A stretch of DNA of 45,441 bases, from contig JAGXNO010000031.1 in assembly GCA_019894975.1 (NCBI GenBank), forward strand, positions 1 through 45,441, written 5' to 3'. The translations under genes and the position numbers were made by a program. This document shows positions 1 to 45,441 of the stretch, piece after piece (the first letter of the stretch is position 1; the number at the start of each line of letters is the position of its first letter). This DNA comes from Promethearchaeota archaeon. Lineage in GTDB: Archaea > Asgardarchaeota > Lokiarchaeia > Sigyniarchaeales > SOKP01. The notes under the pieces are model-generated. The model was not told the origin of the DNA. It saw only the letters and a program-made list of their open reading frames with translations, and ran no database searches.

Positions 1-102
1 ATTAACGGGCTCTTGGTTTTTGCTACTATAATACTTCTTTCAGGAAATTTAGTTGCAGATGTTATGTATACTATTATTGATCCGAGAATAACATACGCAT
101 AA
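1..102 (+). CDS. dppB: 3' end of Dpp/Opp-type ABC permease (DppB-like), partial
   Basis: Frame 1 reads INGLLVFATIILLSGNLVADVMYTIIDPRITYA*, the typical NLxxDxxYxxxDPRI C-terminus of OppB/DppB; directly upstream of a DppC-like gene. Confidence 0.85.
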   Translation: MNGLLVFATIILLSGNLVADVMYTIIDPRITYA

Positions 103-126
103 AATAAAATTGAGAGGTTATTAAAG

Positions 127-1122
127 ATAACAGAACAAACTTTTATAGGGGATATTGCTGATAAACAATCTGAATCACCAACGAAAAAACAATTTTTTCG
201 ATATTTAAGATTTTATTTAATTCTTGGTTGGCGAGACCCTGAGTTCTCTTCTCAAGAATATCAAATAGAAAAAATAAAATCCAAAAGGAAAAGGTTTCGA
301 CGCCTTCTTAGACCTTTAACAATTACAGGATTCGTAATGCTCATATTCATTTTGGTATTAGCAGTATATAGTCCTTGGTTAACTTACATTAAATTAGACG
401 AACTAGTAATACCCTATATTCCTCCTGGAGAAACCCCTTTTGATTCTCCAACAGCGGACCATCCGTTAGGGACAACAAAGTATGGATATGATGTTTTAGC
501 AAGAATTATTTGGGGAAGTAGAACCACAATTTTAATGGCATTAATCCCTGTAACTATCGCAATTGGAGGGGGTCTTATCTTAGGAACGATATCAGCATAT
601 TTTGGTGGCACTGTTGATTATCTTATGATGCGTTTTGTAGATTTAATGTATGCATTTCCAAACTTGGTTCTTGTCATCATAATCGTTCCTATATTGGGAC
701 AAGCGTTATTAACTAGTCTTGTAATTTACGGAATTCTTTTTATACCATATAATATCAGGTTTATGCGATCACTTGTTTTACAAGTAAAGCAACTGGAATT
801 TATTCAAGCAGCAAAAGCAGGTGGTGCGCAAAAATTCAAAGTGATGTTTAAACATATTATACCAAATGCAATTTCTCCTATGATAATAGCTTTTTTTGGA
901 GGAGCAGCGGTTGCTGTATTAGGTCTAGCAGGTCTGGCTTTTATAGGATTTGGAGACCCGACTGTTGCTAGTTGGGGAACTGATATTAACTGGGCTGGAG
1001 CTACATTTAGCAATGTCAATGCTGCTGTTTGGCCTGGATTATTTATAGGAATAACAGCTATAGGATTTATGCTCATAGGAGATGGATTGCGAGATGCATT
1101 AGATCCACGATTAAACATATAA
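127..1122 (+). CDS. dppC: Dpp/Opp-type ABC permease (DppC-like); probable ATA start at 127 (ORF track starts at 337)
   Basis: HPLGT..GYDVLARIIWG, EAA-like loop EFIQAAKAGGA, GDGLRDALDPR terminus. The frame is open upstream of 337 with an OppC N-terminal-like RRLLRPLTITG and an SD-like GAGAGGT at 112-118. Confidence 0.9.
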   Translation: MTEQTFIGDIADKQSESPTKKQFFRYLRFYLILGWRDPEFSSQEYQIEKIKSKRKRFRRLLRPLTITGFVMLIFILVLAVYSPWLTYIKLDELVIPYIPPGETPFDSPTADHPLGTTKYGYDVLARIIWGSRTTILMALIPVTIAIGGGLILGTISAYFGGTVDYLMMRFVDLMYAFPNLVLVIIIVPILGQALLTSLVIYGILFIPYNIRFMRSLVLQVKQLEFIQAAKAGGAQKFKVMFKHIIPNAISPMIIAFFGGAAVAVLGLAGLAFIGFGDPTVASWGTDINWAGATFSNVNAAVWPGLFIGITAIGFMLIGDGLRDALDPRLNI

Positions 1123-1171
1123 AAAAGAGGGATTAAAGGTTTTAACTATATTATATCAAGCATCATATGGA

Positions 1172-3088
1172 TTGAATTATGGAATGGCTTTAATTGAATC
1201 AATTATTTCATTTCTCATTTTACTCTTTATATCAAATTTTATCCATAAACAAATTCCTGAAGAACAAAAAATCTTAAGAAAGCTTCATAGAAAGAGCTCG
1301 CTCGTAATTAGTCTCATAGTTTTTGGCATAATATTTGGTATTAGGGCTCTTCTTGAAACTCTAGGTTCATTTTTTTCCCTTTTTTTAATAATCAATAATG
1401 ATGCTTTAATGTTTGCAATTATGGCAACACTATTTTATTTTCTGTATAAAGAATTGGTGTTTAAACAAGAAACATTTGGAACTATAAGAAAGGAACTTTT
1501 TAGTGGTCCATTTCTAAAAATATTTAGATTATTTTTTATAATATGTTGGATAATTGCCGGTATATTCCTTTCAATTTCTCTCCTAAGAATTAGAATGAAT
1601 AACCCTGATATTTTTAACCTTGGATTTATATGGGCAACATTAGCTATATTATTTGATATGATCATCACAATTATAATAAATACTACTCGTCCAATTGAGA
1701 AACGCATTCCTAAAGAAATTCTTAAATACTCTATGTTTACTGGTGGGCTTATCTCATTTGGTATTTGGTCAATACAACTAATAATCTTTGAATTGTATCT
1801 AAATAGACTGCTTGGATTAATGCTATTCGAACAAGATATTCGTATACTCTTTGGGGTAATTAGTGCTATATATGGCTCAATAGTTTATGTAGCTTTGAAA
1901 AAGATATTTCTACCTGCAGCTGAGGAAAAGAGTCAGTTAAAAGTTCAAAAAGCAACTGAAATAGTTAAAGAGGAATCTGTACAAGATTTTACTTTAGGAG
2001 GGAACCACGCGATTCTTGACGTGAAAGATCTCACTACTTACTTTTATACTGAAGAGGGTACTGTTCGCGCTGTAGAAGGTGTTTCTTTTAAGGTATATGA
2101 AGGAGAAGTTCTTGGTCTTGTGGGTGAAACTGGTTGTGGGAAATCTGTAACTGCATTATCTATTCTTCGTGTTATTCGACCTCCTGGAAAAATTGAGAAA
2201 GGAAATGTTATTTTTAGAGGGGAAAATCTATTAATTAAACCTGAATCTGAAATGTTAAAATATCGTGGTAAAGATATTACAATGATATTTCAAGATCCAC
2301 TCAATTCTCTTAATCCTGTTTTTAGAATAGGTAAACAAATCTCTGAAGTATTTTTATTGCATATGGAGAATGAAATGCTTGCTGAAGCTTCCAAATTTCC
2401 CGATAAAACCATATATGGTGTTGCTCGAGAATGGAGTATAGATCTTTTAAGAGAATTGAATATCCCCTTTCCTCAAGTAATTATTGATCGATACCCTCAT
2501 GAGCTAAGTGGAGGTATGCGACAAAGAGTCCAGATTGCTATAGCTCTTGCATGTAGACCTAAATTATTAATCGCTGACGAACCTACTACTGCTCTAGATG
2601 TCACAATCCAGAACCAGATTCTAAAACTGATGAAAGAACTCGGTAAGAAATATAATACAACTATATTATTTATTACTCACGATCTTGGGATTATCTCTAA
2701 AATGTGTAATCGTGTTGCTGTGATGTATTGTGGCTCCATTGTTGAATATGGAGACATAAAAAAATTATTTACTAAACCTTATCACCCTTACACCAGAGGA
2801 CTTATAGCTTCTGTTCCTGTTATGAGGGAAAGGCAACAAGAACTTGAAGTTATACCTGGAATGGTACCAAATTTAATTTACCCCCCCTTAGGATGTAGAT
2901 TTCATCCTAGATGTCGTTATTGTTTCGAGCCTTGTGATTCAAAAGCCCCAATCCAAATTGAGATTGAATCTGGATATTTTGTAGCGTGTCATCTTTATGA
3001 TCCAGAATATGAAAGTTTAGCTAAAATTTCTATAAAGAAAATCGAAGATATATCAGAAAAATTAGAGGTTATTAATGATCATGGTTGA
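1172..3088 (+). CDS. dppD: DppD/OppD-type ABC ATPase fused to an N-terminal multi-pass membrane domain
   Basis: [28 protein letters not shown]-terminal GCRFHPRC...VACH; first ~260 aa contain several hydrophobic segments. Confidence 0.9.
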
Positions 3089-4823
3089 TTTAAAAGAAAC
3101 TATCATAATTCCCGTTATTTTTTCCATACTAGGATTTTTTATAATGAGAGGTTTTATACGATCAAAGAGATGGGAGAATTCAGTGAATATTGCACTCGTA
3201 ACAAATTCGATTTGGTTGATCTTTAGTCTGATTCGATTTGGTAATTCGATTTTATTGGTCTTCACTTATATCATTACCAATTCTTTCATTGATTCCTATT
3301 TTTTACAGCTTTTAATAAATGCAATACTATTTATACCCATTGGTGTATTAATCTTATGGGGATTTTATAAAAAAGACTTATTCGAGTCATTTACAGTTGC
3401 TAGCCTTGTCCAAGCTGCTATATTGGTAATATCGCTTTTTTTAAGCAATATTCAAAGAATTCTTAAAATCTGGTTAATAGAAGGAAATGATGATTTAGAT
3501 GGTTCTAAATTTACATTTACTTTTGCCCTACTCTTTCTTTTAGGGATATCTATTCTTATAGCTTATTGGGGAGATAAGATACAATTAGTGCGATATAGAA
3601 TAACTTTTGTTCTTAGCAGTATTTTACCTGGGATTTATTATTTAATGACCTCATTTATTACCTTGCATGAAAACTTTCTTAATAATGCTTTTATTAGTAT
3701 TTTTATTAGTTTTATAATTGCGATCATTTCTATTCTTATTGTAAAAATAATTGCTTACCAAACTATAGAGTTCAAAGAACTCAGAGGGTTGACTGTTCTT
3801 GAGAAAGGTAAAGAATTACTAACTGTAAAAGATCTCAAAATACATTATCCGCTTTTTAAGGGAACCCTTAAAAGACAAATTGGACTTGTTAAAGCAGTTA
3901 ATGGGGTCTCATTCAGCATAAAAACCGGTGAAACGCTTGGTTTAGTGGGAGAAAGTGGATGTGGGAAAACAACAATTGCTAAAGGACTTCTAGGTTTGGT
4001 AGAAAAAACAGAAGGAGAGATGTTTTTCGAAGATAAGCTGGTCCCTCCTGAATATACTGCATATTTAAGACATAGAATACAAATGGTTTTCCAAGATCCA
4101 GATGCATCCTTAAATCCACGTATGAAGGTAGTTGACATAATAGCAGAACCACTTAGGAATTTACTTGCTATTACTAATAAACTAGAGATCAGAAGACGCG
4201 TTTTAAGATTGTTAGACGAAGTTTCCTTAAAACGAGAGCATATGGATCGCTATCCTCATGAATTTTCTGGTGGTCAGAAGCAAAGAATTGTTATCGCTAG
4301 AGCATTAGCTTGCAATCCAGAATTGATAATTTTAGATGAACCTACTTCTGCTCTTGATGTATCAGTTCAAGCACAAATTCTTAATCTTCTTAGAAATTTG
4401 CAAGCAACATATGGATATGGATTTCTGTTTATTACTCACAATTTAGCTGTTGTAAACTATATTGCTAATCGTATAGCCGTCATGTATCTTGGGCAAATTG
4501 TCGAAGTTGGAAGTAAAGAACAAGTTTTTACAAAACCAACTCATCCATACACCCAAGCACTTCTTTCTTCACATTCTGACATAGATCCTTACAATCAAGA
4601 GATCAGTTTTGTTATTGAAGGAGAAGTACCAAGCCCTATAGCACCTCCACCGGGATGTACTTTTAATCCACGTTGCTCTTCAGATGCACGCACTAAAGAA
4701 TGTGAACATGATTTACCTCATAAGATAAATATCGAGGAAGGGCATTATATCTGGTGTGTCAATCCTCCTACATCAATGCAATCAGAAAATCAAGAATCTA
4801 AAGAGAGTTTATCCTTAGAATAA
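3075..4823 (+). CDS. dppF: DppF/OppF-type ABC ATPase fused to an N-terminal multi-pass membrane domain
   Basis: GESGCGKT, FSGGQKQR, ILDEPTSALDVSVQAQILNLL, GCTFNPRC; first ~230 aa hydrophobic; overlaps the previous gene. Confidence 0.9.
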   Translation: MIMVDLKETIIIPVIFSILGFFIMRGFIRSKRWENSVNIALVTNSIWLIFSLIRFGNSILLVFTYIITNSFIDSYFLQLLINAILFIPIGVLILWGFYKKDLFESFTVASLVQAAILVISLFLSNIQRILKIWLIEGNDDLDGSKFTFTFALLFLLGISILIAYWGDKIQLVRYRITFVLSSILPGIYYLMTSFITLHENFLNNAFISIFISFIIAIISILIVKIIAYQTIEFKELRGLTVLEKGKELLTVKDLKIHYPLFKGTLKRQIGLVKAVNGVSFSIKTGETLGLVGESGCGKTTIAKGLLGLVEKTEGEMFFEDKLVPPEYTAYLRHRIQMVFQDPDASLNPRMKVVDIIAEPLRNLLAITNKLEIRRRVLRLLDEVSLKREHMDRYPHEFSGGQKQRIVIARALACNPELIILDEPTSALDVSVQAQILNLLRNLQATYGYGFLFITHNLAVVNYIANRIAVMYLGQIVEVGSKEQVFTKPTHPYTQALLSSHSDIDPYNQEISFVIEGEVPSPIAPPPGCTFNPRCSSDARTKECEHDLPHKINIEEGHYIWCVNPPTSMQSENQESKESLSLE

Positions 4824-4947
4824 ACTAGTTCTGAGTTCTTATAGCTTTTTTTCATATATTTTATTGTAAATTTTACACATTTTAAGATTTTCATGATAGA
4901 CTAGTACTTATTAAGAATAGTGATATACTATTACCATAAGATATAAA

Positions 4948-4968
4948 TAAATTTACGTTGTATATTTA
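4948..4968. promoter_or_regulatory. Candidate palindromic operator upstream of GRE1
   Basis: TAAATTTAC-GTT-GTATATTTA, abutting a TATA-like element; similar copies at 7572 and 11282. Confidence 0.5.
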
Positions 4969-4997
4969 AATAACAAAAATAAAAACAGGTAAGAATT

Positions 4998-7427
4998 ATG
5001 GTTGTTCAAGATATTAAAATGGCTGCTCTTCAGGGGATTCCTACAGAGAGGGTTCGAAAAATTAGGGATAAAATGTTGTCTCAACCTTTCGAATATGATC
5101 TTGAGCGAGCTCGATGCTATTCGAGAATTTGGAAACAGATGGAAGATGCTCATCCCCTTATGAAAAAAGCGAAGGCATTAGAGGAATTCTTACACTGCCT
5201 TCCTATAAGGATCGATAGTGATGAGCTTCTTGTTGGAGTAAAATCCAGCAAAATAAGAGCTGATCCATTCGAAATAGAACTCGGAAGGCACGTTCGAACT
5301 TACGATTTTCTCTTAGATGACTCAATAGACGAAGAATCTAAAGATTATTTCCGTAGACATAATCCTATCCTTAGGCGTTATGTTCCTTTTTCAGAGCAAG
5401 AGCTTAACGAGTTAAAAAATGACATTATCCCCGTTTGGAAAGGGAAGACATTAGCTGACCGAAAGAAAGAACTCTGGAAGGAAGCAGGCTTATTAAAAGA
5501 GAAAAAGGGATTTATGGAACGAGCTATGAGCTGGATCAATCCATTTTATGCAGAAATGCAGGGACATACCATTCCGGGTTATAGACGTGTTCTTAAAATA
5601 GGATTTAAAGGAATAGAAAAGAGAACTAGGGGAGAACTAGAGAATCTTAAAGAGAATGATGAGGATTATGAAAATCGCAAGGTATTCTATGAATCAGTTC
5701 AGGTTTGTGCAAAAGCAGTTTGTGATTATTCCAATCGTTATGCAGATCTGGCAGTGGAAATGGCTGAAAACGCATCAGAACATAGAAAAGCAGAACTTTT
5801 AGATATTGCTGAACGGGCAAGACGAGTACCAGCCCTCCCGCCTAGAACATTTATGGAAGCACTTCAATCAGTATGGATGACCAATGTTGTTATGGAAATG
5901 AGTTATGGTGAAGGAAACATATTTTCTCAAGGGCGTGTAGACCAATATCTTTATCCATATTATGCCGCTGATTTAGCCATAGGACGTATTACTTATGGAG
6001 AAGCTTTAGAAGCCATTGAAGAATACTTAGTTAAACTTGCTTCTGTTGTTATTGCAGGACAGAATAATATAACTATTGGGGGATTAGATAAAGATGGAAA
6101 GGATGCTACGAATGACGTATCATACTTGTTTCTCGAAGCAATTGCAAATGTAAAAAGTCTGTTGAATACATTATCGATACGGATCTCTCCCAAAACGCCC
6201 CGAGATTTTGTGAAACGAGTTTGTGAAACGTATCGATTTACTGCAGGAATGGGAATTCATAATGATGAAATTTTAGTACCGCAACTTCAAAAAGATGGTT
6301 ATTCGTTGGAAGATGCTCGAGACTATTCACTTGTAGGGTGTGTAGAACCTCACGGAACTGGAAATGATTTTTCTTATACAGCAGGCAATGGTGTCAGGTT
6401 ATCAATTGTTTTACATTTGGCTTTAAATGAAGGACGGATTCTTGTAGCTGGGAATCGCCAATTTGGTGCAAAAACTCCTGATCCAAGCACTTTTAAAACT
6501 TTTGAAGATGTGAAGCAGGCTTTTGTAGATCAGCTTTCTTTTGGAGTAGACTTAGTTGTGAAAAAGGCAGAGTTAAAAGATCGAGCTTTTGCTGAAGGAT
6601 TTCCCTCCCCATTGCTATCATCTACAATAGAGGGATGTCTAGAGAGTGGAAAAGATGTAACTCGAAATGGAGCGCGCTATAATAACAACCCTATAGGTTG
6701 CCAAGCTTTAGCAACTGTAACTAATTCACTAGCAGCAATTCGCTGGGCAGTATTCGAAAAAAAATTATTAACAATGGGAGAATTAGCTGCACATCTCCGA
6801 AATAATTTCAAAGGAGCAGACAAACTTAAGGAACTATTAAGAAACAAGGCTCCTAAATATGGTAATGGTGATGAAAGGGTAGACGAGTTAGCAAAATGGG
6901 TGGCAAATACTTTATGTGATATTGTGAGAAAACATCCTGCGAGAGGTGGTGCCGGTATATATCGCCCATGTCTTGTATCTTCTGGACTTAATATTCTTGA
7001 GGGTAGAATGTTAGGGGCAACTCCCGATGGAAGATTATCTGGTGAAGCCGTATCTAACGGTATCTCTCCTGCAAACGGGACAGAAAAAAATGGGCTTACT
7101 ATGACGCTCCGATCAGTAGCCTTCGCAACACGTGATGCTCTTCTAACCGATGGAGCAACAATGAATGTAAGAATCACTCCTAGTTTAATAGAAACAGATG
7201 ATGGTATAGATAAATTAACTTCTATAGTAGAAGCTTATTTAGAGTTAGGGGGAAGAGAGCTTCAGATTAATCCAATAAGCTCAGAAACACTAAAAGACGC
7301 ACAAGCTCATCCAGAGAAGTATCCCGACTTATCAGTTAAGGTCACAGGTTACTCCGCTCGGTTCATAGAAGTGGGTAGAAGTCTTCAAAATGACATCATC
7401 GCCCGTACAGTATTTAATGAATTATAA
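4998..7427 (+). CDS. Glycyl radical enzyme (PFL2/glycerol dehydratase-like family), paralog 1
   Basis: 809 aa; Cys loop GCVEP, Gly loop SVKVTGYS, GRVDQYLYPYY, PKYGN, ATPDGR. Confidence 0.92.
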   Translation: MVVQDIKMAALQGIPTERVRKIRDKMLSQPFEYDLERARCYSRIWKQMEDAHPLMKKAKALEEFLHCLPIRIDSDELLVGVKSSKIRADPFEIELGRHVRTYDFLLDDSIDEESKDYFRRHNPILRRYVPFSEQELNELKNDIIPVWKGKTLADRKKELWKEAGLLKEKKGFMERAMSWINPFYAEMQGHTIPGYRRVLKIGFKGIEKRTRGELENLKENDEDYENRKVFYESVQVCAKAVCDYSNRYADLAVEMAENASEHRKAELLDIAERARRVPALPPRTFMEALQSVWMTNVVMEMSYGEGNIFSQGRVDQYLYPYYAADLAIGRITYGEALEAIEEYLVKLASVVIAGQNNITIGGLDKDGKDATNDVSYLFLEAIANVKSLLNTLSIRISPKTPRDFVKRVCETYRFTAGMGIHNDEILVPQLQKDGYSLEDARDYSLVGCVEPHGTGNDFSYTAGNGVRLSIVLHLALNEGRILVAGNRQFGAKTPDPSTFKTFEDVKQAFVDQLSFGVDLVVKKAELKDRAFAEGFPSPLLSSTIEGCLESGKDVTRNGARYNNNPIGCQALATVTNSLAAIRWAVFEKKLLTMGELAAHLRNNFKGADKLKELLRNKAPKYGNGDERVDELAKWVANTLCDIVRKHPARGGAGIYRPCLVSSGLNILEGRMLGATPDGRLSGEAVSNGISPANGTEKNGLTMTLRSVAFATRDALLTDGATMNVRITPSLIETDDGIDKLTSIVEAYLELGGRELQINPISSETLKDAQAHPEKYPDLSVKVTGYSARFIEVGRSLQNDIIARTVFNEL

Positions 7428-7571
7428 AATTTCTTTTAATAATTCCTTTTTTTTAAAATTTTTAAATGGTAAAAAAATAATTTATTATAAAGAATAGCTT
7501 TCTTCTAACTTTTTTGCCACATCATATTATCTTTTTTTTAAGGTTTTTTCTGAATTACAATAATTTATAAA

Positions 7572-7592
7572 TAAATATACAAAGTTAATTTA
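7572..7592. promoter_or_regulatory. Candidate palindromic operator upstream of GRE2
   Basis: TAAATATAC-AAA-GTTAATTTA overlapping TATA-like TTTATAAATA. Confidence 0.45.
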
Positions 7593-7618
7593 AATAATAA
7601 CAAAACAATATATGTATT

Positions 7619-10069
7619 ATGGTAATTCAAGGTATTAAAATGACCCCTCTTCAAGGGATTCCTTCAGAGAGGGTTCGAAAGATTAGAGATAGAATGCTAT
7701 CTATGCCTAGAGAACTTGATATTGAGCGGGCACGGTGTTATACAAGAATATACAAACAAATGGAAGATGCTCCGCCCTGTATACAGAATGTTAAAGCATT
7801 AGAGGAATTCTTACAATGTCTTCCAATAAGGATTGATGAAGATGAACTTCTTGTAGGCGTAAAGTCTAGTAAAATAAGAGCTGACCCAATTGAAATAGAA
7901 CGTGGAATGCGTGCCAATATTTTTGGGTTCATCTTTAATGATTCAATAGATAAAAAAATAAGAGATGGTTTCAGTAAAAGTTTCACGTTTATAAATCGAT
8001 ATGTCCCCTTACCCGAGCAAGAACTTGATGAGTTGAAAAATGAAATTATCCCGTTCTGGAAAGGAAGGACTGTAATGGATCGTAAGTTAGAATACTGGAG
8101 AAAAGCAGGTTTAGCTGAGGAATCAAAGGGCTCTATGGATCTTGCAAGTGCTTTTGGTGTTTCTATGGGGGGAACCGATTTATTTGGATCTGCTGTGGGT
8201 CAAGGACATGTGGTTCCGGGTTATAGACGAGTTCTTAGAATGGGATTTAGAGGAATTGAAAAAATGGCAGAAGAAGGACTTGCGAAACTTAAGGAGACAG
8301 ATGAAAATTATGACCATCGCAAGGATTTTTATGAATCAGTCGTAGTGGCAGCAAGAGCGGTCTGTGATTATTCCAATCGCTATACTGATCTCGCAATGGA
8401 AATGGCGGAAAATGCACCAGAAACAAGAAAGGCTGAACTTTTAGATATTGCTGAACGTACAAGACGAGTTCCCGCCCTCCCACCCAGAACATTCATGGAA
8501 GCACTTCAATCTGTATGGATGACTAATGTCGTTATGGAAATGAGCTATGGTGAAGGAAATATATTTTCACAGGGACGAGTAGATCAGTATCTTTACCCAT
8601 ATTATGCCGCTGATTTAGCCGAAGGACGTATTATTTATGAGGAAGCTTTAGAGGCAATTGAGGAATATTTAGTTAAACTTGCTTCAGTTGTTATCGCAGG
8701 CCAAAATAATGTAACTATTGGGGGATTAGATAAGGATGGAAATGATGCCACAAATGATGTGTCTTATATGTTTCTCGAGGCTATTGCAAATGTAAAAAGT
8801 CTGTTGAATACGTTATCGATACGAATTTCTTCTAAGTCACCTCGTGATTTTATGAATAGAACTATTGAAGCTTTTAAATATACCGCCGGAATGGGAATTC
8901 ATAATGATGAAGTTTTAGTACCGCAGCTTCATAATACAGGATATTCATTAGAAGATGCCCGAGATTATTCACTCGTAGGGTGTGTAGAACCAACGGGTAC
9001 AGGAAATGATTTCTCTTATACAGCAGGTAATGCCATTCAGATTTCAATCCTTCTTAACATGGCATTAAATGAAGGACGTACTATTTTATCAGGAAATCGA
9101 ACTGTTGGGGCAAAAACACCCCCAGCTAAGAGTTTTAAATCTTTTGAAGATGTGAAGAAAGCTTATGTAGACCAGCTTAAATTTGCTATAGATCTTGTTG
9201 TGAAAAAGGCTGAGTTAAAGGATAAAGCATTTGCTGATTATCTACCTTCCCCATTGCTTTCATCTACCATAGAAGGATGTCTCGAAAGCGGAATGGATGC
9301 AACTCGAAATGGAGCTAAATATAATAATAACCCTATGGGTTCACAAGGAATAGCAACTGTAACTAATTCCTTAGCAGCAATTCGCTGGGCAGTATTTGAA
9401 GAAAAATTATTGACAATGGAAGAATTAGTTAACCATATGAACAATAATTTCAGGGGAGCAGAAGAACTTCGAGAAAAATTACGAAATAAAGCTCCTAAAT
9501 ATGGTAATGGTGATGAGCGAACAGATGACATAGCAAAATGGATTGCAACTACCCTATGTGATCTTACAAGAAAATATAAAGCGAGAGGTGGTGATGGCAT
9601 ATATCATAATTGCCTCGTATCTGCTGGAACTCAGATTAGAGAGGGTAAAGGATTAGGGGCAACTGCAGATGGAAGATTATTAGGTGAACCCGTGGCAAAC
9701 GGTATTTCTCCTGCAAATGGTACAGAAAAGAATGGGCTTACCATGGCACTACGATCAGTAGCTTATGCTACAGGTGAACCTCATTTAACTAATGGAGCGT
9801 CAATGAACATAAGAATTAATCCCAGCTTAATACAGACAGAAGAAGGAGTCGATCAATTAGCTTCTATAGTAGAGGCTTATTTAGAGTTGAGAGGACGAGA
9901 GCTTCAGATTAATCCAATAAGTTCAGAAATATTGAGAGACGCACAAGCTCATCCAGAAAATTATTCTGACCTATCAGTTAAGGTCACAGGTTACTCCGCT
10001 CGATTCATAGATATCACGAAAGAGCTTCAAGATGATCTTATCGACAGAACCGTGTTCAGTGAATTATAA
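7619..10069 (+). CDS. Glycyl radical enzyme (PFL2/glycerol dehydratase-like family), paralog 2
   Basis: 816 aa; GCVEP, SVKVTGYS; long stretches identical to paralog 1. Confidence 0.92.
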   Translation: MVIQGIKMTPLQGIPSERVRKIRDRMLSMPRELDIERARCYTRIYKQMEDAPPCIQNVKALEEFLQCLPIRIDEDELLVGVKSSKIRADPIEIERGMRANIFGFIFNDSIDKKIRDGFSKSFTFINRYVPLPEQELDELKNEIIPFWKGRTVMDRKLEYWRKAGLAEESKGSMDLASAFGVSMGGTDLFGSAVGQGHVVPGYRRVLRMGFRGIEKMAEEGLAKLKETDENYDHRKDFYESVVVAARAVCDYSNRYTDLAMEMAENAPETRKAELLDIAERTRRVPALPPRTFMEALQSVWMTNVVMEMSYGEGNIFSQGRVDQYLYPYYAADLAEGRIIYEEALEAIEEYLVKLASVVIAGQNNVTIGGLDKDGNDATNDVSYMFLEAIANVKSLLNTLSIRISSKSPRDFMNRTIEAFKYTAGMGIHNDEVLVPQLHNTGYSLEDARDYSLVGCVEPTGTGNDFSYTAGNAIQISILLNMALNEGRTILSGNRTVGAKTPPAKSFKSFEDVKKAYVDQLKFAIDLVVKKAELKDKAFADYLPSPLLSSTIEGCLESGMDATRNGAKYNNNPMGSQGIATVTNSLAAIRWAVFEEKLLTMEELVNHMNNNFRGAEELREKLRNKAPKYGNGDERTDDIAKWIATTLCDLTRKYKARGGDGIYHNCLVSAGTQIREGKGLGATADGRLLGEPVANGISPANGTEKNGLTMALRSVAYATGEPHLTNGASMNIRINPSLIQTEEGVDQLASIVEAYLELRGRELQINPISSEILRDAQAHPENYSDLSVKVTGYSARFIDITKELQDDLIDRTVFSEL

Positions 10070-10095
10070 ACTATATTTAAAATTTAATGGTTAAG

Positions 10096-10107
10096 TTTTT
10101 TTTTTTT
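10096..10107 (+). terminator. Oligo-T (T12) archaeal-type terminator candidate
   Basis: T12 run beginning 27 nt after the GRE2 stop. Confidence 0.4.
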
Positions 10108-10262
10108 ATAAATTTTACAATTTTTATTTTCCCTCCATAGCTTAAATCTTTAAAAACTCTTACATAAGTTTATATCATTGTTTAAGATGTGATATCAATA
10201 TTTGTATATAACAATAAAGAATTTTATTATTTAGGACGATATAGGAAATTTTTTTTTTCTAA

Positions 10263-11207
10263 TTAACGAGTTAAACCAGACCACTTAACGTTTTTAACCC
10301 CAGTACTTTTAGCAATTTCAAGAAAATTTTCCATCTCCTCTTTTGTCATTAATCGTTCATCTTTTAAAGGCCATGTCATACCTAATCTTGAATATTTTAT
10401 TTCGCAGAGTTTATTAAAGCTTAATATATCCCATTGATCAGGAATATTATTTAATTCATTTACGATGAATTCTCCAATTCCTTTAACATTCTCTTCTGTG
10501 GCAGTATAGTTTGGTATTATTGGTGTCCTTATCCACATTATTTTTCCATTTTCTTTGACATAACGTGAAATCCATTTAGCATTTTCTAAAATTGTTCTAT
10601 TTGAAACGCCTGTATATTCTTCATGTTTTTTAGGATCAATAACCTTTATATCTAAAAGGACAATATCAAGGTAGGGTAATAAATCTTGATAAACTTTTTT
10701 ACTTGAATACCCACATGTATCTAAAGCAGTAGAAATGTCATTTTCCTTACATAATTTTAATAATTGTAAGAGAAAATCTGGTTGTAATGTAGGTTCACCA
10801 CCAGAAACGGTTATACCTCCTTTCGTTTTATCAAAAAATATTTTTTCTTTCTCTATTTCATGAAAAAGAACTTCCAAATCCCACCACTCCCCAAACATAG
10901 TTAATGCTGTACTGGGACAGGCTTCTACACAATCTCCGCAACTGTTACATTTCTCTCTGTTAATATGTAAACCATCTTCTTCAAAAAATAAAACATCCTC
11001 TTGGCAAGCATCTATACAACTCCTACAATCTATACATTTACGCATTATCCATTGAAGTTGAGGTTTTCTTGGAATTGATTCTGGATTATGACACCAAACG
11101 CAATTTAAGAGACAATAATTAAAAAAAATTGTTGTACGAACACCAGGACCATCATCTGTAGCCATTCTCTCAATTTTAAAGATTAAACCTTTAGATTTTG
11201 ACTCTAT
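10263..11207 (-). CDS. Glycyl-radical enzyme activating enzyme (radical SAM with ferredoxin-like insert); probable ATA start at 11207
   Basis: DGPGVRT, CLLNCVWCHNPES (CxxxCxxC), two CxxCxxCxxxC motifs, SGGEP, DTCG. The conserved KGLIFxIxR N-terminus lies upstream of the annotated ATG at 11165. Confidence 0.92.
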   Translation of the reverse strand: MESKSKGLIFKIERMATDDGPGVRTTIFFNYCLLNCVWCHNPESIPRKPQLQWIMRKCIDCRSCIDACQEDVLFFEEDGLHINREKCNSCGDCVEACPSTALTMFGEWWDLEVLFHEIEKEKIFFDKTKGGITVSGGEPTLQPDFLLQLLKLCKENDISTALDTCGYSSKKVYQDLLPYLDIVLLDIKVIDPKKHEEYTGVSNRTILENAKWISRYVKENGKIMWIRTPIIPNYTATEENVKGIGEFIVNELNNIPDQWDILSFNKLCEIKYSRLGMTWPLKDERLMTKEEMENFLEIAKSTGVKNVKWSGLTR

Positions 11208-11281
11208 AATACACCACCATCTTAACTTCTAAAATCCATTTAAAACAATATACAAAAAGTACTTGAAGAACAAAATATTTT

Positions 11282-11302
11282 TAAATTTATTGTGTAAATT
11301 TA
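11282..11302. promoter_or_regulatory. Candidate palindromic operator between activase and tetR
   Basis: TAAATTTAT-TGT-GTAAATTTA (arms extend to TTTAAATTTA/TAAATTTAAA). Confidence 0.5.
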
Positions 11303-11320
11303 AACTCATTTTTATTTTCT

Positions 11321-12064
11321 GTGTTATCAATGATTAATGAAAAAAGCATTTCGGATGGGAAAAAAAAAACAAGAAGTAGGTCACCTGAGAAGAAAGCTCA
11401 ACAATTTGATGAAATTATAGAAGTAGGGAAGCAATTGTTTCAAGAGCAAGGACAAGAGGGTTTTTCACTACGTGGATTAGCAAATAAATTAAATATGAGC
11501 CAAAATAATCTCTATAATTATGTAGAAAGTAAACGAGAACTATGGATTGCGATAAGGAAGAAGTTTTATGAACAATATCGGAATGAAAACCGTGATATCA
11601 TTAAGAATTTCGACGGTTCAACTGTTGATTTATTATTAAACATTTTTAATCACTTTTTTGAATTTGCAGAAAAAGATTATGCTGCTTTTCGAATGATGCA
11701 TATTATCCGATCTCCTGTGTCCGATAAAAAAGGGGCATTTGAAAAAGAATATAAACCATTTAGCTATCTAGATGGGACTACTCGTGTGATTCAAAAAGCA
11801 ATTGATATTGGGGAAATCAAAGAAACAAATGCGCCATTAATCTCGTTCTTTATGTTTAGTCTATTACTGGGTGCTACTATGGTGGAATACGTCATGCGGG
11901 ATATCGAAGAAGCCAATGATGAAAAGGGAAAGGAAATAGAGGAATTTATTCAATTTAGATCCCAAAATTTCACAAGCAAGGAATTTCGGAAATATGTATT
12001 AAGGAAAATCGAAAAAGGATTAACTGATCCTAATTTAGTAATAGATGAATCTGAATATAAATAA
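11321..12064 (+). CDS. TetR/AcrR family transcriptional regulator
   Basis: IIEVGKQLFQEQG.EGFSLRGLANKLNMSQNNLYNYVESKREL, a TetR HTH. Confidence 0.88.
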   Translation: MLSMINEKSISDGKKKTRSRSPEKKAQQFDEIIEVGKQLFQEQGQEGFSLRGLANKLNMSQNNLYNYVESKRELWIAIRKKFYEQYRNENRDIIKNFDGSTVDLLLNIFNHFFEFAEKDYAAFRMMHIIRSPVSDKKGAFEKEYKPFSYLDGTTRVIQKAIDIGEIKETNAPLISFFMFSLLLGATMVEYVMRDIEEANDEKGKEIEEFIQFRSQNFTSKEFRKYVLRKIEKGLTDPNLVIDESEYK

Positions 12065-12252
12065 GAGTTTAAGCTTATCGTTTTGTTTTAGCTATTTCTG
12101 AAATATGAAATCATTGATTAAGGTGTTAATAATTCATAAATTGTATACCCAGCTTCTGTATTTTTTTTTTTAATTGTTAATAAGAGTATAAGGTTTTAAA
12201 ATATCGTAGAAAAACTTTTTTGATTTCCAGAATTAAAAAGAAATAGCAGAAC

Positions 12253-15132
12253 ATGAATGAATTTATTGTTATTAAAGGAGCTAGGCAAAATAATCTCAAA
12301 AACATTGATGTTATAATTCCCCGAAATAAATTAGTTGTAATAACAGGAATTAGTGGAAGTGGGAAGTCATCTTTAGCTATGGATACACTGTATGCTGAAG
12401 GACAACGGAGATTTTTAGAATCATTGTCAAGTTATGCACGACAATTTTTGGGCGAAATGGATAAGCCAGATGTTGATTCAATTGAAGGATTATCACCTGC
12501 AATCGCAATAGAACAAAAGCCCCTGTCCAAAAATCCGAGGAGTACGGTTGGAACTGTAACAGAAATCTATGATTACTATAGATTATTATATGCTAATGTT
12601 GGTATCCCACATTGCCCTAATTGTGGAAAAGAAATAAAACCGCAGACACCACAGCAAATTATTCAAATACTTCTAAATTCTATTAAAGACCAACAAAAGT
12701 TCATAATCAAAGCACCAATTATAAGGGATCGTAAGGGAGAATATAAAGATCTCCTGCAAGATTTAAGAAAACAAGGATATGTAAGAGTAGAAGTAGATGG
12801 AATTCAGTATACATTAGATGAAGAAGTAGATATGAAAAAGAATGTGAAGCATAATATAAATGTGATTATTGACCGACTGGTGATGCGAAAAGATATTAAG
12901 ACAAGATTAGCTGATTCAATTGAAACTGCTTTAGATTTAGCAGAAGGTTTAGTAATAATTGAAGTTGTTGATGAAGGAGAACAAACCTACTCTGAACATC
13001 TAGCATGTATAGATTGTGGAATCTCATTTCCACAATTAGATCACAAAATGTTTTCATTTAATATCCCTCATGGAAGTTGTCGATACTGTAGCGGTCTAGG
13101 AACAGTTATGGAATTTGATTATGGGTTAGTATTAGGAAATGATTTAACAGTATCACTTCAAGATACATTGATTAGAGATATTCCCGGATTTGGTTCTTTA
13201 ACAGGATACTCCTGGCAGACAATAGTCCAAGTGGCAAAACATTATGGATTTAATGCTAATAAAACCCCATTGCAAGACATTGAACCTGAAAACCTGAATA
13301 AATTATTATTTGGCTCCGAAAATGAAGTAATAGAATTTCATTTTGAGAAAAACGGAAATGATTATAGGAATAATGGTGATGAATTCTCCCCAAAAATGTC
13401 CTCTTGGGATGTTGTCAGACCTTTTGAGGGAATAATTCCAATACTTCATAGAAGATATATGGAAACTCGTTCCGAGTGGGCTCGAGGAATTTATGAAAGC
13501 TTCATGAACCGAATTGCGTGCCCTCAATGTAAAGGAAAACGGTTAAAACCAGAAAGCCTATCAGTTACTATTAATGATTTAAACATTGCTCAATTAACAG
13601 ATATAGCAGTTAAAGAATCGACTAAATTTTTTAAAACGTTGCCTTTAAATGAGACGGAAAAAACAATCGCAAAAGACATATTAAAGGAAATTACAGATAG
13701 ATTATCTTTTTTAGAAAATGTTGGGTTAGATTATATCTCATTAAGTCGTCGTTCAGATACATTGTCAGTTGGAGAAGCAGAAAGAATTAGGTTAGCAACT
13801 CAATTAGGTTCTAGCCTCGTGGGAGTACTTTATGTTTTAGATGAACCGAGTGTTGGTTTACACCAGAGAGATATTAATAGACTCATAGAAATGTTGAAAA
13901 AACTAAGGGATCTAGGTAATACTGTCATTGTGGTAGAGCATGATAAGGCAATTATGGAAAATGCTGATCATATTATTGATCTAGGTCCTTTTGCAGGTGT
14001 TAAAGGGGGAGAAATAGTCGCAGAAGGTTCATTCGATGTAATTACTAATTCTAATAGTTTAACTGGAAAATTTCTATCAGGAAAGGAAAAAATTGAAATC
14101 CCAAAAAATCGCCGCAAATCAAATAATGAATTTCTTCGAATTTTTGGTGCAAGAGAAAATAATCTGAAAAATATAGATATAGAGATTCCCTTAGGGGTAT
14201 TCACATGTATAACAGGTGTTTCCGGTGCAGGTAAAACCAGCTTAATAATTGATTGCCTTTATAAAGGTTTACATAATCTCATTAATACGCGGAGCTCAAA
14301 AGTCAGACAAGGAGATTTTGATTCCATAAAAGGATATGATAAAATAGATAAAATTATTAATATCGATCAATCACCAATAGGAAGAACTCCAAGATCTGTC
14401 CCGTCAACTTATACAAAAGCTTTAGATTATATTAGAGAAATCTTTGCTCAGTTACCCGAATCGAAAGAAAGAGGTTATAAGAAGGGTAGATTTAGCTTTA
14501 ATACGAAATCAGGACATTGCAAAAAATGTAAAGGTACAGGTTATATTCTTAAAGAAATGTATTTTTTACCTGACGTTTATATTAGATGTGATTTATGTAA
14601 AGGAGAAAGGTATAATGCAGAAACAATGGAAATAACATACAAGGGAAAGTCAATTTCAGAAGTTTTGAAAATGACATTCAATCAAGGATTAGAATTTTTT
14701 GAAAGTATTCCAAACTTGAAAAGAACTCTGAAGACTGTTGTTGATGTTGGTTTAGGTTATTTGGAATTAGGACAATCTTCAACCACATTAAGCGGTGGGG
14801 AATCCCAACGATTAAAAATAGCAAGAGAGCTAAGAAAAACAAGTACGGGAAATACTCTTTATATTTTAGATGAACCCACAACAGGGTTACACATGTATGA
14901 TATTAGATTTTTGCTAAAAGTGCTTCAACGATTGGTAGATAAAGGAAATACAGTCGTTATCATTGAACATAACATGGATATTATAAAATCTGTTGATCAT
15001 ATAATTGATTTAGGTCCCGAAGGAGGAGAAAAAGGTGGATCTATTATTATCAAAGGTTCTCCCGAGAACATTGTTGACTCAAAAACATCGTTTACCGCGA
15101 AATATCTTAAAAAATATCTTGTAACTAATTAA
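12253..15132 (+). CDS. uvrA: Excinuclease ABC subunit A
   Basis: [25 protein letters not shown], zinc fingers, second Walker [27 protein letters not shown]. Confidence 0.97.
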
Positions 15133-15230
15133 GGATAATAAATCAAAAAACTTCTAATTTTCTCGTTGCTTTTTATCATCTAACAATAATAGAAGTATTA
15201 TTATCCTTTCATTAGAAGAAGTGATCCTAA

Positions 15231-17039
15231 ATGGCGATCTCAGATGATAATAAAGCAATCAGAGCACCAATTGTTTGTATTTTAGGGCATATAGATCATG
15301 GCAAAACCACAATACTAGACTATATTAGAGGAACTGTCGTTCAACAAAGAGAAGCCGCAGGAATTACTCAGCATATTGGTGCTTCTTATTTCCCAACTGA
15401 AGATATTAAAGAATTTCTAAGTAAATCAAAACAAGAATTTGCGAAAAAGGATATTAAACTTCCGGGAATATTAGTTATAGATACTCCGGGGCATGCAGCA
15501 TTTTTAAATCTAAGAAAAAGGGGAGGTGCTGTTGCAGATATCGCAATTTTAGTGATAGATGTAACTGCGGGTACAATGCCTATAACCTGGGAATCTGTGA
15601 GGATATTACGAGAAAGAAAAACCCCCTTTGTTATAGCTGCTAATAAAATTGATAGAATCTCTAGTTGGAAATCTAAAAAAGATGCAGATTTCCAGGATAC
15701 TTATAATGCCCAAAGTCCCCATGTTAAAGAATTTTTAGACGAAAAAATTCTGCAAATAATGGGTAATTTCTTAGAAGAGGGATTTAAAGGAATAGATAGA
15801 TATGATAAAATCAAGGATTTTACAAAAAAAATAGCCATTGTACCTACAAGTGGTAAGACTGGAGAGGGAATTTCAACCTTATTACTCGTGTTAATGGGTT
15901 TAGTGCAACAGTATTTAACAACAAATCTTCAGTTTTCTGAAGGTCCTGCTCGAGGAGTAGTTCTGGAAGTGAAAAAAGAGAAAGGTCAAGGAAAGACTAT
16001 GGATGTTTTAATTTATGATGGTGTAATTAACAAAGGGGATGAATTTATCGTTGGAGGTTTAGAGAAACCAATAAAATCAAAAGTTAGAGCATTATTAATT
16101 CCTAAACCATTAGATGAGATTAGAGACCCACGACAGAAATTCGATTCAGTTGATTCAGTATCTGCTGCTGCAGGAATTAAAATCTTATCACCAAATATAG
16201 ATGATGTTGTAGCAGGATCACCCTTTAGGGGTATTGGTGACCCCTCCGAAGAAGAGACTGTTTATAAAGAAATAGAAGCTGAAGTAGAAAGCATTCGTAT
16301 AAAAACAGAGAAAGCAGGAGTTGTTTTAAAAGCGGATACATTGGGATCATTAGAAGCATTAGAAAATCATTTTACTAAAAACGGTGTGAAAATCAGTATT
16401 GCTGATGTGGGACCTATAAAAAAAGAGGATGTAATTAATGCTAATATCGTAAAATCATTTGATCCATACTCCGCCGTGGTATTAGGATTTAATACACCTA
16501 TTTTACCAGAAGCAAATGAACAAGCTTTTATTGATAACATTAGAATTTTTACAAACAACGTTATTTACCGTTTATTAGAAGATTATATAGAGTATGCTGA
16601 AGTAAGAAAAGCAGAAGATACTGCTAAAGGATTAAGTGAATTAATCTTACCTGCAAAATTACAAATGTTTCCTGATTATATCTTTAGAAATTCTGATCCT
16701 GCTGTTTTTGGTGTCAAGGTTGAAGCGGGAACCTTATATCCTAAAGTACCCTTAATTACTAGTGAGGGTAAGAAAGTAAGGAGAATCCATCAAATTCAGG
16801 ATAAAGGTGAGACTTTAGAAAAAGCTGAAAAAGATTCTGAAGTTGCAGTTTCTATTCGTGGTATTGAAATCGGAAGAGAAATTGGAAAAGATGAAACTCT
16901 ATTTGTTAGTGTCCCTGAATCTCACGTAAGACAATTAATGGGGAAATTTCTTGATGAGTTAACTACAGATCAAAAAGAAGTTTTAAGAGAATATATCACC
17001 TTAATGCGTAAGACAAATCATCCTTGGTGGGGGATGTAA
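15231..17039 (+). CDS. infB: Translation initiation factor aIF5B (IF-2)
   Basis: RAPIVCILGHIDHGKT, GITQHIGA, DTPGH, NKID, ADTLGSLEA. Confidence 0.96.
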   Translation: MAISDDNKAIRAPIVCILGHIDHGKTTILDYIRGTVVQQREAAGITQHIGASYFPTEDIKEFLSKSKQEFAKKDIKLPGILVIDTPGHAAFLNLRKRGGAVADIAILVIDVTAGTMPITWESVRILRERKTPFVIAANKIDRISSWKSKKDADFQDTYNAQSPHVKEFLDEKILQIMGNFLEEGFKGIDRYDKIKDFTKKIAIVPTSGKTGEGISTLLLVLMGLVQQYLTTNLQFSEGPARGVVLEVKKEKGQGKTMDVLIYDGVINKGDEFIVGGLEKPIKSKVRALLIPKPLDEIRDPRQKFDSVDSVSAAAGIKILSPNIDDVVAGSPFRGIGDPSEEETVYKEIEAEVESIRIKTEKAGVVLKADTLGSLEALENHFTKNGVKISIADVGPIKKEDVINANIVKSFDPYSAVVLGFNTPILPEANEQAFIDNIRIFTNNVIYRLLEDYIEYAEVRKAEDTAKGLSELILPAKLQMFPDYIFRNSDPAVFGVKVEAGTLYPKVPLITSEGKKVRRIHQIQDKGETLEKAEKDSEVAVSIRGIEIGREIGKDETLFVSVPESHVRQLMGKFLDELTTDQKEVLREYITLMRKTNHPWWGM

Positions 17040-17048
17040 TCGTTCAAA

Positions 17049-18506
17049 ATGCCATTATATGACAGAATCTTTGAAGAAATCTTAAAAAGGATAACACCAA
17101 CCCAAAATGAAATAGATTTAATCAATAGTATAATTGATAAATTAAAGAAGCTAATAATTGCAAAAGCAAAAGAAATAGGTATCACCTACACAAAGATAGA
17201 ACCACAAGGCTCTACAGGAATCAAACAGACACAATTAAAAGATGATTTCGACATCGATCTTTTTATAGGATTAGATTATAACTCTTTTCAACTAAAATAT
17301 AAAGATTTGAGCAAAAATAAATTAAAAAAAGAAGCTAAAAAAGACTTTTTGGATTTATGTACAAACTGGATCATCCCTAGCCTGACACTAAAAGAGTTTC
17401 ACAACCCTAGGTTATTATATGCGGAGCATCCTTATACTACAGTTGAATACCGTGCAGATAATATAGAAATTAAGATTGATATAGTTCTTTATTTCGATAT
17501 CGATTTAGAAGTAATCAAGCAAAAGGGACCGATAACTGCTGTTGATCGTTCTCCTTGGCATGGACGTTTTATTAGAGAAAATTTAACTGTAGATCAGAAA
17601 AATGATGTCCGTCTTTTAAAACAATTTTTTAAAGCAAATCATAGTTATGGCGATAAGAGTTCAGTTGGTAAAGGGGGATTTATAGGATACAGCTCAGAAC
17701 TCCTTATTTATTATTATGGTACTATAGATAATCTTTTCAATGACTTTGATAAATTACCTTCACGACCTTTAGATTACTATAAGAGGGATATGAAAACTCT
17801 AAGGAAAATAAATCATTTTCAAAATGATAAATTAATGATAATAGATCCTATTGATAAAAACCGAAATGTCGCATCAGCTATTTCAGAAAAGGCATATGCT
17901 TATTGTAATCATAGAATTAAAGAATTTTTAAAGAATCCAAAAAAAGAGTATTTTGAAATATACGGTATCCCTAAAGCAGATTTAGGAAATTTAAATGACC
18001 CAATTCTTGAAAAAATATATTTAGTGGAATTAAAAAATTGTTTGAACGATATCCATTATACAATAAATAGAGATAAATTATATTCTTTAGGAGAAAGTAT
18101 AATAGCTAATGGAGAAAAAGAATTTACTCATGCTGAGAGATTTAGTAATATTCTCTTCGAATTATTTTTTGAGGAGGACACAGATGAATATATCCTCGTA
18201 TTTTATTGTAATAAACCTCATATATCTCAAACTTATACACGTAAGGGACCTCCAATTACAGAATCTCATCATGCTAATAATTTTAAGAAGAAAAATGAGA
18301 ACAATTTTGAAAGAAATGGTTATTTATGGGTAGAAACTAGGAGAGGATTTAGTACCTTTTTTGAGTTTCTAAAGAATTTTATTACGAGAAAACTTCCTGA
18401 TAATTTTCAGGTGCTCAATATTTCTAAATCCTTCAATGCACAAACAGCTTCAGGAAAAAAAGCGGTTACAGTTCTTACAGAAATGATCTTACCTTTTAAT
18501 CTTTAA
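17049..18506 (+). CDS. cca: Archaeal class I CCA-adding tRNA nucleotidyltransferase
   Basis: GST...DFDIDLF, YAEHPY, TAVDRSPWH, VRLLKQF, DPIDKNRNVASA. Confidence 0.92.
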   Translation: MPLYDRIFEEILKRITPTQNEIDLINSIIDKLKKLIIAKAKEIGITYTKIEPQGSTGIKQTQLKDDFDIDLFIGLDYNSFQLKYKDLSKNKLKKEAKKDFLDLCTNWIIPSLTLKEFHNPRLLYAEHPYTTVEYRADNIEIKIDIVLYFDIDLEVIKQKGPITAVDRSPWHGRFIRENLTVDQKNDVRLLKQFFKANHSYGDKSSVGKGGFIGYSSELLIYYYGTIDNLFNDFDKLPSRPLDYYKRDMKTLRKINHFQNDKLMIIDPIDKNRNVASAISEKAYAYCNHRIKEFLKNPKKEYFEIYGIPKADLGNLNDPILEKIYLVELKNCLNDIHYTINRDKLYSLGESIIANGEKEFTHAERFSNILFELFFEEDTDEYILVFYCNKPHISQTYTRKGPPITESHHANNFKKKNENNFERNGYLWVETRRGFSTFFEFLKNFITRKLPDNFQVLNISKSFNAQTASGKKAVTVLTEMILPFNL

Positions 18507-18512
18507 AATCTA

Positions 18513-19817
18513 CTACGATTCGGGAATTAGTATAATTATATTAGATCCTTTCTTAAAATCTCCTTTAATCCTATCTTCAGCCCATACTTTTCCGTTAAGA
18601 CTCTGAATTACTTCTCTAACTAGTAAAAGTCCTAATCCAAATCGTTTAAAACTTTTAGGATCATCATAAATTCTAAAAAATATGTTTTTTTTCATAGCAT
18701 CTGGCATCCCGGTACCATTATCCATGAACTCTACTCTTACATATCTAATCCCTTCTTCCTGTATAGGAGTGATCCTAATTTCAATTTTCACTTCAGGACT
18801 ATCGTTATAACGAATTGCATTGTTTATAATTATTCGAAAAGTATCATATAAAAACTCATTCGCATTCACTGTTAAGATTTTTTCTTTTAAATCAAAACTA
18901 ATATTCACTTTTTTCTCCGGAAATCTTGGTTGCACAAATTCTATTGCTTTCTCAATGTTCTCATTCAAGTTCATAGGACTGGTATTAATTTTACCTAATT
19001 CTAAATCTGAAAGTTTTCTTACATTAATTCCTAATTCTGCTCCTCGATTTACTTGCTTTTTTGCTAAACTTAACAATTCTTTGATATCCTCTTTAATTTC
19101 ATGCTTTCCACATTGTTGAGATATAATCTCCAACGAAAATTCTAAGTTTTGAAGTATATTATTAATATCATGTACAAATAGATCTTTATATAATTCTGCT
19201 CTATTATATGCTAAACGGTGCTTCTTTTCAGAATTCACTAATTTATCTTCAATAAGAGCAACTATACCAGTAAGTAATACGTTTGTTGCCATAACTGCTG
19301 AAGAAAAAAGAAAAAACTCTTCTGCTCCTTCAACACCTGCGTCTCTTAATGGTGAAGCAATTAAGTTTAATATCCCACCTATTAGAATAAAACATAAGAA
19401 CGCATGCGTAGGTGTTTTTTTCTTTAGATATATCCTCAGAATCAGAAATAATGCTATAAATAATAAAATCCCAATAATTACTTGTAAACCAATAGATAGA
19501 ATTAACTGAATGACAGATAGTAGAACTATAGAAAGATGTCCAGATTTAACAGGGTGTAAAAAAGTAGTGTAATATTCATGAGAAACTGCCACGATAATTA
19601 ATAAAAGAGTAAGAGTTGAAAAACTAAGACCTGTTATGTAATATATATCATAGTCTTCTTGAGAAATCAACCTAAAAAACTCAGATATTGAGCCCGCAAT
19701 AAACGCAAAGAGCCAAGAAAATAGATCACGCCGTTTAAAGCATACTCCCGCAAAAAGTATGGTTCCAAGAATAAACATGCATGTAGTTGAGAGCTTAAAT
19801 ACAAAATAAATAATCAT
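18513..19817 (-). CDS. Membrane-bound sensor histidine kinase
   Basis: About 6 N-terminal TM segments; H-box HDINNILQ, N-box NNAIRY, DNGTG, GLGL. Confidence 0.88.
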   Translation of the reverse strand: MIIYFVFKLSTTCMFILGTILFAGVCFKRRDLFSWLFAFIAGSISEFFRLISQEDYDIYYITGLSFSTLTLLLIIVAVSHEYYTTFLHPVKSGHLSIVLLSVIQLILSIGLQVIIGILLFIALFLILRIYLKKKTPTHAFLCFILIGGILNLIASPLRDAGVEGAEEFFLFSSAVMATNVLLTGIVALIEDKLVNSEKKHRLAYNRAELYKDLFVHDINNILQNLEFSLEIISQQCGKHEIKEDIKELLSLAKKQVNRGAELGINVRKLSDLELGKINTSPMNLNENIEKAIEFVQPRFPEKKVNISFDLKEKILTVNANEFLYDTFRIIINNAIRYNDSPEVKIEIRITPIQEEGIRYVRVEFMDNGTGMPDAMKKNIFFRIYDDPKSFKRFGLGLLLVREVIQSLNGKVWAEDRIKGDFKKGSNIIILIPES

Positions 19818-20031
19818 AATTAAGAGTCCGAATCTATCCCAATTTTGGAGGTTAAAATACTAATAGAGTTAACTGTTTTAAATTTACTCTTGTGGTAATA
19901 TACCTTCTTATCGATTAATCACTAAAAATCAGTTAGTTATAGCTTAAATCCATAAAATTTTTATGATTTCGCATACTTTCTTTTTCATTATACATAGATA
20001 AAAACACAATAGAAAACAAAGTGAAATATTC

Positions 20032-22284
20032 ATGGTTAAAGTTAAAAACCCAGAAGAAATCGCTCAATTGGTGAGTTCTGGTTCATACGAAAAGAAAAGA
20101 ATTTTTTCAATCACAGCCCACATAGATCACGGTAAAACAACTGCTACGGATTATCTATTAAGGCGTGCTGGTCTTATGAGACCCGAAGATGCTGGTCAAC
20201 TTCAAATGACAGACTCAGATGATGAAGAACAAGAAAGAGGTATTACAATCTTCACTAGCGTTGTTCTGCTTGCATTTACTGATCCTAGAAAACCAGATGA
20301 TACTGAACCCTATATCATCCAATTAAATGATACTCCGGGTCACATCAGTTTTACAGGAGAAGTGTCGCGAGCGCTCAGAGGAAGTGATGGTGCGATTATT
20401 TTAGTAGACGCTCTTGAAGGTGTAATGACACAGACAGAAACTAATATTCGTTTATCAGTCGGAGAGGAATATTGTAAACCTGTTTTATTTATTAACAAGG
20501 TTGACAGATTAATTAGCGAATTAAAACTAAGTCCTCAAAATACATTTGCCAAAATAGATAAAATTACACGCGAAATTAATGAGCTTATAAAAAAAGTGCG
20601 CCCCGAAGGTTCGGGTTGGACTATTGATTTTGCTAAAAATTCCGTTGCTGTTGGTTCAGCAAAACATGGCTGGGGCTTTACATTCGAGATTTTAGTTGAA
20701 AAAGGTTTGAAACCTCAAGATGTTTTTGCAAAATATAGCGAAGGAGATATACAATGGTTAAGAGATAATCTACCATTAGATGAGCCAATGTTAAGAATGA
20801 TTGTTGACCATCTACCTGATCCAATTACTGCCTCGAAATATAGAATACCTCATATTTGGGGGGGTGATTTAAACTCTGAAATTGGTCAATCCTTACAGAA
20901 GAGTGACCCAAACGGGCCGCTTTACGGGATGATTACAAAAATATTTCTCGATCCAAAGAGGAATTATCAAGCTACCCTTATCGGTCGTGTTTTTTCAGGT
21001 ACATTCGATCAAACTGATTCGATATATTTGATTAATAGTGATTCAAGCAATCGAGTGAAAAGACTTGGCGTTATGGAGATAACTGATCTTCTGGATATTC
21101 CTAGAATCCCTGCTGGAAACTTATTTGCATTATTTGGTTTTGTATGCCCTGCTGGTGAAACGTTCATGTTGACAAGCGATGTCCCTAAAGATAAAGAAGA
21201 AAGGAAAATGTTGCACCCCTTTGAAAAAATTCAATACGCTGCGCAAGCTGTGGTATCAAGAAGTATCAAGCCAAAGGATCCACATGAAATTGATAAATTA
21301 GATGAAGTAGTAGGCAAGTGGCTTAAAGCGAATCCTGAGGCAGAATATAAAAGAGACGACGAATCTGGTGAATTTATACTAAGTGGGATTGATCCTCTCC
21401 AAATAGAAATCTTGACTAAGAGGATTAATAAACAAGTACCCATAAATATCGGGGAACCAATTATCATTTACAGAGAAAAAATTACTAAAAGGAGTCCAAA
21501 TTTTTATACAAAATCCGCAAATACGCATAATCGTATATTATTGTACATAGAACCATTAGATGAGACAACAGAAAGATTAATTGAAACTGGGAAAATTAAT
21601 GATCTACAAAATGATAAGGATAGAGCTCAGATCTTAAGGGAAGATGCGGGATGGGATGCAAAGGAGGCGAGACGTATAGTTGACGTTTATCATGGAAGTT
21701 TACTTGTTAATGGCACTACAGGATTACAAAGATTTGACCGGGTTAAATCCTATTTAAGCGCTTCTTTTAGAGATTGGCTTGGTGATTGTATTATGGCAAA
21801 AGAACCTGCAGCGGGCGTGAAAGTTGTCTTTCTGGACATGGTTATACACGAGGATCCTAGGCATACGCAGTACGGACAGATCGCCGGAATGTTCTTTTCA
21901 GCTCTATCATTAGCTATGTTAGAAGCAGATCCTCATCTATATGAGCCGGTTCAGAAAATAGACATAAAAACACCACAAGGAACTGAAGGAGGTGTGACTG
22001 CAACGATTGCAAAGCGAAGAGGTCGAATAACAAACGTCATTCCCGAAGGAGAGTATGTAAGGATCCAAGGTCAAATTCCTGCAGCAGAAACAATTGGGAT
22101 TGCTGACGATATACGTGGCTCAACCCAAGGGAGAGCATTTTTCGGCTATGAATTTAAGGGTTTTGAGAAAGTCCCAGCTTCTATAGAAGAAGACCTTATT
22201 ATAGAAATCCGTAAAAGAAAGGGCATGCCTTTAGAAATGCCTAGCAGTAAAAGCTGGGAACGATTTATATATAAGCGAACCTAG
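20032..22284 (+). CDS. fusA: Archaeal elongation factor 2 homolog (divergent; possibly the Asgard EF-2 paralog)
   Basis: AHIDHGKTT, EQERGITI, DTPGH, NKVD, RGSTQGRA, IRKRKG. Confidence 0.9.
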   Translation: MVKVKNPEEIAQLVSSGSYEKKRIFSITAHIDHGKTTATDYLLRRAGLMRPEDAGQLQMTDSDDEEQERGITIFTSVVLLAFTDPRKPDDTEPYIIQLNDTPGHISFTGEVSRALRGSDGAIILVDALEGVMTQTETNIRLSVGEEYCKPVLFINKVDRLISELKLSPQNTFAKIDKITREINELIKKVRPEGSGWTIDFAKNSVAVGSAKHGWGFTFEILVEKGLKPQDVFAKYSEGDIQWLRDNLPLDEPMLRMIVDHLPDPITASKYRIPHIWGGDLNSEIGQSLQKSDPNGPLYGMITKIFLDPKRNYQATLIGRVFSGTFDQTDSIYLINSDSSNRVKRLGVMEITDLLDIPRIPAGNLFALFGFVCPAGETFMLTSDVPKDKEERKMLHPFEKIQYAAQAVVSRSIKPKDPHEIDKLDEVVGKWLKANPEAEYKRDDESGEFILSGIDPLQIEILTKRINKQVPINIGEPIIIYREKITKRSPNFYTKSANTHNRILLYIEPLDETTERLIETGKINDLQNDKDRAQILREDAGWDAKEARRIVDVYHGSLLVNGTTGLQRFDRVKSYLSASFRDWLGDCIMAKEPAAGVKVVFLDMVIHEDPRHTQYGQIAGMFFSALSLAMLEADPHLYEPVQKIDIKTPQGTEGGVTATIAKRRGRITNVIPEGEYVRIQGQIPAAETIGIADDIRGSTQGRAFFGYEFKGFEKVPASIEEDLIIEIRKRKGMPLEMPSSKSWERFIYKRT

Positions 22285-22368
22285 ATTTTTAATTTTTTTT
22301 TAGTTTTTTGTTTTAACTTTTTTTTTGAGAAATTCATTTTCTCCTGAATAAAAAATAAAAAGATGATT

Positions 22369-22929
22369 TTATGAAAAGTTTGAAATTTTCGCAATCATAT
22401 ATAATCTACTGACAAGTGCTTTAAAACCGTCGGTTACCCCATCACCTGTTAGTGCACTTGTTTTATAATAGCCAAGAAACTTATTATCTTTTGCTAATTG
22501 CTCAACTTTGGAATCAGAGGTTGCAAGGTCTGAATTTGAACCATTCTCGATTAAATCTACTTTATTTCCAAGAAGTACAATTGGAATATTCCCACAATGT
22601 TGCTTTAAATCAGTTAACCATTTACCAACATTATTATAACTTTTAATTTGTTCAGGATCATGAGAAAATACAATTACGGCACCACTACTACCTGTATAAA
22701 ATCTTTGACGTAGTGCTTGAAATGAATCTTGGCCGGCAATGTCCCAGAGGTACAATTCAACTTTCTCTCCATCTACTTCTTCTTCATATTTGGAAAATTG
22801 AGTTCCTAGAGTTGCGATATATTCCTTCTGAAAAGAACCTTGCGTATATTTTTTAATTAATGAAGTTTTGCCAACCGCACCATCTCCAATAATTACTACT
22901 TTAAATCCATATCCTTTTTCGTCACTCAA
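22369..22929 (-). CDS. Rab-like small GTPase, paralog A
   Basis: GDGAVGKT, ATLG, WDIAGQ, GNKVD, TSAL. Confidence 0.92.
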   Translation of the reverse strand: MSDEKGYGFKVVIIGDGAVGKTSLIKKYTQGSFQKEYIATLGTQFSKYEEEVDGEKVELYLWDIAGQDSFQALRQRFYTGSSGAVIVFSHDPEQIKSYNNVGKWLTDLKQHCGNIPIVLLGNKVDLIENGSNSDLATSDSKVEQLAKDNKFLGYYKTSALTGDGVTDGFKALVSRLYMIAKISNFS

Positions 22930-22970
22930 AGTATCAAATCACTATTTTGTTTTAGTTTCTCTTTCTTCGT

Positions 22971-23000
22971 TAGTAAAAGTAAGATGTTTTAAATTTTCAC
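22971..23000 (-). promoter_or_regulatory. Duplicated BRE/TATA promoter element of GTPase A
   Basis: Minus strand GTGAAAATTTAAAACATCTTACTTTTACTA; 26/30 identical to 23701-23730. Confidence 0.6.
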
Positions 23001-23111
23001 AAATGAGAATACTATCAAAATTTAACATATTTAATTGAATAACCAATACCTAAAAATTGGTTTATTAATTAACGTTAAAAAAAACTGTTAAAGCTGAATC
23101 TAGAAAGAGAT

Positions 23112-23672
23112 CTATATTGTAGCTCGTTGATATAACTTGATTACTAATGTTTGAAATGCTTCTTCTACATCTTGACCTGATAACGCGCTTGTTTTATAAT
23201 ATTTAATAAACTTATTATCCTGAGCAAATTTTAATACATGAACATCTGATGTTGTATAATCTGGGCTTGTAGCTAATGCATTTTGATCAACTAAATCCGC
23301 TTTATTTCCAAATAATATAATGGGAATATTTCCACAAGCTTCCCGTAAATCTGAAAGCCATTTACCCACATGGTTATAAGTTTCAAGTTCTTCCGGGGCA
23401 AGAGAAAAAACAATGATGGCTCCACTACTTCCTGCATAAAATCTGTCACGTAGACTACCAAAAGATTCTTGCCCAGCTAAGTCCCATAGTAATAATTCTA
23501 CTTTTTCTCCCGCAACATCCTCTTCATACTTCGAAAAATGCATACCTAGAGTTGAGATGTAATCTTTTTCAAATGTATCTGATGTATATCTTTTTATTAA
23601 TGACGTTTTCCCAACAGCACCATCTCCGCACACAGTTATTTTAAATTTAAAAGCATCACTCAAATGATTCAT
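23112..23672 (-). CDS. Rab-like small GTPase, paralog B
   Basis: GDGAVGKT, STLG, WDLAGQ, GNKAD, TSAL. Confidence 0.92.
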   Translation of the reverse strand: MNHLSDAFKFKITVCGDGAVGKTSLIKRYTSDTFEKDYISTLGMHFSKYEEDVAGEKVELLLWDLAGQESFGSLRDRFYAGSSGAIIVFSLAPEELETYNHVGKWLSDLREACGNIPIILFGNKADLVDQNALATSPDYTTSDVHVLKFAQDNKFIKYYKTSALSGQDVEEAFQTLVIKLYQRATI

Positions 23673-23700
23673 CCTTTTATTTCATTATCTATTTTCTAAA

Positions 23701-23730
23701 TAGTAAAAGTGAGTTATTTTAAATTTTTAC
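23701..23730 (-). promoter_or_regulatory. Duplicated BRE/TATA promoter element of GTPase B
   Basis: Minus strand GTAAAAATTTAAAATAACTCACTTTTACTA. Confidence 0.6.
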
Positions 23731-23782
23731 ACTATCGTAATTCGACCATTATTTTAGAAAGATAAAAAAATTTAAAGAAATT

Positions 23783-24103
23783 TTAGTAATGAATATTTTC
23801 TTTAAGAGTATTTTTCAATTGCTCTGCTAAGTCCCCTAATTTAAAGGCTGTCGCGGAAATCTCTTCCATTGAAGCGGTTTGTTGCTCTGCTGAACTATTT
23901 ATACCTTCTATAGTATCATGAACGTTATTAATGATACTTACAATACAACTAAGTTTATCTTGTGAATTATTTACAACATTTTTTGACTCGTCAGCAAGTT
24001 TTCTTACTTCATCAGCAACCACAGCAAATCCACGACCGTATTCACCAGCCCTTCCTGCTTCAATACTAGCATTTAAAGCGAGTAAATTAGTTTGATTGGA
24101 AAT
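23783..24103 (-). pseudogene. Methyl-accepting chemotaxis signalling-domain fragment (truncated or mini-MCP)
   Basis: [37 protein letters not shown]; in-frame TAA at 24104-24106 immediately upstream. Confidence 0.75.
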
Positions 24104-24159
24104 TTAATACTATCTTTAAATTGGTAAGAATAAAGCACATTTTTACAATACGGAACAAG

Positions 24160-24873
24160 CTAAAGACCAAAAAGCTTAATCAGCTGTTCTGTGTTGTCAA
24201 CCAATATATCTGGATTATGTCCTAGTAAGGTCTCCTTTTTTGCCAGACCAGAAGCTACACACACCATTTTTACATTTGCTGATTTTCCTGCATCTACATC
24301 TGTTGTCATATCCCCAATGAAGATTGTTTCTGAAGGTTTAATCTTCCATTTATTCATTATTTTTAAGATTCCTTCAGGACTGGGTTTCACTTCTGAAACC
24401 TCATTAAATCCTATGATTGTATCAAAAAATTTAGTCAAATTAAATTTTTCTAGAACATCTTCTGCATATTGGCTCTTGTTATTTGTTAGAATTGCTAACT
24501 TCAATTTTTTATCATATATATTTCTAATTAATTCATCTATTCCTTTATAAATTGATGATTCAGCATCCTTATATTTATTAAATTGATTAAATAAGAAAAT
24601 AGCAATCCGGAGTTTTTTAAAATAGCTAAGACCTTCTAAAAATTTTACTTCAAGTAAATCATAAGAATTAAGAAGGATTTTAGGGACCGGAAAGTTTTGA
24701 ATTTCCTCAATAAGATGAGCAAGTTCTTCCAAGATTTCCTCTGTTTTTACATTCATTTTATATTTTTCTACTGAATCATCCACAGCTTTTTCAATTGCCT
24801 CAGAAATATTATAAATCACACCATCCATATCAAAGATGATTCCTTTATATTTTTCTAAGTTAATTTTTTCCAT
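24160..24873 (-). CDS. HAD-superfamily phosphatase (phosphoglycolate phosphatase-like)
   Basis: IFDMDGV, ILTN, KPSP, IGDMTTD. Confidence 0.88.
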   Translation of the reverse strand: MEKINLEKYKGIIFDMDGVIYNISEAIEKAVDDSVEKYKMNVKTEEILEELAHLIEEIQNFPVPKILLNSYDLLEVKFLEGLSYFKKLRIAIFLFNQFNKYKDAESSIYKGIDELIRNIYDKKLKLAILTNNKSQYAEDVLEKFNLTKFFDTIIGFNEVSEVKPSPEGILKIMNKWKIKPSETIFIGDMTTDVDAGKSANVKMVCVASGLAKKETLLGHNPDILVDNTEQLIKLFGL

Positions 24874-24976
24874 ACTAAAGTGATTAAATATTTAGAACAA
24901 TTTTAATTATACGAATAGCAATATTTTAATTAAACAAATATCAAAAAATTGTATTTTTATAACTTCTCAGATTACA

Positions 24977-25861
24977 ATGAACGAAAAAAATGAAGAAGAA
25001 TACGAAGGGTTTGAAAAAGAAGAAATTGAAGTAGAAGACGATGACTTAAAAGTTTACTTGGAAGAAATGAAAGCCTTAGAATCTGATTTTTCAGATTTGG
25101 AAGACTTAGATATCGAAGAGCTTCAAGAAATTCAAGATGCTATTAATCAAGTAAAAGAAAGCGAAGAAACATCTAACATTGAACTTTCAGACGAAGAATT
25201 AATTGAAGAAGAAATTAATGTTGAATTAAAGGAAGAAAAAGGGATTAGGGAAGCAATGATTACTGATTTTTCAGATATGGATGAGATTGAATTTGAAGAA
25301 TTAAAAGATATGCAGGATGCAATCGATTCAGTCAAGCAAGAGGATTCACAGGGAGTTAGTGAGGGAGAAACAGAAATTCAGCCAACTCAAGGAGTTTCAA
25401 AAGAATTAGAGGAAAGAATCAAGCAAGAACTTTTAAAACGAAAAGAAGTTGAAAAAGAAATTATAACCCCAGAGAAATTTCTGGATTATATCAAAAATAA
25501 GCGAGATAAAATCTGGTACCATGCTCTTTATTATATAGCTTTTCAAGTTGAAGATCATATCGCCTCAAAAATGTTATTATATGATGTTTTAAAAGAGACG
25601 TGTTCAAAATCGCCTATTGATCCAATCCCAGAACACCAGTTCTATTTTGGATTAGGTTATATCCTACGATTAAGCTTGAATGATAAGCAAATAGTTAAAT
25701 TTTTGAAAGACGGTAAGTTTAAGCTTAATATTAATGTTGATAATTTAAAGGAGATGTTAGAATTAGTTGGGGAACCAATAAGTACTCGACCTATTATTAA
25801 GGAAGAAGAAAAGAGAGAAATGTATAAAGATTTTCTTAAGGAAGATTTTTTTGATATCTAA
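24977..25861 (+). CDS. Hypothetical protein with acidic repeated N-terminus and globular C-terminal domain
   Basis: 294-aa ORF; very E/D-rich; two copies of DFSDxxxxxxEELxxxQDAIxxVK. Confidence 0.75.
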   Translation: MNEKNEEEYEGFEKEEIEVEDDDLKVYLEEMKALESDFSDLEDLDIEELQEIQDAINQVKESEETSNIELSDEELIEEEINVELKEEKGIREAMITDFSDMDEIEFEELKDMQDAIDSVKQEDSQGVSEGETEIQPTQGVSKELEERIKQELLKRKEVEKEIITPEKFLDYIKNKRDKIWYHALYYIAFQVEDHIASKMLLYDVLKETCSKSPIDPIPEHQFYFGLGYILRLSLNDKQIVKFLKDGKFKLNINVDNLKEMLELVGEPISTRPIIKEEEKREMYKDFLKEDFFDI

Positions 25862-25875
25862 AATTTTGAGATGTT

Positions 25876-26511
25876 TTGAAGAAAATGAATGACAAACCGT
25901 CTTTATTAATCATCGGAAATTCCAATGTTGGGAAGAGTTCGATAACTCGACTATTATTACCAAACCCTCGGGCATTTAAAGGTAAAATTGGAAAATCTCC
26001 GGGTAGTACTTTGTTAATAAAACCTATATCTCAACATAATTTACCCTATAACATTATTGACCTTCCTGGTTTTGGGTACACTAAACATTCAAGTCGCAGA
26101 CGAGGAGAACATATAAAGAAACAGATTGTTGTTCACATTGAAAAACACAATAAAGACTATTTTTTTGGTTTGGTTGTACTCAATATATTAAGGATTGAAG
26201 ATGAGATTGAGAAGTTTTTTATTAAAGATGTGAAAGCAATTCCACTAAGTTTTGAACTTATCCAATTTTTAAATGAGTTTAAAATCCCCATTTTAATTGT
26301 TATTAATAAAATTGATAAAGTTTCAACTTTTGACAGAAGTAAAATTATAGATTTGTTTTTAAAATCTGCGAAAGAATATAACCTTAATCTAATTCACTTG
26401 AATAGTTATAAGTTTAACTCAAAATCTGAAATTCCATATATTGAGTTCTCTGCATTAAAAAAGATTAATTTAAAGGAATTAAAATTAATAATTCAAAAGA
26501 ATTTTAAATAA
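25876..26511 (+). CDS. engB: EngB/YsxC-like GTPase
   Basis: GNSNVGKSS, PGST, DLPGFG, NKID, FSA. Confidence 0.82.
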   Translation: MKKMNDKPSLLIIGNSNVGKSSITRLLLPNPRAFKGKIGKSPGSTLLIKPISQHNLPYNIIDLPGFGYTKHSSRRRGEHIKKQIVVHIEKHNKDYFFGLVVLNILRIEDEIEKFFIKDVKAIPLSFELIQFLNEFKIPILIVINKIDKVSTFDRSKIIDLFLKSAKEYNLNLIHLNSYKFNSKSEIPYIEFSALKKINLKELKLIIQKNFK

Positions 26512-26526
26512 GAATTATATATTTTT

Positions 26527-27129
26527 TCATTTTAGGATGTTTGAAATAAGATTTCTCAGTTCTGAATATTCTGTAACAACAGGAAATTGAGGAAATTCTC
26601 CTTTTACCTTATCAGAAGGTCTAAACAAGAACCCAAAATGTGCTTCTTTTAACATTTTAATGTCATTATAAGAGTCACCTACGGCGATAACATTATAGTT
26701 TAATTTTTTTAGTGCTTTTACTGTCTTTTTTTTCATATTTTTTAATCTTAATCGGTAATTCGCTATCATACCCGATTCATTCACTTCAAGATTATGACAA
26801 AATATTAAGGGATAACCAAGTTTCTTGGCTAAAGGCTGAATAAATTCTAAAAAACTACCAGTAGCGATTATTACCTGGACATTTGTTCTAAGCCATTCTA
26901 AAAAGTCTAAAGCTCCTGGTAAAAGCTCAATACGCTCAATTATTTCTTGAATATCATTTAAAGTTATATTATTTTTTTTCAGTATATCTAATCTTTGCTT
27001 CATGAGTACATCATAATCTGGAATATCTCTAGTAGTTAACTTGAGTTTTTCAATTCCAGATGTGGCTGCAACTTCTTCCCAAATTTCAGGAGTGAGCACA
27101 CCTTCAAGATCTAGGCAAATTACATACAT
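26527..27129 (-). CDS. thrH: Phosphoserine phosphatase/homoserine phosphotransferase
   Basis: CLDLEGVL.PEIW, TTRDIPDYDVLM, GDSYND; ATG at 27129 is more likely than the track start at 27156. Confidence 0.88.
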   Translation of the reverse strand: MYVICLDLEGVLTPEIWEEVAATSGIEKLKLTTRDIPDYDVLMKQRLDILKKNNITLNDIQEIIERIELLPGALDFLEWLRTNVQVIIATGSFLEFIQPLAKKLGYPLIFCHNLEVNESGMIANYRLRLKNMKKKTVKALKKLNYNVIAVGDSYNDIKMLKEAHFGFLFRPSDKVKGEFPQFPVVTEYSELRNLISNILK

Positions 27130-27221
27130 CTTATTAGAAAAAAGGGAAGGGATCAATAATAAATTTATGATGTTATGAGATGGAATAATGTATATAAGAG
27201 ATAAATTTCTTATATTTCGGT

Positions 27222-28511
27222 TTATCCTTCTGTAAGTTTTGGATCTTTTTCTCTATCCCAGTTAACGGCAAATAAAAAATCTCTGCTTGCCCTATTTTTA
27301 TAGATTAGAGGAAATCCACTCAGTTCCTCAAATTTAATTGAAAAATCTTCTAAAAATTCGTATTCTGGGAAATAATAGTGAAGTTCTTTATCACTTTTCA
27401 GTCGTTCTTTTATTTTTAGGGCTTTAGCCTGTAAAGTGAATCCTTTTATTTCAAAAAAATTTGGGTTGGCTTTCTCTATAATTTTTATATAATTTGGAAT
27501 AAGATTTTTATCGATATTCAAATTTTTAATCGCAGTTAGTCTAACTAAAGATCTACAAGATATAGAATCTAATAGTGCTAAAGATTCATTTAATTTCTCC
27601 CACCCATTTTTTATCATAGGACGACAGAGTTGTTTATATAATGCTTCGTTTGGGGCAGGTAATGTAATATATAATTGACTCGGTAGATACTCCAATTCTA
27701 TTATCTTATCTGGTAGTGTACCATTTGTTACTATAAAGGTGGTCATTGAATGATTTCTAAATTCTTTTATAAGTTCGGACATTTTTGGGTACAACATTGG
27801 CTCCCCATCTAATGATATAGCAGCATGGTTAGGTTTCATTGCCTCAGTGTGAGCTTGTATAATATCATCGGGAGAAGTTAATGCACGGTTAATTAAAACC
27901 TCTAGTTCATCTCTTGAATCAATACAACATAAAATATCGTTATCCAATTCAAATTTTGTAAATCCATTGACTGGTTTAATAAAATTTTGATTTTTTAGGA
28001 GATTTACAGCTCTTTCGATTTTATTTTTTGAAACATGAATTTTATTCATTAAAGAGTTGATATTGTATGAACCATCACCATTCATTAACATATAATAAAG
28101 AATATCAATCATTATTTCATAGTTATCGAGATATCTCCTTAGAGGTAAATGATTTTGAATGATATCTTTATGATGACGAAACATTTCGTCAACGATTTCT
28201 TTAGGTTCATCAGGTTCTACGCTAAAATCACTTCCCAATGAACCCATTTCAACATCTCGCCAACAAAAAACACATTGATGATTACAAAATGGCAAGGAAG
28301 GAGTATTTTGTAAACATCTATTACTTTTTATTCCAAATACGCCCTTATAACAATTTCTGTTATCTCTACCGGTCATTAGTCTCTGTTCCAACCAATGGCA
28401 CGGTTTAATAGAAGAATGTTTGTTTTTTCCAATGATTCTGTAAGTTGTTTTTGTATAGGTCTCGACAAATTCATTAGTAATTCTGTTATCAACGATGAAC
28501 CGATTCTTCAT
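27222..28511 (-). CDS. taw1: 4-demethylwyosine synthase Taw1/TYW1 (radical SAM) with internal insertion
   Basis: HSSIKPCHW, CYK, RCLQNTP, CNHQCVFCWR, HAAISLDGEP, VTNGT, QLYIT, FFEIKG. Confidence 0.9.
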   Translation of the reverse strand: MKNRFIVDNRITNEFVETYTKTTYRIIGKNKHSSIKPCHWLEQRLMTGRDNRNCYKGVFGIKSNRCLQNTPSLPFCNHQCVFCWRDVEMGSLGSDFSVEPDEPKEIVDEMFRHHKDIIQNHLPLRRYLDNYEIMIDILYYMLMNGDGSYNINSLMNKIHVSKNKIERAVNLLKNQNFIKPVNGFTKFELDNDILCCIDSRDELEVLINRALTSPDDIIQAHTEAMKPNHAAISLDGEPMLYPKMSELIKEFRNHSMTTFIVTNGTLPDKIIELEYLPSQLYITLPAPNEALYKQLCRPMIKNGWEKLNESLALLDSISCRSLVRLTAIKNLNIDKNLIPNYIKIIEKANPNFFEIKGFTLQAKALKIKERLKSDKELHYYFPEYEFLEDFSIKFEELSGFPLIYKNRASRDFLFAVNWDREKDPKLTEG

Positions 28512-28688
28512 TAAAGAGCCACTTTAACCGTGAAATTCTCACTAGTTTATATAAATAAATGTATTTTATTTAGATATTAAATTATCTTCTTAAAAAATAT
28601 AAGTATATGAGTAATTAGTGTTGAATTTTTAGAATATAACAATAACTTTAGTATCAACTTATTTGAATAAATAAGAGATTGATTTGAA

Positions 28689-29561
28689 ATGCTCAATAGA
28701 ATAAAAAGCGAATTGTTGAATGTAGGATTAAAATTTATAAGTGTAGACGAAAAAATCGTGCGCATGTTACTCGAAACTAGCCCTTCAAATGTAAATGAAA
28801 TAGTAATTCTCCCTGCTATTAAAATTGTAATGAAAAAAATACTGCAGAAACTACAGAATAAACGAAATTATGGAAGAGTTTACAACGGGGAAATAAATAA
28901 CGTAAGGGTAAGTGTAATTCGATCATTAGTGGGTGCTCCAAATTGTGCGATGACAGTTGAGTGTCTGAAACGGTGTAAAACAAAAATAATAATCAGGTTA
29001 GATGCCTGTGGAGGAATCGAAAATTTTGATCCTAAAATTGACATTGGTAATATCTTAATTCCTAAATTAGCATTTTGTGATGAGGGTACAAGCCCTCAGT
29101 ATATAAGAGAAAATCCCTCCCTTGCTAATGATTTAGATAGTATATCAAATCCTTTTGCAAAATTTCAAAATCTTCTCACAGGGAATCATACTATCTTCAA
29201 ATCACAAGCAAATTTAGATCTAAACGAGATACTTGTTAGTTCAGGGAACAATCTTTTCCCAAATAAAATATTAAGGGGAGATATATGGACTACTGATGCT
29301 CTTTTCTGCGAAAGTTTGGATTTTGTACGTGCATTACAATCAATCAACATTCAAGGAGTTGATATGGAATCTTCAATTCTGTTCCTATTAGGGAAACTTT
29401 ACAATTTAAAAGTGGCATCAATTCTTTCTATAACTGATTTACCCGGACACTCTAAATACGATCTTTTTCATTCTAAAGAAGTTCATCCAAATATGGAGAC
29501 TGGTATTGATAATGCAATAAAAGTTTTAATAAACTGTTTACCTCAAATTAAATCTATTTGA
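28689..29561 (+). CDS. Nucleoside phosphorylase (PNP/UDP family 1)
   Basis: VGAPN, DEGTS, WTTDA, VDMES. Confidence 0.8.
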   Translation: MLNRIKSELLNVGLKFISVDEKIVRMLLETSPSNVNEIVILPAIKIVMKKILQKLQNKRNYGRVYNGEINNVRVSVIRSLVGAPNCAMTVECLKRCKTKIIIRLDACGGIENFDPKIDIGNILIPKLAFCDEGTSPQYIRENPSLANDLDSISNPFAKFQNLLTGNHTIFKSQANLDLNEILVSSGNNLFPNKILRGDIWTTDALFCESLDFVRALQSINIQGVDMESSILFLLGKLYNLKVASILSITDLPGHSKYDLFHSKEVHPNMETGIDNAIKVLINCLPQIKSI

Positions 29562-29579
29562 GTTCTTAAGAACTCCTAC

Positions 29580-30473
29580 TCATAATCCTTGTAAGAGCTT
29601 GCTAAAATCTGGTTCTTTAAAGAAATCGTTATATACCTTTAGTAACTCGATATTTACAAGAAAGATTTTTTTATCAGATTTATTTTTTGTAGATTTTACC
29701 AGGTTTAATTCCTTCAATTTATTAATATGGTATAAAATTGTTCCCGAATAAATATCTAGGTGTTCTCCTATCTTCCTAACCGATACGGATTCATCTTTAA
29801 ATATTTCCTCCAATATCTGAGGGATCATTTGATTTAAAAAAATTATCTTAAGGTTGTCATAGTCATTAGGTACTTCAGATAAGAAATAGTGAAGAGATTT
29901 TCCAATTTTTTTAGATCTTATAAGATTAAATCTTTCAAGTGTCATTACGTGTTTAAGAAAAGGAGTTCTGGTTATATTTAATTCTTTCTGGACTTTATCA
30001 TCTCTGGCATGGATTCCCGGATTATTTTTAATGAAATCTAATATTTTTTCGAGTTTTTCATTAGTAAGTATCTCTAATTTCGTACGTCTTTCGCTGGTAA
30101 CAATCCAGTTCTTCTCTTCTAAAGATCTAATCGCAAGAAAAATCTCCTCCTTGCTATATCCTTTCTTATAAGATAATTTGGCTATGCATTTTGCGTACAA
30201 TTTCTCAATAATAGGAAATTTTTGTATTTGACTAATAGATTCAATCTCAAATTCAGCTTCATAACGCTTCAATTTAAGAATACTTTTTGCAATTTCTAAA
30301 ACATCCCTTTCAACTTCGGTTAATTCTTCAATTAAATCTTTTTCTTTAGTTTTTTTTTCTTTTACTTCCTCTTCCAATTGTATAGGGCTAAAATCTAAAC
30401 GCCTAAATGAACTGTCATCTAAACTGTCTTTTTCTTTTGTTTTTTTAACTTCTCTTCTTTTTTCAAGTGACAT
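29580..30473 (-). CDS. Multi-winged-helix transcriptional regulator
   Basis: ILDFIKNNPGIH...HVMTLERFNLI and SVRKIGEHL...TILYHINKLKELNLV. Confidence 0.75.
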   Translation of the reverse strand: MSLEKRREVKKTKEKDSLDDSSFRRLDFSPIQLEEEVKEKKTKEKDLIEELTEVERDVLEIAKSILKLKRYEAEFEIESISQIQKFPIIEKLYAKCIAKLSYKKGYSKEEIFLAIRSLEEKNWIVTSERRTKLEILTNEKLEKILDFIKNNPGIHARDDKVQKELNITRTPFLKHVMTLERFNLIRSKKIGKSLHYFLSEVPNDYDNLKIIFLNQMIPQILEEIFKDESVSVRKIGEHLDIYSGTILYHINKLKELNLVKSTKNKSDKKIFLVNIELLKVYNDFFKEPDFSKLLQGL

Positions 30474-30475
30474 TT

Positions 30476-32053
30476 TTAGGCGTTTTCCTCTAGAAATTGA
30501 ATAAACTTAATCTGTTCTTGAGCATCCATATATTTTAAGTGCTCAATAAGCTTGTCAATATGTTTTGGCTTAACATTTGGTAATTTTCGAATTCTCTCGA
30601 TTAACTTTTTAGGAATATCTTTATATAAATCCGCTAAAGCTTCCACATACTTAACCTGTTCTTCCTTCGTTAAAAAGGCTAGTTCTTCTAATAATTCTCT
30701 TTTTTCTTCTTTGGAAATATCTAAATTACTAATCTCCTGTATTAAATCTTTAGATAGTAGAGTAAAAATTTTTGAAAAATATTCCTTCACTAATTTTTTA
30801 TCCTTTTCACTTTTCACAGGGAGAAGAGATTCATGGAGTCTTAAATCAAGCTCATCCTCTTTTCTTTCTTTTTCTTCTTCAACTGATTTCTCTTCTAACT
30901 CGTCTAACCTAACCTGTTTTTCTTCTATTTTTACTCCCGGTTCAGTAATAATATCCTCTTCTTTAGGTAGGATTTTTATTGGAAGTGATTCCACATCGGA
31001 TTCGATCGGTTTTTCTTCTCTTTCTTCCAATCGGGGTTCCAATGGAGGTAAAGGTGTACGAATAGGCTGAGAAGAATATACGGGGCTTTTTCCTCTGGAG
31101 GGAATTTCGAATTTATCTGATGGTTTGCCAATAAATAGGAAAAATATCAGCGCTCCTAATAATATAATAAATATCCCTGTAGCATAGAAAGGTGCAGCTA
31201 TAACTCCAATAGTGATTAATTTGATTGAATCTCCTATATTAAACGAATTCTTTTCTTTGATCTCTGATTTTAGTTTACCATCAATGATTAAAGCTACTAT
31301 TGCGATGAGTAGAAAACATAAATAAAATACCATGATTAAAGGAATCTCAATCGAAAAAGGAAGAGTTATTTTATTAGGATAACCTGTTGGATCGTAAATT
31401 CTGTCTGAATAGGCTCGATATATACCCATAAGAATAATTACAAATCCTGCTTTAGTGGCAAGATAATTAAGTGAATTTTTTGCTAATAAACCAAAATGAT
31501 AAACTTTAAACTTTTTATTCTGCTCGTCAGTAATGACATATATAAAAATAACTACACCCTTGATAAGTATAATCACTCCTGTTCCATATAGGATGCTCGC
31601 TAAGATTCCCCAACAAAGAGAATCAAGAAAAACTTCGTTGTATTTTTGTTCCTTTACTTTTGGGGCGATATATGCCCGATCATATATTATCAAAAATAAA
31701 CCAATAAATCCCAGAAGACCTCGATTAAAAAGGATAGAACCCCAATTTTCAAAATTAAACGCAAGTTCAGCAATAAACCCAAAGGAGATTATGGTAAAAA
31801 TGAAAATTGGGAGAAATGATATTTTATTTAAGAATTGAATAAGCTTATCTAAATTTGTAGAATAACTCTTAGATAAGACATTAGAGGGGGAAATCTTTTT
31901 CATTACCGGTGTTTGAGCAGGTGTAAACTTCACACCCTCCAAAATAAATGGAGAGCCACACCGCTCACAATAAACTTGAATATTTTGTTCAATTAAATTA
32001 GAAAGCTCAACTGGAAATTCATACCGGCACTCTGTACAAACATAAATTGACAT
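30476..32053 (-). CDS. Zn-ribbon multi-pass membrane protein with charged cytoplasmic C-terminus
   Basis: CTEC..CERC N-terminus, hydrophobic core, Pro/Glu-rich linker, helical tail. Confidence 0.75.
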   Translation of the reverse strand: MSIYVCTECRYEFPVELSNLIEQNIQVYCERCGSPFILEGVKFTPAQTPVMKKISPSNVLSKSYSTNLDKLIQFLNKISFLPIFIFTIISFGFIAELAFNFENWGSILFNRGLLGFIGLFLIIYDRAYIAPKVKEQKYNEVFLDSLCWGILASILYGTGVIILIKGVVIFIYVITDEQNKKFKVYHFGLLAKNSLNYLATKAGFVIILMGIYRAYSDRIYDPTGYPNKITLPFSIEIPLIMVFYLCFLLIAIVALIIDGKLKSEIKEKNSFNIGDSIKLITIGVIAAPFYATGIFIILLGALIFFLFIGKPSDKFEIPSRGKSPVYSSQPIRTPLPPLEPRLEEREEKPIESDVESLPIKILPKEEDIITEPGVKIEEKQVRLDELEEKSVEEEKERKEDELDLRLHESLLPVKSEKDKKLVKEYFSKIFTLLSKDLIQEISNLDISKEEKRELLEELAFLTKEEQVKYVEALADLYKDIPKKLIERIRKLPNVKPKHIDKLIEHLKYMDAQEQIKFIQFLEENA

Positions 32054-32131
32054 ACTTTTTTATTACACCTTAATAATTATTTTTTTGAATAGTTCCTTTA
32101 ATTTTTTTTGGAATTGAAAAATTCTAAAATG

Positions 32132-32611
32132 CTAATGAGTCAAAGATATCTGGAATTTTTTTATATTGAATTCTTTTCCACAGTTAACACAAAAAACACT
32201 TCCATTTAATTGCATTTTCCTCATCATTTTTTCAGAAAATCTTTTTCCACATTCATTACAATAGATAATCTTATTTTGAATTCCGTTGAATTGATTTTCA
32301 CTATTAGCTTTGCTATTTTCTGTTTGCTTATTTACCTCTATTTCCCCTGAAACTAATTTATAAAAGCCTTCACACAGTCTAAATATCCCTAGACCAATTC
32401 CCTTAAGCAAAAGGTAAGTTCCTTTAAGGATATAATATATCAAATAAGCAATTCCTTTTATTACGAAATAAATAATAGTAATGATCAGTGCTAATAATGC
32501 AATTATACCAATAATGGTTAAAATTTGCCCATAAATTGGTTGGACTAAATACCATTGAATAAATTCCTCATACCATAAAATTACTGTATCAGCTATATTT
32601 TTCCAATCCAT
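32132..32611 (-). CDS. Small membrane protein with C-terminal Zn ribbon
   Basis: Hydrophobic N-half; CNEC..CVNC. Confidence 0.72.
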   Translation of the reverse strand: MDWKNIADTVILWYEEFIQWYLVQPIYGQILTIIGIIALLALIITIIYFVIKGIAYLIYYILKGTYLLLKGIGLGIFRLCEGFYKLVSGEIEVNKQTENSKANSENQFNGIQNKIIYCNECGKRFSEKMMRKMQLNGSVFCVNCGKEFNIKKFQISLTH

Positions 32612-32755
32612 TTTTTTACACTTATTATTTTAATTTAGTCTTAACAATTAGACATTTTTTTTTGATAATAAAAAAATTGGAGTCCAGTTTTTATAAGAAT
32701 TAGAGAAAAAAATTAAATCAAGGATACAAAATTATCAATAATTTAGACAATATTT

Positions 32756-33262
32756 TCAATCATTCAAAATTAGGTTCTCCCAATTCAGCAATTTAACTGT
32801 ATGACGGAGCATATGATCGTCATCCACAATATTATATTTTAAATTTGTAAAGAATTTTTCTGCTCTTTCTTTAGAGCCTTTATAACGAACAATATTATCT
32901 TTGCTTCCATGAAAAATGGTTACCGGAACATCTATTGGTTTATACATGCGTGGTTTAAGTTTACGAGATTCTAAAAATGGAGCTAATAAAATTAATTGCT
33001 TCACTTTGGAAGGATTTTGTAATGCATATAGAACACTCATAAGTCCCCCAAAACTCGATCCAATTATTATCCAATTATTTTTGGTACTTAAAATAGATTC
33101 CAATTCTCTCATTCTTACTTCCAATAAATCATACATTAATATATTTAGATCAAATTCCTTGAAAGTTGGAGTTTGGATATTAGGAAATATTTCTTTCAAT
33201 AATCTAGCTTTAAAACCGGTACCTGAGCTTTCAAGACCATGTACAAAAATAATATTTTGCAT
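32756..33262 (-). CDS. Alpha/beta hydrolase (YqiA-like esterase)
   Basis: HGLES, GSSFG nucleophile elbow, HGSKD, DDDH. Confidence 0.85.
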   Translation of the reverse strand: MQNIIFVHGLESSGTGFKARLLKEIFPNIQTPTFKEFDLNILMYDLLEVRMRELESILSTKNNWIIIGSSFGGLMSVLYALQNPSKVKQLILLAPFLESRKLKPRMYKPIDVPVTIFHGSKDNIVRYKGSKERAEKFFTNLKYNIVDDDHMLRHTVKLLNWENLILND

Positions 33263-33265
33263 TTC

Positions 33266-34327
33266 TCACTCATCTTCTTCTTCATCTAGATATGGATAAT
33301 CCTCCATTCTTAACAGTTTCATTTCTTTTTTATGTCCAAAGTAAATTAGAGCCCCAATTATAGAAAAATATATAATAAGAATCATGAATGTGAAGAAGTA
33401 ATACTTATAAGTGAATGACATGAAATGGAGGGCATTTCCAATGATAAAACCTGTGAAGATCCGTGATCCTGTAGTGCTTTTTCTTAACAGAAGCCTTTGG
33501 GTTCCCCAATCAACAATGCCGGGGATCGGTAGTATAATTATCAAAAGTAAAGCAAGTTCACCATTAAATTCTGTTTGAAAAACTAGTTCTAACATATGCG
33601 TGGCAAATACCGCAAATAAACCCCCCAGGATTACACCTGAACATCTTGAACAAAAATAGATTTTCGTTCTCCCAAATTTAAGGTAGAAAGTATGATCACT
33701 AGCTGAAGTAGGATGATGAGTTAGTATCATATAATAGAGGTCGTTTTCTTCAGTTGCTAGTATTTTATCATACAAAACTAATAGTAATGGCACGATAAAA
33801 ACTATTGAAATTAGTGCTTGGAGAAAGAATTTAAGCCCAAAATTAAGGACAACTATATCAAGAGGAAATTGATTAGGATGGAATAATGTCTGAAAAATAA
33901 TTATAATCCCTGTCATGATAACAGAACATATGATTACCATTAAAAATGTATAAAAGATTTTTATTCCCTCATGAAATTTTAAGGGTTTATATTTATAAAG
34001 ACCAACTAAGAATCCCAGTATAGCCACAATCAGGCACCACTCAAGATATATCTCATGATAAAATGCCACCTGATATAGGAGTTCGGCTAAAAATCCACTA
34101 ATTAAACCTTGTAAAGAACCGGCTAATACTGAAAGAAATGTAAATAATACTAATGTGATTCCAAATCTAAGAATAAATTCCTGAGATTCTAGAAAAACAG
34201 TTGAAATCGAACCAAATGCCTCTGCAAAATAGACATAAGATATGATGATAAAGAGACAAATTAATAAATTTAAAAATACTAAACGTGAATAGTTTTTTTT
34301 CTCTGTTTCTTGAGGAACTTCATTCAA
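33266..34327 (-). CDS. Membrane protein: ECF S-component-like N-half fused to DUF2085-like C-half
   Basis: LAGSLQGLISGFLAELL pattern; FCSRCSG, DWGTQ, RIFTG. Confidence 0.6.
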   Translation of the reverse strand: MNEVPQETEKKNYSRLVFLNLLICLFIIISYVYFAEAFGSISTVFLESQEFILRFGITLVLFTFLSVLAGSLQGLISGFLAELLYQVAFYHEIYLEWCLIVAILGFLVGLYKYKPLKFHEGIKIFYTFLMVIICSVIMTGIIIIFQTLFHPNQFPLDIVVLNFGLKFFLQALISIVFIVPLLLVLYDKILATEENDLYYMILTHHPTSASDHTFYLKFGRTKIYFCSRCSGVILGGLFAVFATHMLELVFQTEFNGELALLLIIILPIPGIVDWGTQRLLLRKSTTGSRIFTGFIIGNALHFMSFTYKYYFFTFMILIIYFSIIGALIYFGHKKEMKLLRMEDYPYLDEEEDE

Positions 34328-34376
34328 AGTAATAAATTACACTTTTTATATTCTTAATTATTAATTTAAATTCTTA

Positions 34377-35036
34377 TTAATTAAAAATTTCGTCAAGTTC
34401 ATCAATTAGCTGTGTTTTAGTTAACTCAAAACCTTTTCTGAGGATATTTAAAATGATTTTCTTTGCGAGTTTCGGTACATTCAAAATAGTATCATCTCTC
34501 TCTACGACTGTTATTCCTTCGTCGTTATAATCCAATTGACGTATCAAAGCTTGATATGCTTTTTCTTTTGTTTTAAATGCTGCCCTTGATAAATCTGCGT
34601 AGTCTTTAATATCTTCTTGAACACTCAAAAATAATACGCTCTCTTCCACCTGTGTTACAAAACATTTTTTTGTAACTTCCTTTAGAGTTTTATAATTACG
34701 GTGATTCTTTTTACATTGACGATCGGTCTGATCATTTTCTAAATATTTTGGAAAATTTCTACTAATAACCGTATTTAAATGTTCTTCTATTTTCCCATTT
34801 GTAACTAATTCCTTAGCTGAATTTAGAGCTAATTTTATTTGTTCTAGTGTGCCTACGCGAGCATCCTTATCAGACCAGTATTTATAAAAAGATTTTACAA
34901 TAGGTCGAACCAATACGTTGAAAACTCCTGCATCCAATTCTGAATCTATTAAAGATTTCCCATAATTAAGCGAAATATTCATTTGCTCAATCATTCTTTT
35001 TTCTAAGATTTTAAAATTTCTCTCTACGTTATCCAT
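34377..35036 (-). CDS. Hypothetical protein, tandem paralog 2
   Basis: 219 aa; colinear similarity to 35103-35765. Confidence 0.8.
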   Translation of the reverse strand: MDNVERNFKILEKRMIEQMNISLNYGKSLIDSELDAGVFNVLVRPIVKSFYKYWSDKDARVGTLEQIKLALNSAKELVTNGKIEEHLNTVISRNFPKYLENDQTDRQCKKNHRNYKTLKEVTKKCFVTQVEESVLFLSVQEDIKDYADLSRAAFKTKEKAYQALIRQLDYNDEGITVVERDDTILNVPKLAKKIILNILRKGFELTKTQLIDELDEIFN

Positions 35037-35102
35037 AGCATTATATATCCAAAAATTAATTCACGATCATTTAACTGAATTTTTTATTCGTTTAATTTTT
35101 TA

Positions 35103-35765
35103 CTATTTCGGATTGTAAGTTTCATTCAACGACTTAAAAAACTCCTTCTTTGTCTGTAAAAATCCTTTCCTTAGAATTTTTATTATTATTCTTCTTCCTA
35201 CTGGAATTTTTAATATCGAGGGATCTTCTTCAACTATTTTAATCCCTCTATCTGTAAAACTTAGTTGGTTCATCAAATTTTCTTCAGCATCTTTTTTTGT
35301 TTTAAAAGCAACTCGGCATAAATCTCCATAATCTTCTACATCATCTTCTACTTCTAAAAGCTTTACTACTTCTTTTAGGTAATTTATAAAAGTTTCTCTT
35401 GCTACTTCTATTATCCTTACATAATTTTTATGATGTTTATTACATTGTAGTGATGTTTGATCTGCTTGAATGTATTTTGGTAAGCTTTCTTTAACAATTT
35501 GATTAAAATTATCTATAGAAATTCCAGTTTTTAATAATTTTATACCCGCATCCAATGTAAGGTATATTTGCTTCAGTGTATTATCTCTTATATCATTTTT
35601 AGCCCAATTTTCATAAAAGAGTTTAACAAGAGGACGAACGATAAAATTCAACAAGCCTGTGTCTAATTCTGTATCAATAAGATTTTTCCCTTTTTTAATT
35701 GACAGTTCCATCTGCTGAATCATTCTATCTTTTATAAGATGATAATTTCTTTCTAAATAATCCAA
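35103..35765 (-). CDS. Hypothetical protein, tandem paralog 1
   Basis: 220 aa, TTG start; colinear similarity to 34377-35036. Confidence 0.8.
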   Translation of the reverse strand: MDYLERNYHLIKDRMIQQMELSIKKGKNLIDTELDTGLLNFIVRPLVKLFYENWAKNDIRDNTLKQIYLTLDAGIKLLKTGISIDNFNQIVKESLPKYIQADQTSLQCNKHHKNYVRIIEVARETFINYLKEVVKLLEVEDDVEDYGDLCRVAFKTKKDAEENLMNQLSFTDRGIKIVEEDPSILKIPVGRRIIIKILRKGFLQTKKEFFKSLNETYNPK

Positions 35766-35969
35766 AGTTTTATCCCCGATTGGTCAAAAACACAGTTATA
35801 AATTCTAAAACTCAAATGATTACTATTAAAAGATCTCTATTCTTTTAAAATCATTTCATAAGTTTTATACTATTATATTTATGTGATCTATTCATTAGTA
35901 ATTTTTAATAAATCACAAAATAAAAAAGGGAGAAAATAAATAAAAAAATAAAAAAAAAAAACTGAAAAT

Positions 35970-38900
35970 ATGCATTATATTTTTAAAGTTTTAATTTTAG
36001 GAGATTCAGAAGTAATTCATTTTTATACTTCGAGGGCATTTGGAGAACCAGGAGAAGATAAAGATACTTATTTTGAATGGTATAAGGAAATAAAAATCCT
36101 TGAAGATATTTGTGATTTAGAAATCGACGCTATTACGGACATATCCGCTGATTTAGACGAGTTAATTCCCTTTGCAGATGGAATTATCTACTTCCTAAAT
36201 CCTTTGATTGAAGGAGAAAAAGAACTTCTTAGTATGATATTACCCGATATTTTTTCAGTTAAACGTGATATTCCTACAGTAATCAATTTCTATGATCAAA
36301 ATGGCGTACTCCCTTTGGCTGTGAATGAATTATTAACAGATGTGTGGGTGAATTACCCTAACCTTGAAGCCTTTGCGAACTTAAATCCTAAAGATTTTCA
36401 TCAAGCACTTCAATCACTTTGTTTGGCAATGATAAACGGGGAGAGTCCTTTAAACCTCGAAAATGCATGGATGAGATTTCCAATATTTATTCAAATGGCA
36501 AATATCTATTTTGAAACTCAGCATTATTATTATGCCGCTCAAGCTGTAAAAAAAGCATCTATGATCGCAGAAATTTATAACCGGGATGATTATTTCATTA
36601 TTTGTGAACAAGCAGCATATCTCTATTCTAAAATTAACTTATATTTGGAAGCAAGTAAACTTTTAGAAAATATTGATCCTAAAAAATCAAGTAATTTTAA
36701 AACGCTTTATGTAGAAGCAATGATAAGAGAAGGTAATGTGCATTTTAACAAGCAAGAGTATGAGACCGCCGCTAAACAATATGAAAGAGCAGGACAATGG
36801 GCTAGTATAGAGATATTAGAAAAAGAAATAATAGATGAGGCATTTAGATTAGCAATTACTTCTTGGATATCTGCTTGCAAAGTCGAGAATGCATTCAGAA
36901 TTCTTGAAAGTTTGTCACATCAAGAAGCTCTGATAATTTTTAAAGAAGTTTCTGGAAAAATCGGGAAAGCTGCTGAATATCTGGTAGAAACTGATAGATT
37001 TGATCTAGCAAAAGATCAACTTTATAATGCTATAAAGAAATATCAAAGGGAGGCACTCTCAGAAGAATTAGAGGAATTAACTAACAAGTTAACAAATATA
37101 TTAATTACTATTTTTAAAAATCAGGTCGAATCTAAGGAAATTCATGCTGCACGCTATACTTATGATGAAATTGAAAATATGTGGGAATCATATAATGTTA
37201 AAAGAACCGATTTAGATTCAACTTTAAAAATATTAATTAAGCTCTTTATAGAAAAATATAATTTTAGAATTGCATCAACACTCATCAATAAATTAAACTC
37301 CTTAATGCTGAAGCAAGAATTAACGAAATTTAGTGCTGAAATGGAGGAAAAATATAAAGCTTCATTAAAGAAGGAAATACAGGACACAATTAAAAAAGGA
37401 ATTGATATTTTGGTTGAATTTGTTGAAGCTGAGCTTGAAATTCTTGCTGATATGAATAAAGGAAAAATTCAAGTTGCTGAAGATTTAATAGAAAAAGGAA
37501 ATTATCAAAAAGCTTCTAAAATCTTGAGTAATCAAGCAGATTATCTCAAAAAGGTAGGTAGGGAAGACGTCAGCGATCAGATTCGTACAAAATCGTTGGA
37601 TATCTTATTAGAAGGAAAAATGTTTGAAGATTTTTTCATTACCTCTAATAACCTATCAATAGAGATGCGAAAGAAATATTTTGTTAGAATCTTTCCAATT
37701 CTTCTTGATAAATTGAAGGAAATTGAAAAATTAGAGAACTTCAATCGGGAAGCAAATATTATGGAAGATTTAAATAGAATATATCGAAACCACTCGCTCT
37801 ATGAAGAATCCAAACAAATTAGTTTACTCTATATTAAAATAATTAAACATCAAGCTCTAGATTTGCTTCAAACTGAAGGAAATTTATCAGGAATTAGAAA
37901 GGCAAATGAGTTTTTAAAAAAAGTCGATAATGTCTCCTCTGCCTATTTAGAAAAGGAAGAAAGCTTAAAAATCAATTACGATAAAATTTATAAGAAAATC
38001 GCAGAGATATATATTGAATTAAAAGATTTACATAATGCCCAGGTATATAATGATAGAATTAATAATAAGGAATACAAGAATGAACTTCATAAAATAATCG
38101 ATAATATTGAAATAGAAAAAAGTGCTGTACGTTCAGAAATTGCAAAAGAAACTCAAGAAGGTATTGATTTAGAAGAAGATCGTTCAATAATTAAAGATAA
38201 AGCTCGGGAATTTAGTCGCGTCGATAAAGAGAGCGAATTTAGGGGAAGAAGGGCTAGAAAAACAAGATATTTCACAGAAGCTTTACAATATTTAAATGAA
38301 AAAGAATACAATAAAGCAATTGACATTTACAAGAAGAGTATTATTGGTTTTAATAGAATAAAAAAATATAATTTAGCTGGTGTGTCACTAGCAATTGTTA
38401 ATTTAATATTATTTAAAGAAAAGAGAGTGGATGAAGTTAAAGAGTTATTGGGGGAGACAATAAATAGCTTATCTGGATGGGGGGAAATTTTTTCCAAAAC
38501 GTTTCCTGTCACCTTAACTAAATATATGTTTCAATGTAAGAAATTTCAGGATGAGCGTAAATTTAACGAAGCTTTATCATTTATGGAGCATCTTCCCTTA
38601 TTTCGAGAAGAACTAAATTTCCTCAATGATTTTCGCGGGGAAGACTCTAAAGAACAAGAAGCACTTGATACAACAATTAGCGAAATAGAAGAAATTAAGA
38701 AAGTAATATCACAAAGGCAAGCAATAGAAATTGACCAAAAATATGGTAAAATTAAATCAAAATCTGGAGATATTCAACGAGAAAGGGATGGATCTCTAAA
38801 CAAACGGAAAGCTACGAAAAGAATTTTTTATAAAGAGATTTTTACTTTATTAGGAACAAAGAATTACAAAGAAGCAGCTGTCAAATACATTGAATTAGCT

Positions 38901-39203
38901 GAAACAATAGTTTCCAAAAGAAAAGATCTTAAAATTGGTTCACTCCTTATCCTTTTACACGGACTATGCTTATTAAAAGTGAAGGAACCCTGTTCCCTCA
39001 TCAGAGTAAGTATTAATCAGTTTTTAAATAGACGGGGTGTCAACAAAAAATTAATAGAAGATACCTATGAGATTATGTTAATCCATTTTATTTGTGATGT
39101 CAAAGAATATAACTTAGATAATTATTTACCAAAAATAAAAGGATTATTAGAACTCTTACCTTTATTTGAAGAAGAGATGGAATTAATAGAGATTGAAGTT
39201 TAA
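35970..39203 (+). CDS. Large alpha-solenoid (TPR/SNAP-like) protein with N-terminal degenerate small-GTPase-like domain
   Basis: 1077 aa; YIFKVLILGD...ADGIIYFLN...IPTVIN; helical repeats such as YETAAKQYERAG. Confidence 0.65.
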   Translation: MHYIFKVLILGDSEVIHFYTSRAFGEPGEDKDTYFEWYKEIKILEDICDLEIDAITDISADLDELIPFADGIIYFLNPLIEGEKELLSMILPDIFSVKRDIPTVINFYDQNGVLPLAVNELLTDVWVNYPNLEAFANLNPKDFHQALQSLCLAMINGESPLNLENAWMRFPIFIQMANIYFETQHYYYAAQAVKKASMIAEIYNRDDYFIICEQAAYLYSKINLYLEASKLLENIDPKKSSNFKTLYVEAMIREGNVHFNKQEYETAAKQYERAGQWASIEILEKEIIDEAFRLAITSWISACKVENAFRILESLSHQEALIIFKEVSGKIGKAAEYLVETDRFDLAKDQLYNAIKKYQREALSEELEELTNKLTNILITIFKNQVESKEIHAARYTYDEIENMWESYNVKRTDLDSTLKILIKLFIEKYNFRIASTLINKLNSLMLKQELTKFSAEMEEKYKASLKKEIQDTIKKGIDILVEFVEAELEILADMNKGKIQVAEDLIEKGNYQKASKILSNQADYLKKVGREDVSDQIRTKSLDILLEGKMFEDFFITSNNLSIEMRKKYFVRIFPILLDKLKEIEKLENFNREANIMEDLNRIYRNHSLYEESKQISLLYIKIIKHQALDLLQTEGNLSGIRKANEFLKKVDNVSSAYLEKEESLKINYDKIYKKIAEIYIELKDLHNAQVYNDRINNKEYKNELHKIIDNIEIEKSAVRSEIAKETQEGIDLEEDRSIIKDKAREFSRVDKESEFRGRRARKTRYFTEALQYLNEKEYNKAIDIYKKSIIGFNRIKKYNLAGVSLAIVNLILFKEKRVDEVKELLGETINSLSGWGEIFSKTFPVTLTKYMFQCKKFQDERKFNEALSFMEHLPLFREELNFLNDFRGEDSKEQEALDTTISEIEEIKKVISQRQAIEIDQKYGKIKSKSGDIQRERDGSLNKRKATKRIFYKEIFTLLGTKNYKEAAVKYIELAETIVSKRKDLKIGSLLILLHGLCLLKVKEPCSLIRVSINQFLNRRGVNKKLIEDTYEIMLIHFICDVKEYNLDNYLPKIKGLLELLPLFEEEMELIEIEV

Positions 39204-40123
39204 TCTACGATGTTTGCATACTTTTGTAAGTCTTTTACCCGCATACGAAGTGTAACCTCAGTAACTTTCGCAAGAGAACTAATTTCCTTCTGTGTTCGAT
39301 TCTCATTGCATATTTTTGAAGCTATATAGATGGATGCTGCCGCAATACCTTTCGGGTCTTTTCCTGCAGAATTGAACCCACTTTCTTTTGCTTTTTCAAT
39401 TAATTTTACAGCTATATTTCTACATTGCATCGATAGTTTAAGTTCTTCATTAAATTTATCTACATATCTATCAGCGGAAAAATGCTGTACTTTCATTCCA
39501 AGTTTTGGAAGGATTTCCATGAGAATTAAACGATAACTTTTAATAACCTTTTTTTTAGGAATTTGTGCAATTTTAGTTATTTCTTCAGCAGTTCTGGGAA
39601 TCCCATGAACCCTTAAAGCGGCAAAAATAGATGCTGATAATAAAGTATCAATGCTTCTTCCCATAGTTAATTTTTTTTTAACCGTTTGAGTATAGATTCT
39701 AAGTGCATCTTCAGCAACGGCATCTGGTATCCCTAATCTTTTTTGCAAACGCTGTAAGTTAGGTAAAGCGATCCACAAGTTTCTTTCATAACTAGTTGTC
39801 AGAGATCTATGAATTTTAGCTAACCTGTTAAATTTAGATTTATACTTCGGACTTAATAAAGTACCTCTGGCGTCTCTTGATCCTCGTATAATAGTTCTTG
39901 GACCGATAGGACTATATACTCTTTCACTACTCTTTCTTTTCTGAATTTCTTCTTGAGTAAAAGCTCTACGAGGACTATCATCAAGTATTCTGGAATACAC
40001 AAATCCACAGTTTAAACAAACATAAAAGCCATCTTCTTCACTGATTTTAGAACTGTCACAACAGGGTGGACCTTCCTCCCCATTTTCTTCAAAAAATCCA
40101 TTATCTTCAAAATTAGACGGCAT
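39200..40123 (-). CDS. tfb: Transcription initiation factor IIB (TFB)
   Basis: Zn ribbon CC...CLNCG, ERNL, GRS, two cyclin repeats, GKDPKGIAAA, TQKEI, VTEVTLR. Confidence 0.93.
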   Translation of the reverse strand: MPSNFEDNGFFEENGEEGPPCCDSSKISEEDGFYVCLNCGFVYSRILDDSPRRAFTQEEIQKRKSSERVYSPIGPRTIIRGSRDARGTLLSPKYKSKFNRLAKIHRSLTTSYERNLWIALPNLQRLQKRLGIPDAVAEDALRIYTQTVKKKLTMGRSIDTLLSASIFAALRVHGIPRTAEEITKIAQIPKKKVIKSYRLILMEILPKLGMKVQHFSADRYVDKFNEELKLSMQCRNIAVKLIEKAKESGFNSAGKDPKGIAAASIYIASKICNENRTQKEISSLAKVTEVTLRMRVKDLQKYANIVD

Positions 40124-40319
40124 TATTACTTACGATCGTTACAGATGATCTTGGAAGTTTTCATTTTTAGTATAAAATACATCCTCTAATAAATATTTAA
40201 TTTTAATCTTTATAAAATTAAGTTGTGAAAATTTATATCAAAGTCTTTTTAACTACTATCATAAAAGTTTAATAAATAATAATAAAAGCTATATTAACCT
40301 ATAAATATTAAAAGCATCA

Positions 40320-41561
40320 ATGGTTACCATGCCCTCAGATAATTCAGAAATTATAAAGGTCGTTTCCAAATTTTTAGACCCTAAATCAGTAAAAATTGAT
40401 AAACTAGAGAAGATTGAAGATATTTTAAAATTACCAATTCAATCATACAAATTTTTAGATAAAGAAGAATCAACGATTATAAAAAATCTATTTGAAGTTT
40501 CAAAAATAAACGAAATATTAAAATTAGACAAGGAAGATCCGTTTCAAAGTTTAACAATATTAGAAGAATCAGAAGAATCTTTAGAAATAACCGAGAATTT
40601 AAAGGAAAAAATCGAAGCGTTAAAGAACAAGTATCCAACTTTAGAGACTAAATTAATAAAAGCGGTGACAATCAGCGCTCTTATAGAAAGTATTTCCAAA
40701 GAAAAAGAAGCTATTGAAACTCAAGCGCAAAAAGTGTTAGTAGCCGGATTAGACGCTGCAGGTAAAACCTCGCTATTATCAAAATTTGGAGGGCGTTTAG
40801 GGATAAGTGATATGATTGCCACTCACCCCACTAAAGGAGTGGTAAGGATGAAATTTGGGACTTCTAATCTATCACTATTTATTTGGGACCTTGGGGGCCA
40901 AGAAGAGTATCGAGAAAGATACTTAAATAATCCAGAACAATATTTTGTTCAATTAGACCTATTGATATATGTTATAGATATTCAAGATTCAGAAAGATTT
41001 GAAGAATCTTTAGATTATCTTGATAGTATTCTTAATTCATTAGTTATGTTAGAAGAAAGACCCTACGTACTATTATTCATTCATAAGTATGATCCTGATT
41101 TGAAAGGGGATCCCAAGATACTTTTGAATATCGAGCTGGTGAAAGATAACATAGGCGAACTTCTAAGAAGTAAGAAATATGATTTTGAAGTTGAAATATA
41201 TTTAACTTCTATTTATTCTTTAATATCTCGCGAACCACAATTTGCAAAGTACATAAAAAAATTAATGAGTGCAGGTTACTCTCTTTCAGATCCAACAGTA
41301 AAGAAGGTAGAAGGATTGGGAAAAACCTTAGAAGAAACTCTTAATGCAATTATTCGTTTATCTGAGAGTATATCTTCACAACTTAATGATCTTGATGCCC
41401 GCCTCCGTGCTATCGAATCAGGAGCATTCCAAGCAGCACAAGGTGGACAGCCACTTGAAATTTCTAATCCCTCTTTAAGTAGAAGTGGGGAGGGTTCAAG
41501 ATTGACAGTTCTTAATGAATTAAAAGATTTATTTAGTAAAAGAAAGAGCTTAGATTTTTAA
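40320..41561 (+). CDS. Arf-like small GTPase with N-terminal extension and C-terminal coiled coil
   Basis: GLDAAGKT, PTKG, WDLGGQ, HKYD, TSI. Confidence 0.88.
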   Translation: MVTMPSDNSEIIKVVSKFLDPKSVKIDKLEKIEDILKLPIQSYKFLDKEESTIIKNLFEVSKINEILKLDKEDPFQSLTILEESEESLEITENLKEKIEALKNKYPTLETKLIKAVTISALIESISKEKEAIETQAQKVLVAGLDAAGKTSLLSKFGGRLGISDMIATHPTKGVVRMKFGTSNLSLFIWDLGGQEEYRERYLNNPEQYFVQLDLLIYVIDIQDSERFEESLDYLDSILNSLVMLEERPYVLLFIHKYDPDLKGDPKILLNIELVKDNIGELLRSKKYDFEVEIYLTSIYSLISREPQFAKYIKKLMSAGYSLSDPTVKKVEGLGKTLEETLNAIIRLSESISSQLNDLDARLRAIESGAFQAAQGGQPLEISNPSLSRSGEGSRLTVLNELKDLFSKRKSLDF

Positions 41562-42289
41562 TTTATCATTTTTCTTCTCTTAAATTTATCCTGTATATGT
41601 TTAAATGTAGCAGATAACAAAATTGCAATACAAATTATAACCCACAACACAATATACCAAATGCTTTTAAAAAGTAATGAATTGATCTGTCTGTATTCAA
41701 TACTATATAAAGCAAACTGTTCAAAATATTCAATAATCATATGAAAAATCGGTGCTATCAAAAAAACTGAAATAAAGCTCCCCACTATACCAATAACATA
41801 ACCAATTATTACATCAGAAGGGTAATGGACGCCCAATTGAATTCTTGAAAATGAAACTATTACGGCTAATATTTGCATGATAATTGTTATTATGGGTGAT
41901 TTAAGGAAGAAGAACCCAAACAGTAAACCATATGCGGTAATATTATAAGAGTGCCAGGAAGGAAAACTCTTTGAACTAGGCTTTTTTTCAAGGACCTTAA
42001 GTTCACTTTTCTCTAACTTATGAAATGGTCTTGGTCTATCAACGATTTTTTTGATTGTGACTATGACAATTAACCCAACTAAGAAAACAGAGCCCAAATT
42101 GGACAATAAATAAGGATCATACCAAACAAATAGATAAAAGGCAATTAAAAAAATCCATAGTGTTTCTCTTCCTAAGAAGGAAAGTGTTTTTAAAATATAA
42201 GTAAAAGGCTTCCCACCTACTCCGTTATATTTTAAAATTATCTTTTGATCCCACTCATCGATTATTTTGGGAAAGTCTTTAAGCATCAT
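41558..42289 (-). CDS. PAP2-family membrane phosphatase
   Basis: KKIVDRPRP, SFPSWH, SRIQLGVHYPSD. Confidence 0.88.
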   Translation of the reverse strand: MMLKDFPKIIDEWDQKIILKYNGVGGKPFTYILKTLSFLGRETLWIFLIAFYLFVWYDPYLLSNLGSVFLVGLIVIVTIKKIVDRPRPFHKLEKSELKVLEKKPSSKSFPSWHSYNITAYGLLFGFFFLKSPIITIIMQILAVIVSFSRIQLGVHYPSDVIIGYVIGIVGSFISVFLIAPIFHMIIEYFEQFALYSIEYRQINSLLFKSIWYIVLWVIICIAILLSATFKHIQDKFKRRKMIN

Positions 42290-42312
42290 GATGGAATAAG
42301 CACTTGTTAACT

Positions 42313-43107
42313 TTAATTTGAACGAATATATTCATAAGCTTCTTTTACTTTAGAAACCTGTTTTTTAAAATAATCTAAGGAGTGAGAGTCAGAACCGACA
42401 AAAAATGTTCCTCCTTCCTTCTTTAATTGAGATATTATCGTTTTTGAAGGAAAAGGCCGTCCAATCGGAAATCTTCTCCCAGACAAATTGTATTCAATTG
42501 AAATCTTATTTTTTATACATAGTCTTCCTAATTCTAAAACTCTTTCTTCGGAAATGTCACAATCTTTCTCAGGTTTTATATCATTTTCATTAATATAACG
42601 GAATATAACGTCAAGGTGGCAAATATTCTTAAATATTTTAGAAGTTATCATGCTTTCAGAAGTTTCAAAATATTCATCAATAACATCTTTCATCTTTTTC
42701 TTAGTAAGGAATTCAAGTAGTTTCTTTTTAGATGTTACTGGATACCCAAAAATCCATTCATGCAGAGTACCTCCAATGAAATCCAGTTCTCTTTCATAAT
42801 CATCCATAAATTCTAAAAGTTCAATTTCTCTATCCTTATAATACTCAACCTCAAGCCCACTGTAAATAAAGTCATAAGTTTCTTTTAATTCATCAAGTTC
42901 CTCTAAATAATTTTCAATATTACCATTATAAAAGGGATTTGTCTTATCTTTTTCAATGGAATAGAGCTCAAAATGTTCTAGAAAACAGATATTAATTTCT
43001 TTTTTCTCAGCAATCTTTATATAGTCTTCGAATTTAGGTCCTTCCTCACCTACATCGGTACTCCAATTTGCAGTATGCAAGTGGTAATCTGTAAATTTAA
43101 ACTTCAT
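42313..43107 (-). CDS. PHP-family phosphatase (histidinol-phosphatase HisK-like)
   Basis: DYHLHT, LEH, GLEVEY, HLD, GSDSH. Confidence 0.85.
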   Translation of the reverse strand: MKFKFTDYHLHTANWSTDVGEEGPKFEDYIKIAEKKEINICFLEHFELYSIEKDKTNPFYNGNIENYLEELDELKETYDFIYSGLEVEYYKDREIELLEFMDDYERELDFIGGTLHEWIFGYPVTSKKKLLEFLTKKKMKDVIDEYFETSESMITSKIFKNICHLDVIFRYINENDIKPEKDCDISEERVLELGRLCIKNKISIEYNLSGRRFPIGRPFPSKTIISQLKKEGGTFFVGSDSHSLDYFKKQVSKVKEAYEYIRSN

Positions 43108-43156
43108 ATTTTGACAAGCTATATAATTAAGAAAGAGAAATAAAAATACTTATTAG

Positions 43157-45064
43157 TTAATCAATTGAATCCTCTTTTTCAAAATATACTTCATAAAATA
43201 GTTCTTTTTCCCCTGCTCCAGGTGGAGTTATCTTGGTATAACCTCCTTGTTGAATGATTCGAACAGTATTTTTATTTTGAATGTGTATATTTCCATAAAA
43301 TCCCTTTATTCCTTTCTCTTTTGCTACAATAATTAAATGTTGGTAAAGGAATGTACCTACTCCTTTTCCCCTATAATCTTCTCTAACTAAAAAACTATAT
43401 TCAGCTGTATTCGAGGATGGGTTTAAATAATAAGTTGCATTTCCGACCATTTCTTCATTACCAATTTCACCCACAAAAGCCCCAATTGAAAATATTTTAT
43501 CATAATCTATGTTTACTTCTCCCTGAGTTTTGGAATGAGTAAATTCTTTTTTCATACCAAAAAACCTCAGATATCTATCTCTTTCATTTAATGAATAATA
43601 TAATTCTTTAAGTAATGATTCATCCGTAGTTTTAACTGGTCTTATTCTAATCTTTTCATTATTAAAAGCAGTATAGATCGTTTCGTATTCCGAAGGGTAT
43701 AAACATATGCGTCCTTCTTCATCACACGGAAGTAATTGATCTGAGTAGATATAATTTAGCCTTTTTGCTTCCTCTAATAGCGATTGTCGGAAGTCTGGAT
43801 GGGCAACACATACCAATTCAAGCACTCTTTCTCGAATCGTTTTACCATGAAGATAAGCTACTCCCCATTCAGTTACAACATAATGCACATCTCCACGAGA
43901 TAACATTATTCCTGCACCCTCATCCAGATGAGGGACTATTCTGGAAATTTTACCATTTCGAGATGTAGAGGGGATAATGATAATTGGTTTGCCTCCTTTT
44001 GAAAATGCTGCACCCCTCATAAAATCGATAGTTTCCCCTAATCCTGAGTAAAACTGATATCCTTCCGTTGCGGCATTTACCTGCCCGGTTAGGTCAATTT
44101 GTCTCGCTGAATTTATTGAAACCAATTTTTTATTCATTCCTATATATCTTGGGTTGCACACATAATCTGAGGGGAAAAATTCAATGTAAGAGTTATTATG
44201 AACAAAGTTATATAATCTTTTCGTCCCTAAAGCAAGACTAGTAATAATTTTTTCAGGATGGAAACTCTTCTTTCTACATGTAAGAATACCCCTCTCAATA
44301 AGAGGGATTATGTTGTCTGTAATAATATGAGAATGCATTCCTAAGTCTTTTTTATCAAATAAATATTTTAAACAAGCATTTGGCAAATCTCCAAATCCGA
44401 TATGGATAGTTGATTTATTTTCTACTAGATCTGCTAAATTTTTTCCTATTTTTTCAGCGATATCATCTGGTTCGTCAAAATGAAACTCTAATAAAGGAGT
44501 ATTATTGTATACATAGAAATCGATTTCTTTCATGTGCATAAAACCATTCCCTGAAGTACGAGGCATTTGAGGATTGATTTCAGCTATAGTAATAAAAGAT
44601 GATTGAGCTATTGGTTTTGCAATATCAACATTTATCCCTAGTGAACAAAAACCATATGGATCTGGGGGTGTGACCTGTATAAGAGCAACATCTATGTGTT
44701 TACGACCTGTTGTAAATAAGGAAGGGATCTCACTTGCATAAATTGGTGTATAATCTGCCTGACCTTTATTGATTTCCTCACGAAGTGTCTTCCCAATAAA
44801 TAATGCATTATGCCTAAAAAGATCTTCAGCTTTGTCCTTGAAATATTTTTCAGGTCCAATTGTTAAGAAATGAAGGATTTCTGTGTCAATTAACTTCTCT
44901 GAATGTTTTATTAATTCTGAAGTTAATAACTGTGGTTCTGAACACCCCGAGTCTATAAAAACTCTATTTCCTGGAATTATTTTTTTAATGGCATCTTCAG
45001 CACTGATTTCCTTATCTTTCCATTTTTCTCTCCACATGTCATTACTAGATTTAGAATTCACCAT
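43157..45064 (-). CDS. Acetyl-CoA hydrolase/CoA-transferase-like domain fused to C-terminal GNAT acetyltransferase
   Basis: DVALIQV.PPD.YGFCSLG, DLTGQV, DFMRGA..SKGG, VVTEWG; GNAT motif A DYRGKGVGT. Confidence 0.9.
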   Translation of the reverse strand: MVNSKSSNDMWREKWKDKEISAEDAIKKIIPGNRVFIDSGCSEPQLLTSELIKHSEKLIDTEILHFLTIGPEKYFKDKAEDLFRHNALFIGKTLREEINKGQADYTPIYASEIPSLFTTGRKHIDVALIQVTPPDPYGFCSLGINVDIAKPIAQSSFITIAEINPQMPRTSGNGFMHMKEIDFYVYNNTPLLEFHFDEPDDIAEKIGKNLADLVENKSTIHIGFGDLPNACLKYLFDKKDLGMHSHIITDNIIPLIERGILTCRKKSFHPEKIITSLALGTKRLYNFVHNNSYIEFFPSDYVCNPRYIGMNKKLVSINSARQIDLTGQVNAATEGYQFYSGLGETIDFMRGAAFSKGGKPIIIIPSTSRNGKISRIVPHLDEGAGIMLSRGDVHYVVTEWGVAYLHGKTIRERVLELVCVAHPDFRQSLLEEAKRLNYIYSDQLLPCDEEGRICLYPSEYETIYTAFNNEKIRIRPVKTTDESLLKELYYSLNERDRYLRFFGMKKEFTHSKTQGEVNIDYDKIFSIGAFVGEIGNEEMVGNATYYLNPSSNTAEYSFLVREDYRGKGVGTFLYQHLIIVAKEKGIKGFYGNIHIQNKNTVRIIQQGGYTKITPPGAGEKELFYEVYFEKEDSID

Positions 45065-45283
45065 TGCTAAGGTCTAAGCTTTATTCCTTTATTTTTTAAT
45101 TTATAAAAGTTAACTCCCGTACTTTTATTAATTGTATTAACATCAATATAATGTTTTTGAAATTATAAATAAAATGTTTAAATTCCATTCAAATCTTTCT
45201 TGAATTAGAACTAACCTAATATAATATGAAATAAATAATATCTTGAATAAATCAAAAAAAGAAATTCAAAAGTGTAAAATATA

Positions 45284-45441
45284 ATGACTAAAGAAGAAAG
45301 AATGGAAAGTATTCTTACTGAAAACCGTATATTTGATCCTGTTAACTTCAAATCAGAGTATATCAAGACTGGTATGTCAATTGAAGAGTATAAAAAACTC
45401 TACAAGCAATCTATCGAAGATATGGAAGGATTTTGGGATGA
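45284..45441 (+). CDS. acs: Acetyl-CoA synthetase (AMP-forming), 5' partial
   Basis: MESILTENRIFDP...EEYKKLYKQSIEDMEGFW, a typical Acs N-terminus; runs off the window. Confidence 0.8.
   Translation, partial: MTKEERMESILTENRIFDPVNFKSEYIKTGMSIEEYKKLYKQSIEDMEGFWD

Follow-up and report, generated by a model that had tools for sequence, protein, structure and literature searches.

Every PFL-like glycyl radical enzyme (GRE) of known function is bacterial, and a 2026 review presents the archaeal clades as an open gap (PMC13450708). The same review defines GRE eliminases and isomerases by a Cys-x-Glu (CXE) motif and gives the glycyl-loop fingerprint RVxG[FWY]x6-8[FL]x4Qx2[IV]x2R (PMC13450708). In published metabolic models of Asgard archaea, the GREs are taken for alkyl- or benzylsuccinate synthases that activate hydrocarbons (Ass/Bss; PMC8163825), and in a study of archaeal microcompartments GREs appear in the reference list only (PMC12747264). 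The eliminases glycerol dehydratase (GD; 1R8W/1R9D), CutC (5FAU, 9F3W) and HypD (6VXC) combine a full-length barrel with a glycyl radical domain, have one catalytic Cys, set in a Cys-x-Glu loop, and depend on a dedicated ferredoxin-type radical-SAM activase, all of which recurs in the locus described here. As in bacterial GRE eliminase loci, one activase serves the GREs beside a local regulator and an uptake system, and sister clusters add an aldehyde:ferredoxin oxidoreductase (AOR) and alcohol dehydrogenases (ADHs). Unlike those loci, the archaeal clusters have a tungsten-type AOR in place of a CoA-acylating dehydrogenase, an Opp/Dpp-type ABC importer whose ATPases carry membrane domains, and GRE arrays of 1 to 4 copies.

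The window, by which we mean the whole stretch of 45,441 nt that was analysed, holds importer genes, two GREs, an activase and a divergent tetR in positions 1-12064, just where the first-pass annotation had placed them (Table 1). The Asgard origin that it proposed agrees with the taxonomy of the orthologs at about 68% identity or more, all of which come from Promethearchaeota or other Asgard MAGs, and with the Loki-CTERM sorting signal of the binding protein; an Arf/RagA-like GTPase is also encoded in the window. The description of the island as self-contained holds only in part: the divergent solute-binding protein, an Fe-S protein and a crotonase are encoded outside the window, on contig C107, and the island itself contains no aldehyde-handling enzyme for the presumed product. 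Because position 1 is a contig end, the island is truncated at the left of the stretch, which begins at OppB residue 306. At its left end, C107 aligns to the relative at a point some 28 nt ahead of oppB, and approximately 0.95 kb of oppB is absent between the two contigs; the relative L102 (93%) has an oppB of 338 aa immediately before oppC. The 78 N-terminal codons of oppC are conserved and in frame from position 103, where TTA replaces the ATG of L102.

Table 1. Coordinates of island features within the window.
Feature	Position	Strand	Basis or remark
oppB (permease), 3' end	1..99	+	last 32 OppB residues, 94% match to relatives
oppC permease (BPD_transp_1)	103..1122	+	Pfam, NCBIfam; canonical start first at 337
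OppD-type ATPase (ABC_tran + oligo_HPY)	1172..3088	+	Pfam domains from residue 302
OppF-type ATPase (ABC_tran + oligo_HPY)	3075..4823	+	Pfam, NCBIfam, hydropathy
operator O1, TAAATTTACGTTGTATATTTA	4948..4968	.	ends 29 nt upstream of GRE1 ATG
GRE1, 809 aa	4998..7427	+	PFL-like + Gly_radical domains
operator O2, TAAATATACAAAGTTAATTTA	7572..7592	.	ends 26 nt upstream of GRE2 ATG
GRE2, 816 aa	7619..10069	+	PFL-like + Gly_radical domains
GRE-activating radical SAM enzyme	10263..11165	-	TIGR02494
operator O3, TAAATTTATTGTGTAAATTTA	11282..11302	.	18 nt upstream of tetR start, 117 nt upstream of activase start
TetR-family regulator	11321..12064	+	TetR_N; PDB TetR matches

GRE1 and GRE2 both contain the PFL-like barrel (PF02901, 519 and 529 bits) and the glycyl radical domain (PF01228, 82 and 77 bits). 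They share 73% identity and fall in different orthologous groups, GRE2 being an ancient paralog of GRE1 with changes in the Cys loop (H452T) and along the strand at 656-671. In GRE1, the loop G447-C448-V-E450-P aligns with C433/E435 of GD, C434/E436 of HypD and the corresponding loop of CutC, and His190 occupies the position of GD His164 and HypD His160. Together with Gly784 in KVTGYS, these residues are invariant wherever they are covered (C448, E450 and H190 in 49 and G784 in 48 of 49 aligned clade sequences). The glycyl loop of GRE1 (KVTGY-SARFIE-V-GRSL-Q-ND-I-IA-R) keeps Gly784 and the Gln, Ile and Arg of the published fingerprint, and departs from it, and from the eliminases, in having K for R, as 47 of the 49 clade members do at position 781, and V for [FL], a position filled by I in GRE2. 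The pocket-lining loop before NITIGG (350-362) is about 10-13 residues shorter than the loop of CutC (F389/F395), GD (Y339) and HypD (F340) and lacks their capping aromatics.

The best PDB matches of the GREs are the eliminases CutC, GD and HypD, at 383-435 bits; HpsG stands with these three among the best PDB and HMM matches, HpyG (8id1) and HpzG (8iof) are also matched, and the isomerases PflD, YbiW and HplG follow at 290-322 bits. Archaeoglobus PflD (2F3O), which is also archaeal and PFL-like and has one Cys and an activase of the ferredoxin type, is a moderate match (348 bits). Identity to the characterised eliminases is only 33-40%, and both GREs score far below every NCBIfam equivalog cut-off, missing those of the eliminases by more than half, in keeping with their earlier description as unassigned. 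Assignment as pyruvate formate-lyase disagrees with the GCVEP loop, which has one Cys rather than two adjacent ones, and with a TIGR01255 score of 126 against a cut-off of 994. The substrate-binding residues of B12-independent glycerol dehydratase (H164, H281, S282, D447 and the Tyr339 loop, positions from alignment) are replaced by N307, I308 and A462 at the second to fourth positions, with only the H164 equivalent kept and the loop shortened, so that the GREs do not fit this enzyme. Nor do they fit choline TMA-lyase CutC (TIGR04394, 443-445 bits against 1050; His190 in place of Asp216). The GREs also do not qualify as the hydroxyproline dehydratase HypD (NF043068, 475-486 bits against 1100), whose Asp278 is Asn307 here and whose Phe340 loop is absent, or as X-succinate synthases, since TutD and MasD match only partially, from residue ~231, at 222-223 bits.

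The activase scores 293.6 bits against TIGR02494 (cut-off 174) and contains the motif C18-x3-C22-x2-C25 and two ferredoxin-type CX2CX2CX3C motifs. Upstream of the GREs, the importer has the composition of Opp/Dpp/Nik-type systems: a family-5 binding protein, two BPD_transp_1 permeases and two ABC_tran + oligo_HPY ATPases, a set that is complete in L102 and represented on this contig by OppC and the OppB tail among the permeases. The binding protein, which the first-pass annotation had wished to see identified, was located on C107 behind an operator; it has 723 aa, scores 93 bits against SBP_bac_5 and yields one weak partial match among PDB sequences, with almost no similarity to solved binding proteins. 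Its AlphaFold2 model, from a 13-sequence alignment, is too poor for fold comparison (mean pLDDT 59, pTM 0.50). OppD carries an N-terminal extension of about 280 aa with some 7-8 hydrophobic segments by hydropathy; nearly all taxon-named members among its 201 homologs are Asgard, and neither Pfam nor the ESM Atlas gave a usable match to it. OppF has a multi-TM N-terminal extension of about 245 aa that is 45-65% conserved in relatives.

The palindrome that the first-pass annotation had seen proved real. It spans 21 bp (TAAATTTAC-N3-GTAAATTTA, an inverted repeat of 9+3+9 bp), and the pattern TAAATWTAY-N3-GTWWATTTA matches the window at 4948, 7572 and 11282 only, against 0.02 matches expected. Across the 3.9-Mb genome, four sites were found at up to 2 mismatches, all of them in the island, compared with one for a reversed-pattern control; the fourth (C107:148-168) lies before the binding-protein gene, as the others lie before GRE1, GRE2 and tetR. 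As to the proposed link between the GRE and activase/tetR promoters, O3 lies close to the tetR start and much farther from that of the activase, whose control by it is conjectural. Within about 1.15 Mb of related loci, nearly all matches lie at one of three distances: 26-30 nt from the ATG of a downstream GRE, 49-74 nt from that of the binding-protein gene, or 19-28 nt ahead of tetR. A conserved tATAAA adjoins the left arm and is a TATAAA box at O1. The sequence of the GRE2 promoter region is a diverged duplicate of the corresponding GRE1 region (76%). Since each GRE has its own promoter, operator and downstream T-run, the two are probably transcribed independently of each other and of the opp operon. 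oppBCDF itself lacks an operator at its promoter; the only one there is at the divergent binding-protein promoter. Thor/Hermod-type clusters, in whose examined loci no TetR is present, yielded no palindrome even when 3 mismatches were allowed.

The regulator matches TetR_N (PF00440, 32 bits against a cut-off of 24, residues 32-77) and 37 TetR structures in the PDB, the best of which (E 6e-10) is of unnamed function. With its N-terminal HTH, its divergent and probably autoregulated gene and an inverted repeat at the target promoters it is like TetR-family repressors; unlike known cases, it is associated with an archaeal promoter in which the operator covers the TATA-like box to the presumed start site, and its ligand domain resembles no characterised TetR. 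Orthologs at 68% identity or more occur in 10 relatives, 9 of which also have the GRE clade. Co-occurrence makes this TetR the presumed repressor acting on the palindrome, and one repressor appears to control the binding protein and both GREs.

In G002, G025 and L102, the gene order is uvrB> ECH> <FeS <SBP oppBCDF> GRE1> GRE2> <AE tetR> uvrA>, whereas uvrB and uvrA are immediate neighbours in four genomes of the same genus, in none of which was the GRE clade found. Across the relatives, binding protein, oppBCDF, GRE(s) and activase remain neighbours in no fewer than three arrangements, even where identity has fallen to about 70% for the GREs and to about 46% for the binding protein. Loss of linkage and of co-regulation between transporter and GREs in related genomes, which the first-pass annotation had set against its own proposal, was looked for and did not occur, and the importer link, previously drawn from adjacency only, now rests on the shared operator and conserved synteny as well. 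The clade is sharply bounded and was found only in Asgard genomes, where 1 to 4 copies lie in tandem; members without an adjoining transporter are a lone GRE in G023:C7 and those of the Thor/Hermod clusters. In sister clusters, AOR and an Fe-ADH, or Zn-ADHs, adjoin the GRE and activase genes. Neither microcompartment shell genes nor a P5C reductase were seen in the loci examined.

The explanation that we favour, and consider reasonably probable as a whole, is that an accessory island of about 20 kb, induced by its substrate, has been inserted between uvrB and uvrA and serves the uptake and radical 1,2-elimination of a hydroxylated solute by two radical enzymes. What we observed directly is the gene content, the synteny, the distribution of the operator, the conservation of motifs and the site of insertion; from these we infer TetR repression, a chemistry of elimination, an aldehyde as product and a substrate exceeding C2-C3 diols in size. 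The surface-anchored binding protein and the importer (OppBC, OppD/F) would bring in a polar organic solute, on which, or on two close variants of which, the paralogous GREs would act once the single radical-SAM activase had installed the glycyl radical in both. A thiyl radical at Cys448 would abstract a hydrogen atom from the substrate, and Glu450 with His190 would deprotonate its hydroxyl, so that the neighbouring C-O, C-N or C-S bond breaks in a 1,2-elimination that would give a carbonyl product, most likely an aldehyde. Without substrate, a TetR dimer on the palindrome, spanning the TATA box to the transcription start, would shut off GRE1, GRE2, tetR and the binding-protein operon. Elimination is suggested by the invariant CXE and His, the match to CutC, GD, HypD and HpsG, and the AOR and ADHs of sister clusters, and a substrate larger than C2-C3 diols by the shortened loop and the dedicated importer with its large binding protein. 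More tentatively, and with rather less confidence, the clade may run a GRE reaction of a new type on a substrate that exceeds those of known eliminases in size (for example glycoside-, polyol- or peptide-like, from sediment organic matter), supplied by an ABC importer of a new, Asgard-typical form whose two ATPases each have membrane domains of their own, with the tandem paralogs broadening its range.

Since GRE isomerases share the CXE motif (PMC13450708), the GREs might instead open the ring of a cyclic compound brought in by the importer (a polyol, sugar or amino acid) with no leaving group lost, as HplG does and as YbiW/PflD do with anhydro-sugar phosphates. The presence of all three among the PDB matches favours this reading. 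Archaeal family-5 binding proteins often carry sugars, which also speaks for it; however, the isomerases score below the eliminases, and the AOR and ADHs of sister clusters fit an aldehyde product better, and we regard isomerisation as unlikely. Dehydration of the hydroxyproline type, in which the importer would supply hydroxyproline peptides or N-methyl-hydroxyprolines to GREs acting as HypD, HpyG and HpzG do, seems quite unlikely. Among NCBIfam equivalogs, HypD ranks first for GRE1 (486 bits) and the HypD activase first for the activase here (283 bits), HpyG and HpzG are matched and the transporter is of the Opp/Dpp type, but both scores lie below the equivalog cut-offs (1100 and 425), that of the GRE by more than half, the Asp278 and Phe340 features of HypD are missing, the loci examined showed no P5C reductase, and AOR/ADH neighbours do not suit a pyrroline product.

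Chance proximity of a general peptide or nickel importer to a small-diol (glycerol/propanediol-type) GRE dehydratase, with no common substrate, appears very unlikely to us: NCBIfam does name the permease and ATPases as oligopeptide/nickel systems, oppBCDF lacks its own operator and some clade members have no adjacent transporter, but the linkage withstands rearrangement and divergence, the same rare operator precedes the binding-protein gene, and residues H281, S282 and D447 of glycerol dehydratase, with its Y339 loop, are not conserved. Least probable, and by our estimate highly improbable, is hydrocarbon activation by Ass/Bss, the reading already proposed for Asgard GREs from 29-33% identity, the presence of one Cys and an activase of the ferredoxin type (PMC8163825), so that the pathway is not wholly undescribed, as the first-pass annotation had it, although our data oppose that reading. 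The activase here also has two extra Cys motifs, but most non-PFL GREs combine one Cys with an activase of that type, the invariant CXE and His are marks of eliminases and isomerases (PMC13450708), and TutD and MasD are far weaker matches than the eliminases. No small accessory-subunit genes adjoin the GREs, whose flanks contain no ORFs of at least 40 aa save antisense ones, and a binding-protein-dependent importer with AOR/ADH neighbours is ill-suited to hydrocarbons. The present GREs resemble those of that study (PMC8163825) in being archaeal, PFL-like, single-Cys enzymes with a ferredoxin-type activase, and seem to differ from them in CXE and His, the importer, the absence of small subunits and a closer relation to eliminases than to TutD/MasD.

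If elimination is correct, the presumed hydrocarbon metabolism of Loki-type archaea would partly become fermentation of imported polar compounds, and a reaction on a larger substrate would be the first functional assignment of an archaeal PFL-like GRE. The island provides a well-bounded, Asgard-restricted GRE family with three experimental routes to the substrate, namely ligand screens of the surface binding protein and of the TetR sensor, and the 21-bp operator for reporter or gel-shift assays, which makes the substrate question directly testable.

Bacterial out-group GREs (50-59% identity) lie among recurring regulators and alpha/beta hydrolases, with no transporter and no informative pathway in these neighbourhoods, one of which contains homologs of the island's Fe-S protein. 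The model of that protein (pLDDT 84) matched a ferredoxin domain only in Foldseek searches against the PDB, plus weak winged-helix hits, and the Atlas returned only unnamed Fe-S clusters. U796, a conserved neighbour of about 800 aa in some clusters, bears no relation to the 950-aa protein beside the paralogous transporter on C102. Apart from a GGSGGG motif and a marginal feruloyl-esterase match (E 0.44), Pfam, NCBIfam and the PDB gave nothing for it.

Scans of the window's open reading frames against Pfam and NCBIfam bore out the gene layout proposed in the first-pass annotation (importer operon, two radical enzymes, activase and TetR) and resolved it into the tail of oppB, oppCDF, two tandem glycyl radical enzyme genes (GRE1 and GRE2), a GRE activase gene on the minus strand and tetR (see table), which is followed on the plus strand by uvrA and then aIF5B. 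GRE1 and GRE2 are 73% identical as proteins and 77-79% as DNA, and because the DNA likeness extends ~55 nt upstream of the genes, we regard them as a tandem duplication in which the promoter was retained. T-runs lie 3' of oppF, GRE1 and GRE2, so GRE1 and GRE2 are predicted to be separate transcription units. At the conserved start position of oppC (window 100-340) a canonical start codon is absent: the 93% relative L102 reads GAGAGG-ATG-TTG-AAG where the window reads GAGAGG-TTA-TTA-AAG, the 76 codons that follow are still in frame and conserved, and the first ATG falls within the first membrane helix; this arrangement could reflect initiation at a non-canonical codon, truncation of the protein or an error in the sequence.

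Coordinates of features in the window and on other contigs of the same genome (C107, C102 and C84); window genes are from the open reading frame listing and Pfam/NCBIfam scans
Feature	Location	Strand	Remarks
OppB-type permease	window 1-99	+	last 33 codons
OppC	window 337-1122	+	frame open from 103
OppD-type ATPase	window 1172-3088	+	N-terminal extension 1172-2011
OppF-type ATPase	window 3075-4823	+	N-terminal extension 3075-3800
GRE1	window 4998-7427	+	809 aa
GRE2	window 7619-10069	+	816 aa
GRE activase	window 10263-11165	-	
TetR-family regulator	window 11321-12064	+	
Arf / Gtr1-RagA-like small GTPase	window 40320-41561		413 aa
Fourth operator copy	C107:148-168		perfect; 60 nt before binding-protein gene
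Solute-binding protein	C107:228-2396		723 aa; family 5
Fe-S protein	C107:2593-3735 (L010)		381 aa; large uncharacterised family
uvrB with intein	C107:5110-8709	-	1200-aa frame
Paralogous transporter	C102 (L105:8267-13267)	-	ATPase extensions
Second GRE activase	C84:65129-66028		62% identical to island activase

Both GREs carry PFL-like and glycyl-radical domains, and both miss all NCBIfam equivalog cut-offs by more than half (HypD, 475-486 bits against 1100; HpsG, 458-478 against 1000; CutC, 443-445 against 1050; the PFL model TIGR01255, 121-126 against 994). The top PDB matches were CutC (435 bits), B12-independent glycerol dehydratase (GD, 412) and HypD (383), and the matches to TutD and MasD were partial only (~222 bits). 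We read residues from alignments to known structures and from a 49-sequence alignment of the clade, the functional roles of the GD, CutC and HypD residues being those we assume from their structures. C448 and E450 of the CXE motif and H190 are invariant (49/49 each), and G784 is present in all 48 sequences covering that position. H190 aligns with GD H164 and HypD H160, whereas CutC has Asp216 there; N307 takes the place of GD H281 and HypD D278, I308 that of GD S282 and A462 that of GD D447. The VVIAGQNN(I/V)TIGG segment is ~10-13 residues shorter than its counterparts in CutC, GD and HypD and lacks their aromatic pocket residues. As predicted from these alignments, the pocket is unlike that of any characterised member and is probably larger. 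All 1,2-eliminases, and the GRE isomerases too, retain the CXE motif, and among these enzymes only PFL has two cysteines (PMC13450708, a 2026 review), so the presence of CXE places GRE1 and GRE2 in the eliminase/isomerase part of the superfamily. We rate the cluster as a GRE eliminase-type catabolic cluster; unusual here are the Asgard-restricted GRE clade with its remodelled pocket, the putative archaeal TetR operator and the importer, whose ATPases are membrane-anchored. Searches of the literature turned up no account of this GRE-importer cluster. Low identity, a single Cys and an activase with extra clusters are features common to most non-PFL GREs. On the basis of these features (29-33% identity), GREs in Hermod-, Loki- and Heimdallarchaeota have been assigned as 'Ass/Bss' enzymes (PMC8163825). 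For the clade described here, the findings disfavour an assignment as X-succinate synthases.

A sharp gap divides the GRE homologs in two: one group shows 65-100% identity and, wherever a source is named, comes from Asgard MAGs, and the rest are at ≤60%, the next group (50-55%) taking in bacteria such as Actinomycetota. A FastTree phylogeny of the clade assigned GRE1 and GRE2 to separate orthologous groups, both well supported: that of GRE2 holds the single GRE of clusters carrying aldehyde:ferredoxin oxidoreductase (AOR) and iron alcohol dehydrogenase (Fe-ADH) genes (type B, see below), and that of GRE1 holds the last copy of four-gene arrays and lone copies between uvrB and uvrA. The two enzymes differ at positions 187, 452 and 465 and throughout 656-671, a strand that aligns with GD 636-649; this GD segment includes Tyr640, to which we presume an active-site role. 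From these residue differences we infer that GRE1 and GRE2 may act on related yet different substrates.

The window spans positions 1-45441 of contig C100, so its left edge is a contig end, and the remainder of the island lies on C107. At the start of C107 a gene for a 723-aa family-5 solute-binding protein (SBP), which bears a signal peptide as well as a Loki-CTERM sorting domain, is followed by that for the Fe-S protein, with crotonase (enoyl-CoA hydratase, ECH) and intein-containing uvrB genes on the opposite strand. The gene order in relatives whose contigs are long (G002:C3, G025:C65 and, at 93% GRE identity, L102) is uvrB> ECH> <FeS <SBP, oppB> oppC> oppD> oppF> GRE1> GRE2> <AE tetR> uvrA> aIF5B> (AE, activase). 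Aligned to L102, the left end of C107 maps ~28 nt ahead of oppB, and the window picks up at OppB residue 306; the contigs therefore abut, and the gap of ~0.95 kb between them contains most of oppB. Four genomes of the same genus yielded no member of the GRE clade, and in these uvrB, uvrA and aIF5B are immediate neighbours; thus the block of ~20 kb is an accessory insertion at that junction. Lone GRE1-type genes with an operator also occur between uvrB and uvrA in some genomes (L035/L036 on G023:C7, L054, L058 and L090), without transporter, activase or TetR, and insertions seem to have recurred at the uvrB-uvrA junction. The uvrB intein carries LAGLIDADG homing-endonuclease and HTH_3 domains; tblastn matches to UvrB in relatives cover only ~570-640 residues, which suggests that some relatives lack the intein.

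The importer-GRE link, first proposed from adjacency, held in the synteny of relatives, and an operator also precedes the SBP gene; overall, the interpretation as uptake and radical degradation is supported. Across the 36 related loci that are at least 12 kb long, co-occurrence with a GRE was counted for the activase in at least 24, OppD/F in at least 16, TetR in at least 14, OppC in at least 12, OppB in at least 11 and the binding protein in at least 10, all lower bounds because contig ends truncate many of the loci. Linkage was retained across the window's arrangement (type A), a Loki_b31-like arrangement (type B: <SBP U180> oppBCDF> GRE> <AE <AOR <Fe-ADH tetR>) and rearranged forms (L096, L098), and persists to ~70% GRE and ~46% binding-protein identity. 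Up to four tandem GREs lie behind the same transporter (G023:C26, L037/L038; G036:C13, L039/L040), with one transporter before and one activase after, a marked local expansion of the clade. Not every locus fits: G023:C7 has a solitary GRE between uvrB and uvrA, and in Thor/Hermod clusters no importer adjoins the GRE.

Sister clusters offer clues to the product. Between activase and tetR, type-B clusters hold genes for a tungsten-type AOR and an Fe-ADH. Thor/Hermod clusters hold Zn-ADHs, a carboxylesterase and a conserved ~800-aa protein with a GGSGGG motif. Such neighbours would be expected beside a GRE whose product is an aldehyde destined for oxidation and reduction, and the presence of esterases is a hint that some lineages release the substrate from an ester; this genome's island has neither the AOR/ADH nor the esterase type. 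The conserved GGSGGG protein (~600-800 aa, C-terminal beta-rich part, no family match) recurs beside GREs (L084, L086, L087, L094, L098 and L051:15507-17339); in Thor/Hermod-type clusters it adjoins a COesterase-family carboxylesterase and Zn-ADHs, and one possible role for it is that of an esterase releasing the substrate of the GRE.

The shared palindrome noted at first pass, a 21-bp inverted repeat (9+3+9), was confirmed at three window sites and extended by a genome-wide search to the copy before the SBP gene. TAAATWTAY-N3-GTWWATTTA matched three times in the window, against 0.02 expected, and four times in the 3.9-Mb genome, with none for the reversed control; TAAATTTAC-N3-GTAAATTTA with 2 mismatches allowed still returned only the same four sites. 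The GRE1 and GRE2 copies are non-independent because their promoters were duplicated; those of tetR and the binding-protein gene are independent. In a scan of related loci totalling ~1.15 Mb, nearly every match was upstream of a gene start, by 26-30 nt for GRE genes, 49-74 nt for SBP genes or 19-28 nt for tetR. In 26 aligned GRE promoters a conserved tATAAA abuts the left operator arm and AATAATAA follows the right arm; taking an archaeal TATA box to lie ~26 nt upstream of the transcription start site, the palindrome, in the placement we infer, would span the TATA-to-start interval. TetR orthologs (≥68% identity) occur in 10/60 relatives, which are not independent samples, and 9 of these 10 carry the GRE clade; in Thor/Hermod-type clusters, whose fetched loci lack TetR, the palindrome was not matched at ≤3 mismatches. 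Together, operator distribution and TetR co-occurrence support TetR as the putative repressor that binds the operator, with a regulon that does not reach beyond the island, a reading limited by the oppBCDF promoter, which has no operator of its own, and by the activase start, 117 nt from the tetR-proximal operator.

The Fe-S protein belongs to a family with 1029 representatives at E ≤1e-10, and its structure model is confident (pLDDT 84). An N-terminus matching the TrmB winged-helix family (14/65 family members) is followed by a Cys-rich middle part, with an FICNCC.CCC-type motif in the family consensus, and then a 2x[4Fe-4S] domain. The genome holds at least 15 paralogs (among them on C175, C121, C87 and C123), several adjoining crotonase paralogs, and two homologs adjoin an out-group GRE; candidate roles for the protein are regulation and the delivery of electrons to the activase. 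Both Opp-type ATPases bear N-terminal multi-TM extensions of ~245-280 aa that match nothing in Pfam or the Atlas, that of OppD having 201 homologs, of which the taxon-named ones are nearly all Asgard. To our knowledge, membrane-embedded ATPase subunits besides two permeases are not normal in ABC importers. In the paralogous transporter on C102, OppD is 1062 aa long, with ~740 aa ahead of the ATPase domain. The genome has five GRE genes in total, on C159, C98 and C128 and the two in the window, and a second activase gene on C84. The window also encodes a small GTPase with an N-terminal extension of ~130 aa, of the Arf/Gtr1-RagA-like, eukaryote-signature type typical of Asgard archaea.
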